Shown piece by piece: positions 1 to 64,000 of a stretch of 64,000 nucleotides of DNA. Every line of letters starts with the position of its first letter. Position 1 is the stretch's first letter. Where the stretch lies: the IMG/VR virus record IMGVR_UViG_3300010049_000009, positions 256,001-320,000 of that record. One strand, written 5' to 3'. This stretch comes from a virus. Its lineage: Duplodnaviria > Heunggongvirae > Uroviricota > Caudoviricetes. Position numbers and translations under genes: made by a program. Under the pieces are notes generated by a model. The model did not search any database and was not told where the DNA came from. It worked only from the letters and a program-made list of their open reading frames with translations.

Positions 1-1
1 A

Positions 2-739
2 ATATCGCATTATGATTATGTTTTAAATTGTGTAAGAATTGACGAAAAAATATTAGAAACAGATATAGAATATTATGGAAACGAAGATATTTTTGGTGAC
101 GATGGTTTAAAGTACAACATTCCGAAGTACATTGAACAGTTTAATAAGCGTATTACAGGTTTATTGACTTGTTTCCACCCTGATATTCGGAATCAAATTT
201 TAATAACAAACCCAAAAGATAGGCAATATTGGGATAAATCCAAGACACAATTGGTATCAGGTATGCCCAAAAAACCAACTGATGAGGACACAATAAAGGA
301 GTTGTTTACAATGGAAGATAAGGAAATTAGATTTTGGATTTCCGTACCCGAAGTTTTAGAAACTCTTCCTGACAAAGTACCGCCGTTTTTAAATACAAGT
401 GAGTTGAGTGGTGCAATGGGTGATTGGGAAGCAATCAAGAAGGAATATCTTGATAGACAGGAAATCTTAAAACAAGATATTATTAAAGCGGAAGTTGATT
501 TATATAACACAATATTGACTTCGGATACTGACGGTGAAGCAGTATTAAACAAACTTATTGAGGTTTTCCAATTAAAAGACAATTATTTATATTCAAAAAA
601 CTATGACGTTAAAATTGGTAGTGTTGCTGATTTATTCGGAATATCTGATAAATATGCTCTTGAAACGGTTGATGAAGACGTTGCCGAAAACACATTGGAA
701 AAACCAATAGTAATTAAAGACGAAGATTTTCCATTTTAA
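2..739 (+). CDS. C-terminal part of probable family B DNA polymerase (5'-truncated by window)
   Basis: Frame is open from base 2 (ISHYDYVLNCV...YNIPKYIEQFNKRITGLLTCFHPDIR). It resembles, from memory, the C-terminus of jumbo-phage PolB; catalytic motifs would lie outside the window. Confidence 0.5.
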   Translation: MSHYDYVLNCVRIDEKILETDIEYYGNEDIFGDDGLKYNIPKYIEQFNKRITGLLTCFHPDIRNQILITNPKDRQYWDKSKTQLVSGMPKKPTDEDTIKELFTMEDKEIRFWISVPEVLETLPDKVPPFLNTSELSGAMGDWEAIKKEYLDRQEILKQDIIKAEVDLYNTILTSDTDGEAVLNKLIEVFQLKDNYLYSKNYDVKIGSVADLFGISDKYALETVDEDVAENTLEKPIVIKDEDFPF

Positions 740-750
740 AATAATTGAAT

Positions 751-1800
751 ATGAATACACAACAAAAAATATTTCTTAAAGAATATTTAAGAGACTTTAA
801 TCGTTTAATTGGTAATACACAATTATTAAACGAAGAATTACATATAGCAGATGGGGTTAAAGAACTAACAACTTATATAGAACACCGTTTATCAAAATAT
901 AAAAACCCAAAGGGGGATAATTTTAATTTTTCCATAACGAAAAAAGAATATATTTTGTATTTACATAGTCTTGGTTATTCCAATAGTGTTTGTGAAAATC
1001 TTGCTTTTTTTGAAAATTTACAAATACAGGGGCGTATTAGTAACTATACTCACCCCCATTTAATGAGTGGTAAAACGGGGTTCGGGGAACTTAATAAAAA
1101 CCCTAAAATGAATTTTACAACACCACCAAATGTAAAAAAACATAGAGCAGATATTAAAATAGATAACCCAAATATTGCATTATATTTGGGAAAATTACAT
1201 GGAGAACCATATGCGCCACGATATTATGAGGTTATACAACACGAAGTATCTCATTTATATAACGCGATAAAAAAATTCCACAATAAAAATTATGGGTATT
1301 CAAAAAATTTTACCAAATTATCTAATATGTATAACAAAAGTAAAGAGAATCTAAATAATTCTAATGATATTGTAAAGTTGTTTGCGGAAATATATTATTA
1401 TCTTTGTAGAAATGAACAATCTGCTTTTGCTAATGGTTTATATAGACGCTTAATATCTGAAAAACCAAACTTTGAAACCCCCGAAAATGTAGAAAACTAT
1501 TTACATAATACTGTACAATATCAACAACTTCTCATATTCAAAGACGTTTTAAGTGATATTGATAATTTTGTTGTAGATGAAGAGTGGAATGAAGCAAAAG
1601 AATTGTTTTTTGGTCGGTCGGTAAGTAATGAACAAGTCAAAAAAACAATCAAATTATTTTTATATAGGGAAATACCAAATTTTCAAAAAAAACTATCGGG
1701 GATTGTAATGAAATATAAAAAAGATTTACCACAAATTACAAACAGTAAAAACAATTTTATAAATTTAATGAATGGCACTCCACATAGCACGGGAAGTTAA
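751..1800 (+). CDS. HExxH zincin-like protein with N-terminal leader (paralog A)
   Basis: IQHEVSHLY plus downstream NEQSAFANGLY; ATG at 751; leader ends in LLNEE. Confidence 0.6.
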   Translation: MNTQQKIFLKEYLRDFNRLIGNTQLLNEELHIADGVKELTTYIEHRLSKYKNPKGDNFNFSITKKEYILYLHSLGYSNSVCENLAFFENLQIQGRISNYTHPHLMSGKTGFGELNKNPKMNFTTPPNVKKHRADIKIDNPNIALYLGKLHGEPYAPRYYEVIQHEVSHLYNAIKKFHNKNYGYSKNFTKLSNMYNKSKENLNNSNDIVKLFAEIYYYLCRNEQSAFANGLYRRLISEKPNFETPENVENYLHNTVQYQQLLIFKDVLSDIDNFVVDEEWNEAKELFFGRSVSNEQVKKTIKLFLYREIPNFQKKLSGIVMKYKKDLPQITNSKNNFINLMNGTPHSTGS

Positions 1801-2695
1801 AACATTAACAGATTATATAGAATATTGTTTAATGGAATACAACAACCCATTTTATGATTTTTTTGATTTTTCCATAACAAAAGACGAATATTTATCCTTT
1901 TTAGAAGAAATTGGTGAATGTAAATCGTTAGCGTTTTTTGATGTTGTAAAAGTAAGGGGTGAATTGATAAATTTTGATTCTCTCGATTCAATAGAAAATG
2001 CGCGTGTTGGTTATGGGGAAACATATTATATTGTAAGATTAATTGATAAAGTAGAACATAAAATTAAGAACACATACGTAGCAGAAACTCACATAATAGA
2101 CCCTGTTATAGATTTGAATTTGGTTAAGGTGTGTGGTGATCCATACAATAGAAGATATGAAGAAATAATACAACATGAAGTGGCACATTTTTATAAAGCA
2201 ATAAAAAGATACCATAAAAGAGTAAAAAACATAGATACACGTAATTATAGAGAGTTATCAAGATTACGTGAAATTGCTTGTAAAAATTGTTATAATGAAA
2301 ATCTAACTATTAGATTTATTGCTGAAATGTATTATTTTCTTAATAGAGAAGAACAATCAGCATTTGCTAATGGTTTATATAAACGTTTGGTTATTGAAAA
2401 TCCAATGGATGTATATGCGTGTATTGCTGATACAAGAGAGTTTAAATATCTAAAAGGGTTTAAAAGGGTTTTACAAGATATTGACCGTTATATAGAAGAT
2501 GAAGATTGGTTTGAAGCCAAAAAATTATTTTACGGTGAAACCGTGAGTAGTGCTCACGCTAAAAAAATGATAAAAACCTTTCTACGTAGAGAAGTACCCA
2601 AATTTCAGAAAAAAATATCCGGTGTTATTACAAAATATTTAGAAGAAGAAATAATGAGGGGATATCATAAAAGAGAATACCGTTTCAGATATTAA
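1772..2695 (+). CDS. HExxH zincin-like protein (paralog B, no leader)
   Basis: IQHEVAHFY and EEQSAFANGLY; aligns end-to-end with the upstream ORF from LHIA onward. Confidence 0.6.
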   Translation: MALHIAREVKTLTDYIEYCLMEYNNPFYDFFDFSITKDEYLSFLEEIGECKSLAFFDVVKVRGELINFDSLDSIENARVGYGETYYIVRLIDKVEHKIKNTYVAETHIIDPVIDLNLVKVCGDPYNRRYEEIIQHEVAHFYKAIKRYHKRVKNIDTRNYRELSRLREIACKNCYNENLTIRFIAEMYYFLNREEQSAFANGLYKRLVIENPMDVYACIADTREFKYLKGFKRVLQDIDRYIEDEDWFEAKKLFYGETVSSAHAKKMIKTFLRREVPKFQKKISGVITKYLEEEIMRGYHKREYRFRY

Positions 2696-2743
2696 ACTTT
2701 TAAATGTATTTTTACCGTAAATAAAACAAATAAAATTTAACAT

Positions 2744-3067
2744 ATGCCTGAATTTGATAAATTACAAGAAGTAAATGCCCTTATGGGTGAAAAACCATTA
2801 GTAGAAAATTTCGGAATAAACCTTAACGAAGCGTTGGGTGAAACCCAAGCAGAAGAGGTAAAAGAAGAAAGAAAGTGTGCTGTATGTGGTAGTACAGATA
2901 TATACAAATATACCACAAGACCGTTGTGTGCAAAATGCGCTGGTATGGTTGAAAAACCAAAGCGTGTACCTTATGTGAGAGCAGAAAAGAAACTTGGGCG
3001 AAATGATATTTGTTCATGTGGTAGTGGTAAAAAGTTCAAAAAATGTTGTTATGGCAGTAATATATAA
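2744..3067 (+). CDS. SEC-C motif zinc-binding protein
   Basis: C-terminal [18 protein letters not shown] (SEC-C) plus a CxxC...CxxC ribbon. Confidence 0.85.
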
Positions 3068-3611
3068 AACAAAAACCGATGTTGTAGAAGAAATATGGTA
3101 TGAATCAAGTAATATACATTATACAAAGGTTGATATTAGTAAGTTACGACACAAAATATTAAAACTTGCAGAGGGAATTGTTCCCACTCCAACAACAGAA
3201 GAAAAAACTGTAATAGATTTTACTGTACCAATACTTGATGTTACAGTAGTATTTAATCGTGGTGCACAATATATATACAAAGATGTTGAAATACACGATT
3301 ATCAATCTTTTGTTGAAATTCTAAATAGAGAAGCACCCGACTCACATGGGAAAGCCTTCAACAGATTTATCAAAACATATCCGTTTGAAAAACTTGACGA
3401 TGTTGATATTGATGAATTAAAAATCAAACGCTTGAAATATGAAGACGCTGAAAGAATTTCCAAAATGGAATATGAAGAAAAGGTGGGTGAGTGTTTGAAT
3501 AATATGATTAACGGTAACGTAACCAATGAATATCTAATTGAAAAATTTGGTGTGGAAGTCGTAACCGAAGCGTGTGATAAAGAAGCAAGATACCTTGAAA
3601 AACTATGTTAG
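3051..3611 (+). CDS. KTSC domain protein
   Basis: ESSNI...[13 protein letters not shown]...[11 protein letters not shown] matches the KTSC pattern, with an insertion; ATG at 3051 preferred. Confidence 0.7.
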
Positions 3612-3612
3612 T

Positions 3613-3843
3613 ATGACAGTAGAATGGACAAGAGCAGCACGTTGTGAAGATTGTTATTTTTGTGGATATTACCGCCCACGAAGAAAAGACGGTACAACAT
3701 GTTCTAAGAGAAGACACAAATGCGCACTTAAAAAGATACACGTTACCCTTAAACAACCGGTTTGTTCTGATTGGCAAATGTCAGATTCGGGTGAACCAAG
3801 TTATATTGGACATATTGAAATAGGTGTTTTATTTAGAGAATGA
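3613..3843 (+). CDS. small Cys-rich hypothetical protein
   Basis: CEDCYFC...C...C...C; tightly packed between neighbours. Confidence 0.6.
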   Translation: MTVEWTRAARCEDCYFCGYYRPRRKDGTTCSKRRHKCALKKIHVTLKQPVCSDWQMSDSGEPSYIGHIEIGVLFRE

Positions 3844-3844
3844 A

Positions 3845-4618
3845 ATGGAATATACTTGGAATAACATTTATAATGTTGATTGTTTGATTGGAATGAAGGA
3901 ATTATCAAACAACTGTGTAGATTTGGTTGTCACTTCACCACCCTATGATGATTTACGAAATTATAATGGTTATTCATTCAATTTTGAAGAAATTGCTAAA
4001 GAATTATTCCGAACACTAAAACAAGGTGGCGTAATGGTGTGGGTTGTCGGCGACAAAATCAAAAACGGTAATAAGAGTTTGACAAGTTTTCGACAAGGAA
4101 TCACGTTTCAAGAAATAGGATTCAACGTTCATGACGTAATGATATACCAAAAGAAAAACACCCCATTTATGCGCTCTAATGCTTACACAAATTGTTTTGA
4201 ATTTATGTTTGTGTTATCAAAAGGAAAACCAAAAACCTTCAACCCACTCAAAACACGTACTGTTCGACACGGTGTTGAAAAATTGGTAGCAAATAAAAAA
4301 GCAGATGGTGTAAATAATAAGGTCGTTGCTGAATTAAAAAAGGAAAAAACCTTAAACAATATATGGGAATATGCCGTTGGATCGGGTGGTTCTACCAAAG
4401 ATAAAATTGCATTTCAACACACCGCAATTTTCCCCGAAAAACTTGCACAAGACCACATATTATCGTGGTCAAACGTAGGTGATTTGGTTTTTGATCCAAT
4501 GTGTGGGTCGGGAACCACTTGTAAAATGGCAAAACTTAACAAACGTAATTATTTGGGTATGGAAATATCACCTGAATATACGGAATTATCAATAAAACGT
4601 GTAAATTTAATAAAATGA
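3845..4618 (+). CDS. DNA N4-cytosine/N6-adenine methyltransferase (beta class)
   Basis: VTSPPY (motif IV) precedes FDPMCGSGTT (motif I). Confidence 0.93.
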   Translation: MEYTWNNIYNVDCLIGMKELSNNCVDLVVTSPPYDDLRNYNGYSFNFEEIAKELFRTLKQGGVMVWVVGDKIKNGNKSLTSFRQGITFQEIGFNVHDVMIYQKKNTPFMRSNAYTNCFEFMFVLSKGKPKTFNPLKTRTVRHGVEKLVANKKADGVNNKVVAELKKEKTLNNIWEYAVGSGGSTKDKIAFQHTAIFPEKLAQDHILSWSNVGDLVFDPMCGSGTTCKMAKLNKRNYLGMEISPEYTELSIKRVNLIK

Positions 4619-5313
4619 ACAAAATGAGTAAAATGGAAAGAGTGTTAAATGATATGGACTCAAAAATGATTGACAGATTTTTTGAAAAATATGTTAAGGA
4701 TCGTGGTGTACAACACACAGACATATCATTTATGTCTATGCTTGATATATATTATAAGGTATATGGGCGCGAACAATTCGGTGAAGTAGAATATTGGGAA
4801 GAAAGAAAAGAGAGGTGGTTCAAACATGTTGAAAGTAAACACCAAGACGAACACAAAGAGTGGGTAGAAGACGAATTAAAAAAATATAATCTTTGGTTAG
4901 AATACAATGCAGAACATAATAGTAATTATAGGGTAATTACATGGTATCATTGTATATTTGATACAATGGGTTTTGATACACTCGAAGAAGCGGAAGCATA
5001 TATTAAAGAACTCGGTGAAAGAGAATGTCAATCTTTCAGTGTTGGTGGAAATTGGAGGTTTATGGTTGAATGTATTATTAACAAAAACAATATTATTGTT
5101 TCAACAAACCCCGATTGGTCTTATGAAAAACATGTTATACCAACGGAACAAAAAATACGTTCAGGGGTTGGTGATATTTACCCATTTGGTACTTATAAGG
5201 GTATGAATTGGGTTCCACTTATTTATATGGTGGAAAAACAAATAAAAGTAGATAAGTTAAAAGAAGAAGGGGGAGAAGAAGATTTTTATGAATTAAAAGA
5301 AGAAAATGATTAG
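4615..5313 (+). CDS. hypothetical protein
   Basis: 232-aa ORF with overlapping stop/start junctions on both sides. Confidence 0.7.
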   Translation: MNKMSKMERVLNDMDSKMIDRFFEKYVKDRGVQHTDISFMSMLDIYYKVYGREQFGEVEYWEERKERWFKHVESKHQDEHKEWVEDELKKYNLWLEYNAEHNSNYRVITWYHCIFDTMGFDTLEEAEAYIKELGERECQSFSVGGNWRFMVECIINKNNIIVSTNPDWSYEKHVIPTEQKIRSGVGDIYPFGTYKGMNWVPLIYMVEKQIKVDKLKEEGGEEDFYELKEEND

Positions 5314-5914
5314 AAAGTTAGGAAATATTGTTGCACAAAAATCTGATTTGCGTTTAATGAATAAAGTCAGTTTTATTCATTACACAGAGGTTATGACGGA
5401 TATTATAAATGATATTCCAACTCTTATTATTGGTTGGAATAACGTAAAACGACTATATCCCGACACCCCATTGTCAATTCTAAAAGAAAAAATTGATAAT
5501 AAAACATGGTGGTGTTTTAGCCCACAGGAAAAAAACACAAAACATATTGAATGTGTATCAGAATTTTATCAAACTATAATTGAAATAATCAAAGAGAAAA
5601 TACCATATCATTTCATTAATATTTTTGAATTAACACTATCGGAAACAAAAGAAATTATATCCACATTAAATTCTAATACACGTGTGGTATGTTATGTGCA
5701 TTATAATTTTATGTATGTTTACATTAACAATGAAGTGTTGGGGTTTAATCTTGAAGATATTGAATATTTGGGGATTCCGAAAAATAAAATACTCAAATAT
5801 TTTTATAATAATACGAATAACAGTATATTTTACAAAGCGGATTTTCTTCAAGAAGAAGTAATGCAAATAATACAAAACAATTTATACTTAATACCCATTT
5901 TTTATGAAGGATAA
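5306..5914 (+). CDS. hypothetical phage protein
   Basis: 202-aa ORF in operon; PTLIIGW motif. Confidence 0.7.
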   Translation: MIRKLGNIVAQKSDLRLMNKVSFIHYTEVMTDIINDIPTLIIGWNNVKRLYPDTPLSILKEKIDNKTWWCFSPQEKNTKHIECVSEFYQTIIEIIKEKIPYHFINIFELTLSETKEIISTLNSNTRVVCYVHYNFMYVYINNEVLGFNLEDIEYLGIPKNKILKYFYNNTNNSIFYKADFLQEEVMQIIQNNLYLIPIFYEG

Positions 5915-6734
5915 AAAGATTAATTCTAGTTTAAGATCATTTGGTGGTAAATCAAATATGCTTAATAGTCTGTATGAATATTTTCCACCTGCCGACCAAT
6001 ATGGTGGATACGTAGAACCATTTATGGGGTCGTTGGTTGTGGGGTTAAACCTACCACACGACAAATGTTCTTTAATAGTTAATGATTTGAATAAAAATAT
6101 TTATTCATTCTTTAAGGTTGTACAAGATAAAGATATGTTTGCGAAGTTGAAAGCAAAACTTGATATTGTTTTTTATTCGGAAGACATTTTTTGGGAGTCT
6201 TTGGAATGGATAAAAGAAGTGGGACAAAAGGATGGTTATTCAATTGAAGATAGAGCATACCATTTTTTCATTGTAAATAGAATGTCTTATTCGGGAAACA
6301 ATCAAAGTTTCGGAAAAAATATGGTTATCAGAAGAGGTGTTTCCAAGTCGGTATCAGATACGTTTAGCACAATAGACGGAATGACCGAAACACACCAAAG
6401 AATACAACATTTTGTTATATTAAACAGAGACGCTCTCGAAATAATAGATAATTACAACAAATCCAATTACTTTTTCTATATGGACCCACCGTATCACCAC
6501 AGCACACGCACCGCTGCAAGATATCCGGTAGATATGAGTGATGCTCAACAGGAACAATTTGTTAATTTAATCGTAAATGGGGATGCAAAATACTTGGTGT
6601 CAGGATATAGGTGTGAATTATATGACGATGTTTTCTTATCCAATGGTTGGAAAAGGGTTGATTTCAACATAAACACAGTCACAGGGCAGAATAAACCCAA
6701 AGAAAAAACAGAATCATTATACATGAATTATTAA
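5904..6734 (+). CDS. Dam-like (D12 class) DNA adenine methyltransferase
   Basis: GGKS...YVEPFMGS...NDLN...YMDPPY alpha-class motif order. Confidence 0.92.
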   Translation: MKDKKINSSLRSFGGKSNMLNSLYEYFPPADQYGGYVEPFMGSLVVGLNLPHDKCSLIVNDLNKNIYSFFKVVQDKDMFAKLKAKLDIVFYSEDIFWESLEWIKEVGQKDGYSIEDRAYHFFIVNRMSYSGNNQSFGKNMVIRRGVSKSVSDTFSTIDGMTETHQRIQHFVILNRDALEIIDNYNKSNYFFYMDPPYHHSTRTAARYPVDMSDAQQEQFVNLIVNGDAKYLVSGYRCELYDDVFLSNGWKRVDFNINTVTGQNKPKEKTESLYMNY

Positions 6735-6746
6735 AATAGTTATAAT

Positions 6747-7232
6747 ATGTTATCAATAGTAGTCGCAGTAGATCAAAATCTTGGAATTGGTGTAAAAAAC
6801 AAATTATTATGCCATTTACCCAATGATTTAAAAAACTTCAAAAACATAACAACAGGTGGAACAATAATAATGGGTCGAAAAACATACGATTCACTACCAA
6901 TAAAACCACTACCAAACAGACAAAATATTGTAGTCAGTAGAACAATCGAAAATCTATTGGGGAGTTCAGTTGTTTCCAATTTACAAGAAATTAAAGATTG
7001 GAGATTTCATGAAGAAGAATATTTTGTTATTGGTGGTGCGGAAATTTATCGTGAATTATTACCATTTGCGGATAAAATGTATATGACCGTAATCCAACAT
7101 GTATTTGACGAAGCGGATACATTTTTTCCCGATTTATGTTCAAATGAATGGCGTTTAATATCCGGTGAAATGTGTCGTAAAGACGAAAAACACGCATACG
7201 ATTATAAATTTGAAGTGTGGGAGAGGTGTTAA
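6747..7232 (+). CDS. folA: dihydrofolate reductase
   Basis: IMGRKTYDSLP.KPLPNRQNIVVSR, VIGGAEIY, ADTFFP. Confidence 0.97.
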   Translation: MLSIVVAVDQNLGIGVKNKLLCHLPNDLKNFKNITTGGTIIMGRKTYDSLPIKPLPNRQNIVVSRTIENLLGSSVVSNLQEIKDWRFHEEEYFVIGGAEIYRELLPFADKMYMTVIQHVFDEADTFFPDLCSNEWRLISGEMCRKDEKHAYDYKFEVWERC

Positions 7233-7417
7233 ATGTTTTGGGTAAACATAATTTGTCTTCTATAGAGATAAATGATTTTCCAACTCACACCCTTGGTTAT
7301 GGTAATTTCATAATCGGTAGTAGGGAGTTTGTGGATTCATTAAATATGTTTGCGGAAGCATGTAATAATAACAAAAAAATCGAAAAAATAAGTAAGAAAA
7401 ATTCTAATAAAAAATAA
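7217..7417 (+). CDS. hypothetical small protein
   Basis: Fills the folA-thyA gap; start codon uncertain. Confidence 0.35.
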   Translation: MGEVLNVLGKHNLSSIEINDFPTHTLGYGNFIIGSREFVDSLNMFAEACNNNKKIEKISKKNSNKK

Positions 7418-7422
7418 ATAAA

Positions 7423-8358
7423 ATGGAAAGACAATATTTAGATATTATGCAGGAAATCCTCGATAAGGGGGATTATAAACCAGCGGCAAGGGAAAACCTA
7501 CCAGGAACAAAAGAGTTGTTTGTACGCACAATCAGACACAACCTACAAGAAGGTTTTCCGCTGCTAACAACACGTAAGATTTATTTACGCGGAACATTTG
7601 AAGAACTAAAATGGTTTCTAAAAGGTAGTACAAATGTGGGTGAACTTATTCGTGCAAACTGTAATTTTTGGAATGAAGATGTTTATAAATTCAATCGAAA
7701 ATTATATGGGTTACACAATGTACCCGAATATGATACGTGGTTGGAGGAAGTAAAAGGTGGCGATGATCGTTTTGCGGATGGTGGTACGTTATATGGTTCA
7801 TTGTGGCGAAATTTCAACGGACAAACCGACCAAATTTGTAACTTAATCAATATGATATTGAAAACACCAAACTCACGTTATTCAATAGTATCCGCATGGC
7901 ATCCAACTGTTATTACGAATGGCGAAAACGCATTACCCGCTTGTCATATGATTTGGCAAACCAATGTTAGAGAAGGAAAATATTTGGATTTGTATATTGA
8001 TCAAAGAAGTTGTGATTTTCCTATCGGTGTACCTGTGAATATTGCGTCATACGCATTGTTAATACACATTTTGTGTTTGTTGTTACCATACGAACCAGGT
8101 GAATTGATATGGACAGGAAATAGCGTACATATCTACGAAAATCAATTTGAAACCTGTCAAGAACAGTTGAGCAGAGAACCAAGAGAATTACCCAAATTGA
8201 ATATTTTGGTAAATAAAACCATTAAAAATGAGTGGACTTCTTATGAATTAACATGGTTTTTTAATTCTTTGGAATTTAATAATTTAGAATTATCTAACTA
8301 TAATCCACATCCGAAGTTGGATTATGTCTTTTCTTCGGGATTAGTAAAAAAGAAATAA
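7423..8358 (+). CDS. thyA: thymidylate synthase
   Basis: GFPLLTT, ELKWFLKG, ALPACH (catalytic Cys), QRSCD..IGVPVNIASY, HIYENQ. Confidence 0.97.
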   Translation: MERQYLDIMQEILDKGDYKPAARENLPGTKELFVRTIRHNLQEGFPLLTTRKIYLRGTFEELKWFLKGSTNVGELIRANCNFWNEDVYKFNRKLYGLHNVPEYDTWLEEVKGGDDRFADGGTLYGSLWRNFNGQTDQICNLINMILKTPNSRYSIVSAWHPTVITNGENALPACHMIWQTNVREGKYLDLYIDQRSCDFPIGVPVNIASYALLIHILCLLLPYEPGELIWTGNSVHIYENQFETCQEQLSREPRELPKLNILVNKTIKNEWTSYELTWFFNSLEFNNLELSNYNPHPKLDYVFSSGLVKKK

Positions 8359-8519
8359 TGGTAACAAAATTCTATTGTTTAGATTGTAAAAACATAACCG
8401 AAACTGTTCGTTGGATTATGGAACGCGCTGAAAAAGCGGGTATGAAACTCAAATGTAGAACGTGTGGTAGTACAACGCTTTCGGAGATTGATGAAAAAGG
8501 TAAAAAAGTAGTATGTTAA
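8358..8519 (+). CDS. 53-aa zinc-ribbon protein (not in ORF track)
   Basis: Manual translation MVTKFYCLDCKN...LKCRTCGST...; TAATG overlap with the thyA stop. Confidence 0.65.
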   Translation: MVTKFYCLDCKNITETVRWIMERAEKAGMKLKCRTCGSTTLSEIDEKGKKVVC

Positions 8520-8776
8520 TACAGATAATTATAACAATTTGTGGGATTTCTTCAATTTGGTTAGTTGGAAGAAAAGAGAATTGGCGTAAATACGGATATG
8601 TGATAGGTTTGGTAGCACAACCATTTTGGTTTATATGGGCATATCAAACAGAATCTTGGGGGATTTTGATAATGTCAATATTCTACGCATACTCTTGGGC
8701 GCAGGGGGTTTATAACCACTTTGAAGAATTTAAAAAACGTATCCACAAAGTTTTCGACATACCTTCGGGTCAATAA
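8513..8776 (+). CDS. small 3-TM membrane protein, PnuC-like
   Basis: Three hydrophobic helices; WL..RK...GY..GL..QPFW...W pattern. Confidence 0.55.
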   Translation: MLIQIIITICGISSIWLVGRKENWRKYGYVIGLVAQPFWFIWAYQTESWGILIMSIFYAYSWAQGVYNHFEEFKKRIHKVFDIPSGQ

Positions 8777-8779
8777 TCA

Positions 8780-9370
8780 TCATTTTTTAGACACTGTTTT
8801 TAGTGTCGAAGGGGTAAGTACAAATGCTTGTGTATTATTAATCACAAACAATATTTGCCCCTTTTTATTTTGTACAATTTTACCGGAATATGATTTACCT
8901 TCTATTACTAATGATAATTGTTTCGGTGTATCTTCAACAATTTCATAGTTTTCCGCCATATATTGTCTTTGTTGTGGTTGTTGGTATTGTGGTTGTGGCG
9001 ACATACTATTAGCAACTGCTTCTAATATACTTCCCGACCCAGCACCAGCTGCCACGGGTGGTGTTTTAACAAGGTTGTTGAAATAACTTTCCCCAAGCAT
9101 ACCTCTCAAAACGTCATTATTTACATTTTGTGTACCACCCGGTTGGTGATGTATTCTTGGTATTTTATGTCCACCCTGTACAGATTCATTAGATAGTTGA
9201 ACAGGTGGAAGCGGCGCATTACCGGCGGCTACCATACCGACCCCACCTCTATTATTTTGTTTGGTTTTATCAACGCTTTTATTAAGTACTTCATTGAATA
9301 AAGCACTTGGGTTATCTGTTTGAAACAGGTGTTGCATTAAGTTTTCACTTGGTATATTATTATCCATCAT
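8780..9370 (-). CDS. hypothetical protein (Q/P/G-rich)
   Basis: 196-aa ORF downstream of the 9421-10218 gene. Confidence 0.7.
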   Translation of the reverse strand: MMDNNIPSENLMQHLFQTDNPSALFNEVLNKSVDKTKQNNRGGVGMVAAGNAPLPPVQLSNESVQGGHKIPRIHHQPGGTQNVNNDVLRGMLGESYFNNLVKTPPVAAGAGSGSILEAVANSMSPQPQYQQPQQRQYMAENYEIVEDTPKQLSLVIEGKSYSGKIVQNKKGQILFVINNTQAFVLTPSTLKTVSKK

Positions 9371-9420
9371 AACATCTTTTTTAATTAATATAATAGTATG
9401 AGAATATTATTCAACTGTTA

Positions 9421-10218
9421 TTAGATTTTTAGTTTATCTTTTATCTTTTTTTCAGACGAAGTTTTCTTTTTATTCGGTATTGATATGTTTTGACTACCAC
9501 TTTCTGTTCTATATATACCCCAATATTTGTTAGTGAGTGTTTGGGATTTAGTAAATAACTCTTTTGTTCTCTGCAACATTGCTTCGAGAGTTTTCTTTCG
9601 GAATGGTTTGATTTTTTTACCCGCTTGTTCGTCTTTCAACAACTTATTGTACATATTATTAACACTTGTATATGTACCTTTCAAGTCATTTGTTGTTTTT
9701 CTTAAATCATCATATTTCTTTTTAACCGATTGTGTTGGTAATTGAAGGTCTTGTTTAACATCTTTTTCACTTTCGGTTTCGTCACCCGGTAATGCGCTAC
9801 CACCAACTACGATTGGTTTTCCTGGTTCGTTGAAATTTGCTATAATTCGTTCTCTGTCTGACCTAAACCACCTATCATCTTCGGGATTAAATTGGGGTGG
9901 TGGGTTTGTTACGGTGTTAGTTAAGACATTAAATTCCACAATATCTTTCAAATATAATACTTTATACAATGACCCCTGCGGTGGTTTTTGAGTTTGTCCC
10001 CACGAAGCGTTTTTTGGTTTGATTTGATAAAAACGAATGGCGGGTTGGTCTTGATAGCGACCTGTACCCAAACACAAAACAACACCGTACCGTGTACTTG
10101 GTACGCTGCCATATCCTGGGACCTGCGAATTGTATGTTGTTACAGCACAAAGGCGATTACCTTTCAATGCTCTCAAAATATCATTTCGGTTTGCAGATTC
10201 ATTGATTATTCTTAACAT
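9421..10218 (-). CDS. WYL-like domain protein
   Basis: R..VVLCLG...AIRFYQ...YKVLYLKDI...PPPQFNP resembles phage WYL-like folds; preceded by CTATTTATA. Confidence 0.45.
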   Translation of the reverse strand: MLRIINESANRNDILRALKGNRLCAVTTYNSQVPGYGSVPSTRYGVVLCLGTGRYQDQPAIRFYQIKPKNASWGQTQKPPQGSLYKVLYLKDIVEFNVLTNTVTNPPPQFNPEDDRWFRSDRERIIANFNEPGKPIVVGGSALPGDETESEKDVKQDLQLPTQSVKKKYDDLRKTTNDLKGTYTSVNNMYNKLLKDEQAGKKIKPFRKKTLEAMLQRTKELFTKSQTLTNKYWGIYRTESGSQNISIPNKKKTSSEKKIKDKLKI

Positions 10219-10221
10219 ATG

Positions 10222-10230
10222 TATAAATAG
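10222..10230 (-). promoter_or_regulatory. putative late promoter CTATTTATA
   Basis: TATAAATAG on the + strand, 3 nt before the ATG at 10218. Confidence 0.6.
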
Positions 10231-10278
10231 TTTAAAAGTTCTAATTTATATTGTATGTTTGTACAAAAATACGTTTAT

Positions 10279-10869
10279 ATGAATATAAATACTCAAAAGA
10301 TTTCGTTAAGGGAAAAGTTCACCATACACGTAATGGGTATGTTGGAATTTCACCAACTAATGACAAAAAGTGATTTCAATGATTCTAATATTGAAGACCA
10401 AACCAAATTGGCGATTATATCAATAACAGGTGGTGAACCTTCGGATAAACATTATTTCAAAAGAAGTCATGCAAACGTTTTGAATATATCTTTCTACGAT
10501 ATTGACGAAGCGGTTGAAATAAGTGGTGTAAAACATGAACCAATTACTGTTGAACAAGCACGAAGAATAATTGATTTCATTGAAGTAAATCAAAATAAAA
10601 ATTATATTATTCATTGTGTGGCTGGTGTTTCACGGTCGGGGGCTGTTGCACAATTTATAACTGATTTCTATGGGTGGGCGGACAAATCTACATTCAATTA
10701 TCAGTATGGAAAGAAGATTATTCCTAACACTATCGTTAGAAAAAGGTTAAAAGAGGAGTGGATCGGAAAACACTCTAAATTGGATATTAACGAATATCAA
10801 GAAATGTTAAAACAAAATGAAGTACAAACACTAGAAGTAAAAGAAAAAGAAGATGGAGAAAATACTTAA
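10279..10869 (+). CDS. CX5R dual-specificity/tyrosine phosphatase-like protein
   Basis: IIHCVAGVSRSGAVA P-loop. Confidence 0.9.
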   Translation: MNINTQKISLREKFTIHVMGMLEFHQLMTKSDFNDSNIEDQTKLAIISITGGEPSDKHYFKRSHANVLNISFYDIDEAVEISGVKHEPITVEQARRIIDFIEVNQNKNYIIHCVAGVSRSGAVAQFITDFYGWADKSTFNYQYGKKIIPNTIVRKRLKEEWIGKHSKLDINEYQEMLKQNEVQTLEVKEKEDGENT

Positions 10870-11302
10870 CATAGCAATCGTATCCCACGATAGGCGAAAA
10901 GAGGATATGATAGAGTGGGCAAGACACAACGTTGAGTTTTTGTGCAAACATAATTTATATTGCACAGGAACAACCGGTGGTTTAGTGAAAAAAATGTTTC
11001 AAGAAGAAAACTGTTCCGGTAGAAATGTTACGTGTTATAAATCGGGTCCGGTTGGCGGCGACTTGGAAATTGGTGCAATGGTTGTGAACGGAAATATTAA
11101 TTTCTGTATATTTTTGATTGACGACCTCAATCCAAACCCGCACGAATCTGATATTCAGGCGTTGTTGCGACAGTGTCGTATTCACAATGTTCCTGTTGCA
11201 TGTAACAGACACAGTGCTGACTTAATGATAACAAGTACATTGTGGGATGAAGATTATAAACCCACAAAACCAAAATACGCCAACTTCAAAAGAGAGGGGT
11301 AA
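10853..11302 (+). CDS. mgsA: methylglyoxal synthase
   Basis: IAIVSHDRRK, CTGTTG, SGPVGGD.EIGA, PHESDIQALLR.C...NVPVACN..SAD. Confidence 0.95.
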   Translation: MEKILNIAIVSHDRRKEDMIEWARHNVEFLCKHNLYCTGTTGGLVKKMFQEENCSGRNVTCYKSGPVGGDLEIGAMVVNGNINFCIFLIDDLNPNPHESDIQALLRQCRIHNVPVACNRHSADLMITSTLWDEDYKPTKPKYANFKREG

Positions 11303-11304
11303 AC

Positions 11305-11331
11305 ATCGGATTAATTTTTAATCTTTTTATT
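11305..11331 (+). promoter_or_regulatory. phage promoter ATCGGA-N15-TTTATT (one mismatch)
   Basis: Member of the recurring ATCGGA-N15-TATAYT motif. Confidence 0.55.
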
Positions 11332-11344
11332 GACCAATTGTCGT

Positions 11345-11803
11345 ATGACACATCGGGAATTATGCAAAGCCGGAGCATCATTTATGAAACGGTACGGTAT
11401 TGCAAAGTGGGAAAAACCCACATATGTAGTATGCGAATTAGAACGTTGCGGAGAATCCCCTGATGTATTTGGTTTCGGTGGTGCGCGCACACAATTAATT
11501 GAGGTCAAAACATCACGTGCAGATTTTCTTGCCGACAAAAAGAAACTTTGGCGAATAAATCCCGAAATGGGTTTGGGTGAATTGCGGTCCTTTCTTTGTA
11601 TGGAAGGTCTTATTTTAGAAGGAGAGTTGCCGCTGAATTGGGGTCTATTATATTGTGACAACAAACAGAGGATCGGATTAATTCGCGAACCATATATTCA
11701 AGCAGCGTGTTCGTATCAAGAAATGAATCTTGCTGCGTCAGTGTTGAGAAGAGAGGGGGTAAAGTCAAAAATTTTTTCATATAAAAAATATAAAAATGAA
11801 TAG
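11345..11803 (+). CDS. PD-(D/E)XK / MmcB-like nuclease-fold protein
   Basis: E.PDVFGF...LIEVKTSRADFLAD..K...ELP..WGLL. Confidence 0.7.
   Translation: MTHRELCKAGASFMKRYGIAKWEKPTYVVCELERCGESPDVFGFGGARTQLIEVKTSRADFLADKKKLWRINPEMGLGELRSFLCMEGLILEGELPLNWGLLYCDNKQRIGLIREPYIQAACSYQEMNLAASVLRREGVKSKIFSYKKYKNE
11672..11698 (+). promoter_or_regulatory. phage promoter ATCGGA-N15-TATATT (intragenic, upstream of sigma genes)
   Basis: ATCGGA 11672-11677, TATATT 11693-11698. Confidence 0.6.
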
Positions 11804-12014
11804 TACAGATAAAAAGGACTTGCAGATAGAAAATCTGACAAGAGAGGTAGAGAGAATAGAGATGTGGTTAGGACAACATCTCGAAAACAACCTCAATAAA
11901 AACGGTGGTACAATTGCCGTAGTCGAAATTCCTGTAGTGGAAATTCTTGACATATATAGATTGATTTCCGATACGTTGGAAAAAATCTATGAAACCGATG
12001 AAACCGAAGATTAG
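11796..12014 (+). CDS. hypothetical protein
   Basis: 72-aa ORF in operon. Confidence 0.6.
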   Translation: MNSTDKKDLQIENLTREVERIEMWLGQHLENNLNKNGGTIAVVEIPVVEILDIYRLISDTLEKIYETDETED

Positions 12015-12043
12015 TAACCAAAAACAATAATAATAAATAAAAC

Positions 12044-13153
12044 ATGAGAAGTAGTCTTAATACGAAGAAAGTTGGTTTTTTTACGGAAGCAAATGATGTT
12101 GTGAGTGCTTATTACAAGGATATACGCGACACAATGACATTATTACCCGAAGAAGAAGTGGCATTGTTCAGAGCATATAAAGAAAATGGTGATGAAAAGG
12201 CGCGGATTAAATTAATCGAAGCAAATCAAAAATTTGTGGTTTCTGTTGCCAAAAAATACATCAACAATACCAACCAATCAATTTTATCCGACCTAATCAA
12301 TGAGGGAAACATTGGGTTGATGACCGCATTAGAAAATTTTAATATGGAGAGGGGTTTCAAATTCATAACATATGCTGTGTGGTATATCAAAAGAGAAATC
12401 CAAAACTTCATAATTGATAACAAATTGGTTGCTCAAACAAATTTGCAAAAAACAATATTCCATGTTGATAAAATTAAGGAGAAATTCCGAAACATTAATG
12501 GAAGGGAAATGGATGTTGATGAATTAATGGAAGAGTTGGAACAACAACACAACGTAAAAATAATTGATAAAAGTGATTTGTATGTTTTATCCTTTGATTC
12601 GATTGACACACCGGCGACACCAAAAACAGAGCAAGACGAATTTTCTCCAACCGAAAGTGAGTTCAATAATATGTTTTACACACAAAACACCATTATTGAC
12701 ATAATCGATGACGAGGATAATAAAATATTAGCCAAAGAATATTTGACAATATTATTACCACGTGAGCGGGAAATCGTTGAATTATATTACGGTATAAATA
12801 CATTTGCTGAATATACTTTGGATGATATTGCTGATAACTATGGTTTCACTACCGAAAGAATTAGACAAATCATTAAAAATGCGATTGACATAATGAAAAT
12901 ACGTCATAAAGTTAGTAGAATTGACGAAATAAAACAATATGTAACGCTATTATCAAGAGTAGAGGTGTATTTATTAAACTTACATCTAATGCAAAAATTT
13001 ACACCACAGGATATTTCCGAGAGATCGGATTTTACCGCCGAAAGTATTCAACAGGCGTTGTGTGGTGCGATAGAAATAGTTTATAACTTTTATAAATTTA
13101 GATTAAATGAAAATAGATACGAGGTTAAAGTCAAAAATCTTTCAGCGGAGTGA
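12044..13153 (+). CDS. RNA polymerase sigma70-family factor (sigma-1) with duplicated region 4
   Basis: LIEANQKFVVSVAKKY, DLINEGNIGLM, RGFKFITYAVWYI, TTERIRQI; extra sigma4-like C-terminal repeat. Confidence 0.92.
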   Translation: MRSSLNTKKVGFFTEANDVVSAYYKDIRDTMTLLPEEEVALFRAYKENGDEKARIKLIEANQKFVVSVAKKYINNTNQSILSDLINEGNIGLMTALENFNMERGFKFITYAVWYIKREIQNFIIDNKLVAQTNLQKTIFHVDKIKEKFRNINGREMDVDELMEELEQQHNVKIIDKSDLYVLSFDSIDTPATPKTEQDEFSPTESEFNNMFYTQNTIIDIIDDEDNKILAKEYLTILLPREREIVELYYGINTFAEYTLDDIADNYGFTTERIRQIIKNAIDIMKIRHKVSRIDEIKQYVTLLSRVEVYLLNLHLMQKFTPQDISERSDFTAESIQQALCGAIEIVYNFYKFRLNENRYEVKVKNLSAE

Positions 13154-14021
13154 CTCATTACAAAAATTCTACACCGACATTGCCAAATACCCTATTTTGG
13201 GGGTTGATGAGGAAGTAGAACTCTTTCACTCTTATAGAAATGACGGCGACATAAGGGCTAGGGATAAAATAATCCAAAGCAACCAACGCTTCGTAGTGTC
13301 GGTTGCCAAAAAATACGCCAAAACAGAAATCGAATTAATGGATATGATTTCAGAAGGAAACATTGGGTTGATGAAGGCGGCTGAAAAATTTGATACCACC
13401 TATGGATTCAAGTTTATAAGTTATGCAGTACATTGGATATATTCTTACATTTCAACATATTTGAATAAGAGGGAATTAATCAAGAAAAACGTTGATTATC
13501 AACTCCGAAAGAAAGTTGAAGAGATAAGGAAAGAACTCAATAAAGAGGGGTGGGATGTAAATATCAGTACAATAGCATCTATATTAAAGGATAGACATAA
13601 TATCCACGTAAGCGAAGAAGAGTTATGTGCAATATCCACCATTTCTATTGATATTCCAATAGACGACACAGATTATGTTTCCGGTCTAACAGATTTCAAT
13701 GAGTTTTACTGTTCTCACAATGAGGTTACAGATGCCATTGATGACGACCATAACAAGTTTCTTGTGGAAACATATTTGAGTTATCTAACAGCCAAAGAAC
13801 AAGAAGTCATCAAACTTTACTTCGGGATTGATGGTGAAGAAGCGTTAGGAACATTTGCAATGGTCGCCCAAAGATTGGAAATACCCAATCACCGCGCTGC
13901 TGGTCTTTTTCACAGAGGATTACGTAAAATGCAAATAGAATTTCGGAGAACAAAAAAACGAAGATCGGATTATTTTAGTAAAAATATATTAAGTGATAGT
14001 TATAAATTTTTAAATTCATAA
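13107..14021 (+). CDS. RNA polymerase sigma70-family factor (sigma-2)
   Basis: SNQRFVVSVAKKY, DMISEGNIGLMKAAEKFD, GFKFISYAVHWI; divergent region 4. Confidence 0.92.
   Translation: MKIDTRLKSKIFQRSDSLQKFYTDIAKYPILGVDEEVELFHSYRNDGDIRARDKIIQSNQRFVVSVAKKYAKTEIELMDMISEGNIGLMKAAEKFDTTYGFKFISYAVHWIYSYISTYLNKRELIKKNVDYQLRKKVEEIRKELNKEGWDVNISTIASILKDRHNIHVSEEELCAISTISIDIPIDDTDYVSGLTDFNEFYCSHNEVTDAIDDDHNKFLVETYLSYLTAKEQEVIKLYFGIDGEEALGTFAMVAQRLEIPNHRAAGLFHRGLRKMQIEFRRTKKRRSDYFSKNILSDSYKFLNS
13964..13990 (+). promoter_or_regulatory. phage promoter ATCGGA-N15-TATATT
   Basis: Within the sigma-2 3' end, upstream of the ParB-like gene. Confidence 0.65.
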
Positions 14022-14026
14022 AACAA

Positions 14027-15016
14027 ATGGAAAATATAAATATGAAAGTCGTTAAAAGCGACGAGGAAATTTTAGGTAGTGTGAGTGGTGGTGATGTGAA
14101 CAAAACCGTAAGAAAAGACGTTTTTCAAATTGACCCAAAAACGTTGACGGTGGATGCGGAACACAATGTTCGTAATTTTACAGACAAGGTTGTTCTCGAA
14201 CACATTGAATCGTTGGCAGCAAATATTGCTGAAAACGGTGTTTTAACGCCGCTGACGTGCCGCAGGGAATCTATTGGAAAAGACCCCAACACCGGCGAAC
14301 CCATTTACAAGTACATTATTGTTGACGGCGAATGTCGCTATCGTGCAACACTATTACTTGAAAGTAGAGGTACACCTGTTTGCCGAGTTCCTGCAATTTT
14401 GGAAAGGTCAACCAACAACGAGGCGAACCGAGTTTTGGATATGTTAAACGCCAATGAGAGTTTGCGTTTTGCGCCGATTGAACTCGCTGCTGCGTATAAT
14501 AAGTTCTTGAACTTCGGTTGGACAGAAGAAGAAATTGCCAAAAAATTGGGTAAGAGTTTAAACCACGTAAAAGAAACGGTTGCATTGTTAGCGCATGACG
14601 AAAGTGTTATTGCAGCACTTAAAAGTAACAAAGTTACCGCCAACAATGTGCGCCAACTTGATAAAAAAATCAAGGAAGAAGGTGTAATGAACGATTACAC
14701 CCGGAAAAAAGAGGTGAGTGAAAGACTTGAAAAGGCTATCAAACTTGCCGAAACGGAAGAGGGTGGTGTTGCGAAAAGTGGAAAACTGAATATCACAAAG
14801 TTTTTGGGTATCAGTCAAACGGAAAGTGAACGCATTATCAGCGCAATCGAATTAATAACCGATACGTTGAGAAACAGGGATTTCACACGGGCAAACCTAC
14901 TCGACTTGGCGGAAGATTTACGTGCCGGACAATCAATCCAAAACGCTGTCAATCATGTGTTTGGATTATCACTTATCGAAGATACGGAAGTGGAAGTATC
15001 TGCGAATGACGAATAA
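14027..15016 (+). CDS. ParB/Srx-like N-terminal domain + HTH protein
   Basis: LAANIAENGVLTPL, IVDGECRYRA, GWTEEEIAKKLGKS. Confidence 0.85.
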   Translation: MENINMKVVKSDEEILGSVSGGDVNKTVRKDVFQIDPKTLTVDAEHNVRNFTDKVVLEHIESLAANIAENGVLTPLTCRRESIGKDPNTGEPIYKYIIVDGECRYRATLLLESRGTPVCRVPAILERSTNNEANRVLDMLNANESLRFAPIELAAAYNKFLNFGWTEEEIAKKLGKSLNHVKETVALLAHDESVIAALKSNKVTANNVRQLDKKIKEEGVMNDYTRKKEVSERLEKAIKLAETEEGGVAKSGKLNITKFLGISQTESERIISAIELITDTLRNRDFTRANLLDLAEDLRAGQSIQNAVNHVFGLSLIEDTEVEVSANDE

Positions 15017-15033
15017 TACTTTTTTTCTGCTGT

Positions 15034-15061
15034 GGGGTGATTAGCGATAATCACCCCTTTT
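15034..15061 (+). terminator. intrinsic terminator
   Basis: GGGGTGATTA-GCGA-TAATCACCCC followed by a T tract. Confidence 0.9.
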
Positions 15062-15113
15062 GTTTTTCATAAAAATAACTATATATTTACAGAAAATTTT
15101 AAAGTAATTAAAA

Positions 15114-16208
15114 ATGAATTTATACGATAGATTAGGTATAACCGCCGAAGAGAAGAAATTACAGGGAAAACCTTTTGAAGATGTTGTTAAACGTCAGTAT
15201 AGAGCGTATGCTACACAGCATCACCCCGATAAATTTCAAGACCCAAAAGAAAAAGAAGAAGCAACGACTAAATTTCAAGGTATTGCCGAAGCAAAAGATG
15301 TTTTATCAGATTCACAAAAGAGGATGCAATATGATATGACAGGAAGTACTTCGGGATTTAACTTCCAAAATTTTAATTCGCGTGCCGATATTGATGATAT
15401 ATTACAATCATTCTTTCATGGTGGGGGTCATTGGGGGTTTAGACAACAACATCAACCCCAACAACAAATAATAAAGGGTCAAGACGTTGTAATACGCATA
15501 ACCCTCGACATAAAAGACGTGTACAAAGGCACGGAAAAGAAATATAAATTCAAACGCGGTATCACTTGTTCACATTGCGAAGGTGTAAATCTTCAAACTT
15601 GTTATACTTGTAAGGGGAGTGGTATGGTAACAACCTCACAACAAATGGGTGGCACAATGTTCTTCCAACAAACAAACATATGTCCACACTGTCAAGGAAC
15701 AGGAAAAACAGTTCAACAAAATTCAAAACAATGTAGTTATTGTAAAAACATTGGTGTAATTGAAAAAGAAGAAATTGTTACATTACAAATACCACGTGGA
15801 ATTACCAAGGGTGTAACCCTATCACGTGAAGGTATGGGACACCAACTCCCAAAAGGTTATAGTGGAGTAAGTGGTGATTTGAAAATTGTAATTGGTAATA
15901 TCACAAGCGATTTATACCAAGTTGATAACTATAATCTTGTAAGATATTTGGATGTTCCTATCCTGGATATTATTACGGGTACTAGTGTTGATATTACAAC
16001 ACCGGTTGGTGAAAAAATAAAGGTGGATATACCCCAAAATTTCACTAATACAGGTTCGTTAATGTTGGGTGGATACGGAATACCACATGGTAATCAAAAA
16101 TCCGCTGGTGATATTTATTTAGTGATTAAACACAAGTTTCCGACTATATTAGATAGTTCGGATAAAAAGAAAATCGAAGAATTGAAGAAATCTAAAAATT
16201 TTAAATAA
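15114..16208 (+). CDS. dnaJ: DnaJ chaperone
   Basis: J domain HPD, G/F region, CxxCxGxG repeats, C-terminal domain. Confidence 0.92.
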   Translation: MNLYDRLGITAEEKKLQGKPFEDVVKRQYRAYATQHHPDKFQDPKEKEEATTKFQGIAEAKDVLSDSQKRMQYDMTGSTSGFNFQNFNSRADIDDILQSFFHGGGHWGFRQQHQPQQQIIKGQDVVIRITLDIKDVYKGTEKKYKFKRGITCSHCEGVNLQTCYTCKGSGMVTTSQQMGGTMFFQQTNICPHCQGTGKTVQQNSKQCSYCKNIGVIEKEEIVTLQIPRGITKGVTLSREGMGHQLPKGYSGVSGDLKIVIGNITSDLYQVDNYNLVRYLDVPILDIITGTSVDITTPVGEKIKVDIPQNFTNTGSLMLGGYGIPHGNQKSAGDIYLVIKHKFPTILDSSDKKKIEELKKSKNFK

Positions 16209-16209
16209 T

Positions 16210-16746
16210 ATGACACTTTTTGCATGGTTTTTAATAATTGGGATTACAGCAACATGGTTTGCGTTTTACTATTTTGGTCCCGAAGACACTTATGATAGTT
16301 ATTGGTTTTGGTGGTTTGTTCGTAAATACATTTTTATAATGGTGATTTTATTTATAGTTATGTATATAGCAAACGGATTTGATAATGAGGAAAGGTTTCA
16401 AATAGTAGAAACAAAGGAAACCATTCACACATTAGTTTCGTTAGGTGCACGAGCATCACTTGAAGGAAAATTCTTTTTAGGTACAGGAAAAGTGGGTGAA
16501 AACCCACGTTACTACTTTATGAGAGAAGAAGTGGGTGGTTATCGTATGGCTTGTGTAACAACACATAATACATTAGTTATTGAAGATAATAATGAAACAC
16601 CAAGAGTAGAGAAGGTGCGGGTTGTAAATAAAGCAATCAAACCACGTTTCTTTAAGTATGACGAAAACAAACACACTAGTTACCGGATTTATATACCCGA
16701 AAACTCGATTACAAGGGATTTTAAAATTGATGTAAATAACCTTTAA
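16210..16746 (+). CDS. membrane-anchored hypothetical protein
   Basis: Two N-terminal TM helices. Confidence 0.7.
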   Translation: MTLFAWFLIIGITATWFAFYYFGPEDTYDSYWFWWFVRKYIFIMVILFIVMYIANGFDNEERFQIVETKETIHTLVSLGARASLEGKFFLGTGKVGENPRYYFMREEVGGYRMACVTTHNTLVIEDNNETPRVEKVRVVNKAIKPRFFKYDENKHTSYRIYIPENSITRDFKIDVNNL

Positions 16747-16800
16747 CTATTCGGAAAATCACAAATAACCTTATATTTATAGATATAAAAAAGGTGTATT

Positions 16801-17310
16801 GTGGATTACAGTAGTGGAATAATTTTGTATAGAAACAGAACCCCCAAAGAACGCGAATTTTTCTTGGTACACCCCGGCGGAGTATTCTATAGAACGGTTG
16901 AAAAAGGGGGTTTTTGGGGGTTTCCAAAAGGTAAAATAGAAAACTTTGATTGGTTCAGATTTCCTTATTCAATAACAGGAAAACCCGAAAGAGATGCTGC
17001 CCTATTTACAGCAATACGAGAATATCACGAAGAAACAGGTGATAAGAAAGATTTTAACCCCCTTCTCAATATTATAGAATATATGGGGCGTGTACTACAA
17101 AGAAAAAATAAAGTAGTATATGTGTTCGCAATGGAATGTACTTGGGAACTAAACGCCGAAGAATGTTATTCAAATACTATTGACGTTGTAGTTGATAATA
17201 AAAGTCATAAAATACCGGAAAATGACGGTTTCATGTGGGCAACATACGGTGAGTTAGAGAAACTTGTACATCCAAAACACCTTCATTTTTATCAGAAACT
17301 AGTGATATAA
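16801..17310 (+). CDS. NUDIX hydrolase
   Basis: FLVHPGG, WGFPKG...AIREYHEETG (Nudix box with an insertion). Confidence 0.88.
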   Translation: MDYSSGIILYRNRTPKEREFFLVHPGGVFYRTVEKGGFWGFPKGKIENFDWFRFPYSITGKPERDAALFTAIREYHEETGDKKDFNPLLNIIEYMGRVLQRKNKVVYVFAMECTWELNAEECYSNTIDVVVDNKSHKIPENDGFMWATYGELEKLVHPKHLHFYQKLVI

Positions 17311-18563
17311 GTGTCACTATCACTTATTATATCTCTCTTTTTTTCTAAATCAGAGTGAAAATTATCTTGGTCAATCTTATACCTAATACCATCTATCATA
17401 GATTGTAATTCAATTTTACCTTGTCTTGTGTTAGCAAATATGTTTTGCATAAAAGTATTAAACTCATCAGTTGGTTTGGATACTATCATATAGAATATAT
17501 ATGGTATTATATCAGTATATTCTATATCACCAAGTTTTTCTTCCAATTTCATCCACATTCCCATTCCGAAACGTAAATCCCAATAAGCGGCATAACGAAA
17601 ATCCGCCTTTTTCAAAACATATTTCATTTTATCGGGGTCATTCGGTAATCCATTAACCGAAATCAAATCCAACATTGCTCTCACAGATTCATGAAGCAAC
17701 GCTATAAAGTTTTTACCCTTAACAGTAATAGAGGATTTACTATTACTTCTTACAGTAATATCAGACGTACTACCAAACGTTACATTATCTTCGTCAACCT
17801 TATTAGCGTTTGACATAAAATTAACATATTCGTTTAATAATATGATGCGCTTATATAACCCTAATAATTTATCATTCAATAGGAATATATCCTTTATATA
17901 AAATTCGTACAAATGAATGAAATGATTAGAAATACCCTGCATTAAACAATTTACTATACGCCTTTTATAAACATCATCATTAATACCCTTAAAGTCGTCA
18001 ATACCTTCAAACTCAATATCGTCAGTTGCTTCGGGTAGTAATGACATTTTAATATCATCTGCTGTTATTTTATCTACCATTTCGATAGTAAGATCAACAT
18101 CTTCTTTTGATACACCAAACACCTTTTTGATTATGTTCATTACCAACACCTCCAACTGTGCTTTTATTGGTTTTTCAATTTCTTGACACTCTTTTAGAAG
18201 TTTAGATAGTTCATTTTTACATTCATTTACATTATCCATATCTAAATCCGGGTACATACCACTTAAATCGGAAGTTATGACTCTAAATGGATATAATAAT
18301 AACTTTTCTTCAAACTTAACTTCATCCTCCGGTGGAAACGCTGGGTTATCACCCAAAGAGGTTTTACCCGCTAATATTTGTTTTACCATTTCTTTCGGTA
18401 ACGATTCTGCGGGTGTGTGTAAATTTCCGATCTTGAAAAAATCCCAACCTTTTCCTTGTGCGTACATATCTACTGCTTGTACAACATAATCAGGTGGGTT
18501 ATCTTCATTTAACAAAGATAACATTTTTGCTTGCCTTTCGGATATAATTATTTTTTTTGGCAT
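17292..18563 (-). CDS. probable virion (head-associated) protein
   Basis: N-terminal KKIIISERQ...LLNE leader; 423 aa. Confidence 0.55.
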   Translation of the reverse strand: MPKKIIISERQAKMLSLLNEDNPPDYVVQAVDMYAQGKGWDFFKIGNLHTPAESLPKEMVKQILAGKTSLGDNPAFPPEDEVKFEEKLLLYPFRVITSDLSGMYPDLDMDNVNECKNELSKLLKECQEIEKPIKAQLEVLVMNIIKKVFGVSKEDVDLTIEMVDKITADDIKMSLLPEATDDIEFEGIDDFKGINDDVYKRRIVNCLMQGISNHFIHLYEFYIKDIFLLNDKLLGLYKRIILLNEYVNFMSNANKVDEDNVTFGSTSDITVRSNSKSSITVKGKNFIALLHESVRAMLDLISVNGLPNDPDKMKYVLKKADFRYAAYWDLRFGMGMWMKLEEKLGDIEYTDIIPYIFYMIVSKPTDEFNTFMQNIFANTRQGKIELQSMIDGIRYKIDQDNFHSDLEKKRDIISDSDTYITSF

Positions 18564-18575
18564 AGTGCAAATATA

Positions 18576-18890
18576 TTATTTTTTACTGAATAATTTGGAT
18601 AAAAATGATTTGGGTTCTTCAAGGTCTGCTCTTGGATATGGGTTTCGTTCTTCCCATTCCAATTGTTCAGGTGTCTTTACATATCCTTTATTTGTAATTG
18701 GTGTTTTACCAACAGCCTTTTCTCTGTCTTTCCACCACTTGTTGCGGGCTTTTCTCTGTCTTTCTTCTGCGGCATATTTCTTTTCCATTTCTTTTTTACC
18801 CAAATTACGATAGGTTGAGTAAGCACCACCCAACAAACTTTCAACTAATATTTGCAACTGACCTTCGGATATGATAATTTTTTTACCCAT
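18576..18890 (-). CDS. probable head-packaged small basic protein
   Basis: N-terminal KKIIISEGQLQILVE leader. Confidence 0.55.
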   Translation of the reverse strand: MGKKIIISEGQLQILVESLLGGAYSTYRNLGKKEMEKKYAAEERQRKARNKWWKDREKAVGKTPITNKGYVKTPEQLEWEERNPYPRADLEEPKSFLSKLFSKK

Positions 18891-18896
18891 TGTGTT

Positions 18897-20243
18897 TTAC
18901 TTTTTAAATTCGTCAAGTAAGTCTTGTTTTGTTACTATTTTATAGTACTCAATACCTTCTTTAACAAAGTAATCGTTCAATCTTTGGTCTTCAGCAACCT
19001 CTTCGCTTTTGTCAACTATCAATTCTTTTTTAGCGGCGTTCTTTATCACGAGATTTTTGTCTTTTGGCGCATTTTCACTCAATCTTAATAGAGATAACAT
19101 TTGCGCTTGTCTTTCAGAAATAATAATAGTTCTACCCATGGTTTTATGTTCTAATTTAGGTTTTATTTTCTTTGGTTTTGGTATAATTCGAGCGGCGATC
19201 AAAATATTTTTAATTTCATCCATTCCTTCGCCATCAACTAATTTTGCTAATATGGTTCCAAGTTTAGGTGCAAACTTACCCTTTACTCTTTTCTGTTCAA
19301 GTGGATCAACTTCTTGTCCTTCCGCCTCAATTGCTGTGTGTACAAGACCACTATCTTTGATTAACACTGCGTATAATATTAGTAAATTAACAGGAATATA
19401 ATCTTTAGGATCGGTATCGTCACCCCTATTTTTTATCTTGGTTTTAGTATCACTTTGTTTTGCTAATGAATTAACAATCTCTTTTTTAATACCCAAATCA
19501 GGACTACCCCCGTCAAGAATTTTGTTTATTTCTTTCTTCAACAATGCCCCAATAAAGTTTTGGTTTTCGGGTAATCCCATCATATTTCCTATTGCTTCCG
19601 CTTTAGAATCTATACCCGACATTTTATTGTGATAATTCACAAGATTTGGGTCCATTGTTCTTTCAAGTTTTTTCTTTTTGTTTAAACCCTTATCCATAGC
19701 GGTAGTGGATAACAACGTATCAAACTCCCTCAACCTTATTTTCATATCTTCGGGTAGTGGTGAACGTCTTGCTAAAGCATTTTTCAATATAACTCCAAGT
19801 CCACCCAACGCTTGCTGTGTAAGAAAATCGGGGTCTTGATAAACTTCTTCAATAATATCAAAATCCTTATCGGTAAATGGAACATTTGCTGCAAGATCAA
19901 ATATATCTTTTTGTAAATACACCGTTCTTAACCAATTATTGTCTTTCACACCTTTTGTAAACACATCTACCCAAGTGTGGTAACGTTGTGCTGTTGAAGT
20001 TTTATATTCATTCAAAGTTGAAGCGTTATCCCTTTCACGCCAAGCATATAGTGTTGTTGAAGTATTTGGTTGCCCTGAAACTGTTATGTTATTATCATCA
20101 CCCAATGTTTCAACCGCATTATCAACTTGGGTTTTTACATCTTCGTCTTTATCTTTGTCAATCACAATTTCTACCTTTCCCTTGTCATCCTCATTCAACG
20201 TAATTTCTTTGAGTTCACCAATTATTTTCGGTATAATTTTCAT
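18897..20243 (-). CDS. probable head-packaged protein
   Basis: Multiple LxE sites (ITLNE, TLNE) and an internal RTIIISERQAQML repeat; late promoter upstream. Confidence 0.55.
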   Translation of the reverse strand: MKIIPKIIGELKEITLNEDDKGKVEIVIDKDKDEDVKTQVDNAVETLGDDNNITVSGQPNTSTTLYAWRERDNASTLNEYKTSTAQRYHTWVDVFTKGVKDNNWLRTVYLQKDIFDLAANVPFTDKDFDIIEEVYQDPDFLTQQALGGLGVILKNALARRSPLPEDMKIRLREFDTLLSTTAMDKGLNKKKKLERTMDPNLVNYHNKMSGIDSKAEAIGNMMGLPENQNFIGALLKKEINKILDGGSPDLGIKKEIVNSLAKQSDTKTKIKNRGDDTDPKDYIPVNLLILYAVLIKDSGLVHTAIEAEGQEVDPLEQKRVKGKFAPKLGTILAKLVDGEGMDEIKNILIAARIIPKPKKIKPKLEHKTMGRTIIISERQAQMLSLLRLSENAPKDKNLVIKNAAKKELIVDKSEEVAEDQRLNDYFVKEGIEYYKIVTKQDLLDEFKK

Positions 20244-20258
20244 GTTAATTTATTTTTA

Positions 20259-20284
20259 TATAAATAGCATTGAAACTATTTATA
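20259..20284. promoter_or_regulatory. divergent pair of putative late promoters CTATTTATA
   Basis: TATAAATAG 20259-20267 (minus) and CTATTTATA 20276-20284 (plus). Confidence 0.65.
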
Positions 20285-20302
20285 ATAAAATAAATATTGT
20301 CA

Positions 20303-21457
20303 ATGATAACGAATGAACAGAAAAGTCTTTTTGAGTATGTGAGAATGAACATGGGTGCGCCCCTAGTCATTGTCCCCATTACAGACGACCAACTCTGTGT
20401 TCTTATGGATTTCTGTGTTAATGAATACCAAAAACACATGAATCAGTTTTTGATAACCCAAAACTTTGCGCAAGTATATGGTAAGAATATTCTGAATGAA
20501 AATGATTTAGCATGGAAACTAACATTCCGAAACTTTGATTATGCAAAACAATTCAGTTATTTCTTTTCAAAGGAAAAGGGGTTACAAGCACAAGGACCAT
20601 ACGAACTAAAAAAGGATTACTTTTTGGTGGAAAAGGGTAAACAGAGTTATGTGATACCGGCTGGTAGGGCGATCAATAGTGTATTATATGTAACACCAAA
20701 CACAACAGACCCAGCATTAATGAGTGGAGTAGGTGGTTTTGGTGGTGCAGAAGGACAAATATCGGGTTTTGGTGGTATTGGTGCAGGTGCTTATGGTATA
20801 AGTGGTTCATTCGGTATGCCCGGAATGGGTGCTTCTACATACAGTGGTGCGGGTGTTGGTGGTGCTTTTATGATGCCAGCCTATGATTTCACCCTTTTGG
20901 CAGCAGATATGAATATGAAACAAAAATTAACCGGAAGAGAATTGGTGTATAAAATTACAGCAATGGAAAGTGGTGAACATATTATCCACATTTACGGTGA
21001 TAAATTTTGGCAAAGCCCCCATTTCTTCGGTAGGGGAAGACAATGTGCTGTGTGGTACACTTATTATGATAGTACTGATCCGGATGAGTGTGCGAGAGTA
21101 AATTCCGAAGTTATGTTGTCACCCGATCAATATCCCATATCTTCAAGAAAATATGAATTTATGAACGCCAACGCCAAACAAACCATTCAAGCATTGTTAG
21201 CAGCAAAAGCAAAACAAGTGGTTGGTTATACAAAAGGTTATGCAAGTGGTGAAATAAAGATTGATGACGCAGTAATGAAATTAGATTACACTATGTTTAT
21301 CAATGACGGAAAAGCGGAATGGGAAAAAGAAATACAAGCGTTGGATACTTGGTTAGAAACTCTATTACCACACCACTTGTTAGCTAAACAAAAAGAAATG
21401 ATTGAAAGTATGCGCGCAATTATGAGTGGTACACCATTGCAAATATATGTGTATTAA
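20303..21457 (+). CDS. neck/head-completion protein (T4 gp13-like)
   Basis: YVRMNMGAPLVIVPITDDQL...F N-terminus and P.QIYV C-terminus, as in gp13-type neck proteins. Confidence 0.7.
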   Translation: MITNEQKSLFEYVRMNMGAPLVIVPITDDQLCVLMDFCVNEYQKHMNQFLITQNFAQVYGKNILNENDLAWKLTFRNFDYAKQFSYFFSKEKGLQAQGPYELKKDYFLVEKGKQSYVIPAGRAINSVLYVTPNTTDPALMSGVGGFGGAEGQISGFGGIGAGAYGISGSFGMPGMGASTYSGAGVGGAFMMPAYDFTLLAADMNMKQKLTGRELVYKITAMESGEHIIHIYGDKFWQSPHFFGRGRQCAVWYTYYDSTDPDECARVNSEVMLSPDQYPISSRKYEFMNANAKQTIQALLAAKAKQVVGYTKGYASGEIKIDDAVMKLDYTMFINDGKAEWEKEIQALDTWLETLLPHHLLAKQKEMIESMRAIMSGTPLQIYVY

Positions 21458-21481
21458 TAAAAATAATGTAAATTAGAAATT

Positions 21482-23188
21482 ATGTTAAAGATAAAAACAT
21501 TCGCAAATAAATCGTCAACCATAGTATTCGATAGCAATAATAACTTCGGAGCCAATCCGATTCTATCCGCTTTCTATGGTCGTGGTGGGTTTAGTCGCAT
21601 ATTAATACAATTCAAACTTGATTATATTCGCCAATTTGTACAAGATAAAACCTTTCCCGATTTATGTAAAATGAAACACACGTTGAAAATGTGGAATTGT
21701 GGAAATATGGATTTCCGCAGTTATACTTCCCCATGTCCAACGATTAACTTACAAACAGCAGCCCGCGCACAAAGTTTTGAACTTATTATGTTCAAAATTC
21801 CACAATATTGGGATAACGGTCGAGGATATGATGCCGATAACATTAACCATGTCAGCACAACATTATGTGGAACCAACCTATTCGACCAACATATCAGTTG
21901 TGACGGTGTAACTTGGCATCAAGCAAGAACAGAATGGCAATGGGGTGTGGGTATTTTGGGGCACTATGACCACCTTTTATTCAAACCGGAACGAGAATAT
22001 TTTAGATTAGACGAAGAAAATAGAAGTAGTAATTTAGACGAATTAAATCTTATTCAACTTAATTATATTTACGATAAATACGGAAACGTTTTATACCCAA
22101 TAGAAGAATCATTTCCTTACGAAGGAGTTTCAAAAGGAATTTATTCAGAAAAATTTCTTGAAGAACAATATTTTAGATTTAATAATAACCAATCAAGTGT
22201 TATTTTAAGGTCAAAACATTTTGAATATGGTAACGAAAACCTTACGTGGGACATATCAGACATAATTACCGATTGGTTAATTAGAGAAAACCCATATAAT
22301 TTAGTAAATCACGGATTCGCAATATGTTTTGCACCCGAATATAATAAAATAATGTGTGATATTCCACAGTGTATCAACTTCTTCGGACATAATTGTAGTA
22401 ATTTCTTTGAACCCTATATTGAAACCTCTTATGAGGATACCATTTTAGATGATAGACAAAATTTTCATTTAGATATTCCGAATAGACTTTACTTTTATTT
22501 TAATCGTATGGGTCATGGTATTAATTTGAATTGGAAAAAGTCTGAAAAACCTGTGTGTACAATAACAGGAACATTGGAAGATGGTAGTGAATATGTGGAA
22601 ACACCCGAAGTTCACCAAGCAACAAAGGGGGTTTATTATGTGGATGTTGAATTATCAGAAGGTGATACAAGTGCCAATCGTATGTTTTATGACGAATGGT
22701 CCAATCTTTCATATTACGATTGTAAGAAAGATAAAAACATAAATGTCGCAGATAAAACATTAGAATTTACCACAAGAGACCCTGACGAATTATATTCATA
22801 CGGTGATAATGATTCTATGCCGAAAAAATATTCGGTAACTTGTAGTGGGATAAGTTATAATGAAAAGGTAAGAAGAGATGATGGTATTCGCAAACTTATG
22901 TTTGAATTTGCGTTACAATACACATATAATCAAGTAGCACTTATTGACGAAGCAAAGTGTATGCTTTTTATAAAAGACGGATATAACAAAATTATTGATG
23001 TGTGGGAAGATTGGCAACCAATCAACCGAACATTCAATTCAAATTATATTCTATTTGATTGTCAATCTTATCTTCCAAACAAATATTATTTAGATGTTAT
23101 TACGACCTCGAATGGTGAGGTAAAACGACACGTAGAGGTTTTAAGTTTTGATATTATTTCAAATGAAACGGGAGGGCATTATGTATAA
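21482..23188 (+). CDS. probable virion structural protein
   Basis: 568 aa, beta-rich, SRILIQF...W..G.G...W pattern; co-transcribed with the neck gene. Confidence 0.55.
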   Translation: MLKIKTFANKSSTIVFDSNNNFGANPILSAFYGRGGFSRILIQFKLDYIRQFVQDKTFPDLCKMKHTLKMWNCGNMDFRSYTSPCPTINLQTAARAQSFELIMFKIPQYWDNGRGYDADNINHVSTTLCGTNLFDQHISCDGVTWHQARTEWQWGVGILGHYDHLLFKPEREYFRLDEENRSSNLDELNLIQLNYIYDKYGNVLYPIEESFPYEGVSKGIYSEKFLEEQYFRFNNNQSSVILRSKHFEYGNENLTWDISDIITDWLIRENPYNLVNHGFAICFAPEYNKIMCDIPQCINFFGHNCSNFFEPYIETSYEDTILDDRQNFHLDIPNRLYFYFNRMGHGINLNWKKSEKPVCTITGTLEDGSEYVETPEVHQATKGVYYVDVELSEGDTSANRMFYDEWSNLSYYDCKKDKNINVADKTLEFTTRDPDELYSYGDNDSMPKKYSVTCSGISYNEKVRRDDGIRKLMFEFALQYTYNQVALIDEAKCMLFIKDGYNKIIDVWEDWQPINRTFNSNYILFDCQSYLPNKYYLDVITTSNGEVKRHVEVLSFDIISNETGGHYV

Positions 23189-23585
23189 TGGCACTGATTA
23201 TCTAAAACGATTTAACGAATTATCTGCTTACAACCGCCAAAGAGGTGTAATAAAAGAAGAGCGGAATCAGTTGGATATGGTAAAAAAAATTGTGAAATTT
23301 TTAAATGATAATTATACTCCCGGTGAAACCACCACAGTAACTATTGATGGACGCGTTACCAAAAAAAAGGTTATCGGTATACGAGCAAATGATAGTAAAA
23401 ACATAAATTTAATGGTTGCACAAATCTCACCATTAGATGTTTTCTTTCGTGTTGAAGAAGAATTTAAAGGTGATATTGAAAAATCCAAAAAGCGGGATAT
23501 ATTTTTGAAGAACGTGATAATTGATTGGTTCAATGGGTTCGATGGTTTAAAAAATGGTATCCTTTCAAAAAATTTATCATACTAA
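23181..23585 (+). CDS. probable head-packaged protein
   Basis: Leader YLKRFNELSAY...VIKEE. Confidence 0.55.
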   Translation: MYNGTDYLKRFNELSAYNRQRGVIKEERNQLDMVKKIVKFLNDNYTPGETTTVTIDGRVTKKKVIGIRANDSKNINLMVAQISPLDVFFRVEEEFKGDIEKSKKRDIFLKNVIIDWFNGFDGLKNGILSKNLSY

Positions 23586-23663
23586 ATGGTAATTCCTGTT
23601 GTTTTATTGCAACAAAAACAGTTTTTTTGTAGAAAATAATAATAATAATTTAATTGTTATATA

Positions 23664-26378
23664 ATGGATAATAATGAAATGGTAACTCCTCATGTAAATG
23701 AAAATGTGAGTGTTCTTGAGGAAACGATAAAGTACTTCAATGGTGATAAAAATGTCGCAAACATTTTTTCAGAAAAATACTCCTTTAATAAATCTGAAAC
23801 ACCACGTCAAGTCTATTTAAGAGAAGCAAATGAACTCGCTAAAATCGAATATAGATATGAAAAAAACATAACAAAAGAAATATGGGATAAATTAACCCCA
23901 TACGGCAAACACCGATATCGTTATATAGGTGATAACGATAATACTGATCGTAAGGAAATGTGGAGTAAAATTTTTGATCTATTATATGGTCAAGAAATTT
24001 GTTCGGGTGGTTCAGTGACTTCAACAGTAGGAACCGGCGAATTATCTTCTATATCCAACTGTACGGTTATAGAATCACCACACGATTCCCTTATTGGTCT
24101 CAATAGAAGTGCAATGGAAATGCAACTTTTAGCAAAAAGACGTTGTGGTGTTGGTATGGATATATCAACTATCAGACCCGAAGGTGCGATTGTTAATAAT
24201 CAATCAAAAATATCGGCGGGTGTTGTATTATGGATGAATAAATATTCCAACGCAATTAATGAAGTAGCGCAAAGTAATAGACGTGGTGCTCTATTATTGT
24301 CAATACATTGTATGCACCCCGACGTATTATCATTTATTCTTGCAAAGAAAGATTTGACAAAAGTAACCGGTGCTAACATCAGTGTCAAGTGGACAGACGA
24401 ATTTTGGGCGGCGTTAGATAATAATGGTGATTGGATTACCACATTTCCCGTTGAAATTCCAATAACAGATCAAATAATTGAAGCAGTAAAAGACGTAGAT
24501 TATAATGTACTCACCTCTATTGGAAACGAAATATACGTCAAAAAACTCAAAGCACGAGATTTGTGGAACACATTTATAAAATGTTCATGGCAAAGTGGTG
24601 AACCGGGTGGTTTCTTATGGTCAAAGATTATTGATTTTAGTCCAAATAGTGTTTATAAAACCTTACGTGCTATAACAACCAATCCGTGCGGCGAAATAGA
24701 TCTAGCTGCCAATGATTCTTGTCGTCTTATACACAAAAATTTGACAAAATGTGTGGAGTATCCATATGTAAGAGACCGACAAAAATTAAATGAAAATAAA
24801 TTATACAGACTTGCTTACGAAAACGTGTGTCTAGGGGATAATATTGTGGATTTGGAAGTAGATGCAATTGACAGAATATTAAATTCTATTGATCCATTCT
24901 ATATGAAAACACATCTTTGGGATGATAGTGATTTGGAAAATGATATTAAATCATATAAATTACATTGTATTCATAGTGATAAAGAAATAAATGACGAATT
25001 TATTCTATGGTTGAAATTCCGTGATAAGGGGTTACAAGGTAGGCGTTGTGGTTGTGGATTACTCGGTTGGGGTGATATGTACGCTATGTTGGGTGTTCCC
25101 TATGGTGACGAAGAAACCACCAAAAAAGTAATGCGAATAGTTTTCAAAGCAGAACTCGATGCGCAATATGATTTGGCAATCATACGAGGACCATTCCCAT
25201 TGTGGGATAGAAATTTGGAATTTGGTTTTACAGACGGTCAATTAGTTGGTAAAAATGATTTCTACCAATGGATGTTGGAAGAGTTTCCCAAAGAAACCGA
25301 AAGAATGTTTATGAATGGTAGACGTAATTCTTCGTGGAGTACGGTAGCACCAACAGGCACAAAGGGGTTAATAGCACAGGTTACAAGTGGTATAGAACCA
25401 ATATTTCAACCTTATTACATAAGAAGAAAGAAGGTTTATTCAGACCAAGCACATGATTTTGTTGATAAAGACGGGCAAAAATTCACAAGTTATGTCATAG
25501 TTCACCACGGATTAGAACAATGGTTAAAAGATGGTAATTTCAGTTATCACAAATTAACCGAAAACTGTAAAGAAGAGGATTGGAAGGAAATCTATAAATC
25601 ATCCCCTTACTATTTACAATCTTCACATGATCTAAACACCGAAACACGTGTTAAAACACAGGGAATGATACAACAATATATAACAGAAAGTATTAGTTCT
25701 ACTGTGAATTTGAAGAAAACCGCAACCATAAAAGACGTAGAAGATTGTTATATAATGGCACGAAAATATGGTTTGAAGGGTATAACAGTATATCGTGATG
25801 GTTGTAGAGCAGGAATATTGGTTACAAAGAATGATAGTTGCGAAGAATTTATTGAAAGATCGGCTCCTAAACGACCAAAAGTACTACCTGCCGACCTATA
25901 TAAGGTCAAATATAAAGGTAAAACTTGGATAGTAACCGTTGGTTTATACTGTGATAGACCATACGAACTGTTCGTTTTTGAACCCGATTTAGAAACAGTT
26001 GAATTATATGTTCCGAGTTATGGTAAAATAAATGACCACAAAGGTATTATTACCAAAGTATCGAAAGGATGTTATGAATTTAAGTCAGATTTGATTAGAA
26101 TACCCGATATGGAAAAATATAATTCGGTTGAAGAAAAAGCACACGTGTATAGAACCTCGTTGGAATTGCGACACGGAACACCATTAAAATATCTTATTAA
26201 TGTTATTAAGAGATATGATGATAATGTAACTTCGTTCAGTTCTTTGACAGGAAAAATACTTTCAAAGTATATCAAAGAACCCGAAAACTTGGATGAAAAA
26301 TGTCCACAGTGTGGGGAAACACAATTAATTAGAGAAATTGGTTGTGTAAGTTGTACCTGCGGTTGGAGTAAATGTTAA
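23664..26378 (+). CDS. nrdJ: class II (adenosylcobalamin-dependent) ribonucleotide reductase
   Basis: SNC, RRGA, ANISV, GEPG, TNPCGEI, TVAPTGT, GIEP, KGITVYRDGCR; C-terminal Zn-ribbon. Confidence 0.92.
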   Translation: MDNNEMVTPHVNENVSVLEETIKYFNGDKNVANIFSEKYSFNKSETPRQVYLREANELAKIEYRYEKNITKEIWDKLTPYGKHRYRYIGDNDNTDRKEMWSKIFDLLYGQEICSGGSVTSTVGTGELSSISNCTVIESPHDSLIGLNRSAMEMQLLAKRRCGVGMDISTIRPEGAIVNNQSKISAGVVLWMNKYSNAINEVAQSNRRGALLLSIHCMHPDVLSFILAKKDLTKVTGANISVKWTDEFWAALDNNGDWITTFPVEIPITDQIIEAVKDVDYNVLTSIGNEIYVKKLKARDLWNTFIKCSWQSGEPGGFLWSKIIDFSPNSVYKTLRAITTNPCGEIDLAANDSCRLIHKNLTKCVEYPYVRDRQKLNENKLYRLAYENVCLGDNIVDLEVDAIDRILNSIDPFYMKTHLWDDSDLENDIKSYKLHCIHSDKEINDEFILWLKFRDKGLQGRRCGCGLLGWGDMYAMLGVPYGDEETTKKVMRIVFKAELDAQYDLAIIRGPFPLWDRNLEFGFTDGQLVGKNDFYQWMLEEFPKETERMFMNGRRNSSWSTVAPTGTKGLIAQVTSGIEPIFQPYYIRRKKVYSDQAHDFVDKDGQKFTSYVIVHHGLEQWLKDGNFSYHKLTENCKEEDWKEIYKSSPYYLQSSHDLNTETRVKTQGMIQQYITESISSTVNLKKTATIKDVEDCYIMARKYGLKGITVYRDGCRAGILVTKNDSCEEFIERSAPKRPKVLPADLYKVKYKGKTWIVTVGLYCDRPYELFVFEPDLETVELYVPSYGKINDHKGIITKVSKGCYEFKSDLIRIPDMEKYNSVEEKAHVYRTSLELRHGTPLKYLINVIKRYDDNVTSFSSLTGKILSKYIKEPENLDEKCPQCGETQLIREIGCVSCTCGWSKC

Positions 26379-26404
26379 GAAATAAATTTAATAAAAATAG
26401 TAAA

Positions 26405-26623
26405 ATGAAAATAGAAACAGGATTATCCCTTACGTCACTTTTGTTCATAGTATTTGTGGTACTAAAATTGACAAATCACATTGATTGGAGTTGGTGGTGG
26501 ATAACAGCACCACTTTGGGGTCCATTTGGTTTAGTGGTTGGTGGTATAGTACTAATTGGTCTTGGAGTTGGATTAGTTCAACTAATTAGAGCGTTAGTTG
26601 CTATATTCATGAAAAAGAAATGA
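26405..26623 (+). CDS. small membrane protein
   Basis: LFIVFVVLKLT..IDWSWWWITAPLW, a common phage TM motif. Confidence 0.75.
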   Translation: MKIETGLSLTSLLFIVFVVLKLTNHIDWSWWWITAPLWGPFGLVVGGIVLIGLGVGLVQLIRALVAIFMKKK

Positions 26624-26625
26624 GG

Positions 26626-26652
26626 ATCGGATTAATTTATTGTTTTTATATT
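26626..26652 (+). promoter_or_regulatory. phage promoter ATCGGA-N15-TATATT
   Basis: Intergenic, upstream of the helicase. Confidence 0.75.
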
Positions 26653-26680
26653 ATAGAAAACATAAACAAATTAATATAAT

Positions 26681-28606
26681 ATGAAAGCAAGTAAATATCA
26701 AGAAGCGATCTATGATTGGGTAAAAAATGGTAAAGGAAGTTGTGTAGTTGAGGCTATCGCCGGATCGGGTAAAACTACTGTGTTGAAAGATGTGGTAAAA
26801 CTCATTCCTGACGACAAAAGAGTGTTGATGATAGCCTTCAACAAAAGTATTGTTGATGAACTTCAAAGAAAAATCCAACAATCGAATACAAAGATATGTA
26901 CATCACATTCATTGGGTTTTCTTATGTTGAAACAACATTTCAAATATCAAGATTACACCCCACAACTAAATGTAGATGAATACAAATATCGTACCTACAT
27001 TAAAAGGGAATTAAAAACCCTTACATTGGGCATTGAGTTTAAGGATAGAACAGAAGCGGAAGAGTTTAAAGAAGTAATTCTATCTTTGATTGATTTGTGT
27101 CGCTTTTACTTGTGTGAAACCAACGAACAGATTGAAACAATCGCCGAAAAATATAACTTTTTAGTTAATTCAGACCACGTCAGAATTATTAAGAATGTTA
27201 TTAATTGGGGTAAAACAAACCTCGAAACAATAGACTTCGGAGATATGGTAAGTTTACCAAATTATCTGAATATTGTTATCAATTCGTGTAAGTATGATTG
27301 GGTGCTTGTTGACGAGGCACAGGATTTGAGCGTTGCCCAACAAGAGTTGGTCAAAAGAACTGCAAAGAAAGGTGGTACAAGGTTTATATACGTTGGTGAC
27401 GGTTCACAATGTATTCAAACATTTGCCGGAAGCGACAACGAAGCGTTTCAAAAATTGAAATCCCTTCCAAATACCATTTCACTACCATTGTCAATTAATT
27501 ATAGATGTCCTTCATTTGTTGAGGGTCTTGCCCGACAATTTGTACCAAACTTCGAGGTTTTCAATAAACAAAGAGCAGGTATAACAAGACGTAATGTTCG
27601 TGTGGTAGACATTAAAAATAACTCTATGGTTATTTGTCGCAAAACACAACCACTGATTGAACTCTATCTTATGTTAATCAAAGAAAACAGAAAGTGTTAT
27701 ATCAAGGGGTTGGATATTGGAAACACCATTATTGAGGTGATAGAAAGATTGGATACACCATATATCGCCGCTGATTTGAGAGGTGATGGTGTAATACCAA
27801 AATTGTATAAACAATTATTTGAGCATCGGGATTCTATTATGAAGAAATTCAAAATTGACGTGTATGATGCCACAAATGAGAGTTTCTTCCAGCGAAAACT
27901 CGAAACAATTAACGTTATAAAGGCGTTGTCAGAAGGAATTACCGAAACATACCAACTGATAGATAAATGTAAGAGGGTTTTCAGACAACAAAACACTGAC
28001 GGTATTTGTTTGATAACAAACCATAAAGCCAAAGGGTTGGAAAATGATGTTGTCTATCATCTTTGTCCGTCATTGCTTCCCGACAAAAGAGCAAAAAAAG
28101 ATTGGGAAATACAGACAGAACAAAATTTAGAATATGTTCTTTACACCCGGACAAAAAATGAGTTTTATACCATATCGGAAGAGGATTTTCCTCCACCACA
28201 AGGTAGTAAAGATATAAAAGAATTAGTGGCATATCTCAAAGAGGTTGAACATATGTTAAGTAGAAAAACAACAGATGTTGAGAAGTCAAATGTTACAAAG
28301 AAGTTAGAACCACCTAAACCCAAGACCGAATCACAAAAAAAGGCGAGTGATTTAATGGATAAGGTAATGGAAAAGAAAAAAGAAGAGTTTGCTCTTATCC
28401 AAAAGTATAACCGAATTATGGTTGGTAAAACAATTGAAGATTGTTATATTATCTTCAATGATTTCGGAATAACATCTGACATTAATATCGCCACAATCAA
28501 CGGAAAACCGTATGAGGGTAGAAAAAAGGGTAAAAAAGATACAATTAACGTTGATATTGATGATCATAAATTAATAGTTTTAGAAGTAGTAAGAATAGGA
28601 AAATGA
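26681..28606 (+). CDS. UvrD/Rep-like superfamily 1 helicase
   Basis: AIAGSGKTT, VLVDEAQD, VGDGSQCI, LSINYRCP, HKAKGLE, YVLYTRTK. Confidence 0.92.
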   Translation: MKASKYQEAIYDWVKNGKGSCVVEAIAGSGKTTVLKDVVKLIPDDKRVLMIAFNKSIVDELQRKIQQSNTKICTSHSLGFLMLKQHFKYQDYTPQLNVDEYKYRTYIKRELKTLTLGIEFKDRTEAEEFKEVILSLIDLCRFYLCETNEQIETIAEKYNFLVNSDHVRIIKNVINWGKTNLETIDFGDMVSLPNYLNIVINSCKYDWVLVDEAQDLSVAQQELVKRTAKKGGTRFIYVGDGSQCIQTFAGSDNEAFQKLKSLPNTISLPLSINYRCPSFVEGLARQFVPNFEVFNKQRAGITRRNVRVVDIKNNSMVICRKTQPLIELYLMLIKENRKCYIKGLDIGNTIIEVIERLDTPYIAADLRGDGVIPKLYKQLFEHRDSIMKKFKIDVYDATNESFFQRKLETINVIKALSEGITETYQLIDKCKRVFRQQNTDGICLITNHKAKGLENDVVYHLCPSLLPDKRAKKDWEIQTEQNLEYVLYTRTKNEFYTISEEDFPPPQGSKDIKELVAYLKEVEHMLSRKTTDVEKSNVTKKLEPPKPKTESQKKASDLMDKVMEKKKEEFALIQKYNRIMVGKTIEDCYIIFNDFGITSDINIATINGKPYEGRKKGKKDTINVDIDDHKLIVLEVVRIGK

Positions 28607-28845
28607 AAGTAGTAATAACATTTAAAGTAGATGAGGAAACATTAGAAATGGCAATCCGAAACGCCTTGTATTATCGCATAAAAGTTAATAAAACAAACTT
28701 ATTGCAAATTATCAAAGACGAGGTTCATGGAAAAGGTCATTCTGTAATTGATTTTCCCGAACATTGGGGAGACGACTTAATGGATATAGATGACGAAGAA
28801 GTTGAAATGTTAGTAAACAAGTATAGAAACTTAATAGGTAAATAA
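28603..28845 (+). CDS. hypothetical protein
   Basis: 80-aa ORF, ATGA overlap. Confidence 0.65.
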   Translation: MKVVITFKVDEETLEMAIRNALYYRIKVNKTNLLQIIKDEVHGKGHSVIDFPEHWGDDLMDIDDEEVEMLVNKYRNLIGK

Positions 28846-28901
28846 AATGAAAAAGATTGAGTATTTTGTGGTAAAAGAAGTCGGAGAATTAACCGTATAA
28901 C

Positions 28902-28928
28902 ATCGGAATAATATTCCAATTTTATATT
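28902..28928 (+). promoter_or_regulatory. phage promoter ATCGGA-N15-TATATT (metK distal)
   Basis: Exact match. Confidence 0.75.
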
Positions 28929-28971
28929 AGGTGTTATAATATCAAAAATATTTGAGATAGACAAGAAGTAC

Positions 28972-28998
28972 ATCGGATTAATATTTTGATTTTATATT
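28972..28998 (+). promoter_or_regulatory. phage promoter ATCGGA-N15-TATATT (metK proximal)
   Basis: Exact match, 70 bp after the distal copy. Confidence 0.75.
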
Positions 28999-29046
28999 AG
29001 TGAACATATAAACGATATATTTTTTTAACAAATTAAATTTTTAAAT

Positions 29047-30201
29047 ATGAATAGTATAGTAAAAACGATTAGTAGCGAATACGTAAGTAGTGGACACCCC
29101 GATAAAATGGCGGATTGGATTGCAGATGCAATTGTGGATGCATGTCTCAGAGAAGACCCAAACTCTCGTTGTGGAGTTGAAGTAATGGTAAAAGATAACA
29201 TAGTTGTCTTGGGTGGCGAAATAAAAACGAACGCGGTTAAAACAAACTTTGAAAACATTGTAAAAGATACGTATGCAATTTTGGCTTTTCCTCATAACCA
29301 TAATCTTGATCCTTCAAACATTAAGGTTATAAACTTGATTGGAAAACAATCCGTTGAAATCAACCAAGGAGTTGATAGGGAAGATGGTGAAATCGGGGCT
29401 GGAGACCAGGGTCACGTTTGGGGTTATGCTTCTAACGACACAGATGTTTTTATGCCGTTAGGACATTACATTGCCAAAAAAATTGCAAACTATGTGTCAA
29501 AACAACCATTTTTGGGTCCTGACACAAAAAGTCAAGTTATTGTTAATGAAAGCGCAACCGGAAAAGAAGTAACCTATATTTTGGTAAGTACAATGCACCA
29601 AGTATTAACCCTCGATGAGGTGCGTGACCAAGTGCGCCAAATGATACTTACAAACGAAATGGGGTTAAGTGAAGATATATTCAAAAAATATATCAACTCA
29701 GTCATTAAGATTGATGTCAATCCATGCGGAAGTTGGAATGTGGGTGGACCCGTGAGTGATGCGGGTGTTACGGGAAGAAAATTGGTAGTAGATGCCTTCG
29801 GTGGTTATGCAAGAATTGGTGGGGGTGCTACCAGCGGCAAAGATATGTCAAAGGTTGATAGGTCTGCCCAATACGCCTGTCGTTGGTTAGCGAAAAATAT
29901 TGTGGCGGCAGGTATCGCCGACACTGCCGAAGTTGGATTAAGTTATGCAATTGGTGTAGTAGAACCTTGTTCAATCAACATTGAATTGAATAGAAACCAA
30001 GAACTTGTACCGGCAATATTGGAATACATTGTAAGAAACGTCAGATTGACCCCAAAAGCAATTATGGAGAGATTTGATTTCGCAAACCCACGATTTGAAA
30101 TAGTTACCTGTGAGGGTGCATATGGACACAATGACAATTCCATAACATTTCCTTGGGAGAATTTGAATCTCAAATATGATTTAGTAGGTTTGTTAAAATA
30201 A
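29047..30201 (+). CDS. metK: S-adenosylmethionine synthetase
   Basis: GHPDK, GAGDQG, D.KSQV, GGP..DAGVTGRK, GGGA.SGKD.SKVDRS. Confidence 0.96.
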   Translation: MNSIVKTISSEYVSSGHPDKMADWIADAIVDACLREDPNSRCGVEVMVKDNIVVLGGEIKTNAVKTNFENIVKDTYAILAFPHNHNLDPSNIKVINLIGKQSVEINQGVDREDGEIGAGDQGHVWGYASNDTDVFMPLGHYIAKKIANYVSKQPFLGPDTKSQVIVNESATGKEVTYILVSTMHQVLTLDEVRDQVRQMILTNEMGLSEDIFKKYINSVIKIDVNPCGSWNVGGPVSDAGVTGRKLVVDAFGGYARIGGGATSGKDMSKVDRSAQYACRWLAKNIVAAGIADTAEVGLSYAIGVVEPCSINIELNRNQELVPAILEYIVRNVRLTPKAIMERFDFANPRFEIVTCEGAYGHNDNSITFPWENLNLKYDLVGLLK

Positions 30202-30218
30202 ATATATGTTTGTATCTG

Positions 30219-30256
30219 AACCCCCATTTTTGGAAAATTAAGAATGGGGGTTTTTT
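30219..30256 (+). terminator. intrinsic terminator after metK
   Basis: AACCCCCATT...AATGGGGGTT followed by a T tract. Confidence 0.85.
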
Positions 30257-30259
30257 AAA

Positions 30260-30282
30260 ATGATTATCCGCAATAATACCCC
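30260..30282 (+). repeat. 23-bp motif copy 1 ATGATTATCCGCAATAATACCCC(GAA)
   Basis: Read directly from the sequence. Confidence 0.9.
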
Positions 30283-30299
30283 GAAAAATCCGAAAACAG

Positions 30300-30326
30300 A
30301 TCGGATAAATAACTTCTATTTATATT
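30300..30326 (+). promoter_or_regulatory. composite promoter: ATCGGA-N15-TATATT overlapping CTATTTATA (30316-30324)
   Basis: Both phage promoter motifs lie upstream of the ATG at 30336. Confidence 0.7.
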
Positions 30327-30335
30327 AGGGGTAAA

Positions 30336-31196
30336 ATGATAAAATTTAGTGATATGACAAATGAACAAAAAATAATAGTAGAAGCGGCAGCGAAACGTTT
30401 CCAAACTTTATCCGGTGTGGATAACATTATAATAAAGGAAAGTAACGTGAATAGAATTAGACATTGGGTAACAACCAAAGAAATTGCTATTATTAGTGGT
30501 TGGCGCGATGAAATAAAAGATGTTGTTTCAAACACCGAAAATCAGTGGGATATTGAAAATGTGGGTACAAAACTTACCACAAGTGAAAAAAAAGTAAGAA
30601 ATAGAGAATTAAAATCTACGTTATCTACTTTAGAATATGGTATAACACCAATCAAAGGTAATTTTTGGGAACGATACGGAACAAATAATCAAGTTGAAGT
30701 TAGAGAAGACTCCTACTTTGTTGTTAATTTGAATGATGACCCTAATTTTTTCAAAAATATTTTTGAACTCGGTGTTTATTATAATCAAGACGCTATACTA
30801 CATTCACCAAAAGGTAGTATTGAAGGGTCTTTAATTGGTACTAATAATTGTGAGTATTTTGGATATGGAACCAAAAGAAAAGCAGGAAATTTCATGTCCA
30901 ATGTTGAAAGTGAATTTATGAGTAGAATTGGGAGTATGGGTTTTAGTTTTGTTGAAAAAGAAAAAACAAGAAAAGATTCTAAACCAACTTTTGATGATAG
31001 AAAAAAAATAAGAACTGATAATAATGGTGTTGTATCCAACAAAGATATATCAGAAAGTTTAGACGTAGTATTCACACTTGGATTTGCTGCAAGACATTTA
31101 TGTAATGAAGAAGCGAGAAAAATCTTAATTCCATTAGGGTTAACAAATGAAGGAAAACGAATTGGGTATAAAAATTATCGTAATTTTTTAGTTTAA
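30336..31196 (+). CDS. T3 SAMase-like SAM lyase candidate with head-targeting leader
   Basis: IAIISGWR...RNRELKSTL...GNFWE...REDSYFV...LGVYYNQDAIL parallels my recollection of T3 gp0.3 (VSAFR...GCYRE...EEKTVRV...WEQDCVL). Confidence 0.6.
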   Translation: MIKFSDMTNEQKIIVEAAAKRFQTLSGVDNIIIKESNVNRIRHWVTTKEIAIISGWRDEIKDVVSNTENQWDIENVGTKLTTSEKKVRNRELKSTLSTLEYGITPIKGNFWERYGTNNQVEVREDSYFVVNLNDDPNFFKNIFELGVYYNQDAILHSPKGSIEGSLIGTNNCEYFGYGTKRKAGNFMSNVESEFMSRIGSMGFSFVEKEKTRKDSKPTFDDRKKIRTDNNGVVSNKDISESLDVVFTLGFAARHLCNEEARKILIPLGLTNEGKRIGYKNYRNFLV

Positions 31197-31213
31197 CAAA
31201 TGAAAGGGATAAT

Positions 31214-31236
31214 GGGGTATAATTGCGGATAATCAT
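31214..31236 (-). repeat. 23-bp motif copy 2 (rc ATGATTATCCGCAATTATACCCC)
   Basis: GGGGTATAATTGCGGATAATCAT on the + strand. Confidence 0.9.
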
Positions 31237-31244
31237 ATTTTTTT

Positions 31245-31253
31245 CTATTTATA
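31245..31253 (+). promoter_or_regulatory. putative late promoter CTATTTATA
   Basis: Upstream of the ATG at 31260. Confidence 0.6.
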
Positions 31254-31259
31254 TGTATT

Positions 31260-32090
31260 ATGAATATGATAGAACAAAATTTTCTTGTGGAAAGTAGTAA
31301 TAATTATTTAGATAAATTCCAATTCATATTAGGATATAATCCCGCAAAGGGTGGGCAACTTAACGAATCATACCATAGTGAATACCGTGGTTATACTAAC
31401 GTGGGGTTTGTTAAAGACGGTAATCAGTGGACAGCAAAGGGTGGTGATGCATATTTGTTTGTTAATCCCGATCTTCCCGAACACGTGCGTTTTAAGTTCT
31501 TAACAGATAAAGACCTTAATGCTAATTATATTAGTCAACTACCAATATCATTATCGTCAGCTCGTGTAACATTATATCCCGAATATGTGGGAACAATTTA
31601 TGACGAATTAATTAATGGAAAACCAAAAACCGAAGAGGATAAAGAAGCGGATTTGGTTAAACATAAAGAGTTCATGGCAAAATTGAATATCCAAAAAGGG
31701 AGGGTGGTTTTACTACACACTTCCCCACATAGAATTACAGACGGATACATTAAATCAGGTATAAAAAATAATTGGACACCAAACAACGCACAAGGTGGAA
31801 TATTCTTTTGGGCAACCAAAGAACGAGGAATTGATGCAAGCGGTGGTAATTACCATTACTATTGTGCTCTTCCTATTGGCGAAGTATATGATGGTAAAAA
31901 CAACCCGGAAGATTTTAAAGACGATTATGAAGCATTGGAAAAAGGATACAAAGTAATTGTTAATGAATGGAAACAAGGTGGTGTAAGCGGCGGATTTGCT
32001 GCGTATGGATTCACCAAAATACCAATTCCAATAACAATTATCAAATACGAAGGGAAACTATACGATTCCGAATGGAATGAAAAAAAATAA
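31260..32090 (+). CDS. probable head-packaged protein, possible ADP-ribosyltransferase-like C-domain
   Basis: Leader YLDKFQFILGY...QLNES; C-domain LLHTS...GGIFFWA...Y. Confidence 0.4.
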   Translation: MNMIEQNFLVESSNNYLDKFQFILGYNPAKGGQLNESYHSEYRGYTNVGFVKDGNQWTAKGGDAYLFVNPDLPEHVRFKFLTDKDLNANYISQLPISLSSARVTLYPEYVGTIYDELINGKPKTEEDKEADLVKHKEFMAKLNIQKGRVVLLHTSPHRITDGYIKSGIKNNWTPNNAQGGIFFWATKERGIDASGGNYHYYCALPIGEVYDGKNNPEDFKDDYEALEKGYKVIVNEWKQGGVSGGFAAYGFTKIPIPITIIKYEGKLYDSEWNEKK

Positions 32091-32153
32091 AATCATTTGT
32101 TATTTTTATAAATAATATGTATTTTTTGGATGAAATTTTAAACATAATCCAAA

Positions 32154-32606
32154 ATGACATTTTTAACAGCATGTGAAATTAGAAACGCCTATCCCGAAGG
32201 GATTGAAATATCGGCGTATGGTGTGGACACATACAGTGGTATGAGAAAGTATGGGGCTATGATGTATATGTTAAAAGACGGTTTCATACATAAAACATTG
32301 TTGGAACTCAGTGCTGATTTTAAAACACCTGAGGAAGCGGAAGAATTTTTACATAAAGAAGCGCAGGAGGTTGTCGAATTTGTAAATAAGAAATTAAACA
32401 ATGAATTACCCAAAGAAGAACCACCCACTAAAAAAACCTTTGTGGTTATGATGGAAGATAGTGGACCCGGTTCATTGGGAAAACCCGCAAGAGTTTATGA
32501 AGATGAAGAAGAAGCAGAAACCTATGCAAAGGAAATGGATGAAATAGATAATACATATTCTTATTGGGTTGAAGAATGTTTTTTTATTGCAAAAACAAAT
32601 GATTAA
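32154..32606 (+). CDS. hypothetical protein
   Basis: 150-aa acidic ORF. Confidence 0.7.
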   Translation: MTFLTACEIRNAYPEGIEISAYGVDTYSGMRKYGAMMYMLKDGFIHKTLLELSADFKTPEEAEEFLHKEAQEVVEFVNKKLNNELPKEEPPTKKTFVVMMEDSGPGSLGKPARVYEDEEEAETYAKEMDEIDNTYSYWVEECFFIAKTND

Positions 32607-32823
32607 AAAAGATTTTCCAACCGTAAAAGAGGTTATTTCTGAATTAGAACTGTATAACCCCGAAGCGCACGTTTGTTCCATTGCGTTCAAAAGGCGGTGG
32701 GGTTTCACCGTTGATTACGGTGGTTTTGTTGACGTAAAATGTTCAGACGATATTACTAAAAAAAATTGTACTATGGTCTATTTGAATATAGATGATTTGA
32801 ATGATATGAAACTAAAAGAATAA
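32599..32823 (+). CDS. hypothetical protein
   Basis: PTVKEVISELELYNPEA.V motif; ATG at 32599. Confidence 0.6.
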   Translation: MIKKDFPTVKEVISELELYNPEAHVCSIAFKRRWGFTVDYGGFVDVKCSDDITKKNCTMVYLNIDDLNDMKLKE

Positions 32824-33017
32824 CAAATAGAAAAAAGTTCTACATATTTTGGCAATAAATGAAAAAAGTGCCAAAATATAGTGGTAACTATTTGAAAAGT
32901 CTTTTTGAAAATTAATTTATTTATAGTAAGTTTATAAATAAATGATTGTTCCATGAGCCAAATTGAACTTGAAACAATCGTTTTTTGACAACATAAAGGT
33001 AAAAATTAGAAATATGA

Positions 33018-33713
33018 ATGTTAAAAAATGATATTTATGGAGACGGGTACAGTGAATATGTTAAATCCATTTCAAAGTTTAAACCCCTATCTATCGAAGA
33101 AGAGAAAGAAAACCTTCTTCTATATAAAACAACGGGTGATGAAAAATATCGCAACCGTATTTTAGAAGCAAATCTAAAATATGTTGTTAAGGTGGCAAAC
33201 CAATATAAACAATATGGTATTCCAATCATTCAACTTATATCAGAGGGGAATGAGGGATTACTTTACGCTATTGATAAATTTGATTACGAAAAAGCAAATG
33301 TTAAAATAATTTCCTATGCAACACATTGGATTAGATATAGAATTAGTTCCGCTGTAACAGAAATAACAAAACAAAATGTGGAATTTAAGGAAGGTTATGA
33401 ACAAACAAAAAAGTTTTCAACCGAAACAGAATACACAAATTATTATCAATCCCACCCACTATTAGATAACGAACCCGATAGAACCGACAATAATATTAAA
33501 ATAACAGAACAATTAACTGCGTGTTTAAGCGACAGAGAATTAAATGTTATTAAAAAATTATTCGGAATTGATACCGAAGAAAAAACTATAAAAGAAATAT
33601 CACACGAAATGGCGTTATCACAAGAACGTGTTTCTCAACTTCGTGATAAAGCGATTCTCAAAATGCAATCAGCGGCATTGGTTAATAACATCAATTATTA
33701 TAGCGAATATTGA
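33018..33713 (+). CDS. RNA polymerase sigma70-family factor (sigma-3)
   Basis: ILEANLKYVVKVANQY, LISEGNEGL, SYATHWIR, LSDRE...LSQERVSQLRDKAI. Confidence 0.92.
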   Translation: MLKNDIYGDGYSEYVKSISKFKPLSIEEEKENLLLYKTTGDEKYRNRILEANLKYVVKVANQYKQYGIPIIQLISEGNEGLLYAIDKFDYEKANVKIISYATHWIRYRISSAVTEITKQNVEFKEGYEQTKKFSTETEYTNYYQSHPLLDNEPDRTDNNIKITEQLTACLSDRELNVIKKLFGIDTEEKTIKEISHEMALSQERVSQLRDKAILKMQSAALVNNINYYSEY

Positions 33714-33721
33714 GAGAAAAA

Positions 33722-33730
33722 CTATTTATA
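33722..33730 (+). promoter_or_regulatory. putative late promoter CTATTTATA
   Basis: Upstream of the ATG at 33744 (operon with GH19). Confidence 0.6.
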
Positions 33731-33743
33731 AGAAAATAAAATA

Positions 33744-34328
33744 ATGACACATCAACAGGAAAAAGCGTTTAACTATATTTATACGGTTGCTGACGGATAT
33801 AGAAGGGTATTACCACTTTTAAACGTAATAGATAACCCCAAATTACACCATTATAACAAATTCTATAAAGATATTAGAAGCACCGAAACAATGATAGGTG
33901 GTATCAATTGGAATGGTTGGAATGAAATAGATAAGTTGGTTTCACTTTTTCCAAATGAAATAGACGCACTAGGAAGATCATGGGATTTTAGAGATATTAA
34001 ACATTTAGTCTTCACAGCATATAAAACTATATGGGAAAATAATAACCCCAACTTCGATATACAAACTTATCCCGCCGACTTTAACATAGATATTCAAATG
34101 TTTGATGCTTATTTATTATCCCCCAATTGCTTTACAAGTGTGCGTAACATAATAGTAGGTGGAAATTATCATAATGATATGCGGCGATACAATAATATCG
34201 TTAGAGACGCTAAAATAGCGTACATAAGAAAAATAGAGTTACCCGAATGGAATAGACAAGATTCCACTTCCAAAACAACACTGAAAGAAAAGTGGTACAG
34301 TAGAATAAAAATGATTGAACAACTATAA
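33744..34328 (+). CDS. hypothetical protein
   Basis: 194-aa ORF preceding the GH19 gene. Confidence 0.7.
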   Translation: MTHQQEKAFNYIYTVADGYRRVLPLLNVIDNPKLHHYNKFYKDIRSTETMIGGINWNGWNEIDKLVSLFPNEIDALGRSWDFRDIKHLVFTAYKTIWENNNPNFDIQTYPADFNIDIQMFDAYLLSPNCFTSVRNIIVGGNYHNDMRRYNNIVRDAKIAYIRKIELPEWNRQDSTSKTTLKEKWYSRIKMIEQL

Positions 34329-34332
34329 TATT

Positions 34333-35097
34333 ATGATACTGACATCCGAAATTATGAGAAATATCATTGGGAATGGTAACGCTGAACCATATATAACACA
34401 TTTGAACACTTACATGGGGCAGTTTGATATTAATACCCTTCCAAGAATATGTTTTTTTCTTGCAATTGCTTGTGGGGAAACAGGTGGTTTTCGTTCAATA
34501 ACAGAAAACATGAATTACACAAGTGCTGATAGAATAAGACAGGTTTTTGGTGCAAGTAGATTTCAGAATGTGAATATGGAAGATTTTATTAGAAATGAAA
34601 GAGCACTCGCTAATAAAGTATATGGTGGAAAATATGGAAATGGATCAACCAATGATGATGGATATATCTACCGCGGTGGTGGGATATTTCAATTAACATT
34701 TAAAGAAAATTATCAAAGATTTTCACGTTCTTCCGGTATCCCTATTGAAAATTTAACAAATCCTAATCACGATGATTATATTCGCAAACCACGCGGTGCT
34801 GTCCGCTCTGCTTGTCATTACGCAAAAGATAGAAGGTTATTAGAAGAAGCAGATAAAAACACACCCGAAAGTTTTATCGCTGCGTGTAGAAAGGTGGGGA
34901 ATTGTCCTGACGGTGATAATTACAAAAAGAAACGCGATTATTGGGCAAAATGTAAGGCACATATCGGCGGTGACGGTGTGGTAGAACACAACACACAAAG
35001 TAGTTGGCGCAACACGGGGATTGCACACCTTCATGCATTTGACGGATTGAATGTATATTTACAAGCACAACAACAAAAAGCATCAGTTGTCAAATAA
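34333..35097 (+). CDS. glycoside hydrolase family 19 lysozyme/endolysin
   Basis: FLA...ETGGF...ENMNY, LANKVYG...GN...DGYIYRG.G.FQLT.KENY. Confidence 0.85.
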   Translation: MILTSEIMRNIIGNGNAEPYITHLNTYMGQFDINTLPRICFFLAIACGETGGFRSITENMNYTSADRIRQVFGASRFQNVNMEDFIRNERALANKVYGGKYGNGSTNDDGYIYRGGGIFQLTFKENYQRFSRSSGIPIENLTNPNHDDYIRKPRGAVRSACHYAKDRRLLEEADKNTPESFIAACRKVGNCPDGDNYKKKRDYWAKCKAHIGGDGVVEHNTQSSWRNTGIAHLHAFDGLNVYLQAQQQKASVVK

Positions 35098-35105
35098 TAT
35101 TTAAA

Positions 35106-35127
35106 ATGATTATCCGCAATTATACCC
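35106..35127 (+). repeat. motif copy 3 ATGATTATCCGCAATTATACCC
   Basis: Identical to the rc of copy 2 over 22 nt. Confidence 0.9.
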
Positions 35128-35157
35128 TTAATGGGTATCCAAGTGATAAAGATTTTA

Positions 35158-35180
35158 ATGATTATCCGTAATAATACCCC
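35158..35180 (+). repeat. motif copy 4 ATGATTATCCGTAATAATACCCC
   Basis: One mismatch to copy 1. Confidence 0.88.
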
Positions 35181-35185
35181 CCCAC

Positions 35186-35788
35186 TTATTTTATCAAAAA
35201 TCGTTTATTTTTGACACCTTCTATGAACTTTTCTTTTGTTATTGAATAAGAATGGTTTGATTTATCTACAAATTTTGCCCTTGTTCTATCTTCATTCAAA
35301 CCAATATATTTCAAGTTTAAATTGCGACCTGTTTCAAATAACATATCACCAACTTTTATTTTTTTAGATTCGCCTGCCACACAATATCTTTCTTGCCTGG
35401 CGTATTGTTCTTCCCCAAATTCATGTTTATAAATTTCATTTTGTCGTTCTATAGCTTCATCTTCCCATAGTTTGCGTTTATATAGAAATTCTATTATTTT
35501 TTCGATTTTTTCATGATCATATTTACACAAATCATAATTGTATCCATATTTATTATAATCATAATCTTCTTCTAATTCAGGAAATTTTTCTATTAATATA
35601 TGATGTAATGCTTCTACTTTGACTATAAGCCATTCTAAACCATCATCTAACCTAAACCAATGATTATTATATTCATCTTTTGGTGGGTCTGGGTAGTCAA
35701 TAGAGTCTTCATAATCATTAAATTCATTCAAGTTTCTTTTGACCACCTCTTCAATAATGCTACGTAATTGTTGTTTTGTTATTTTCAT
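35186..35788 (-). CDS. probable head-packaged hypothetical protein (cassette 2 cargo)
   Basis: Leader MKITKQQLRSIIEEVVKRNLNE; late promoter upstream. Confidence 0.65.
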   Translation of the reverse strand: MKITKQQLRSIIEEVVKRNLNEFNDYEDSIDYPDPPKDEYNNHWFRLDDGLEWLIVKVEALHHILIEKFPELEEDYDYNKYGYNYDLCKYDHEKIEKIIEFLYKRKLWEDEAIERQNEIYKHEFGEEQYARQERYCVAGESKKIKVGDMLFETGRNLNLKYIGLNEDRTRAKFVDKSNHSYSITKEKFIEGVKNKRFLIK

Positions 35789-35805
35789 ATTATATTAGAT
35801 TTTAA

Positions 35806-35814
35806 TATAAATAG
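35806..35814 (-). promoter_or_regulatory. putative late promoter CTATTTATA
   Basis: TATAAATAG on the + strand, inside cassette 2. Confidence 0.6.
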
Positions 35815-35833
35815 ATATACAAGTGAAAAATTC

Positions 35834-35856
35834 GGGGTACTATTGCGGATTATCAT
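35834..35856 (-). repeat. motif copy 5 (rc ATGATAATCCGCAATAGTACCCC-GAA)
   Basis: TTCGGGGTACTATTGCGGATTATCAT on the + strand. Confidence 0.88.
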
Positions 35857-35895
35857 TTAATATTTGTATATTTATTACAAATAAAATCCAATAAT

Positions 35896-36093
35896 ATGAT
35901 ACAAATAGTTCAACAACGGGAGTATATTGATAACTTCCTTAAATTTGTCAGCACATTTTTAATAAAAGAAGCGGCAACAATAGAAGAAATGGATTTGGTG
36001 GAATCAAACACCAAAATTCTAATGGATAGAATAAAAGAATATAAACGTAATACCCCGATAGGTGGTGTAAGAATAGGTTGTAGCGATGACTAA
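35896..36093 (+). CDS. hypothetical protein
   Basis: 65-aa ORF. Confidence 0.55.
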   Translation: MIQIVQQREYIDNFLKFVSTFLIKEAATIEEMDLVESNTKILMDRIKEYKRNTPIGGVRIGCSDD

Positions 36094-36592
36094 AATATAT
36101 TTTGTAAAAAATTATGGTGGGCAGTGGGAAGACGCTTACGAAACCCTTGTGGGTATTTATTCCAATAAAAAAAATGCGTTAGACGTTGCCGAAAATGAGT
36201 GGAATAAACGATATAATTGGAAAAATATTATTCCAATACCATTTGACGTATATACCAATGCCATTGAAGAAGAATTGTTTGAACTTAATCATGAAGATTG
36301 TGTTTATGATGACGATATTATCTTTAAAGATATGTTCGGATATACAAAAGAACAATGGATAACAACACATAATATTGTTATAGAAAATCAATATTCGGAA
36401 TATTCTCACACGTGCGCATATGAAGCAATATTATTAGAAGATAATACAACATATTATGATGAATGTAATTATAATATTCACCCACACGATAATAATTTAG
36501 GACATCCGGCTTTAAGAGAAATCTTTCATTCGGGGACTAAAATTCGACCCACACGACAAGTTTATAGTATTCCACTATTAGATGAAGAATAA
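36086..36592 (+). CDS. hypothetical protein
   Basis: IYFV...GGQWEDAYETLVGIYS..K.A, a common phage motif. Confidence 0.7.
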   Translation: MTKIYFVKNYGGQWEDAYETLVGIYSNKKNALDVAENEWNKRYNWKNIIPIPFDVYTNAIEEELFELNHEDCVYDDDIIFKDMFGYTKEQWITTHNIVIENQYSEYSHTCAYEAILLEDNTTYYDECNYNIHPHDNNLGHPALREIFHSGTKIRPTRQVYSIPLLDEE

Positions 36593-36830
36593 AATGATAG
36601 AAGATTTGAAAAACAAAGTAATGAAGTGGGTTTATCCACCAAAGTATTGTAGTGATTGTGTGTTTTGTCAACACGTAAGAAAATTGGAAACAAAACCACC
36701 TGAATTGAGATTTAACTATATCTATTGTTCATTGTTAAAATCTGAACCACCACAAATAAACTTTACACTATCACTACTTAGTGGTATTCTAATCAGTAAA
36801 TGTTATCACTTTGAACTGAAAACAGAATAA
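36582..36830 (+). CDS. Cys-rich hypothetical protein
   Basis: CSDCVFC...C...C. Confidence 0.6.
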   Translation: MKNKMIEDLKNKVMKWVYPPKYCSDCVFCQHVRKLETKPPELRFNYIYCSLLKSEPPQINFTLSLLSGILISKCYHFELKTE

Positions 36831-36832
36831 AA

Positions 36833-36854
36833 AAAACCACTCAATGGTGGTTTT
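36833..36854. terminator. bidirectional terminator-like hairpin
   Basis: AAAACCAC-TCAATG-GTGGTTTT between convergent genes. Confidence 0.55.
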
Positions 36855-37137
36855 CTTCTTCGTTTTCACTTTCGTCTTTAATTAAGTCAAACGGAATACC
36901 GTCTTTATTGAGGCAATATTTGTCTCTCGACATTTTTAGTTTCGCCTGATAAATCAAATATCCTGTAATATTTCCTATCATAGTTCCGATAACCCCAAGA
37001 GTTACACCCTCATTTGGGTTTTTATCAAATGTTGCTAACACATAAGAATATGTTACCAACAACATTCCCCAAAAAAGAACTATGTTCAGTACTACCTTAC
37101 TGTATTCCCTTTTCTTTTTTTCAACTTTTTGTGGCAT
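36841..37137 (-). CDS. putative holin
   Basis: Two TM helices and a charged C-tail, directly after the amidase. Confidence 0.55.
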   Translation of the reverse strand: MPQKVEKKKREYSKVVLNIVLFWGMLLVTYSYVLATFDKNPNEGVTLGVIGTMIGNITGYLIYQAKLKMSRDKYCLNKDGIPFDLIKDESENEEENHH

Positions 37138-37147
37138 AATAATATAA

Positions 37148-37750
37148 TTATTTCATTTCAAGAATTTTAAGAATACCATCAACGTGTAGTTTCACAATTG
37201 CGTCTTTGCCTGCGGCGGACAACAAATATTTACAATCACTTTCGGTAGTCATAAATAGGTTTTCTGTTAGTACTGCCGGACACGCTGTTTTAGTCAATAT
37301 TGTAAAATTGCTATCCCAACATTTGTTTCCGTCTCTAAAATCACCCCTCATTTTCGTTCCTTTCGGTAAAACTTTTTGTGCTTCAAACCATAAAACGTTA
37401 GCATAAGGTTCAGCTCTTGTTATTCCGGGTGAAGTGTGTACTTCCCAACCACTTGCTTTAACATTAAGTGCGGCGTTACAATGGATTGAAACAAGTAAGG
37501 TGTTATTTACACCAACTCTTCTTGCAATAACATTTGCTCTATTACAACGTTCAGTAAGTGTTATGTCTCTTTCTTCGGTTACAATTATTTCTACATCCAC
37601 ACCCTTTGCTTTCAATTCGTCAAATACTCTTTTTGTAATTTCACGATTGTATGACCACTCCAATAGTTGAGTTCCGTCTTTCCACACAGGGGAACGTTTT
37701 CCCGGTGTTTCTCTTCCATGACCGGGATCTAATAATACTTTTTTAATCAT
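37148..37750 (-). CDS. N-acetylmuramoyl-L-alanine amidase (Amidase_3)
   Basis: LDPGHG...E, LVSIHCNA, PAVLTENLFM. Confidence 0.93.
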   Translation of the reverse strand: MIKKVLLDPGHGRETPGKRSPVWKDGTQLLEWSYNREITKRVFDELKAKGVDVEIIVTEERDITLTERCNRANVIARRVGVNNTLLVSIHCNAALNVKASGWEVHTSPGITRAEPYANVLWFEAQKVLPKGTKMRGDFRDGNKCWDSNFTILTKTACPAVLTENLFMTTESDCKYLLSAAGKDAIVKLHVDGILKILEMK

Positions 37751-37779
37751 AATTTGTGTATTTTATTTTTTGTTATTTT

Positions 37780-38619
37780 TTAACTTTGTAAAGGGTTAAA
37801 CATTTTTGATTTTAATGATTTTCCACCGCCGCTTCCAATATCATGTGAAACTGTTGGAACACTTTGTTTCTTGGTGTCGTTTAGATAATCACTAATCATT
37901 TCATCTAAATTAATTTTTCTACTTTCCGTTTGTGGTGGCGGTGCAGCATTTGGGTCTTCTTCCATAGGTATTTCACCACCTTCCATACCGGGGTCCATTG
38001 CCATATTCGGGTCTTCTTCCATTCCACCCATATCATCCATACCTTCATCACCACCTTTTGCTTTAAGGACTCCTTCGGCATATTTTTTCACCGCCTCTAT
38101 TGTTTCAGGGTCAGCTGATTGTAATATTCCCATTAATGCGCTTATGTTGGGGTCTTCTTCACCACCCTCCATACCGGGGTCCATTGCCATATTCGGGTCC
38201 TCTTCCATTCCCATATTTGGGTCTTCCATTGGCATTTCTTCACCACCTTCCATACCGGGGTCCATTGCCATATTCGGGTCTTCTTCCATTGGTGGTTCTT
38301 GTGAAGGAACAACAATAACATCTCTTTCTGTTAGCAAATTCATAACATTTACAGATTCACCCAATCTACCCTTGGTCGTCATCATTGAATAGTTAAACCC
38401 ACGACTACCACCAAGTGCTTGATCCATCCAATACTGATTTCTCACAGTCGTTGGTTCAATTGGTGATTTGGTTCCCGAACTGTCGCCCTCAACCTTACCA
38501 ACAGTTGAAGTACCACCTTCTGACGAATCACAATGAGTTTTGTAAGGATTATCAACATCTAAATATTCATATTCATCACCCTCATTCAATTTTAATGCTA
38601 TTTTAATAGGATTATTCAT
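37780..38619 (-). CDS. acidic repeat-containing head/scaffold-like protein
   Basis: LKLNE leader; three EEDPNMAMDPGMEGG repeats. Confidence 0.55.
   Translation of the reverse strand: MNNPIKIALKLNEGDEYEYLDVDNPYKTHCDSSEGGTSTVGKVEGDSSGTKSPIEPTTVRNQYWMDQALGGSRGFNYSMMTTKGRLGESVNVMNLLTERDVIVVPSQEPPMEEDPNMAMDPGMEGGEEMPMEDPNMGMEEDPNMAMDPGMEGGEEDPNISALMGILQSADPETIEAVKKYAEGVLKAKGGDEGMDDMGGMEEDPNMAMDPGMEGGEIPMEEDPNAAPPPQTESRKINLDEMISDYLNDTKKQSVPTVSHDIGSGGGKSLKSKMFNPLQS
37972..38290. repeat. three ~52-bp intragenic direct repeats
   Basis: Copies at about 37972-38023, 38158-38209 and 38239-38290 (TTCACCACCYTCCATACCGGGGTCCATTGCCATATTCGGGTCYTCTTCCATT). Confidence 0.9.
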
Positions 38620-38632
38620 AAAATAATTTATT

Positions 38633-38641
38633 TATAAATAG
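38633..38641 (-). promoter_or_regulatory. putative late promoter CTATTTATA
   Basis: Upstream of the ATG at 38619 (scaffold-like/amidase/holin operon). Confidence 0.6.
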
Positions 38642-38648
38642 ATTTCAT

Positions 38649-38679
38649 TTTGCTTTTTATCCTATTCATTGTATATTTC
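38649..38679 (+). promoter_or_regulatory. Bacteroidota-type host promoter (TTTG-N19-TATATTTC)
   Basis: Near-consensus -33/-7 elements upstream of a small-gene cluster. Confidence 0.45.
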
Positions 38680-38704
38680 AATTGAATAATAACTTAAAAG
38701 GAAG

Positions 38705-39205
38705 ATGGATTATATCGAAAAAATAAAAAAACTTGAAAAGGATCAGTTAGTAACCATATTTTTAAGAGATGGTGAGGTGGTAACAGGTTTTTTTGAGTTA
38801 ATTGACGGTGATATAGATAATATGGGAAGTCATTTTGTTATGAAACCTAAAACCACTAACTTGAAGGGAGTGTCATGGGGGTGGCAACTTGGGCACATAC
38901 GCGAAGTAAATGTAATTGACCCCAAATATCTAATAGTACAAAAAATAGATTGTGTGAAAATTAGTGAAGCAGAGTTTGAACTACCTGATGGTGAAAAACG
39001 AAAAATTGCCACGCTTTTCTATGATGGAGATAATGACCCTAGTAAGGTGTTAAGCCACGCCGCAAAGAAATATGTTGGAAAGAGCACCAATTATTATGAA
39101 TTAATTGATGCCACTTTAAACTGTCCGTGGATTAGAGTTATTATTAGTGGTGATTTAGACTTATTAGATAGTGAAGAATTTGACGAAAATAAACATAGAT
39201 TATAA
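38705..39205 (+). CDS. hypothetical protein
   Basis: 166-aa ORF. Confidence 0.7.
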   Translation: MDYIEKIKKLEKDQLVTIFLRDGEVVTGFFELIDGDIDNMGSHFVMKPKTTNLKGVSWGWQLGHIREVNVIDPKYLIVQKIDCVKISEAEFELPDGEKRKIATLFYDGDNDPSKVLSHAAKKYVGKSTNYYELIDATLNCPWIRVIISGDLDLLDSEEFDENKHRL

Positions 39206-39675
39206 TGGGAACAAGAGCAACAATATCAATTAAAAGAGCGAATGACGCTGTTTATAATACCCTGTGGTATGTACATTATGACGGTTATCTCTCTCAATTG
39301 GGAAGAGAAATATTTGATAACCTCAAAACAGTAAATGACATAGAACGCTGTCCGGTTATTTTTAAAAGGGAAGAATGTTCTTCCATAGTAGAAATAGAAT
39401 ATCGTGAAACAAAAAATATTCAAGATATTCTTAACCAATGGAACGACTATTCATACATATTTCTTGAAGTATTTAATGTGTGGATATACTACAAGTATAA
39501 TGAAAAGATTGAATTTGATTTAGAAACAAATTTGAAAAATCTTGAAGAAGGGTTAGGGGAAAAACCAATATTTGTTAAACAATATAATGTTACACTTACA
39601 TGCCCACCCCAATATATTGAGTTTGAACAAGTGATTAGACTTGAAGATATGGTAGAAAAAAAGGGGGTAGAATGA
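39205..39675 (+). CDS. hypothetical phage protein
   Basis: MGTRATI...YVHYDGY...G, a common phage motif. Confidence 0.7.
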   Translation: MGTRATISIKRANDAVYNTLWYVHYDGYLSQLGREIFDNLKTVNDIERCPVIFKREECSSIVEIEYRETKNIQDILNQWNDYSYIFLEVFNVWIYYKYNEKIEFDLETNLKNLEEGLGEKPIFVKQYNVTLTCPPQYIEFEQVIRLEDMVEKKGVE

Positions 39676-39776
39676 ACATAGAATTAATAGGATTTACAAG
39701 TGCTTTAATTATATTACTCGGTATTATGATATTCTTATATGTTATAACCGACCGAGGTAAAAATGATATATTTTAG
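39672..39776 (+). CDS. 34-aa single-TM peptide (not in ORF track)
   Basis: MNIELIGFTSALIILLGIMIFLYVITDRGKNDIF; ATGA overlap; fills the gap exactly. Confidence 0.55.
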   Translation: MNIELIGFTSALIILLGIMIFLYVITDRGKNDIF

Positions 39777-39778
39777 AT

Positions 39779-40102
39779 ATGAAAAGAAAAATAGTTGAAG
39801 TTAGATTTGATAGTTATGATGGTCGCTATCCCGCTTATTGTAGTGGTGATTTAAACTTCACCGCCATATATGATGACGGTACTGAAATAGAATGTTCTTG
39901 GGCATACTGTCTACGTAGCGGCGGCGGATTACTACCCGAAAGCGATTATGAAACATTTGTGGGTGATTGGGAAGTGTGCCTCCCCGATTTTCCTGATAAA
40001 ACGTGGGAAGATTTTACACCCGAAGTTCTTAAAATGTTAACCAAAATGGTTAATGAAAATATCACCCCCAAAGGCTGTTGCGGTGGTTGTATGACATGGT
40101 AA
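39779..40102 (+). CDS. hypothetical protein (C-terminal GCCGGC)
   Basis: YDGRYP..CSG...NENI..GCCGGC motif. Confidence 0.7.
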   Translation: MKRKIVEVRFDSYDGRYPAYCSGDLNFTAIYDDGTEIECSWAYCLRSGGGLLPESDYETFVGDWEVCLPDFPDKTWEDFTPEVLKMLTKMVNENITPKGCCGGCMTW

Positions 40103-40142
40103 TTTGATATTCATACTATTTATCTATATAAAATTTAACACA

Positions 40143-40553
40143 ATGGGAGTATTAAACAAACATAAAATAGTTCTTAACGATAAAGTTAGTCTTCAAACAG
40201 GTTTGAATGAAATTTACGTTGAATTAGATTGTCTTATAAATCAAATTCAAGAAGAATATACAAAAGTATCTGAAAACACTTCTTTGGTCGAAATGCCAAT
40301 GGATGATAAAGCAGAATACGTAAAAGCAGTTCATAACCTTTTAGTAGATAAAACAAATGTTATGAAACTTAAAATTGACGTTCAGAAAATCGTCACAGAA
40401 GTATTGAAAACCGGTGGAAATGAGGGGGAAGCATTTAAAAACCTCCAAAAAAACAAATCCGTTGCCGGTATTAACATTAAAGAACTTCAAAAATCAATGG
40501 CACAACAATCTCCAACAGAAAATGAAGAAGAAAGTGTTGTATATACAATGTAA
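40143..40553 (+). CDS. hypothetical coiled-coil protein
   Basis: ATG at 40143 preceded by CTATTTATC. Confidence 0.7.
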   Translation: MGVLNKHKIVLNDKVSLQTGLNEIYVELDCLINQIQEEYTKVSENTSLVEMPMDDKAEYVKAVHNLLVDKTNVMKLKIDVQKIVTEVLKTGGNEGEAFKNLQKNKSVAGINIKELQKSMAQQSPTENEEESVVYTM

Positions 40554-40559
40554 ATAACA

Positions 40560-40745
40560 ATGGAACAAAGTAATATTAATTGGGTATCAATGACATCAGA
40601 AGAAATCTATCATAAAAAAATAGATTTGTATAATACATATGAAATGATGAAGAAAATGTTAATTGATATGAACGATAGAATGATGGAAATTGAAGTTGCC
40701 TTCAAAGAAGCAGAAATGGAACAAGCAAGAAGAGGGGTTGTATAA
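40560..40745 (+). CDS. hypothetical coiled-coil protein
   Basis: 61-aa ORF. Confidence 0.6.
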   Translation: MEQSNINWVSMTSEEIYHKKIDLYNTYEMMKKMLIDMNDRMMEIEVAFKEAEMEQARRGVV

Positions 40746-40762
40746 TCATTATCTAAAAAAAT

Positions 40763-41140
40763 ATGACAGATCAAGAAAAAATTCAAGAATTGAAAAATCA
40801 AATTAAACTCATAGAAGAAGAGGGAAAACAATCACAAATAGATAAATATAGTTATTTAGTTGGTACTTGTATAAGTAGAGCAACAACCTCTTGGGAAAAA
40901 ATAACCGAAATTTGTAGAGTCGAATATGATGAATATGACGGTGATGAAATACATTTTGATTGTATTGGTATATATTATGATGATAGAATTGGGGGTAGTG
41001 AACAAAATACCCACGCTACATTAAATTGTTGGGGTTCTATATATGCAAAACAGATTGAAAAAGCAACAATAACAAATGAAAAGTTTTTAGAAATATTTAA
41101 TAAAACAGTAGATTTAATTAAATCTAAAATAATAGAATAA
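40763..41140 (+). CDS. hypothetical protein
   Basis: 125-aa ORF. Confidence 0.7.
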   Translation: MTDQEKIQELKNQIKLIEEEGKQSQIDKYSYLVGTCISRATTSWEKITEICRVEYDEYDGDEIHFDCIGIYYDDRIGGSEQNTHATLNCWGSIYAKQIEKATITNEKFLEIFNKTVDLIKSKIIE

Positions 41141-41141
41141 T

Positions 41142-41462
41142 ATGTTTGTATATTGCGATAAATGTAAATGGACACAAGATGATTTTTGGTCAGAAGAGGG
41201 GGATTGTTATAACCCATTCAACTATGTAGCACAATACCAAAAATATGTTTTCGAGAGACCACGAGATGATATGGATTGGCGAATTGCTGACGAAAAAACA
41301 GGTGATGTCAAAACAGTATCAAGACTTGAATATGTTGCAACTCTTTTTGAAAGTATGGCAAAAACCATACGAAAACAAAAATATATAAAATACGAAGATT
41401 ATCTTGAACAAAATCCCGAAGGGTTATGCCCCGAATGTGATAACCCTCTTACCCTTGATTAA
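41142..41462 (+). CDS. zinc-binding hypothetical protein
   Basis: CDKC...QDDFWS...CPEC. Confidence 0.7.
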   Translation: MFVYCDKCKWTQDDFWSEEGDCYNPFNYVAQYQKYVFERPRDDMDWRIADEKTGDVKTVSRLEYVATLFESMAKTIRKQKYIKYEDYLEQNPEGLCPECDNPLTLD

Positions 41463-41485
41463 TAAACCCAATAATATGACGGAAT

Positions 41486-41587
41486 ATGAACATGGTATAT
41501 TGGATAATATTTGGAATAATAGTATTCTTTGCAGTCGTTGCCGTCTTTGGGATGGTTTATGGGGAAGACCCCGAAATTAAAAAGTGA
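41486..41587 (+). CDS. 33-aa single-TM peptide (not in ORF track)
   Basis: MNMVYWIIFGIIVFFAVVAVFGMVYGEDPEIKK. Confidence 0.45.
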   Translation: MNMVYWIIFGIIVFFAVVAVFGMVYGEDPEIKK

Positions 41588-41604
41588 GGTTTTGTAAAAA
41601 CCTT

Positions 41605-41613
41605 CTATTTATA
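41605..41613 (+). promoter_or_regulatory. putative late promoter CTATTTATA
   Basis: Upstream of the small lipoprotein gene. Confidence 0.55.
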
Positions 41614-41648
41614 ACCGAAATTAAATAATAAATTAAATTAAAAAGAAG

Positions 41649-41840
41649 ATGAAAAAAGTAGTAATGATTTTCGCTATCGCAGTCGTGTTGCTAATGTGCG
41701 TTGCCTGCCCTTCCGGTAAAAGAGGTGCACAACCACTCGAAGTAAACGTTTCTGACAGTTGTATGGTTATCCTGAACGACAGTCTGAATCTCGAAATGAT
41801 CGAAAAAGTGGAAATGGGCATCGATTCAATTGCCAAGTAA
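41649..41840 (+). CDS. small lipoprotein
   Basis: MKK, hydrophobic core and VAC lipobox. Confidence 0.65.
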   Translation: MKKVVMIFAIAVVLLMCVACPSGKRGAQPLEVNVSDSCMVILNDSLNLEMIEKVEMGIDSIAK

Positions 41841-41871
41841 GTAAAAAAAGATATTTAATCTTATTTTTTAT

Positions 41872-41898
41872 AACCCCATAATAATATGGGGTTTTTTT
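41872..41898 (+). terminator. intrinsic terminator
   Basis: AACCCCATA-ATAA-TATGGGGTT followed by a T tract. Confidence 0.88.
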
Positions 41899-41920
41899 AT
41901 TTTGGATTCCTGCTATTAAA

Positions 41921-41929
41921 CTATTTATA
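41921..41929 (+). promoter_or_regulatory. putative late promoter CTATTTATA
   Basis: Upstream of the tape measure gene. Confidence 0.65.
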
Positions 41930-41946
41930 GAAAAATGAATTGAAAT

Positions 41947-44727
41947 ATGCCATCATCATATGTACCTTCGGATAAAATAGACGGATTAGTAACAGAAATT
42001 ACAAAACTTGTTGACCAATTTAAAAGTTATGAAAAAATTGCAAGTGAAGTATTAGAAGCCACTAATGATTTAATTGATTCTATTGACGAAAATACTTTGT
42101 TGGGAACGAAACACAGTGGTACAGGAAACAACCGCTCAAATCAAGCGGATACCGATGATGCACCATTTAATCTTTTTAACGAAAGTGTTAATATATTCAG
42201 TTCTTCGGTTTCTGCATTTAATACTGCTGTTCAAAATTTTATTACAGGTGTATCAAAAGGGGGTGGTGTTCAACAATCACAACCGGTTGCGCCCACACAA
42301 CAACAAGCGGTTGCTGCTAGTGGTGGGGGTGGTGGTATTGATTTTAGTAAAATTTTGAAGGTTGCTGGAATTGGTGCTGCGGGTTATCTTGGCATTAAAG
42401 CGGTTGGTGCAATTGGAAATATGCTTGGTGGTCTTTTAGGTGGTGGAGGTGGTTCTTCCGGTGGCGGAGGTGGTGGTATTTTAGGGCAAATTTTCGCAAT
42501 GGAACAAGCTGCTGTTAATTTACGAAAACAATTTCATTTTAGCGATGCTGCTGTACAAAGTGTTGCAATAAGTCTTCAAGAAGCGTCTATTGCAACAAGA
42601 TTATGGGGTGTTGATGCTGCGGATGTTGGAAAAGAATTAGAAAAACTAACAGATGCCACCGGTAGGGTTAGATTTTTTAGTGTGGAAGATTTTAAAACAA
42701 TGGGTGCGGCAAAAGCAGTAATGGGTGAAGACGCTGTGAATTTTTTCGACAATTTTGATAAAATGGGTATATCCATTTCAGGTGCTAAAAATATGTTTCA
42801 AGAAATGCGTAAAACCTCCGGTGAATTTGGGGTTGATGCAGCAAAACACGCAAAAACGGTTCATCAGAATTTAGGGAGGGCAAACCAATTTCATTTTAGA
42901 AACGGTATAAATGGTTTATCAAGAATGGTTGCTCTTTCTATGCGCATGCGAATGGATTTTGACCAAATAACAACTTACGCAAATAAATTTCAAGATTTTG
43001 ATAGTGCAATTTCAACTTCCGCCAATATGCAATTACTTGGTGGACCGTTTGCCGCAAACGCCAACCCATTTCAAAATATGTATGATTCTTTAATGGACCC
43101 AGAGGCAATTGTTAAAAAACATGCTGATATGGGAAAACAATTAATGACTTGGAACACAAAAACAGGTGGTTTTGAAGCAAACTCATTGGATGCACGTCTA
43201 CGAATAAGAGAATATGCTACACAAACAGGTTTAGACCCCGCTAAATTAATGGAAACAATGAGAAGGGGTGCAAGTGAAGGAATGATTGCAGCAGAATTAG
43301 GGAGAAACCAAAATAATTTAACAAAAGACCAACAAAATTTAGTAAAAGGTAAAGCGGATTGGGATGCGGACAAGGGGGCGTGGACAGTAGCCGTGCGCGA
43401 TGCGGCAACAAATACTACAACAAATAAAAGGGTTGATCAACTAACAGCAAAAGATATGGAATTTCTTCAAGCGGATAGTGAAACACATTTGTACGATATT
43501 GCTACTAACACACGCACACTTGCTCAACAGGTGGGGGGTATTTTAAATAGTTTAAAGGGTTGGGGTGTAAATTTCTTGGCTAAATTATTACCGGAAGGTG
43601 CATATGGAAAAGCATCAGATATGACAGGTTGGGGTGTAAAAATTATGGAATCTTTACCCGGCAAAGAAACAAAGGAACAATTAGGAATATTGGGTGATGC
43701 GGGTAAAGAAGCATTTGATACTGTTGGTAATGTGGTGAGTGAAACTTGGAGTTGGATAACAGATACCGCATTTCCTCAAATAGGGGAAACAATTAATAAT
43801 GGTTGGGAAAAAATAAAGGAGTGGTTGGGTATAGAAGATAAATGGAATATGTTTATGGATAACTGGGTAAATCCAATAAAAAAAGAGATAGTAGAAATGG
43901 CAATCACCATTAAAGAAAAGGCAATAGCAATATATAATAGTGTTAAAAGTTTCTTTAAGTGGGCAACGATAACAATGACCGCATATTATGCAGCAAAGGG
44001 AGTAAATGCTTTATCCGGTGGTAGAATAGGTAGAGGATTGGGTAGAGGAGTAGGTAAAGTAGTCCAACGTGTTGGCGCAAGAATAGCGGGTGGAAAAATG
44101 GTTGGTGGTAAATTATTATTGAAGGCTGGTGCGGGTAAAGGCGTGGCTGGAATGGTAGGTAAAGCTGGGGTTGGACTTGGTGGTAAAATTTTGGCTGGTG
44201 TGGGAATGGCGGCACTAGCAAAACCCTTGTTAATTGCGGGGGCGGTGGGTGCGATAGGATATGGTGCTTATCGTCTTATAAAAAGGCGAAAAAATAAGAA
44301 GGAAGAGGAAAAGAAAAAAAATGCGGAAGTAGAACAACAAGTAATAGAAGAAGGAGAAGGTGGTGATGGAAACGCCACAAACATTAAAACCAATAGTGTT
44401 AATATCAATTCCGATAATGTAACAACAGCAAAGTCTGATAGTGCGCTTTCTCAACTTATACTTAAAACAGCGGAAGCGAAATCTCTACGAGAATCCAATG
44501 CTAATAACAACCTCTCTCATTCCGGTAAGATAGATATTAATTTAGGGGGCACAATTCAATTACAAGACCCCAATGGTAATGTATATAATTGGGATAAGAT
44601 TACCAATAACCAACAATTCATTTCACAATTGACTGATAAAATTTCAATGGAAATAACAAAAAAACAGAACTTCTCTTCTGCTGGTGACGGAAGGATAATG
44701 TACGGTGGTGCGTTACAAATGGGATAA
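41947..44727 (+). CDS. tail tape measure protein
   Basis: 926 aa, alpha-helical, G/A-rich segments, periodic Trp repeats, hydrophobic segment near the C-terminus. Confidence 0.75.
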   Translation: MPSSYVPSDKIDGLVTEITKLVDQFKSYEKIASEVLEATNDLIDSIDENTLLGTKHSGTGNNRSNQADTDDAPFNLFNESVNIFSSSVSAFNTAVQNFITGVSKGGGVQQSQPVAPTQQQAVAASGGGGGIDFSKILKVAGIGAAGYLGIKAVGAIGNMLGGLLGGGGGSSGGGGGGILGQIFAMEQAAVNLRKQFHFSDAAVQSVAISLQEASIATRLWGVDAADVGKELEKLTDATGRVRFFSVEDFKTMGAAKAVMGEDAVNFFDNFDKMGISISGAKNMFQEMRKTSGEFGVDAAKHAKTVHQNLGRANQFHFRNGINGLSRMVALSMRMRMDFDQITTYANKFQDFDSAISTSANMQLLGGPFAANANPFQNMYDSLMDPEAIVKKHADMGKQLMTWNTKTGGFEANSLDARLRIREYATQTGLDPAKLMETMRRGASEGMIAAELGRNQNNLTKDQQNLVKGKADWDADKGAWTVAVRDAATNTTTNKRVDQLTAKDMEFLQADSETHLYDIATNTRTLAQQVGGILNSLKGWGVNFLAKLLPEGAYGKASDMTGWGVKIMESLPGKETKEQLGILGDAGKEAFDTVGNVVSETWSWITDTAFPQIGETINNGWEKIKEWLGIEDKWNMFMDNWVNPIKKEIVEMAITIKEKAIAIYNSVKSFFKWATITMTAYYAAKGVNALSGGRIGRGLGRGVGKVVQRVGARIAGGKMVGGKLLLKAGAGKGVAGMVGKAGVGLGGKILAGVGMAALAKPLLIAGAVGAIGYGAYRLIKRRKNKKEEEKKKNAEVEQQVIEEGEGGDGNATNIKTNSVNINSDNVTTAKSDSALSQLILKTAEAKSLRESNANNNLSHSGKIDINLGGTIQLQDPNGNVYNWDKITNNQQFISQLTDKISMEITKKQNFSSAGDGRIMYGGALQMG

Positions 44728-44732
44728 AAACA

Positions 44733-44741
44733 CTATTTATA
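44733..44741 (+). promoter_or_regulatory. putative late promoter CTATTTATA
   Basis: Upstream of the spanin-like pair. Confidence 0.6.
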
Positions 44742-44757
44742 ATAAAATGAAAATATC

Positions 44758-45120
44758 ATGAAAATAACATTTAAGGGTGTAATTCATATTATAATTTATA
44801 TTATTTTGATAGTATTGTTGGTTATACAGTTCAGGAAACCTGCAACGGTGATTGATAATTCACATATATATCAAAATAGGATAGATAGTATTATGAATAC
44901 TATTGGGGATACGCAGCATGTTATAGATTCGTTGGAGAATGTGATTGTTGTGAATGATTTACAGATTGATATTCTTGTTAAGAGTATTGAAAGATTAATA
45001 AGAGAAAGAAATGAAAACAAGTTTACACAAAGTGAAAGGGATAAAGAGATTGCAAGTATGTCTAATGACTCTCTTGTTTTGTTTGTTCGCGAACAACTTA
45101 AGTTATGGTCAGCAGAGTAA
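44758..45120 (+). CDS. i-spanin-like membrane-anchored coiled-coil protein
   Basis: N-terminal TM plus coiled coil; overlapped by the next gene. Confidence 0.55.
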   Translation: MKITFKGVIHIIIYIILIVLLVIQFRKPATVIDNSHIYQNRIDSIMNTIGDTQHVIDSLENVIVVNDLQIDILVKSIERLIRERNENKFTQSERDKEIASMSNDSLVLFVREQLKLWSAE

Positions 45121-45457
45121 GGGTGATTCTGTGTTAATGTCCATTGATGAGGTTCGCATTGTTGGTAGAATTATTAATGAAAACCAACACTTAAAGAATG
45201 AAATTGAAATATTAGATTCTATGATTGTTGTTAAAGACAAACATGTTTTCTTACTTCAAGAAAATGTAACTGCGTGTCGGTCTATAATGGAACAACAGAT
45301 TTCGGTTATTTCAAGTTTTGAAGAAATTGATAGGTTGAGGGTTCAACAGATTAATGATATTCATAAATTTCATAAGAAAGATAAGCGCAAAACTGCGTTA
45401 AGATTTGGCGGGGGGGGTGTCGCACTTGGAATACTCCTAATGCTCATATTTAACTAA
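45011..45457 (+). CDS. overlapping secreted coiled-coil protein with C-terminal TM (spanin-like)
   Basis: Signal-like LLFCLFANNLSYG/Q, coiled coil, C-terminal GGGGVALGILLMLIF; alternative ATG at 45065. Confidence 0.5.
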   Translation: MKTSLHKVKGIKRLQVCLMTLLFCLFANNLSYGQQSKGDSVLMSIDEVRIVGRIINENQHLKNEIEILDSMIVVKDKHVFLLQENVTACRSIMEQQISVISSFEEIDRLRVQQINDIHKFHKKDKRKTALRFGGGGVALGILLMLIFN

Positions 45458-45472
45458 TGTTTCAGAAAAATA

Positions 45473-45505
45473 TTTGTCCCGAATATTACAAATATTTGGG
45501 ACAAA
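45473..45505. terminator. hairpin between convergent operons
   Basis: TTTGTCCCGAATATT-ACA-AATATTTGGGACAAA. Confidence 0.6.
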
Positions 45506-45529
45506 ATTGTCCGAAATATACCGAATATT

Positions 45530-45652
45530 TCAGACATTATTAAAGTACTTCCACTTCGATTTACGACGAATACTTTTACTTTCTTGGTATAAATCCTCAA
45601 TCATTATATCGAATGGGTCTTTTTCCTTAACTTTTTTGGTTTTTGTTTTCAT
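45530..45652 (-). CDS. 40-aa basic peptide (not in ORF track)
   Basis: MKTKTKKVKEKDPFDIMIEDLYQESKSIRRKSKWKYFNNV, immediately after the 1854-aa gene. Confidence 0.4.
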   Translation of the reverse strand: MKTKTKKVKEKDPFDIMIEDLYQESKSIRRKSKWKYFNNV

Positions 45653-45655
45653 ATA

Positions 45656-48600
45656 TTAACCTTTTTTCGGATATTTACTTGTTTCGTTTCTACCGGGATC
45701 GCACCGCCAACCACCACCGTCTGTTAATCCCATACAAGCACATATATCATATTTAGTGAATTTTTTGGTGTATGCGTAGTGAACGGTATTTAAACATGAC
45801 TTATCAGTGCCCTTATATTCCAAATATAATTCAGTAATAAAAGGATTCATATGCTGTGCGATAAACGCATAAAGGGTTTTATAATGAAATTCCATATCTT
45901 TATTTCCACGAACATCTACCATTTGTTTTCCCTTTGCTTTATGTCGAAGTCTTAAATCTATACCCGAACCGTGTCCGTGATACGATGTTTTAGATTGACT
46001 GTTACTATGATGTCGCCACATAGACCCAACCATTATATCAAATTCACTATCCTCACTAAACCCATTCATACCACCAACACCATCAGTTGCCCCCGCACCC
46101 ATATTACGTATCCATTGATTTAGTCCATTTTTATCTTTTACCCAATCAATAATTTTATCAACTTGAATTAGAAAATCAGCAAGGTTTTCAAAACACTCTA
46201 TCGGCATTTGGAAACCCGCTGCTTGTGGACCGGTTAATCCTGAACCGGGTATGTTACCACTATTTGAACCTCTTTCAACACACTCATGAAGTTTAAAATG
46301 TTTAGAAATATTTTTATCTCTTAATTGCATATATTGTTCACCCAATATTTTATCGTCAGTGATTATACCACCAGGTCCATATTTTTTTGTTCCACCGCCG
46401 TTATTATAACCAACCTGATTTAATTTAATTTCACCACCATACCCTTGTTTATTATGATCTATTTGATAATCGGTTTTTATCACATTATCCATTTTCAAAT
46501 CACCCACTATTGATGTAACAAGTGGTATTTTGACAATTGGTCTTTTAGTGAAATCTTGTTTAACACCCTCAAATACTGTTCTCATATAATTATCCTCAAT
46601 GGTGTGTACAACCTTAAATATCATATATCCACCTGTAAAAAGATAAGTGTTATTTAATTGGTAGTACATTAATGGAAATATTGGTGCTGACCCACCCTCC
46701 AAAGTAATTTTGGTATTATATGCCATTTTAGAATATTGAGAATATAAGTTTTCACCAACAAAAACCTGATTACCACTTGAATAATCCTTTGCTGATTCCA
46801 ATATTCTTACCATTGACTTGAAATATTGTTCGGTTTTCTTTGGTTCAGACATTGTCAAATTTTCTATTTTAAAAAAGTTTTCGTTGTGTCTTCCGTATGA
46901 TATACCAAATGAACGTAACGGTATTTTTGAGTCACCCACCAAATGTTTACCTTTATTTAATGCAAGCATATCCTCATCACGTGTTAATTGGAGTGCGGTG
47001 TTTTCAAAATCTGATTCTTCATTATCAAGGTCTGTTGGGGTTTCAGCGGGATTACCCATTAACATAAAGATTAATCCATAATCTTCATCCTGTGTCCCAC
47101 TAAAATCAATTTCGTTATATATTTGTGGTTTGAATAAGTAATCTAATAGAGATTGAGCATCAGTTGCCTTTCTACCCTCAAAAAAACCTAATGTTGGGGA
47201 AGCCATCATAAAAAGGTTGTGTTCTTGTGCAATATTAGCCAAAAGATCATACATATTCCATGCGGTTTCACCTGTAAATACACCTGTTAAAATATGTTTT
47301 ATATATTCTAAATTAACATAAACCTTATCACTAATATCACAAAAATATTGATCAACAATCATTATTTTACTCATAATGTGTTCTAATCTGTTTGTTATAT
47401 CCGGTTCTGTTACACCGACAAACCAAGAATCGTGTAATAACTTAAATTGAAAATATAATTTATCTAATTGTGTGTTTTCTTCCGTGTTAAGTACATCTTC
47501 TTCCAAACTATTTCCAACAATTATTGGACCCGTCATTAGTTTTAATAGTTCTTCATTTAATACTTTAAGATAACTTACAATTTCTTCTTTTGGGATATTT
47601 ATTCTTGACTTTCTTTCGGTTTTCAATATACCCGACCTTGAATTAATTATTAAAACACTGTCTTTATATAACCCCATTAGTTTTTTCGCTGCATTTGACG
47701 AAGGATCAAGTATGAGTTGGAGTATAGGAAAACCAGCTATATGATATTTTACATCACCTATTTTAGGGTGTATAAACATTGCGCTATTATATGCGGGCAT
47801 ACCTTTTAATTTTTCTGTTGCAATTTCACGTCGCAATGGTGAAGTAACGTTATTATATGCACTAAATACTTGTCTATTATCATTTAAAAAAGAAACGGGG
47901 TTATCATAGACACCATATTCCATATCTTTTATTATATCCTTACCTTCCTTCTCGACCCAATCCTCAAAGTGTGAAATAAATACTTTTTTCACATCAAAAC
48001 CCATATTCATTCCAAAATCATACATTACTTTCTTAAAAAGAAAGGTGTTTTCAAGGGGTTGAATAATTTCTCTAAATAAAAAGGGGTATTGACTACTTGT
48101 TATTACTTTACTTCTAACGTTATCATATAACCACAATATGGAACCAATTTGTAGTGCAAAACATTTGGGTATTCTTTTAATTCCCCAATTAGTTTTTTCT
48201 ATGTATTGGTATAATTTATCAGGTAACAAACCAAGTGAGTGTAATAGTAATGCTGCCCTACACCTGTTTTTTACATCTATGTTTGTTATAGTACAGTTAT
48301 AATAATCGGGGGTAGCAAATATAGAAAAAACATGTTTATCAAGACGTGGTATTGCAATACAAATATCGGGTTTAGTTTCACTTAATTTCATAAATAATTG
48401 ATTTTCACTAACACCTTGTTTTTGACTCATTACAACTTCTTTGAAATTTTCTACTGTGATACCTTGACTTACGCTACCCAATACCAAATTAGCAAAATGT
48501 TGTGGGGTGCTCATACTAATACTCTGAATATCATCTGAAAAACATTCCACTTCTTCTTTTGTAAAACCACTTATATTAACCCAAACGTCATCAACTATCT

Positions 48601-51220
48601 CCTTATTATTGGTGTGAAAATGATTGTATAACAATCTAAGATTATCCAACGTGGTTTCAGTTAAATCAACAATGTTGAAAGAACCTTTGACCATATTCAT
48701 ACTACTAAATCGGGAATAACTATTTTCTAACAACACCATATTACCAAAACTAAACAACCAAACATTAGTATCATCTATTATATAACTACCATAATCAGAA
48801 AATTTTCCCTTCAACATATCAACGTATGTAATAGTTGAAAGTGGTGTGGCGTTCATTATATTATTCTGCCCGTTTTGTTGATAATTAACTGACCATAGCG
48901 CAGAACTAAATTTATTTGTAGAACTATCAAGTGCCCCCATTTTTCGGGGTTCACCACCCCTTGTAAAGTTAATTGCTGTTTTGACAAAATTATATGTGGT
49001 TGGTTTTTTATAATCTTCCCCCCAATCTTCATTAGAATCAATCAACGATAACAAGAAATTAACAAAATCATTTCCTTGTAAATCCAATAATAAACTCTCA
49101 CATATTTTACTTTCTACTTTAACAGCATCAAAAATATTATTAGCATCTGCTTCGGCATAAGATTCCAAATCTTCGATATCTTCTCTTGTTCCTATTGAAG
49201 CAAACATTCGAGTAATAATTTGAATACCCAAATTACCTATTCCTTCATACACACTCTCATAGTTTTCTAACACTTTTTTATATGGATTAATTTCGTCTAC
49301 TCCTGTGTGCATTAATTTACATGAAATATCATAGGGAAATATTGGTATCCATAAATAGGGACTATTGCGTATATCGGGTGGGTCTCCTTCACCCGCCGCT
49401 GCGGCTGCCGCGGCAGCCTCCGCTGCTAATCTTGAAACCATGTATGCAATTTCGTCATACATTGATTTTGTGTATTGTATTTCAGGTAAACCAAATGCTT
49501 CATGTGGTGCTCTTTTTATAAGACCCTCTTTTGTATCTGAATATTCTCTTACTACAAACCAAGGTAATGTAGTGCCACCTGGTGTAACATCACCATCTTC
49601 TTCATTCCACTTCTCTAACAATTGTAAACGTTTATCTAATGAACTCGCTAATTGAAATGCAGGGAGTTTATCACGCAACTCATTTTTCTTACCTACAACC
49701 AAGAAACTTTCCAAGAAGTGAACATAATGTGCAAATACCCACTTAATAACATTGTATAATGTTGGGACAAATGGTAATTGATTAACAACATTTAATGCTT
49801 GTTCATAAATTTGATTCATTATTTCAACATCACGTTTTTTTGATTGTGTGTTGATTTTAATTTGATTGTTTTGAAGTAAAGTTATTAATTCGGTTAAATG
49901 AAGTAATATTTTTGTCTTTTTTCCTTCGGGGTTTTGATCATAGTAATAATAAAACCGCATAGGAAAAGATATTATACTTAAATCTTCAAAATTATTTTCT
50001 TCTAATATTTTTATTTCGTCATTATATTTATTAACAACTTCATATAAAGCGTTTCTTATGTTATTACAAGTTTCTTCATATTGTTCTGACGACACGTCTA
50101 TCCAACCATTAGATTCCCAAATAACAACGTTGGGTACTTTACTTTCTATTTCATAATGTAAACCATAAATAGACCAAAGTTCTTCGGTTTTATTTCCTGT
50201 AAGAACTTCTAACTTTGGAAGACCCATAAATGGGTTATTAACCACAGTTTTTTGCACCACGGTCATTATTTCGGTTGATAATACCAATATATCGTTTATC
50301 ATCATTTTGGTTTTACCCATACTTGAAGATTGTGGTAATTTTCCAATACTCTCTATTGCTGAATTAATATGTGTACGCAACTCCTCATATTTGGGTATGG
50401 GTTTTCCGTCTTCACAAAGATAATTTCTTTCTTCCCATAAGACACCCATATCGGTCGGTGCTTGAAGATATGGTGAAATAAGTATCCACCTCGCCATAAT
50501 ATCCCGATACCTTTTCACTCTAAACCCCTCAAGAGTTAATGTTATATTAATGTTTCCCGACTGTGTATCAACCTCACTAACTATATTAGTGGCTAATAAG
50601 GAATGTGTTACAGGATAACCGTAAAAACCTTTAACCGTCAAAAGAAATCTTGGATAAGGCATAGTATATAACGCCTTAAATAAACTAGCAACTGCTATTT
50701 TTTTATTATTTTCATCTCTTTCTTCACCCCTTTGCATTGGTGAAAAAGTTGCTTGTCCCATTATATCAACAAGACTTACTGTAATTCGTGGTACATGCCA
50801 ATTTGTGTAATCTATATTAATACTTCGGATTCCCAATGTTTCGGGTTGTCCTGCATTTGCCATATCCGTAGAAGTATCCCAACCATAATCCAAATAGTCG
50901 GTTGTTAAATACCTCACCTTTGCACCCATATATTCTTTACCACTTGGTATTGATTGTTTGGGTAATTCAAATGATATTTCAATGTTTCTGTTATCACCAC
51001 CCCATTCAGTTCCCCTATGAGGTAAAACGATCAAACTAACATATATTGATAAATCTTCGGGTGGTATCATTAACTTCCCACTATCACCACCAGCAGGTAC
51101 AAACTCACCAGCCCGCGGTCCATAAAGTTGTAAATCTGTATTTGGGTCTACATAACAACTTATAATATTCTTCGGTTTACCATTGTTTTCACTATCTTTT
51201 AACGATACAACTTCACTCAT
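45656..51220 (-). CDS. large baseplate hub-like protein with C-terminal peptidase M15-like domain
   Basis: N-terminal GIRSINI...PYPRFLLTVKGFYG; late hub-like segment (FPLMYYQL...GGYMIFKVVHTI...TVFEGVK); C-terminal ISKHFKLHE...R...SYHGHGSGID...VHY. Confidence 0.65.
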   Translation of the reverse strand: MSEVVSLKDSENNGKPKNIISCYVDPNTDLQLYGPRAGEFVPAGGDSGKLMIPPEDLSIYVSLIVLPHRGTEWGGDNRNIEISFELPKQSIPSGKEYMGAKVRYLTTDYLDYGWDTSTDMANAGQPETLGIRSINIDYTNWHVPRITVSLVDIMGQATFSPMQRGEERDENNKKIAVASLFKALYTMPYPRFLLTVKGFYGYPVTHSLLATNIVSEVDTQSGNINITLTLEGFRVKRYRDIMARWILISPYLQAPTDMGVLWEERNYLCEDGKPIPKYEELRTHINSAIESIGKLPQSSSMGKTKMMINDILVLSTEIMTVVQKTVVNNPFMGLPKLEVLTGNKTEELWSIYGLHYEIESKVPNVVIWESNGWIDVSSEQYEETCNNIRNALYEVVNKYNDEIKILEENNFEDLSIISFPMRFYYYYDQNPEGKKTKILLHLTELITLLQNNQIKINTQSKKRDVEIMNQIYEQALNVVNQLPFVPTLYNVIKWVFAHYVHFLESFLVVGKKNELRDKLPAFQLASSLDKRLQLLEKWNEEDGDVTPGGTTLPWFVVREYSDTKEGLIKRAPHEAFGLPEIQYTKSMYDEIAYMVSRLAAEAAAAAAAAGEGDPPDIRNSPYLWIPIFPYDISCKLMHTGVDEINPYKKVLENYESVYEGIGNLGIQIITRMFASIGTREDIEDLESYAEADANNIFDAVKVESKICESLLLDLQGNDFVNFLLSLIDSNEDWGEDYKKPTTYNFVKTAINFTRGGEPRKMGALDSSTNKFSSALWSVNYQQNGQNNIMNATPLSTITYVDMLKGKFSDYGSYIIDDTNVWLFSFGNMVLLENSYSRFSSMNMVKGSFNIVDLTETTLDNLRLLYNHFHTNNKEIVDDVWVNISGFTKEEVECFSDDIQSISMSTPQHFANLVLGSVSQGITVENFKEVVMSQKQGVSENQLFMKLSETKPDICIAIPRLDKHVFSIFATPDYYNCTITNIDVKNRCRAALLLHSLGLLPDKLYQYIEKTNWGIKRIPKCFALQIGSILWLYDNVRSKVITSSQYPFLFREIIQPLENTFLFKKVMYDFGMNMGFDVKKVFISHFEDWVEKEGKDIIKDMEYGVYDNPVSFLNDNRQVFSAYNNVTSPLRREIATEKLKGMPAYNSAMFIHPKIGDVKYHIAGFPILQLILDPSSNAAKKLMGLYKDSVLIINSRSGILKTERKSRINIPKEEIVSYLKVLNEELLKLMTGPIIVGNSLEEDVLNTEENTQLDKLYFQFKLLHDSWFVGVTEPDITNRLEHIMSKIMIVDQYFCDISDKVYVNLEYIKHILTGVFTGETAWNMYDLLANIAQEHNLFMMASPTLGFFEGRKATDAQSLLDYLFKPQIYNEIDFSGTQDEDYGLIFMLMGNPAETPTDLDNEESDFENTALQLTRDEDMLALNKGKHLVGDSKIPLRSFGISYGRHNENFFKIENLTMSEPKKTEQYFKSMVRILESAKDYSSGNQVFVGENLYSQYSKMAYNTKITLEGGSAPIFPLMYYQLNNTYLFTGGYMIFKVVHTIEDNYMRTVFEGVKQDFTKRPIVKIPLVTSIVGDLKMDNVIKTDYQIDHNKQGYGGEIKLNQVGYNNGGGTKKYGPGGIITDDKILGEQYMQLRDKNISKHFKLHECVERGSNSGNIPGSGLTGPQAAGFQMPIECFENLADFLIQVDKIIDWVKDKNGLNQWIRNMGAGATDGVGGMNGFSEDSEFDIMVGSMWRHHSNSQSKTSYHGHGSGIDLRLRHKAKGKQMVDVRGNKDMEFHYKTLYAFIAQHMNPFITELYLEYKGTDKSCLNTVHYAYTKKFTKYDICACMGLTDGGGWRCDPGRNETSKYPKKG

Positions 51221-51222
51221 AT

Positions 51223-51543
51223 TTAATCAATATAATATAATTGTTTATATGTTTCAATACCCTGCTTATATTGTGCTAACGCATCATCTAATGGAAATGG
51301 TATTGTAATATAAGTGTTATCTGGTATTTCAAATTCTATTTTTGGTAATAAATAATTTGCCCATAATATCAACCAATCATAGTTGGGGTTATCATAGTAT
51401 TTATCCGATATTAAATCCATTCGGGAAACATTCGCTTTCCACAACTCTTCTTTATCCGAAGGCATTGGTATATATCTTGTCACCGGCGGAAAACCAACCA
51501 CCCCCTCTCTACTTACTTGCAAATATCTATTATATGTGTTCAT
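51223..51543 (-). CDS. baseplate wedge/LysM-like (gp53 / tail X-like) protein
   Basis: SRMDLISDKYYDNPNYDWLILWAN...IPDNTYITIP. Confidence 0.8.
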   Translation of the reverse strand: MNTYNRYLQVSREGVVGFPPVTRYIPMPSDKEELWKANVSRMDLISDKYYDNPNYDWLILWANYLLPKIEFEIPDNTYITIPFPLDDALAQYKQGIETYKQLYYID

Positions 51544-51563
51544 TTCTTAAATATACAATAAAA

Positions 51564-54500
51564 TTAATGATTATCATTAGGATTTTGTTCGGGTGAGGGG
51601 TTACTCAATGAAAAATTAAATTCGGGTGTAAAAACCGGGTGTGTAATTAAATCTTCCTGTGGTAATATTCGCCTATTCGGTAACACCTCATGTTCTTCTG
51701 TTGTGGAGTCTAATTTTATGGAGTCTAGGTTTGTATCAGATGGGCAATCCGCTTCACCGTTTTTATATGTAAACACATTAAATAAACCACCCCCGTTCAA
51801 ATTGTTTATTTCTTCTTCACCAATATCATTTTGTGTTGACCCACCATACATTGACATTGTCTCCAATTGTCGTGTTTTTGTGGTGGTTCTTTTACCATTT
51901 TCATAATGTAATCCTCTTTTTCTTGACATATCAGGTACTATATCACCTTTATCATCAATTGTGTTACCATCTGCTCTATCATCATATACGCTGGTATTGG
52001 CATAATAGTTGAATGATACAGCGTTTTGTAGTCTTGCAATTGCGCCGGTAATATCTTGACCACCCATATATTTAATGTTCAGGGTTACATCTACATACAT
52101 TGGTTGTATTCCAATTCCTTCGGGGTTTAAATCCCATTTAATTCCCTCTTTATCATAATTAAAACTAATGTTATCAATAAAAACTTTAGATTGAATGAAA
52201 TCACCTATTTTCAATATACAAACGGGTGGGCGACCAAACGCCAAGTTTGATATGTTATTAACACCACCACTATTTTCACCTCTAACATTGGTTGGTCCAC
52301 TTCTCAAACATTGGTGTAGAAATGTTAAACGACCGTTGAACCCCTCCGGTGTACATGACCATAGTGCGGGGATATATTTATTATATCTATCCCTAAAATT
52401 TGTCCAAGTTACATCGGTTGCGGTTTCACTCATATCACCAACATATTCGTAGAAATCCATTTCCTCATCATATCTCCCCTTTCTACTTAACGTATATTCA
52501 CTCACATTTGTTTCCGTATCTACTGTTGTTTGTGTTTGTTTTGGATGTAATTCTTCACCACCGGTTTGTTTTGTTTTTATTATTACGTGTGCATGTCTAA
52601 ATTTTTTGGAATTTTCGGAAGATGCTATTCCAAGTTCATTCGTTGCCTGATCGGTCAACACCTCATCTTTTATTTCCCATACAGGCGCACCTTCGCCGTG
52701 TATATTTAAACCACCCTCACCAACACCCAATGTTTCAATAATAAACAATGCTAATGAAACCGCCCTATATCTCCCCAACTTTTTATTATCACTGGCTGTA
52801 CCATCCTTACTAGCATTACCCAATATTTGAATTGTTTCTGCGCTGTTAAATAACTTTATTAAATTTTCTTTTGTTTTATAATCTTCCTCTATTTCGGAGT
52901 TATCGTGAGCTGGACTTGTATGAACCGCTTGTCCTTGACCAATACATATTTCATAAAAAGCACCAAAACTCAACCTATCTTTTTGACTTTTTGTGGCATT
53001 TAATTGAAAATTTCCAATATCCCAATTTGTCATACAATTACCATATCTAATTCGCGGTAAAACAGTCGTTTTGGTACTTGGTGTTAATTTTGTTCCACCT
53101 TTTTTATCATAAAATTCGATTTTATCAGTTACATGCATATTAGTAATAAAATCACTAATTAAATTTGTTAAATTATAATCCTTATTTTGCCAATTTTTTG
53201 GTGCTACCGTAAAACTATCAACACCATGTTTATGTTTATAACTTAATCCTTTAGCTGATTTCCCCCCACTAAATTCTCTCCACTCTCTCATTGTATAAGT
53301 ACCACCATCATTTACAGGTATTTCAACATTTGATAATGTTCTACGTAAAGCATCTGTTCCAACCCTACCCATTTCATAACCATTTCCATAAACACTCCCA
53401 TCTATTCCGGCAGGGTCTTCACCACTTGGCAATGAACCACCACCCACGTATAGATAATCCATTGTTTTTTTACCACCACTATTTGCTAATTGTACCAATG
53501 CTTTTATGTCGGGGGTTTCATTAGTATATACATGCCAATTAACACCGGAAAAATCATTTGGGAAATACACTGTAACCAAATCAATTGTTTTAGGTGGTTC
53601 AATATCTCTATTTACAGGGGGTACAATATCAACCATTGTACTTATTGTATCTTGTGTCATTATTTGAACACAACCCTTACTTTCTTTTCTTTCAAAAGGA
53701 AATTCACAACCAGCATCAAATCTCAACACTGATTGACGAAATTCTTCTTCAACACTATTATTGTTTTTAGCAGTTCTACCCTCCATAAATTCATGGAAGG
53801 AAGAATGGTCAACAATCATAGAAAAGGATAACTGCCCCTCTCTAGTTGTGTTTCCTCTAAAACTATAAAGCGGTTCCCCTCTACCTATAAAACTAACACC
53901 TTCTACTCTGGCGGTTGATTTTTCATCAAATTTCAAATTTAATGGTGAAAACCAATATATTCTCCCACCATTAGGACCAATTTGTGATTTACATAGAAGA
54001 TTTTCCAATTCGAGTCCCTTCCATGCCAAATTTTCAATAGAAAACATATATTTTCTATTATATTTATATCTATCTTTTTTTTCCCCTTCCCACTTATCAT
54101 TATAAGTACCATCAAAATCCCCTCTGTACGGTGCAATTTTAGGTAATCCATTATTTTGTAATGAGGTGTATTTGGCAAATTGTTTATAAAATGGGCGAAT
54201 AAAATCCATTGTTCCATGTATTTCTTCCATTGTCATAACACAACCAACATTACCGGGATCATTATTATCAAATGTTAAAAATGGTCTAATAGCATTAAGT
54301 ACTGTTCTATGTTGTGTTTCTGCTGTCCAAACTCGACACCAAGGATCGGTATACACCTCTTCTGTTGTTCTTATATACCCATTTTTATTAGCAAGTGGTC
54401 TTCCTTTTGACATACCAAATACGGGGTGTACACCTGTTTGAATAAATGAAGGTTTTTCTTCGCTTTTATGAAACCTACTAACCATTGTACCTATTTTATT

Positions 54501-56381
54501 CATAGCAAACAATGCAGCGGTTTTTCCCATTAGTGTATCTGTTTCACCCAAATCTCTAATTAAAAGTGGAATTGCGGTTTTAGTTGGGGAATCATCTGTT
54601 TCCGCGTCAGGATTAAAATGCAATCTATTTCGATAATCCTCACGAAACGCACCTATGTTTCTCATTCCATCTTCTCGTCTTTCTTTCCGTGTAGTACGTT
54701 TTCGATAATCCTTCCACATTTGTTTTTCAGTTCTCTCCTGTGCTCTTTCATCATCCCTTTCTCTTTTTCGATTATCTCTATCTCTTTTTCGATTATCTCT
54801 TCTATCTCGCCTTTTTTGTCTTCTTGTTTTACCGTCAGGTTCTACAACATCTAATTCAGCATCTATCCCCTCATTATTTTTATTAGACTCACCCCACGTT
54901 ATTGTATTGTATTTATACGCAATATCATCAACAAGAACAAAATTATTTAGTTTATTATCTATATCAAAACTCTCTTCAGCAACCGTGGGTAATCCCAAAT
55001 TTCCTTTATGATTAAGATATGGGTTGTTCGGAAATAACATGGTATAACCCTTGTTTTCCAACTCTATACCACGCCTATTTTCCCTTCTTGCGCTTTTCTT
55101 TGTATATCCCGGCGAATATTTGTTCATTTCAAGAAGAGCAAATATCATCCTGGCGTTCATTGCACCTGTCCAATCTAAAAGATTATCTTGTTGCAAACGC
55201 CTATACTCCCACTCATTAACAACTTCGCGTTTTCTACCCTCTTTACCAGCAAATATTCTTTGAAATAAATTTTTTTCCTTACCGTCAGCATATTGTCTCC
55301 CAGACATTCCTTTGGGATCAAGAAACATTTCAAAATCAGGACCACTATTACTTGTAGTATCTGCCAATAAATCATTATCAAGTTGAACATATTTTCCATC
55401 ATTTCCCGTAGTCGCCGTCTGTGACCAATTATTTCCTTGTAATAGAAAATCTAACCCCAAACCACCGGCAGCCATATTTAATCCACGATTTAATCCGGTA
55501 GCATTTAGAATATCATCCATAACTCCGGGTGGGTTTGTAATTCGTGAAGCACCAAATGCGTTCAAATCAAATTCAGACCCCTCGCCACCAAATAATCTTC
55601 CGACCGTGTTATTAACAATCCACCTACTTGTTTCTTGAATTGCCCCCGACACAAACCGACCTGTTTTTGCCATCATTTGGTTTGCCATTGAAACAGCCGC
55701 CGCACGTAAACCGAAATGACCAAGTGGAGTTTCCATTCCACTTGCTTGTGAAAAAATTCTTCCGGCTAATGTTTGTTGTATATCAAAATCCGTAACAACC
55801 CTAACACCATTTTCATAAGGGTTTATTGCTAAACCAACCCCATCACCGCGAACAATTGCCGCCATTACATTAGTTGGTGAAGAACTTCGGTTTGAAGGAT
55901 CGCCAATAGAAGTTGGTGTGTTTTTACCAAATATTCTGTTAGTATAAGAAATATAATTGTCAAATTGACTTCGTAATCTGTAAGGACTGTTTTCAGTTTC
56001 CCCACGCAAAATTCTTAAATCATCAGAAGGTTTATCTATTTGTGAATAAATATCGGGTGTTCTTTCAGATTCAACAGTAGAACTACGTGGTCTATCCCAT
56101 TGTCTCCAATAACTTTCATTCCTTCTAATATAACCACTATATCCGTCTGTTAATTCAAATCTTGCTGCTTTATCTAATTTTTGTAAACGATCAAAAGTTT
56201 CCCCCTTTGTATATTCAAGAATTTCGGGGCGATATTCCGTCAATCGTGGCTCTTCGTCAATAGGTGTATTAAAAGAATACTGAATAGGGGTTTCCCCACT
56301 ATCATAATTACTATTTATTTTCATTGATAAAATAGTGTTTCTGATAATTGGAGATACAATATGAAGTTTTAATCCTGCCAT
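51564..56381 (-). CDS. large baseplate/tail-tube-initiator-like protein with OmpA-like segment
   Basis: IGRGEPLYSF..TR.G.LSF and GRPPVCILKIGDF...P...DVTL motifs; VYFPND...GNAS...N.KLG.YRA; ATG at 56381 (MAGLK) preferred. Confidence 0.65.
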   Translation of the reverse strand: MAGLKLHIVSPIIRNTILSMKINSNYDSGETPIQYSFNTPIDEEPRLTEYRPEILEYTKGETFDRLQKLDKAARFELTDGYSGYIRRNESYWRQWDRPRSSTVESERTPDIYSQIDKPSDDLRILRGETENSPYRLRSQFDNYISYTNRIFGKNTPTSIGDPSNRSSSPTNVMAAIVRGDGVGLAINPYENGVRVVTDFDIQQTLAGRIFSQASGMETPLGHFGLRAAAVSMANQMMAKTGRFVSGAIQETSRWIVNNTVGRLFGGEGSEFDLNAFGASRITNPPGVMDDILNATGLNRGLNMAAGGLGLDFLLQGNNWSQTATTGNDGKYVQLDNDLLADTTSNSGPDFEMFLDPKGMSGRQYADGKEKNLFQRIFAGKEGRKREVVNEWEYRRLQQDNLLDWTGAMNARMIFALLEMNKYSPGYTKKSARRENRRGIELENKGYTMLFPNNPYLNHKGNLGLPTVAEESFDIDNKLNNFVLVDDIAYKYNTITWGESNKNNEGIDAELDVVEPDGKTRRQKRRDRRDNRKRDRDNRKRERDDERAQERTEKQMWKDYRKRTTRKERREDGMRNIGAFREDYRNRLHFNPDAETDDSPTKTAIPLLIRDLGETDTLMGKTAALFAMNKIGTMVSRFHKSEEKPSFIQTGVHPVFGMSKGRPLANKNGYIRTTEEVYTDPWCRVWTAETQHRTVLNAIRPFLTFDNNDPGNVGCVMTMEEIHGTMDFIRPFYKQFAKYTSLQNNGLPKIAPYRGDFDGTYNDKWEGEKKDRYKYNRKYMFSIENLAWKGLELENLLCKSQIGPNGGRIYWFSPLNLKFDEKSTARVEGVSFIGRGEPLYSFRGNTTREGQLSFSMIVDHSSFHEFMEGRTAKNNNSVEEEFRQSVLRFDAGCEFPFERKESKGCVQIMTQDTISTMVDIVPPVNRDIEPPKTIDLVTVYFPNDFSGVNWHVYTNETPDIKALVQLANSGGKKTMDYLYVGGGSLPSGEDPAGIDGSVYGNGYEMGRVGTDALRRTLSNVEIPVNDGGTYTMREWREFSGGKSAKGLSYKHKHGVDSFTVAPKNWQNKDYNLTNLISDFITNMHVTDKIEFYDKKGGTKLTPSTKTTVLPRIRYGNCMTNWDIGNFQLNATKSQKDRLSFGAFYEICIGQGQAVHTSPAHDNSEIEEDYKTKENLIKLFNSAETIQILGNASKDGTASDNKKLGRYRAVSLALFIIETLGVGEGGLNIHGEGAPVWEIKDEVLTDQATNELGIASSENSKKFRHAHVIIKTKQTGGEELHPKQTQTTVDTETNVSEYTLSRKGRYDEEMDFYEYVGDMSETATDVTWTNFRDRYNKYIPALWSCTPEGFNGRLTFLHQCLRSGPTNVRGENSGGVNNISNLAFGRPPVCILKIGDFIQSKVFIDNISFNYDKEGIKWDLNPEGIGIQPMYVDVTLNIKYMGGQDITGAIARLQNAVSFNYYANTSVYDDRADGNTIDDKGDIVPDMSRKRGLHYENGKRTTTKTRQLETMSMYGGSTQNDIGEEEINNLNGGGLFNVFTYKNGEADCPSDTNLDSIKLDSTTEEHEVLPNRRILPQEDLITHPVFTPEFNFSLSNPSPEQNPNDNH

Positions 56382-56443
56382 TATTTTCTTTTTATATTCT
56401 ATAAATATAAAAAAAATCAATTTATTTTCAATGAAAAGGATAT

Positions 56444-56475
56444 AAAAAACCCACACCTGTTTTAGATGTGGGTTT
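56444..56475 (-). terminator. intrinsic terminator
   Basis: Minus strand AAACCCACA...TGTGGGTTTTTT after the lipoprotein gene. Confidence 0.75.
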
Positions 56476-56489
56476 AGTAATTTTGTGGG

Positions 56490-57455
56490 TTATCTTTTAC
56501 ACCCCAACAAAGGTGTTGTAATATCATTCGGATCATTTATATTACCACCAAATTGTTTTGGACCAGCAAAGTAATAGTTTTGACCTTGATTAACATTATT
56601 TCTGTTTTCAATAACTGTTCTTCCGTCTTCTGCAAAATATTGATATGGTGCTGTTATATCATCCCAATCCAATATCTCGAATATTAGTGAGGTTTGTTTT
56701 CTCAACCACGCTGTTGGGAGAAATGGGTCTGCAATTCCGTAGTACACCCAAGTATCGAAACGCCTTTCATATAAGTTGTTAGCAATTCTTACCAACGTTT
56801 TACCGTCTCTTGTGAAAAGGTGATAATCCACACCCTCTTTACCTTCACGTGTAATGCGCTCAACTTCTGAACCCCGAAGTGGTAATGTAGCATTTCCTGC
56901 ACCTTGTAAATACTGCGCCGGCATACTTGCTATCAAAAGCCCGTCACGAATTTCAAACTCAAATAGGTGGTCTGTGCCATTACCTGTTATAAAATACATT
57001 GTACCTCTGTATGTGTGAGAACCCGCGTCTTGTAATACTGTTCTTTCGTCAGTGTGAACTCTTATTGTGTTACGTGTACAATTAACAAACACCGGATTAT
57101 ATGTCATAGAAATACCTGACGTTTGTAGGTGTGTTTTCCCATTCGCAATTGTAATAACGTCATTGTTATTAACTATTAGAATATCAGCAATGTTCAATGT
57201 TATATCAGAAAAGAATTGATATGTTGTGCCACCATCCATAATGTTCTCCGCAGAACCCAATACACCCACGAAACGCATATTCCAACCACGACCAATAAAA
57301 TATTTATATCTTACATTTGTGCTTTTTTGTACTTCTTTTTCTTGTTCGGTAAGTCCACCACCATCCCACGCCCAAAGGTCATTCAACTTATCACAACCGG
57401 TTGTAATCAAAAATGTTATTCCCAATAACATTCCAACTAATATTTTCTTAATCAT
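56490..57455 (-). CDS. lipoprotein of unknown function
   Basis: MIKK, hydrophobic core and TGC lipobox; beta-rich body. Confidence 0.75.
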   Translation of the reverse strand: MIKKILVGMLLGITFLITTGCDKLNDLWAWDGGGLTEQEKEVQKSTNVRYKYFIGRGWNMRFVGVLGSAENIMDGGTTYQFFSDITLNIADILIVNNNDVITIANGKTHLQTSGISMTYNPVFVNCTRNTIRVHTDERTVLQDAGSHTYRGTMYFITGNGTDHLFEFEIRDGLLIASMPAQYLQGAGNATLPLRGSEVERITREGKEGVDYHLFTRDGKTLVRIANNLYERRFDTWVYYGIADPFLPTAWLRKQTSLIFEILDWDDITAPYQYFAEDGRTVIENRNNVNQGQNYYFAGPKQFGGNINDPNDITTPLLGCKR

Positions 57456-57505
57456 ATTCTTTAAAATTTATTATGTTTGTACTAATTTTTATATTTATAC
57501 TTCCT

Positions 57506-57532
57506 AATATAAATACAACAAATTAATCCGAT
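57506..57532 (-). promoter_or_regulatory. phage promoter ATCGGA-N15-TATATT
   Basis: TCCGAT 57527-57532 and AATATA 57506-57511 on the + strand. Confidence 0.75.
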
Positions 57533-57533
57533 G

Positions 57534-57854
57534 TTATTTGTCTTTGGGTTTTAAAAACTTCTTCTTTCTATTTTTCAAATAGAATTTCAGATCAACTTCA
57601 TCAAGCACGGGTTCGGGGGCATATCCGTCTTCAATATATTGAAGGGAAGTACACTCTCTTGCGGCGTTTGCACCACATTCCAATAACATGTTTGCAACAG
57701 CCAAATCATTAACAAAATCACTGTCATTGAAAACTATTTTGTCACAATTTGTTGCTCTATGGGTGTTTGCGGTGGCAAGTTCCGCACCTATTTTCAACAA
57801 CTGTTTCACCATTTTAGGTGTGAAACGTTTTTTAGATAATACTTTCATTAACAT
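57534..57854 (-). CDS. hypothetical protein
   Basis: 106-aa ORF. Confidence 0.65.
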   Translation of the reverse strand: MLMKVLSKKRFTPKMVKQLLKIGAELATANTHRATNCDKIVFNDSDFVNDLAVANMLLECGANAARECTSLQYIEDGYAPEPVLDEVDLKFYLKNRKKKFLKPKDK

Positions 57855-57855
57855 T

Positions 57856-58548
57856 TTATTCCGGTTTTAGTTTTTTATAAATTACAACATTTCTCTGATG
57901 GGAAGAGATTCCCAAATCCAATTTATTGACAATCTCAATAATATTATTCTCCCTCATATGTTTCTTTGTGAAAATTTGGGTTTGTGGCATACAACAGGGG
58001 TTGGTGTACAAAAATTTCCAATTCGGAAATTGTTTATCCACCTCATCGAGTTTGACGTGGGCGTGAACCAATGCAATATTATATGGTTTATTCTGAAAAT
58101 TACCCTTAACATCGTTTCGGTGAACACTTGTTTCGTTTATAAAGCGTAACAAGTTCTCTTCGGTAAGGTTTTCAAACTTACACTGCTCAATCATTATGTT
58201 CTTCACATCATATGTGGTACTCCAATCGAAAAACTTATTAACGTTTATCATTGGGTCAATCGAAATGTTCAACGTCTTACTGAAAAACGCAAACACCGCC
58301 GCTGTTCTTGTGTAACCACCGTCTCCAATGTGTAACCAATTAAAGTTGTTTATAATACACACCTTTTTCATATTGGAAAACACAGCGTAACTCTCGGAAA
58401 TCTCCTTTGAAGGATAATCCGCATCCTTAAATCGCCACCACAATTCCTCGAAGGAATCTGAACGCAAAACCTTGTCAATATATCTACTGTGAGGTAGATT
58501 TACAATAGCGGTTTGACTATTGTAACATACATTATTATTCTTTGTCAT
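57856..58548 (-). CDS. putative class I SAM-dependent methyltransferase-like protein
   Basis: LHIGDGG..RTA...SIDP...VHAH...NPCC pattern. Confidence 0.45.
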   Translation of the reverse strand: MTKNNNVCYNSQTAIVNLPHSRYIDKVLRSDSFEELWWRFKDADYPSKEISESYAVFSNMKKVCIINNFNWLHIGDGGYTRTAAVFAFFSKTLNISIDPMINVNKFFDWSTTYDVKNIMIEQCKFENLTEENLLRFINETSVHRNDVKGNFQNKPYNIALVHAHVKLDEVDKQFPNWKFLYTNPCCMPQTQIFTKKHMRENNIIEIVNKLDLGISSHQRNVVIYKKLKPE

Positions 58549-58555
58549 ATTCTTA

Positions 58556-58582
58556 AATATATCTTAATGTTATTTATCCGAT
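58556..58582 (-). promoter_or_regulatory. phage promoter ATCGGA-N15-TATATT
   Basis: TCCGAT 58577-58582 and AATATA 58556-58561 on the + strand. Confidence 0.75.
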
Positions 58583-58594
58583 GCTGATACAACA

Positions 58595-58626
58595 TTTGGT
58601 TATGTTCTTACTATGTTGTATATTTG
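58595..58626 (+). promoter_or_regulatory. Bacteroidota-type host promoter TTTG-N20-TATATTTG
   Basis: Exact -33 TTTG and -7 TAnnTTTG. Confidence 0.6.
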
Positions 58627-58655
58627 ACTTAAATTAACAATTAAATTTTTATAAA

Positions 58656-58979
58656 ATGAAGAATTTCAGTAATTATATTAAATTAGCGGTAATTGTAATA
58701 TTTGTTAGTGGACTTGTAGCGGCGGTTAGTGTTAGTCAAGAAAATAAATCCAAAACACCGAAGCAAGAAATAACTGATAAGTGGGAGTACTCAACACACC
58801 AAATAACGGGTGTGTTCAATTGCAGCAATTATGCTTCACATGTGTATGAGAACTTTATCGAAGACCTCAATAGAAAACTCAAAACTTGGGGTGAAGAAGG
58901 TTGGGAGTTGGTATCGTTTACCAAAACAGGTGAAGATAAATATTATTTAGTAATCTTAAAACGAAAGAAAAATGAGTGA
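58656..58979 (+). CDS. DUF4177-like membrane-anchored protein
   Basis: KWEY...L...GEEGWELVS...LKRK; N-terminal TM. Confidence 0.75.
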   Translation: MKNFSNYIKLAVIVIFVSGLVAAVSVSQENKSKTPKQEITDKWEYSTHQITGVFNCSNYASHVYENFIEDLNRKLKTWGEEGWELVSFTKTGEDKYYLVILKRKKNE

Positions 58980-59949
58980 ACCAAAAACAATGCTTGAACG
59001 TTTGACGTTTGACGAACTAACAAAACTTACGTTGGGAGAACGTATGAAGTGGTACGAATACCAAACACGCACATCAATCGATCCTACACATTATATCATA
59101 ATAAGGGTTGACGGAAAGGCGTTCCACACATATACCAAAAATATGCAAAAACCGTGGGATCAAGGTATCATAAATAATATGATTGATACTACCAAGTATT
59201 TGTGTGAACATGTTCCGGGTTGTGTTTTTGGATATACACAGTCTGACGAAATATCTTTATTATTAGCACCATCAAACACACCTGGTTGGCAACCATATTT
59301 TAATGGGCAAGTACAAAAGATTGTATCAGTAGTTGCAAGTATGGCGGCAGCGAAGTTTTTTCAGTGTCGTCTATTCACCGAATATAACGAAATGAAAAAC
59401 AAAGAGGTGTTTTTCAACGAAACATTTGAATATTTTGAAAAACCTGAACTTGCCCACTTTGACGCACGTGTGTTCAGTATGGATTGTAAAGACGAAGTCG
59501 TAAGATATTTTATGTGGCGACAAAGAGACGCTATACGAAACAGTGTTCAAGCATTAGCACAACACATGTTTAAGAAACAAGGTCAAAAGTTTATTAACAA
59601 GAAAAACACAGACGAACTTAAACAAATGTTGAAAGAAGCGTATGTAAATGAACTAAGCCAACTCGGCGATTGGGACACCGTTGAAATTTACAAACAACGA
59701 GGAACCGGTATTCGCAAACGAATTGGGTTGTGGAGACGCAAACAAGACGTTGAAGTTGACGCTATGGGTTGTAAATTCCACATGGATTATGTTGGTACTT
59801 TTATCGAAGATGTTACTGATTTTGGTGGTGAAAGTTATTGCGATAAAATAATGAAAGCAAATGGTTTTTATGTGCGCAAAAAGTGGAAACCCGATTTTGA
59901 AATTCCAATATTTGAAGATAATTGGGATTATATTCAAAAATTACTATGA
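58972..59949 (+). CDS. tRNA(His) guanylyltransferase Thg1-like protein (3'-5' polymerase)
   Basis: IIRVDGKAFHTYT, YTQSDEISL, F.G.VQKIVS, FDARVF, YF.WRQRDA.RNS. Confidence 0.93.
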   Translation: MSEPKTMLERLTFDELTKLTLGERMKWYEYQTRTSIDPTHYIIIRVDGKAFHTYTKNMQKPWDQGIINNMIDTTKYLCEHVPGCVFGYTQSDEISLLLAPSNTPGWQPYFNGQVQKIVSVVASMAAAKFFQCRLFTEYNEMKNKEVFFNETFEYFEKPELAHFDARVFSMDCKDEVVRYFMWRQRDAIRNSVQALAQHMFKKQGQKFINKKNTDELKQMLKEAYVNELSQLGDWDTVEIYKQRGTGIRKRIGLWRRKQDVEVDAMGCKFHMDYVGTFIEDVTDFGGESYCDKIMKANGFYVRKKWKPDFEIPIFEDNWDYIQKLL

Positions 59950-59995
59950 AACAAATAATACACAGAAACAATAAAAATTTTAATATTAATAAGTT

Positions 59996-60661
59996 ATGAC
60001 ACCTAAAATGAATAAAACAAAAAACTTGGAACAACATGTAGTTGACAAAATAACGGAAGTTATCAATGTAGATACTATTGATAATGTTATTCAGAATTAC
60101 ATTGTTGAACCACACCTCGAAAACAGAAAGATGTTGGATTTTCACGAATATTACTTCAAAATACTTGAAAATGATAAATATTGTCTCAAAAAAAGTGGTT
60201 TTTTCAAAGAATTTGTGACAAAATATGGTCTAAAAGGTCTTGATAAACAATATCTAAAAGAACTTGAAAGTGACAAACACGTAACATTACAGTACTTTAT
60301 GATTAGTAATCTTGATATTCTATTCAGAATATATTTTGTCAAATTCAACGGCAGTATATTAGAAAACATTCTATTCACCAAAATACTCCACACATTCAGA
60401 CCCGACGAATATACCATATTAGATAACAATATCAGATGCTATTTTAATCTCGAAAATTACGATATATTAACAGCATCTACTATTGTTACACACGGATATA
60501 ATATATGGGGAACAACCAACCACAATCTTATATTAAAGATTTTTGAGACAATCCAAGCACACGAAAACGGTAAAGTGTTCCCAATAGAAAAAATAACATA
60601 TCCCAAATTGCTCGATATGATATTTTATAGTCTGACAAAAAAGGAAAGATCGGATAAATAA
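59996..60661 (+). CDS. hypothetical protein
   Basis: FTKILHT...ILD...KLLDMIFY. Confidence 0.7.
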   Translation: MTPKMNKTKNLEQHVVDKITEVINVDTIDNVIQNYIVEPHLENRKMLDFHEYYFKILENDKYCLKKSGFFKEFVTKYGLKGLDKQYLKELESDKHVTLQYFMISNLDILFRIYFVKFNGSILENILFTKILHTFRPDEYTILDNNIRCYFNLENYDILTASTIVTHGYNIWGTTNHNLILKIFETIQAHENGKVFPIEKITYPKLLDMIFYSLTKKERSDK

Positions 60662-60675
60662 AGTATCTTTATACT
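60649..60675 (+). promoter_or_regulatory. phage promoter ATCGGA-N15-TATACT
   Basis: Overlaps the upstream gene end; precedes the ATG at 60693. Confidence 0.7.
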
Positions 60676-60692
60676 ACCAACCAAAAACAAAA

Positions 60693-60881
60693 ATGATAAT
60701 GGTAACAAAGGAAAATATAGTAAAATTGCTTCAATTAGGGGCGGAAATACAACGGACATATCAATACATTGGATATTATGGTCCCGCTAGTGAATGTATT
60801 TTTTCTGACGACGCTGAAATTGATAAACAAATCGAAAAAGAAGCCGAAGAATGGTTAGTATCTTTCAATAAAAATTTGTAA
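60693..60881 (+). CDS. hypothetical protein
   Basis: 62-aa ORF. Confidence 0.6.
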   Translation: MIMVTKENIVKLLQLGAEIQRTYQYIGYYGPASECIFSDDAEIDKQIEKEAEEWLVSFNKNL

Positions 60882-60892
60882 ATTAGTGGAAT

Positions 60893-61648
60893 ATGTTTAA
60901 TATCATTAAAAATAAAATTGTAAATGCTATGGGAAATTATTCACAGGTAATTGTAAATAATAAAAGCGTAATTTCACAAGTTAATATCGGTGGTAACGTA
61001 GTTATTGGTAATAATTTGGTGGTGAGTGGTGATCTTATCGGCAGCGGCGGTATTTCCAATAACTTTATAAAAGGTAATGGGAATGTTATTACAGACCAAT
61101 TCTTTGAAAGAATCCCCTTTAATAAAGTTGATATTATCAGCGGCGCAGATGTTTATTATAGTAAGGGCGAAGACTACAAAGTTACCGCTCAAACAGATTC
61201 CAATCTTATGGAATTTCTTGATATACGAATAAATGGTGACAAAATAATCGTTAAACTCAAAGACGGTTCATACTCTTTCACCACATTGAAAGTGTATATC
61301 ACCGCACCATATATTACAAATATCATGATAAAGGGTAGTGGAGATTTTATTGGTGAAAACCTTGACCACCCAAACCTCGATGTAAATATATTTGGTTCAG
61401 GTGATACAACACTTACCGGCACAGCAAGTAACCTCAATGTTAAAATAAAGGGTAGTGGAAATTTCAACGGAAAAGAATTTTTGGTTAGTAGAGCAAATGT
61501 TGACGTATTCGGTTCAGGAAATGTAAAAATACGTGTTACAGACGATTTACAAGCAAAAATAAATGGGTCGGGTGACTTGAAGTATTGGGGAAACCCAACA
61601 AATGTAAATACAAATGTATTCGGTTCAGGAAAAGTTAAAAAGAAATAA
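60893..61648 (+). CDS. DUF2807 / head GIN domain beta-helix protein
   Basis: IKGNGNV, repeated I.GSG.. units, L.A.INGSGDL.YWGNP. Confidence 0.85.
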   Translation: MFNIIKNKIVNAMGNYSQVIVNNKSVISQVNIGGNVVIGNNLVVSGDLIGSGGISNNFIKGNGNVITDQFFERIPFNKVDIISGADVYYSKGEDYKVTAQTDSNLMEFLDIRINGDKIIVKLKDGSYSFTTLKVYITAPYITNIMIKGSGDFIGENLDHPNLDVNIFGSGDTTLTGTASNLNVKIKGSGNFNGKEFLVSRANVDVFGSGNVKIRVTDDLQAKINGSGDLKYWGNPTNVNTNVFGSGKVKKK

Positions 61649-61672
61649 TAATCTTGTAAAAAAATTAAACTT

Positions 61673-61864
61673 ATGTTTATAACAGATGCTACCTTTATGG
61701 GACAAGACGGGTCCATGGGATACCGTAATAGTCGAAACTATCGAATTATAGTGGATAGAAATACAATATATTGTATGACACCCGAACAATTTAATATACC
61801 GGGTACAGGTAAATGTGTGTACCAATCAGTTGAATCATTCTTAAAAAATTGGAAAGTATGTTAG
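61673..61864 (+). CDS. hypothetical protein
   Basis: F.GQDGSMGY...Y.S.ESFL.NW. Confidence 0.65.
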   Translation: MFITDATFMGQDGSMGYRNSRNYRIIVDRNTIYCMTPEQFNIPGTGKCVYQSVESFLKNWKVC

Positions 61865-62223
61865 ATATAGTAAAAAAAATAAACAACAATTATAGAATTG
61901 TTAAAAGAGATTTTCGTTCTATCGCACACGAAACAAATACAGATAGAGACGATGTGTTAAAAACATTGGGCAACGGTCTTTGTATAGCAGATATTGGGTC
62001 AATGTATTTCATACAAAGACGGGTATATTGCCTTAAGAATCTTTTTAAATCCATAAAATCGTTTTTTATTCCTGTTTGGGAGGATATATCATATTATGAC
62101 TACGGTTTTGATAAATACGAAGACGCACAAAGATGTTTTTTCAAAGTTGTTAATATGGATATGAACCTGAGTGTAGATATCGTTGTTCCCTACAACTTGA
62201 TAGAGGAAGAAGCAGATAAATAA
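61858..62223 (+). CDS. hypothetical protein
   Basis: YRIVK...YFIQRR...W motif; ATG at 61858. Confidence 0.65.
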   Translation: MLDIVKKINNNYRIVKRDFRSIAHETNTDRDDVLKTLGNGLCIADIGSMYFIQRRVYCLKNLFKSIKSFFIPVWEDISYYDYGFDKYEDAQRCFFKVVNMDMNLSVDIVVPYNLIEEEADK

Positions 62224-62224
62224 C

Positions 62225-62251
62225 ATCGGAATAATATCTTACCCTTATATT
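62225..62251 (+). promoter_or_regulatory. phage promoter ATCGGA-N15-TATATT
   Basis: Intergenic, exact match. Confidence 0.75.
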
Positions 62252-62270
62252 GTAAGAAAAATTAAACAAA

Positions 62271-63086
62271 ATGATTTACAAAGAAAGTCAAGTAAGATTA
62301 ATTGAGGATTTACCAATGCGGGAAAATCGTGCCGCATATCTCGCCGAAAATGCCGGAGGTATGTGGAACACAAAGATTTCTCGCAGAGATTGGCACACCT
62401 GTCCTGAACGTAATCCATGGTCATTGGCAAAATTTTTACTCAAAAAATATACGGGTAAAAGTTATGACAAAATGTTTTCCGAATGGAGTAGCAGAGTTCG
62501 CCATAACGACCTACTTAGGGAATATAAGTGGATTCTTGTAAAAGGTAATATCCAAAAATATCATAACTCATATTATGTAAATGATATGGGGATTGTTAAA
62601 AAGGAAAAAAAGAAAAAATCCAAATACAAAAGAACAGGATTTCCCAAAACCTTTTACAGTGACGATTACAAATGTGCTCATAGAGTTAAACCGGAGTTCA
62701 AACACCTAATCGGGAAAATTAGTACAATCAGAAAGTTCTACTCTCCCCAAACAGGTAAAATGTGGGAAGAACCCGTATATTTAGAACCTGAATACGGAAG
62801 TAATTGGTGGATTATACCCGAACCTTTCAAACAATATGTTGAAAAGGTTACAGTCGAAGGTTTCTCACAAACGTTTGAAAGATCGTGTCCCGAATATCAA
62901 AAACTTTGGTATGAAAGAGATTACGAAAGACGTAGAAGTAAGAAAGAAAAGAAAAAAGCACAAAAAGAAAAGGTGTATGTGTTCAAACACAAAAAACCCG
63001 AAGAGGTTGTAAAACCACTATACGATAAAAGTATATTAGAAGCAATGAAAGGATTAAATGAAGTAATGACAAACCAACAAAGTTAA
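62271..63086 (+). CDS. basic hypothetical protein
   Basis: LPMRE...KFL.K..GK.YDK.FSE...YYV...G. Confidence 0.7.
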   Translation: MIYKESQVRLIEDLPMRENRAAYLAENAGGMWNTKISRRDWHTCPERNPWSLAKFLLKKYTGKSYDKMFSEWSSRVRHNDLLREYKWILVKGNIQKYHNSYYVNDMGIVKKEKKKKSKYKRTGFPKTFYSDDYKCAHRVKPEFKHLIGKISTIRKFYSPQTGKMWEEPVYLEPEYGSNWWIIPEPFKQYVEKVTVEGFSQTFERSCPEYQKLWYERDYERRRSKKEKKKAQKEKVYVFKHKKPEEVVKPLYDKSILEAMKGLNEVMTNQQS

Positions 63087-63091
63087 TAGTT

Positions 63092-63409
63092 ATGGTAAAT
63101 AAAAATTACTATTATTCACATGAAATGGATACACCCCATCTACACGGATTTGATGAGGAAAAAATTCTAACCCTTCAAGTGGATAGACATAAGACCATAC
63201 CAAATTATTATATGGCAACACTGAAAAATCCGTTCATTGACGACGTTAGAATCACACAACCAAATCCGGGTGATATTTCAACCTCAAAGGATACAACACG
63301 GTTTTATTTATCCGTAGATGCAATAAATGCGGGTATATCTCTATACATTAAACATTTCAAGGTATTAGGTTATACATTGTCAATTCACAATAAAAAATTA
63401 GAAATATGA
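63092..63409 (+). CDS. hypothetical protein
   Basis: 105-aa ORF. Confidence 0.65.
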   Translation: MVNKNYYYSHEMDTPHLHGFDEEKILTLQVDRHKTIPNYYMATLKNPFIDDVRITQPNPGDISTSKDTTRFYLSVDAINAGISLYIKHFKVLGYTLSIHNKKLEI

Positions 63410-63756
63410 GAAAGTTTTTAAGAGAGTTTGGTAAATTCATCAGTGGTGAATTTAAAAGCGCAAGTTATGTTCTTTCAGATAGCGTATCGCACCCGATACC
63501 AATGATTTCACATAACTCAAATGATAGATTTTTTACCTTTACCGTAACAAAAATGAAAGACGGTAAATCCTACACAGGTCTTCTTCAAAACGATAATGTT
63601 GTTGACGTGTTTATCGCCCACAACGGTAACAAAAGATACACCTCAAAAGAAGAAGTAATACGACATGGGTTGGTGTTCTATAAAAAATTCCTTCAACCAT
63701 CAGGTTGGGATATTCTACCGGAAATTGTAATTTTAAATCACGCATATACTAAATAA
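63406..63756 (+). CDS. hypothetical protein
   Basis: 116-aa ORF, ATGA overlap. Confidence 0.65.
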   Translation: MRKFLREFGKFISGEFKSASYVLSDSVSHPIPMISHNSNDRFFTFTVTKMKDGKSYTGLLQNDNVVDVFIAHNGNKRYTSKEEVIRHGLVFYKKFLQPSGWDILPEIVILNHAYTK

Positions 63757-63757
63757 A

Positions 63758-64000
63758 ATGGAGTTGGATTTATATACATATGATCCCTGTGTTTTAGACC
63801 GCACACGAAGAGATAAAAACATATTTAAGAATAGAAATATGGTAAACTCAATATTTGAAAGAGCAAAAGTATATAACAAAACAAAAGCAGATAGTAAATT
63901 TGCATTTGATAACTTATGTAAAGAATTGCAAAAACACACAGACAGGGAAATATTGTTAAACGATTTTCAAGCTGATGGTGTATGTGTGGGGTTTGTTTGT
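63758..64000 (+). CDS. hypothetical protein (3'-truncated)
   Basis: Open from the ATG at 63758 (MELDLYTYDPC...) to the window end. Confidence 0.55.
   Translation, partial: MELDLYTYDPCVLDRTRRDKNIFKNRNMVNSIFERAKVYNKTKADSKFAFDNLCKELQKHTDREILLNDFQADGVCVGFVC

Follow-up and report, generated by a model that had tools for sequence, protein, structure and literature searches.

Introduction

The locus described here raises the question of why a phage would carry, side by side, a gene for making S-adenosylmethionine (SAM) and a gene whose product probably destroys it. In small T7-like phages the SAM lyase is made after entry, the phage leaves its own DNA unmethylated, and SAM depletion serves as counter-defence. 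For the present locus a first-pass annotation had proposed a destroy-then-rebuild system, in which an injected lyase would deplete SAM at entry and a phage SAM synthetase (MetK) insensitive to that lyase would then restore it. Both open reading frames lie on the + strand where that annotation had placed them, and all the motifs it quoted are present in their translations. By examining the fold and conserved residues of each product, the distribution of the genes among viral loci and the promoter-like motifs around them, we hypothesize that metK and the lyase belong to a module of three genes, the third encoding an ADP-ribosyltransferase (ART)-like protein.

The phage and the locus

The window, meaning the whole stretch of 64,000 nucleotides that was analysed, corresponds to C1:256001-320000 of a complete virus record of 367,155 bp with direct terminal repeats and a G+C content of 33.6%. 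A major head protein, portal, head maturation protease, tail sheath and tail tube are all encoded in the genome, and the phage is therefore probably a T4-like jumbo myophage. Its habitat may be the termite gut, as nearly all sampled words occur in four termite-gut metagenome runs; none of the runs listed was an RNA dataset containing the locus. The host likely belongs to the Bacteroidota, since relatives of the lyase ORF are carried by 15 Prevotella Lak records and the SAM-II-type riboswitch family of related loci matches only B. thetaiotaomicron among 14 control genomes. The features of the locus, in window positions, are as follows.

28902..28929, +, class-A promoter-like motif, first copy before metK, probably early-type
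28972..28999, +, class-A promoter-like motif, second copy before metK (motif scan)
29047..30201, +, metK, S-adenosylmethionine synthetase, 384 aa, of the jumbo-phage MetK clade (Pfam, structure matches, tree)
30218..30256, +, strong hairpin with T-run, likely intrinsic terminator of metK (sequence and fold)
30260..30281, -, 22-bp repeated element, left copy of an inverted pair flanking the lyase gene
30300..30327, +, class-A motif overlapping a putative late-type TATTTATA box (30317-30324), before the lyase ORF
30336..31196, +, T3-type SAM-lyase-fold protein, 286 aa (predicted fold, conserved residues)
30354..30440, +, lyase leader, residues 7-35, ending I-K-E35, putative head-targeting propeptide with prohead-protease site
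30441..30962, +, lyase domain, residues about 36-209, with G108, F110, E124, Q151 and D152
31215..31236, +, 22-bp repeated element, right copy
31246..31253, +, putative late-type TATTTATA box before the ART-like gene, without a class-A motif
31260..32090, +, ART-superfamily-fold protein, 276 aa, third module member (predicted fold)

The phage MetK

The phage MetK contains the three MAT domains (PF00438, PF02772 and PF02773), all above the Pfam cut-off, and matches solved MetK structures with E values of about 3e-80. Alignment to solved MetKs recovers GHPDK, GAGDQG, D238, R244-K245, K265, K269 and D271, which we take to be the active-site motifs of the enzyme, and H17, D19, D120, D238, R244, K245, K265, K269 and D271 are invariant across 60 clade MetKs. 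In a quick tree the window's MetK and 29 loci form one 30-row clade (SH-aLRT 98), between groups of which identity ranges from 44 to 74%.

Changes at normally conserved sites of this MetK, NPCGSW and GGGATSGKD, had earlier been read as resistance to the lyase. We reject that reading, as the changes are clade-wide and off the named interface of the T3 complex, and the MetK-binding loop of T3 is not conserved in the phage lyase; C227, G228 and W230 are invariant in the 60 clade sequences. Positions of the T3 lyase-MetK interface include E. coli D132, V133, I178, I211 and A214 according to the available text of bioRxiv 2023.02.27.530186, which also describes divergent lyases without MetK-binding residues. 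D132 and V133 are kept in the phage MetK; I178, I211 and A214 differ, in stretches that are poorly aligned.

A SAM-lyase-fold protein with a leader

The predicted fold of ORF 30336-31196 is that of the PII/ferredoxin-like SAM lyases; the match spans T3 residues 5-153 at 15% structural identity, and in the structural ranking the T3 barrel comes first, the trimeric SAM-AMP lyase family being unlisted. Against PF23780 the ORF scores 27 bits, the gathering cut-off being 28; several relatives are above it, and a second lyase paralogue in the same genome (C1:119506-120234) scores 28.7 bits. Conservation among 150 relatives is near complete at G108 (148/150), E124 (149/150), Q151 (150/150) and D152 (148/150). 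Q151 and D152 align to T3 Q94 and D95, and the register of the Glu is ambiguous by one residue; T3 E68/Q94/D95 and Svi3-3 G56/E69/Q104 are reported as catalytic in the parts of PMC7877911 and bioRxiv 2023.02.27.530186 that bear on them. The structure comparison that the first-pass annotation had proposed supports a T3-type fold, the conserved residues are candidate catalytic ones, and the ORF likely cleaves SAM. Within the MetK-binding set of T3 (T4, N9, Q103, T104 and H105), Q103-T104-H105 aligns to G160-S161-I162 and is not conserved in the phage lyase, and the N-terminal tail of T3 falls outside the alignment. The phage lyase family comprises 2657 clusters, Lak megaphages included; its cultured carriers include Alishewanella Slickus01 (WGH49798), PANV1 (GD1_48) and CP220 (CPT_0131).

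Translation of the lyase likely starts at Met7 (30354), at the head of the leader. The first 21 aa of this leader are identical in the paralogue at C1:119506-120234, 127 bases spanning promoter and leader are 85% identical between the two genes, and a similar leader is found in a third ORF that is otherwise unrelated. Leader length varies among relatives; E35 is present in 142 of the 150, and in 138/150 the second residue before it is L, I or V. The same hydrophobic-x-E pattern is repeated inside 22 of the 28 long proteins that were inspected, as would be expected if the head protease cuts long proteins apart. Early [LIV]xE occurs in 274/439 ORFs, a background of 62%, and was for that reason rejected as a packaging signal when taken alone. 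The lyase gene combines a late-type box, a putative propeptide ending in hydrophobic-x-Glu and a head protease encoded in the same genome, and packaging of its product in the head is likely on these sequence features, though the conserved Glu of the leader could be structural instead of a cleavage site. We found no virion proteome, and the main text of PMC2853527 does not name the CP220 homologue CPT_0131. Precedent comes from T4, whose internal proteins and ART Alt are described in PMC9026906 as packaged via N-terminal propeptides cut by gp21, and a passage of PMC9503650 proposes that head-packaged ARTs are widespread.

The ART-like gene

In ORF 31260-32090 the predicted ART fold is C-terminal (residues about 145-273) and includes an invariant H153; the family alignment has this His in 24/24 members and an aromatic second strand, with no conserved Glu column. 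By features the closest named family is Arr-ms, and ParT and AcrIF11-type folds are among the fold matches listed. A single-protein viral scan was empty, no match was found among annotated phages, and an ART search in 5 genomes, run without a positive control, was likewise empty. NAD+-dependent transfer would be the activity expected of such a fold. The first-pass annotation had included neither this gene nor the second lyase paralogue.

Linkage of the three genes

Among the best 80 of 277 viral metK loci, with partners sought within 6 kb, an ART-like gene lies near metK in 25/80 and a lyase in 14/80, and every lyase-bearing metK locus (14/14) also has the ART-like gene. These cases are concentrated in the MetK clade of the window, where 24/29 loci have the ART-like gene and 14/29 the lyase, against 1/51 and 0/51 for the other loci of the same 80, the ART and lyase profiles having been seeded from metK-adjacent members and being less sensitive outside the clade. 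The adjacency of metK and lyase is accordingly no one-off, and the ART-like gene, as compared with the lyase, is the more constant partner of MetK. When the clade is collapsed to 15 groups at about 75% MetK identity, 11 of them have the ART-like gene (L085 included) and 7 the lyase, followed by a methyltransferase-like family with 5, and no further family exceeds 3; other metK neighbours turn over while ART and lyase persist. The arrangement itself is variable: metK-lyase-ART, metK-lyase-lyase-ART, lyase-ART-metK, a convergent ART-like gene kept on the opposite strand (L092-L099 and L101-L107), and a single protein that joins ART to two or three lyase domains. Fusions of ART with lyase were seen in L081, L094 and L088 and also among the lyase representatives (4/150). 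Loci fetched by ART alignment carry both metK and lyase in 10/10 cases, 8 of the contigs having been counted already and 2 being new.

Seen from the lyase, the association is much weaker: in the best 80 of 126 lyase loci, with metK sought within 8 kb, metK is nearby in 3/80 and ART in 10/80, and 7 loci have an ART-like gene beside the lyase in a flank without metK. All five large lyase-bearing records lack metK, one of these records being complete, and neither ART nor lyase lies within 4 kb of metK in any of 80 metagenome loci, three of them at 51-53% identity. Prevotella is absent from the ten organism names tallied for MetK matches in annotated phages. Three of five clade records without an adjacent lyase carry one elsewhere. 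The counts in the two directions together indicate that a metK of this clade tends to bring ART and lyase with it while lyases need no metK. The metK-lyase-ART trio is a real, conserved and apparently undescribed module.

Promoter-like motifs and repeats

Class-A motifs, ATCGGA-(w)(w)A-N10-13-TwTATAyT, were counted 35 times in the genome, whereas 10 locally shuffled versions gave 0-2 each. Most of them (25/35) fall within one stretch of small ORFs, C1 327-367 kb, from which we infer that the class is early-type, and not necessarily the 'middle' class that had been assigned to the promoter of the lyase ORF; the late label given to the same gene is reasonable. This label belongs to TATTTATA, which occurs in 55 of 439 80-nt upstream windows (4.8% of positions) as against 131 copies genome-wide, and which can reasonably be regarded as a late-type promoter box: among 11 ORFs picked from the motif-bearing list for a related late pattern, 5 match structural PHROGs (head maturation protease, portal, tail tube, sheath and wedge). 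Motifs of both classes lie upstream of 5/439 ORFs. A reading of class A as the Bacteroidota -7 box was rejected, exact TAnnTTTG matches being present in 3/35 only, and a sigma-70 promoter scan was at chance (24 found, 22.6 expected).

The two tandem motifs before metK, at 28902 and 28972, are confirmed, as is a hairpin with T-run between metK and the lyase; the metK terminator that had been claimed there is absent from the output of a simple consensus scan covering 30218-30256. The 22-bp element flanking the lyase gene occurs 10 times in the genome when up to 4 mismatches are allowed, 9/10 of these copies being intergenic.

SAM demand and the riboswitch of relatives

The phage genome encodes 6 Pfam-positive DNA methyltransferases, two of them behind class-A motifs, and these enzymes would be its consumers of SAM. 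In 12/16 other loci of the window's subclade a SAM-II-type riboswitch lies upstream of metK (an Rfam hit in L085 and profile hits in the rest, 8 of which are profile seeds), which would tie metK expression to the SAM level in those relatives. An Rfam scan of window positions 26000-34000 gave no hit and the SAM-II riboswitch is absent from the whole phage genome; the window's metK has two promoter motifs instead.

Discussion

The reading that we favour, tentatively and at somewhat less than an even chance, is that injected lyase and ART attack the SAM supply of the host and that the phage MetK resupplies SAM. Lyase and ART would be late products, taken up into the head, shortened by its protease and delivered by injection; the lyase would then cleave host SAM and blunt SAM-dependent defence, which by analogy with T3 would be type I RM or BREX, against both of which the T3 lyase acts according to the available text of bioRxiv 2023.02.27.530186. 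MetK, likely expressed early, would restore SAM for the phage's DNA methyltransferases and may be needed late as well, offsetting the lyase made for packaging, and the ART would act with the lyase against SAM supply. None of this needs the lyase to bind the host or the phage MetK: resupply suffices, which is the simpler reading. What fits this reading least well is the class-A motif upstream of the lyase: it would mean that lyase and metK are expressed together, unless the lyase has no activity before processing. Fold, linkage, packaging features and SAM demand are in favour of destruction followed by rebuilding, while the clean order of the two steps suffers from the shared early-type motif and from the rarity of metK near lyases (3/80 loci).

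Several other explanations have to be weighed against this one. ParT ADP-ribosylates the enzyme Prs and Arr ADP-ribosylates rifampin, and on these models the core of the module could be ART and MetK, with the ART inactivating host SAM synthesis (by acting on host MetK, or on SAM or a related small molecule), the phage MetK as a resistant replacement and the lyase as an optional helper. The greater frequency of ART beside metK, its retention even on the opposite strand, Arr-ms as nearest family and the ParT and AcrIF11-type matches speak for such a core, which we nevertheless consider unlikely, as the ART family has no conserved catalytic Glu and the 7 loci with ART beside lyase have no metK in the flank. 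Quite unlikely, in our estimate, is that the lyase cleaves SAM-AMP, the messenger of type III CRISPR, and spares SAM as AcrIIIB4 does, MetK being an auxiliary gene that feeds methyltransferases; this would remove the futile cycle implied by the promoter class common to metK and lyase, and a phage lyase with an N-terminal extension is reported, in the available part of bioRxiv 2025.04.28.651013, to cleave SAM-AMP and not SAM.

The module might also be an inherited neighbourhood of three independent accessory genes without functional tie. All but one of the linked cases fall in one MetK clade, three of the five clade records without an adjacent lyase have it elsewhere, and lyase and ART may merely cluster as head-packaged cargo; yet the trio stays while other neighbours turn over, the adjacency persists through changes of order and strand, ART-lyase fusions exist, and two of the three proteins come from families acting on the same metabolite, and on balance we find this explanation improbable. 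Distinctly improbable is a lyase that is not injected but acts in the infected cell, co-expressed with MetK, as a regulator of the SAM pool, as an enzyme that clears damaged SAM or as a partner of MetK: the class-A motif common to metK and lyase suits it, whereas the late-type box, the leader common to the paralogue, the conserved hydrophobic-x-E site, the terminator-like hairpin between the two genes and the lack of conservation in T3's MetK-binding loop do not.

Each part of the module is of a known kind. The lyase resembles T3 gp0.3 (PF23780; PDB 8BB1 and 7OCK) in its predicted fold, in its G-x-aromatic-x-E, acidic E-x-S/T and QD motifs and in its likely cleavage of SAM; unlike gp0.3 it has an N-terminal leader, a C-terminal tail and a putative late-type box, shares only the 15% structural identity, does not conserve the MetK-binding loop QTH, and its gene, in many cases duplicated or fused, lies beside a metK of the phage and a gene for an ART-fold protein. 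A PII/ferredoxin-like core with catalytic Glu and Gln is also common to the Svi3-3/Orf1 SAM lyases and the SAM-AMP lyases (C. botulinum 9GAD/9GAB; AcrIIIB4) (PMC7877911, PMC12255297). A parallel exists in the T4 internal proteins and Alt (PMC9026906 and PMC9503650, in part), where counter-defence cargo, an ART among it, is injected and short N-terminal propeptides have Glu as their last residue, packaging being probable here; the present leaders are longer and unrelated in sequence, and the ART is small, with an Arr/ART-PolyVal-like domain that is not Alt-like. Arr (PF12120), ART-PolyVal (PF18760) and ParT likewise have a minimal ART fold in which the His of strand 1 is conserved. The MetK, an intact three-domain enzyme in a methyltransferase-rich phage, is like other auxiliary phage MetKs (PHROG 1569; Ca. 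Heliusvirales, in 58.9% of whose genomes MetK is found according to the available text of PMC11283538; Streptococcus prophages), and differs from them in forming part of a separate jumbo-phage clade whose metK genes are associated with ART-like and lyase genes and, in many relatives, preceded by a SAM-II-type riboswitch.

The literature searched, mostly non-subscription main texts, gave no description of the metK-lyase pair or of the trio, though supplements of comparative-genomics papers could list these families; MetK, DUF3293 and S-adenosyl do not occur in the main text of PMC7824862, and PMC13037316 places metK in a host genome. The trio is apparently an undescribed variant of SAM-targeting counter-defence. 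In a bolder form, which we regard as rather unlikely, jumbo phages would inject a lyase carried in the head and freed by the protease, together with a new Arr-like ART; the two would remove SAM and either block the host from making it or ADP-ribosylate SAM, so that RM, BREX and SAM-AMP signalling come to a halt, and a resistant phage MetK, riboswitch-gated in many relatives, would take over supply, lyase and ART being delivered in some phages as one polyprotein.

If the favoured reading is true, virions would be loaded in advance with members of a large lyase family (the 2657 clusters that include Lak megaphages), an uncharacterised family of ARTs could be connected, in a testable way, with SAM metabolism, and one jumbo-phage clade would use its own MetK to reconcile SAM destruction with methylation of the phage DNA.

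Lyase paralogues, fusions and distribution

Besides the lyase of the window, the phage record carries a second SAM-lyase paralogue, and its residues 1-21 are identical, on sequence comparison, to the leader of the window's lyase (a putative head-targeting propeptide). Two N6/N4 methyltransferase genes lie 2.6 kb away from it. Elsewhere in the record are two tandem ORFs similar to each other, which may encode further head cargo because the first of them begins with a leader resembling that of the lyase. In whole-record coordinates (G000:C1) these features are:

119506-120234, (-), second SAM-lyase paralogue (also recovered as locus L245:2507-3235)
65473-66405, (-), tandem ORF with the lyase-like leader
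64562-65473, (-), its tandem neighbour

The lyase family occurs in 15 Lak megaphage records (H41-H55) and in cultured phages of Microcystis, Paraglaciecola, Alishewanella and Campylobacter (H56-H62), where its members are annotated as hypothetical or not at all. Twelve of the 150 lyase representatives (P0167, P0173, P0188, P0197, P0198, P0207, P0211, P0218, P0233, P0256, P0278 and P0290) have in common a further fused domain of about 150 aa, which had no Pfam match in the single fusion scanned, P0167. Locus L091 has a 155-aa ORF (7265-7732) that separates metK from the lyase and, on inspection by eye, resembles a degenerate copy of the lyase; it had no Pfam match and no profile match.

RNA elements upstream of metK and an interrupted metK

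A SAM-II (long-loop)-type riboswitch lies just 5' of metK in L081, L082, L083, L084, L085, L088, L089, L091, L094, L105, L106, L111 and L259, and the ART-like gene (predicted ADP-ribosyltransferase fold) is present in every one of these loci. Four loci of the window's MetK subclade have no such riboswitch, and three of them (L086, L090 and L109) lack both the ART-like gene and the lyase. Another conserved leader precedes metK in L092, L101, L104 and L107, with, by eye, the core GATTTGGCAAC followed by a G/C hairpin and a T-run; it is possibly another SAM-responsive element, and Rfam gave no match in L092 or L104. On a short metagenome contig, a SAM-I/IV riboswitch (L166:122-230) precedes a clade-like metK. 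In L105 (5980-8166) and L106, whose contigs are those of L047 and L001, the open reading frame of metK is 724 aa long and contains, after residue 261 or so, roughly 320 additional aa inserted in frame, which suggests an intein or an in-frame intron.

Repeated element and sigma-70-like genes

The window's lyase gene is bracketed by one pair of a 22-bp element that is nearly always intergenic, and frequently forms inverted pairs. The element could represent a site for a regulator or a scar left by mobility. Its copies include:

window 30260-30281 and 31215-31236, around the lyase gene
C1 about 69658/69787, 197471/197685 and 291127/291179/291835, other copies

The window also holds several sigma-70-like genes, at 33018-33713 and, as paralogous matches, at about 12044-14021 (C1 268-270 kb); one is confirmed by Pfam, and these genes could read the two promoter classes, the probably early-type class-A motif and the late-type box.

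Follow-up and report, generated by a model that had tools for sequence, protein, structure and literature searches.

The window analysed here, a stretch of 64,000 nucleotides, belongs to contig G000:C1 of a complete 367-kb phage genome (G000), that of a jumbo phage from termite gut. At two places in it a single gene is enclosed by copies of a short repeat, one behind metK (cassette A) and one behind the gene of a GH19-like endolysin (phrog_181, E=1.2e-41; cassette B). The features of the two loci are the following, in window positions.

Cassette A
30260..30282 (+), left terminal inverted repeat (TIR; copy 1), directly after the T-run of a terminator-like hairpin behind metK (30220-30256, identified by eye)
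30300..30328 (+), promoter-like site of the ATCGGA...TATATT class (repeat families D2/D3/D8), overlapping CTATTTATA
30336..31196 (+), cargo A, 286 aa, predicted SAM-lyase fold (Pfam, fold search) with an N-terminal leader
31214..31236 (-), right TIR (copy 2; motif scan)

Cassette B
35095..35102 (+), left target duplication TAATATTT, 8 bp, starting with the stop codon of the endolysin gene
35106..35127 (+), outer TIR (copy 3), the end in agreement with both duplication and empty site
35158..35180 (+), nested inner end (copy 4), whose best flank match with copy 5 is only 6/8
35186..35788 (-), cargo B, 200 aa, with a leader and a C-terminal domain also found in two G000 genes without TIRs
35806..35814 (-), CTATTTATA, late-promoter-like motif of cargo B, a putative promoter
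35834..35856 (-), TIR on the 5' side of cargo B (copy 5; motif scan)
35858..35865 (+), right target duplication TAATATTT, 8 bp

The repeats in the window and in the whole genome

A motif scan of the window gives exactly five copies of the repeat, at 30260 (+), 31215 (-), 35106 (+), 35158 (+) and 35835 (-), each with 0 mismatches, while the chance expectation is 0.01 and at least five copies appear in 0 of 100 shuffles. The five intergenic copies reported in the first-pass annotation are thus real, and copies 2 and 3 are, as stated there, identical over 22 nt. The annotation also described inward-facing pairs around one gene each. Both genes are indeed enclosed, but the second cassette has three ends. 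Its additional copy 4 is likely the relic of an earlier insertion; a likeness to a reverse end in the 30 nt before this copy was also considered, and is weak and not convincing.

In the whole genome there are nine copies, which form four inward pairs and one nested end, and seven of the nine match the pattern exactly. Eight of them lie in inward pairs, half of these at gene 3' ends. The four copies outside the window make up two extra inward pairs:

G000:C1 69637-69808, short element of 172 bp, inward pair inside a tRNA array
G000:C1 197450-197706, short element of 257 bp, inward pair

Both short elements contain small ORFs whose ends extend into the repeat, and an Rfam scan of the two returned nothing but tRNAs. 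None of the phage cassettes was found a second time elsewhere. The cassette interiors are mutually unrelated, and the likeness to transposase-bearing elements does not extend past the terminal 22-23 bp. The proposal that the ends are polarised with respect to the cargo had to be abandoned: among 28 oriented ends, AATAAT and AATTAT are each found at 5' and 3' sides, the 197-kb pair has AATTAT at both ends, and copy 4, on a 3' side, has AATAAT. What is left is a 3-4-nt coincidence, the cGAA that follows copies 1 and 5.

Identity of the ends

The exact 22-mer matches 15 metagenome stretches (14 contigs) and 17 loci from 12 genome records, nine of the 12 being titled Bacteroidia. At eight loci (L002, L004, L008, L014, L019, L028, L031, L033) a transposase gene lies just inside it. 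Three transposases were scanned; PF12762 is above cut-off in 3/3, and PF12760 matches 3/3, above cut-off in one. Since the same 22-mer bounds IS1595 transposase genes, the repeats are, judged by sequence, the terminal inverted repeats of an IS1595-family insertion sequence, possibly, going by the motifs, of an ISSod11-like subgroup. We infer that the internal dyad of the motif is part of the transposase-binding end and not a recombinase core. The reverse strand of copy 3, compared by eye with the consensus, loosely resembles a XerD arm. A Xer/dif or pdif reading was rejected, as the paired arm is missing and the duplications described below point to a DDE transposase.

Autonomous relatives with perfect duplications occur in the viral contigs L034, L035 and L038. 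At up to one mismatch, the motif is present in 14 of the 401 genomes of the order of G002. Two bacterial genomes carry 35 and 50 copies (reversed-pattern control, 0), and 20 further bacterial regions hold MITE-size pairs, single ends and IS remnants, with no more phage-type cargo. In viral_contigs, the exact motif has 0 matches and the relaxed motif two, both weak and unpaired.

Neither an IS1595 transposase (profile and query search) nor a tyrosine recombinase (PF00589) or resolvase/serine recombinase (PF00239) was found in G000. This search covered PF00589, PF00239, PF12762 and one transposase query, and the PF00589 and PF00239 controls were positive in 14 and 13 of 14 genomes, respectively. 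For the families searched, the absence of a transposase originally noted for the window holds for the whole 367-kb genome.

Target duplications and an empty site

Perfect 8-bp duplications flank three of the four phage pairs, the exception being cassette A (best 6/8). The duplicated sequences, TTTTTTAT, AAAAGTTA and TAATATTT, are A+T-rich and have no sequence in common, which indicates a low-specificity target. Taking all elements together, a perfect 8-bp flanking repeat is seen in 12 of 17 pairs, compared to 2 of 272 mismatched flank pairs, in a count that allowed 0-3 nt of slack per end, used the better of cassette B's two left ends, and excluded L005 and L026 as duplicates, L028 because it has no flanks, and the pairs of L022 and L027. 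The background rate is 0.27% for random intergenic pairs and 0.75% for A+T-rich ones. L004 has no duplication (4/8), and five further short pairs found later reach only 6-7/8. The slack at the ends differs between elements, being 1-4 nt in sum, and the exact termini are therefore not fixed. When the element at 197 kb and one duplication are removed in silico, the upstream ORF ends at an in-frame stop. Duplications of 8 bp are described as usual for IS1595 members (PMC8101967, PMC5704250).

For cassette B, a minor contig of a related phage (282 bp, depth 4, 86-88% identical) lacks the insert 35103-35865 and joins 34971 to 35896 with 161 letters between. The predicted remainder, 924 - 763 (the element and one duplication) = 161, matches the contig exactly; it is important to note that this is one short contig, and that the agreement of the 161 inner letters is one of length. 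The same joint also occurs in run X3 (X1 and X3 may be one data set). Because the related-phage empty site has exactly the predicted remainder, cassette B moved as a unit, and because a relative at 86-88% identity is without it, the insertion postdates the split of the two phages. The empty-site check suggested for the GH19 locus was thus successful, and the one suggested for metK found no close relative with an empty site.

The cargo genes

Cargo A matches PF23780 with E=4.8e-6 and 27 bits, just under the cut-off of 28. In a Foldseek search with its structure model (pLDDT 74.5), the top seven PDB matches are all SAM lyases, one of them at E<=0.001, and the best is the T3 SAM lyase 8bb1 (E=1.3e-4, TMt 0.70); a sequence-level search of the PDB gave no match. 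The predicted structure points to a SAM-lyase fold and makes cargo A a candidate anti-restriction enzyme. The T3 SAM lyase (gp0.3) is described as anti-restriction and anti-BREX and as binding MetK (bioRxiv 10.1101/2023.02.27.530186). Like it, cargo A has the predicted fold and adjoins a phage metK; unlike it, cargo A has an N-terminal leader and the marginal Pfam score, is twice as long, and is only ~15% identical to it.

Cargo B has no Pfam or PHROG match, its Atlas matches are all <0.9, and a protein search gave only one other homologue. Its domain is 56% and 46% identical to the G000 ORFs at 23575 and 5837, and a homologue lies inside a TIR end on termite contig L016, with 80% DNA identity over 191 bp.

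The leader of cargo A is identical at 60 of 63 nt to that of a TIR-free paralogue in the same phage, and promoter and leader together are 85% identical over 127 bp to the TIR-free paralogue at G000:C1:120172-120298. Since TIR-free paralogues share promoter, leader and domains with it, the cargo is, on this comparison, phage-type, native DNA. As for the claim that each cassette brings its own promoter, CTATTTATA does lie inside both (30316-30324, +, and 35806-35814, -), but the motif class is not specific to cassettes: of the 471 ORFs, 55 have [CA]TATTTAT[AT] at most 60 nt upstream, and two of these genes are immediate neighbours of the cassettes.

Other termite contigs, too, hold phage-type genes between these ends. 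L002, where a transposase and a phage-leader gene lie inside the same right end, is a candidate intermediate between IS and cassette. Two leader patterns, written after the cargo was seen and hence not blind, match three of the seven cargo genes outside G000 (L002, L009 and L029; not L006, L016, L024 and L025), against 1 of 169 bacterial control ORFs; they miss cargo A and match only 3 of 471 G000 ORFs. Because the patterns miss L024, its phage origin is only a resemblance. The L029 and L024 cargo had no match among 50,697 GenBank phages. The leader resemblance and the PF03420 prohead protease encoded in the phage genome (E=3e-19) are only suggestive of packaging of the cargo in the head, and the same applies to the association of leader and late motif.

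Proposed mechanism and alternatives

We propose, with a probability of roughly 0.85, that these elements are transposase-less IS1595-ended cassettes (MICs) with phage-type genes, likely moved in trans by the transposase of a Bacteroidales host or of a co-infecting element. As the phage encodes none, the enzyme is likely borrowed from the host. During infection, an IS copy or its ends would insert at A+T-rich places in the phage genome (at stop codons, in terminator T-runs or in promoters), the ends would take up neighbouring phage DNA with a promoter and a gene, the transposase gene would be lost or would never have been carried, and the end-bounded unit would transpose again. With A+T-rich spots taken as targets, insertion just after gene ends would need no targeting device. 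Uptake of neighbouring DNA and re-transposition would give the internal promoters and the nested third end, and the same scenario would account for phage-type genes being enclosed by these ends in other phages and on bacterial contigs. The original suggestion of a mobile, MITE-like system with its enzyme elsewhere is supported by the IS1595 ends, the 8-bp duplications and the related-phage empty site. The gene swapping suggested with it finds no support, no cargo exchange at one fixed site being seen.

It is important to point out that cassette A could be a different case: unrelated IS-end relics may surround a resident SAM-lyase-fold gene, or the duplication may have been removed by deletion or recombination, leaving a cassette that is not, or no longer, mobile. 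The missing duplication agrees with this, and SAM-lyase-like domains adjoin metK without repeats in the related jumbo phages L047-L049, so the linkage needs no cassette. Moreover, a close relative with an empty metK site was not found (the search by metK gave one distant locus only, in another gene context, and those by cargo A and by the endolysin gave no relatives). However, both ends have 0 mismatches to the consensus and face inward like the three duplicated pairs. In L047-L049 metK is followed by a homologue of the 31260 gene with no repeat between, and in L049 it runs straight into this homologue. SAM-lyase-like genes are furthermore end-bounded three separate times, in the window, in L009 (flanks 7/8) and in L029 (8/8), where the gene stands beside ftsK on a bacterial contig. 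A PF23780 scan of the 401 genomes of G002's order gave 0 matches and, with no control match either, is uninformative. We regard a separate history as doubtful; cassette A probably has the same origin as the others, its duplication lost or never present. More weight, if short of even odds, goes to the view that all cassettes are dead fossils, true IS1595 derivatives that are immobile now and exchange no genes. Every cassette is single-copy, the interiors are unrelated beyond the 22-23 bp of the ends, and contigs at depth ~47 showed neither circles nor excision joints. On the other hand, seven of nine ends are exact, three duplications are intact, cassette B inserted after the phages split, and contigs from the same search carry transposase genes bounded by these ends. 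As to the identity of the elements this view agrees with the borrowed-transposase mechanism, differing only on present activity.

Shufflons and invertons, integron cassettes and pdif modules also place repeats around single genes; they use site-specific recombinases and make no target duplication, whereas the phage ends are those of a DDE transposase and come with duplications. Flanking duplications mark insertion and not site-specific recombination, and no tyrosine or serine recombinase is found in the phage, so the shufflon and integron branches of the first-pass annotation are unsupported; an integron cassette array is rejected also because the sites are inverted pairs. Near-identical inward repeats with an internal dyad would suit a segment flipped by a host recombinase, but the repeats bound DDE transposase genes, the promoter lies inside each cargo cassette so that flipping would not switch the gene, and no strand-switch joint appears in the contigs of five runs (X1, X2, X3, X5, X6), contigs being a form of data that drops rare variants. 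Inversion, which the duplications and the empty site largely refute, is thus very improbable. An operator or promoter for a phage regulator, suggested by the intergenic sites and the short dyad, is if anything even less probable: nearly all copies are paired inward, half of these at gene 3' ends, and the same sequence bounds bacterial IS elements and MITE-size pairs. As the origin of the motif it is ruled out by the bacterial IS ends and copy numbers.

Relation to known systems and implications

IS1595-family elements with passenger genes (tIS; MTnSag1/tISSag10 and tISCpe8) have been described (PMC5704250, PMC8101967), and the phage elements share the features given there, namely ~23-bp imperfect terminal inverted repeats, 8-bp duplications, A+T-rich targets and passenger genes. 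The cognate IS1595 elements encode zinc-ribbon and DDE_Tnp_IS1595 transposases. An autonomous IS or tIS has its own transposase, which the phage elements lack; these reside in a complete phage and carry genes of phage type, with phage promoter motifs, in contrast to the resistance genes of tIS. Two intact ends, a passenger gene and no transposase, the combination that defines a MIC, is what the phage elements have. The MIC231 cassettes (IS231/IS4 family) are reported to be non-autonomous, end-bounded, gene-carrying and open to activation in trans by the cognate transposase (PMC3129680). The phage cassettes share the first three properties, and by analogy may share trans-activation. They differ in IS family and host phylum, in residing in a phage, whose replicon does not include the helper, and in cargo from the phage lineage. 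The 172- and 257-bp elements fit the size of MITEs, which are described as transposase-less TIR/TSD elements common to phages and hosts that point to the host, including Bacteroidota (PMC11602168). That work connects MITEs over their whole length at >=95% identity, and its main text has 0 occurrences of 'passenger', 'cargo' and 'jumbo'; here, by contrast, only the ends are common and the interiors are phage genes.

A bolder extension, which we put forward as tentative and rather unlikely, is that the host IS1595 transposase acts as a standing shuttle, which would carry counter-defence and head-loaded genes of Bacteroidales jumbo phages, with their promoters, as single-gene cassettes between related phages and into host chromosomes. 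In its boldest form, chromosomal copies would be kept because infection switches them on, as a SAM-depleting defence of the host or as a passenger in progeny heads.

Gene cassettes derived from IS elements have been described in bacterial chromosomes and plasmids, and phages are known to carry MITEs. What we find is a complete jumbo phage in which four elements, all belonging to one host IS family, each contain phage-type DNA, and one of them has a clean empty site in a relative. Judging from its matches, the 22-mer may serve as a host marker (Bacteroidales) for an uncultured phage. For such jumbo phages the cassettes offer a concrete way, independent of homology, to acquire accessory genes and pass them on, among them that of a candidate anti-restriction enzyme. 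A path from an integrase-less phage into the chromosome of its host is suggested by the bacterial contig on which these ends flank a SAM-lyase-family gene of jumbo-phage type.

Results and Discussion

The phage genome that contains the window (G000; 367,155 bp, complete, with direct terminal repeats, 33.6% G+C) occurs in termite-gut metagenome runs. The five repeat copies reported by the first-pass annotation are all present in the window, exactly five with 0 mismatches each (0.01 expected). At up to 3 mismatches the whole genome holds nine copies, the reversed-pattern control giving 0, and in a matrix scan the score falls from 31 to 20 bits past the ninth. Inward-facing pairs enclosing one gene each had been proposed; the pairing extends to four pairs genome-wide, while cassette B departs from the simple scheme by a nested extra end.

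Inward-facing repeat pairs of the phage genome
Pair 1: 172 bp, inside the tRNA array
Pair 2: 257 bp, at 197 kb
Pair 3 (cassette A): 977 bp, window 30260-31236, encloses cargo A (30336-31196, +)
Pair 4 (cassette B): 751 bp, window 35106-35856, encloses cargo B (35186-35788, -) and the nested end at 35158

The 172-bp and 257-bp elements contain short ORFs (about 46-55 and 67 aa) that extend into the repeat at their 3' ends. The suggested polarity of the ends breaks down across the 28 oriented ends compared, and CTATTTATA, taken for the cassettes' own promoter, is a general motif found upstream of 55 of 471 ORFs of the phage.

The repeat was identified by an exact scan of metagenome contigs, which gave 15 stretches, and of species genomes, which gave 17 loci in 12 records (titles Bacteroidia 9, 'bacterium' 2, Anaerotignum 1). 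A transposase gene lies inside the repeat at L002, L004, L008, L014, L019, L028, L031 and L033, and all three transposases scanned have hits to both DDE_Tnp_IS1595 (E 2e-19 to 2e-16) and the zinc ribbon of the IS1595 family. The same ends enclose MITE-size pairs of 150-260 bp and larger passenger-bearing elements, with copy numbers of 35 and 50 in two bacterial genomes. The window repeats have the same sequence as the ends of these IS1595-family elements. For this family, PMC8101967 gives 8-bp duplications as usual, together with a zinc finger, and in PMC5704250 MTnSag1 and tISCpe8 have ends of 25 bp, duplicate 8 bp and insert at A+T-rich targets, MTnSag1 having a circular intermediate.

The same transposase is encoded at nine viral loci; at L034, L035 and L038 the element possesses both its ends and is flanked by perfect duplications. 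Autonomous elements of the family lie in viral contigs at L034:3849-7889, with an apparent cytosine methyltransferase and partner genes aboard, and at L035:3853-6157, where the element is inserted within, and splits, a phage methyltransferase gene.

We now turn to the target duplications. With 0-3 nt slack permitted per end, a perfect 8-bp flanking repeat is found in 12 of 17 pairs (L005, L026, L028, L022 and L027 excluded). The control rates were 2/272 for mismatched flanks, 0.27% for pairs drawn at random from intergenic DNA and 0.75% for A+T-rich pairs of that kind. Three of the four phage pairs have one, cassette B being scored by its outer left end (the inner left end gives 6/8).

Cassette B duplication: 8 bp, TAATATTT, flanks the outer end pair

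No duplication flanks cassette A (best 6/8) or L004 (4/8), and five short pairs found later have 6-7/8 in their flanks. At L024, L029, L031, L033 and L035 an 8-bp duplication results if the element ends one base outside ATG/CAT. The exact termini are not fixed, because with this boundary the duplications of the phage elements would be 7, 9 or 10 bp long.

An empty site of the kind anticipated at the GH19 locus is found in a minor relative. It is represented by a 282-bp contig at depth 4.1 that shares 86-88% identity with the window and in which the sequences matching 34971 and 35896 lie 161 letters apart; the joint is also seen in run X3, which may not be an independent data set. In the window these positions are separated by 924 bp, and subtracting the element and one duplication (35103-35865, 763 bp) gives 161; by length, the 763-bp insert cannot be present in this contig. 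Excising the 197-kb element with one duplication lets the upstream ORF end at an in-frame stop.

At metK, three related jumbo phages (L047, L048, L049; MetK 54-57% identical) have no repeat. The homologue of the 31260 gene directly follows metK in L049 and follows an 87-aa ORF in L047 and L048, fused in all three to SAM-lyase-like domains. These fusions (L047:2275-4392, L048:2164-4281, L049:2176-5130; compare window 29047-32090) encode 705-984 aa, with a 31260-type domain and two or three SAM-lyase/DUF3293-like domains. SAM synthetase adjoining SAM-lyase-fold domains recurs whether or not the cassette is present. Within metK, position 29370 is A in the window and T in all runs compared, likely an assembly difference.

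That the window encodes no transposase is borne out and extends to the whole phage genome, which has no match to the transposase query, PF12762, PF00589 or PF00239. The main contigs, of depth ~47, span all five window repeats with no strand-change joint seen, a weak negative for inversion since contigs drop rare variants.

Regarding the cargo, the interior of cassette A starts with a promoter and leader that, over 127 bp, share 85% identity with those of a SAM-lyase-like paralogue without TIRs in the phage (G000:C1:119506-120298). The first 21 codons of the two genes agree at 60/63 nt, with ~34% protein identity beyond the leader, as if the promoter and leader had been exchanged recently. Cargo B has a domain common to two TIR-free phage genes, and a homologue sits inside an end on L016. 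Judged by such sequence comparisons, the cassette cargo is phage DNA. The best GenBank phage matches of cargo A are Prevotella Lak phages (34-35% identity; 15/20 records). Its Pfam match is just below the cut-off, and the top seven PDB hits of its fold search are SAM lyases, T3 SAM lyase being the best (E=1.3e-4), so that a SAM-lyase fold is predicted. Cargo A may reasonably be given an anti-defence role, because T3 SAM lyase is described as blocking type I restriction and BREX and inhibiting MetK (bioRxiv 10.1101/2023.02.27.530186). The phage encodes a prohead protease; head packaging of the cargo is putative, and the test for a head-type leader was crude and not blind.

The same ends also occur around phage-like genes elsewhere. 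L002 (83-2417) has the same right end together with a transposase gene and a gene bearing a phage leader, and is a candidate intermediate or autonomous parent carrying phage DNA; it also encodes a small HTH protein, and the palindrome CTATTTATAAATAG lies immediately inward of the right end. At L009 an 877-bp pair encloses a DUF3293 gene that has 40% identity to a gene of the phage without TIRs, its flanks having no match in G000, Pfam or PHROGs. On a bacterial contig, the transposase-less 935-bp pair of L029 (3088-4022) adjoins ftsK, has a perfect 8-bp duplication and carries a PF23780 gene above cut-off. A search of viral contigs for the L029 cargo family gave 11 loci (41-52% identity; 6/11 on contigs >200 kb) and no convincing end at any of them; a Pfam search of one genome sample was uninformative. 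Another bacterial contig, L024, has a low-G+C, transposase-less pair (1875-3097) with a perfect 8-bp duplication, whose cargo gene is phage-like but failed the leader test; a second, short leader-like ORF lies on the opposite strand. The reverse case is termite contig L006, with an end beside a gene 62% identical to phage ORF 120924, which is end-free in G000.

Other features of the phage include a second promoter-like family, ATCGGA-N-TATATT, found ahead of genes for replication and metabolism, several sigma-like genes (33018-33713 matches Sigma70 r2 and r4), and an N-terminal 'FETNSSS' motif shared by at least 8 ORFs.

ATCGGA-N-TATATT sites, window: 11658, 13950, 26612, 28899, 28969, 30299, 57506(-), 60635, 62222
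'FETNSSS' ORFs, G000:C1: 15662, 16382, 67302, 100311, 100905, 101780, 107329, 243128
Window 37780-38619: gene with 55-nt internal repeats for an acidic protein rich in Met, Glu, Pro and Gly

Conclusion

An IS1595-family DDE transposase binds the ends of its element, which inserts in A+T-rich DNA with an 8-bp duplication. End identity, duplications, one empty site, native cargo and the lack of a transposase in the phage are shown here. The enzyme would be supplied in trans, by a host of the Bacteroidales or by a co-infecting element; adjacent phage DNA would be captured between IS ends, and the filled end-bounded unit would transpose again. A cognate transposase can activate MICs and MITEs (PMC3129680).

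The components are already known: IS1595, tIS, MIC, and MITEs shared with phages (described in PMC11602168, whose tables might list some filled cassettes). Our literature search, with thin coverage of subscription papers, found no paper joining 'IS1595' and 'jumbo phage' and no account of IS1595 cassettes filled with phage genes. What is new is that a single phage carries four elements of the same family, with phage-native cargo and an empty site, and that a SAM-lyase-family gene on a bacterial contig is bounded by these ends too.
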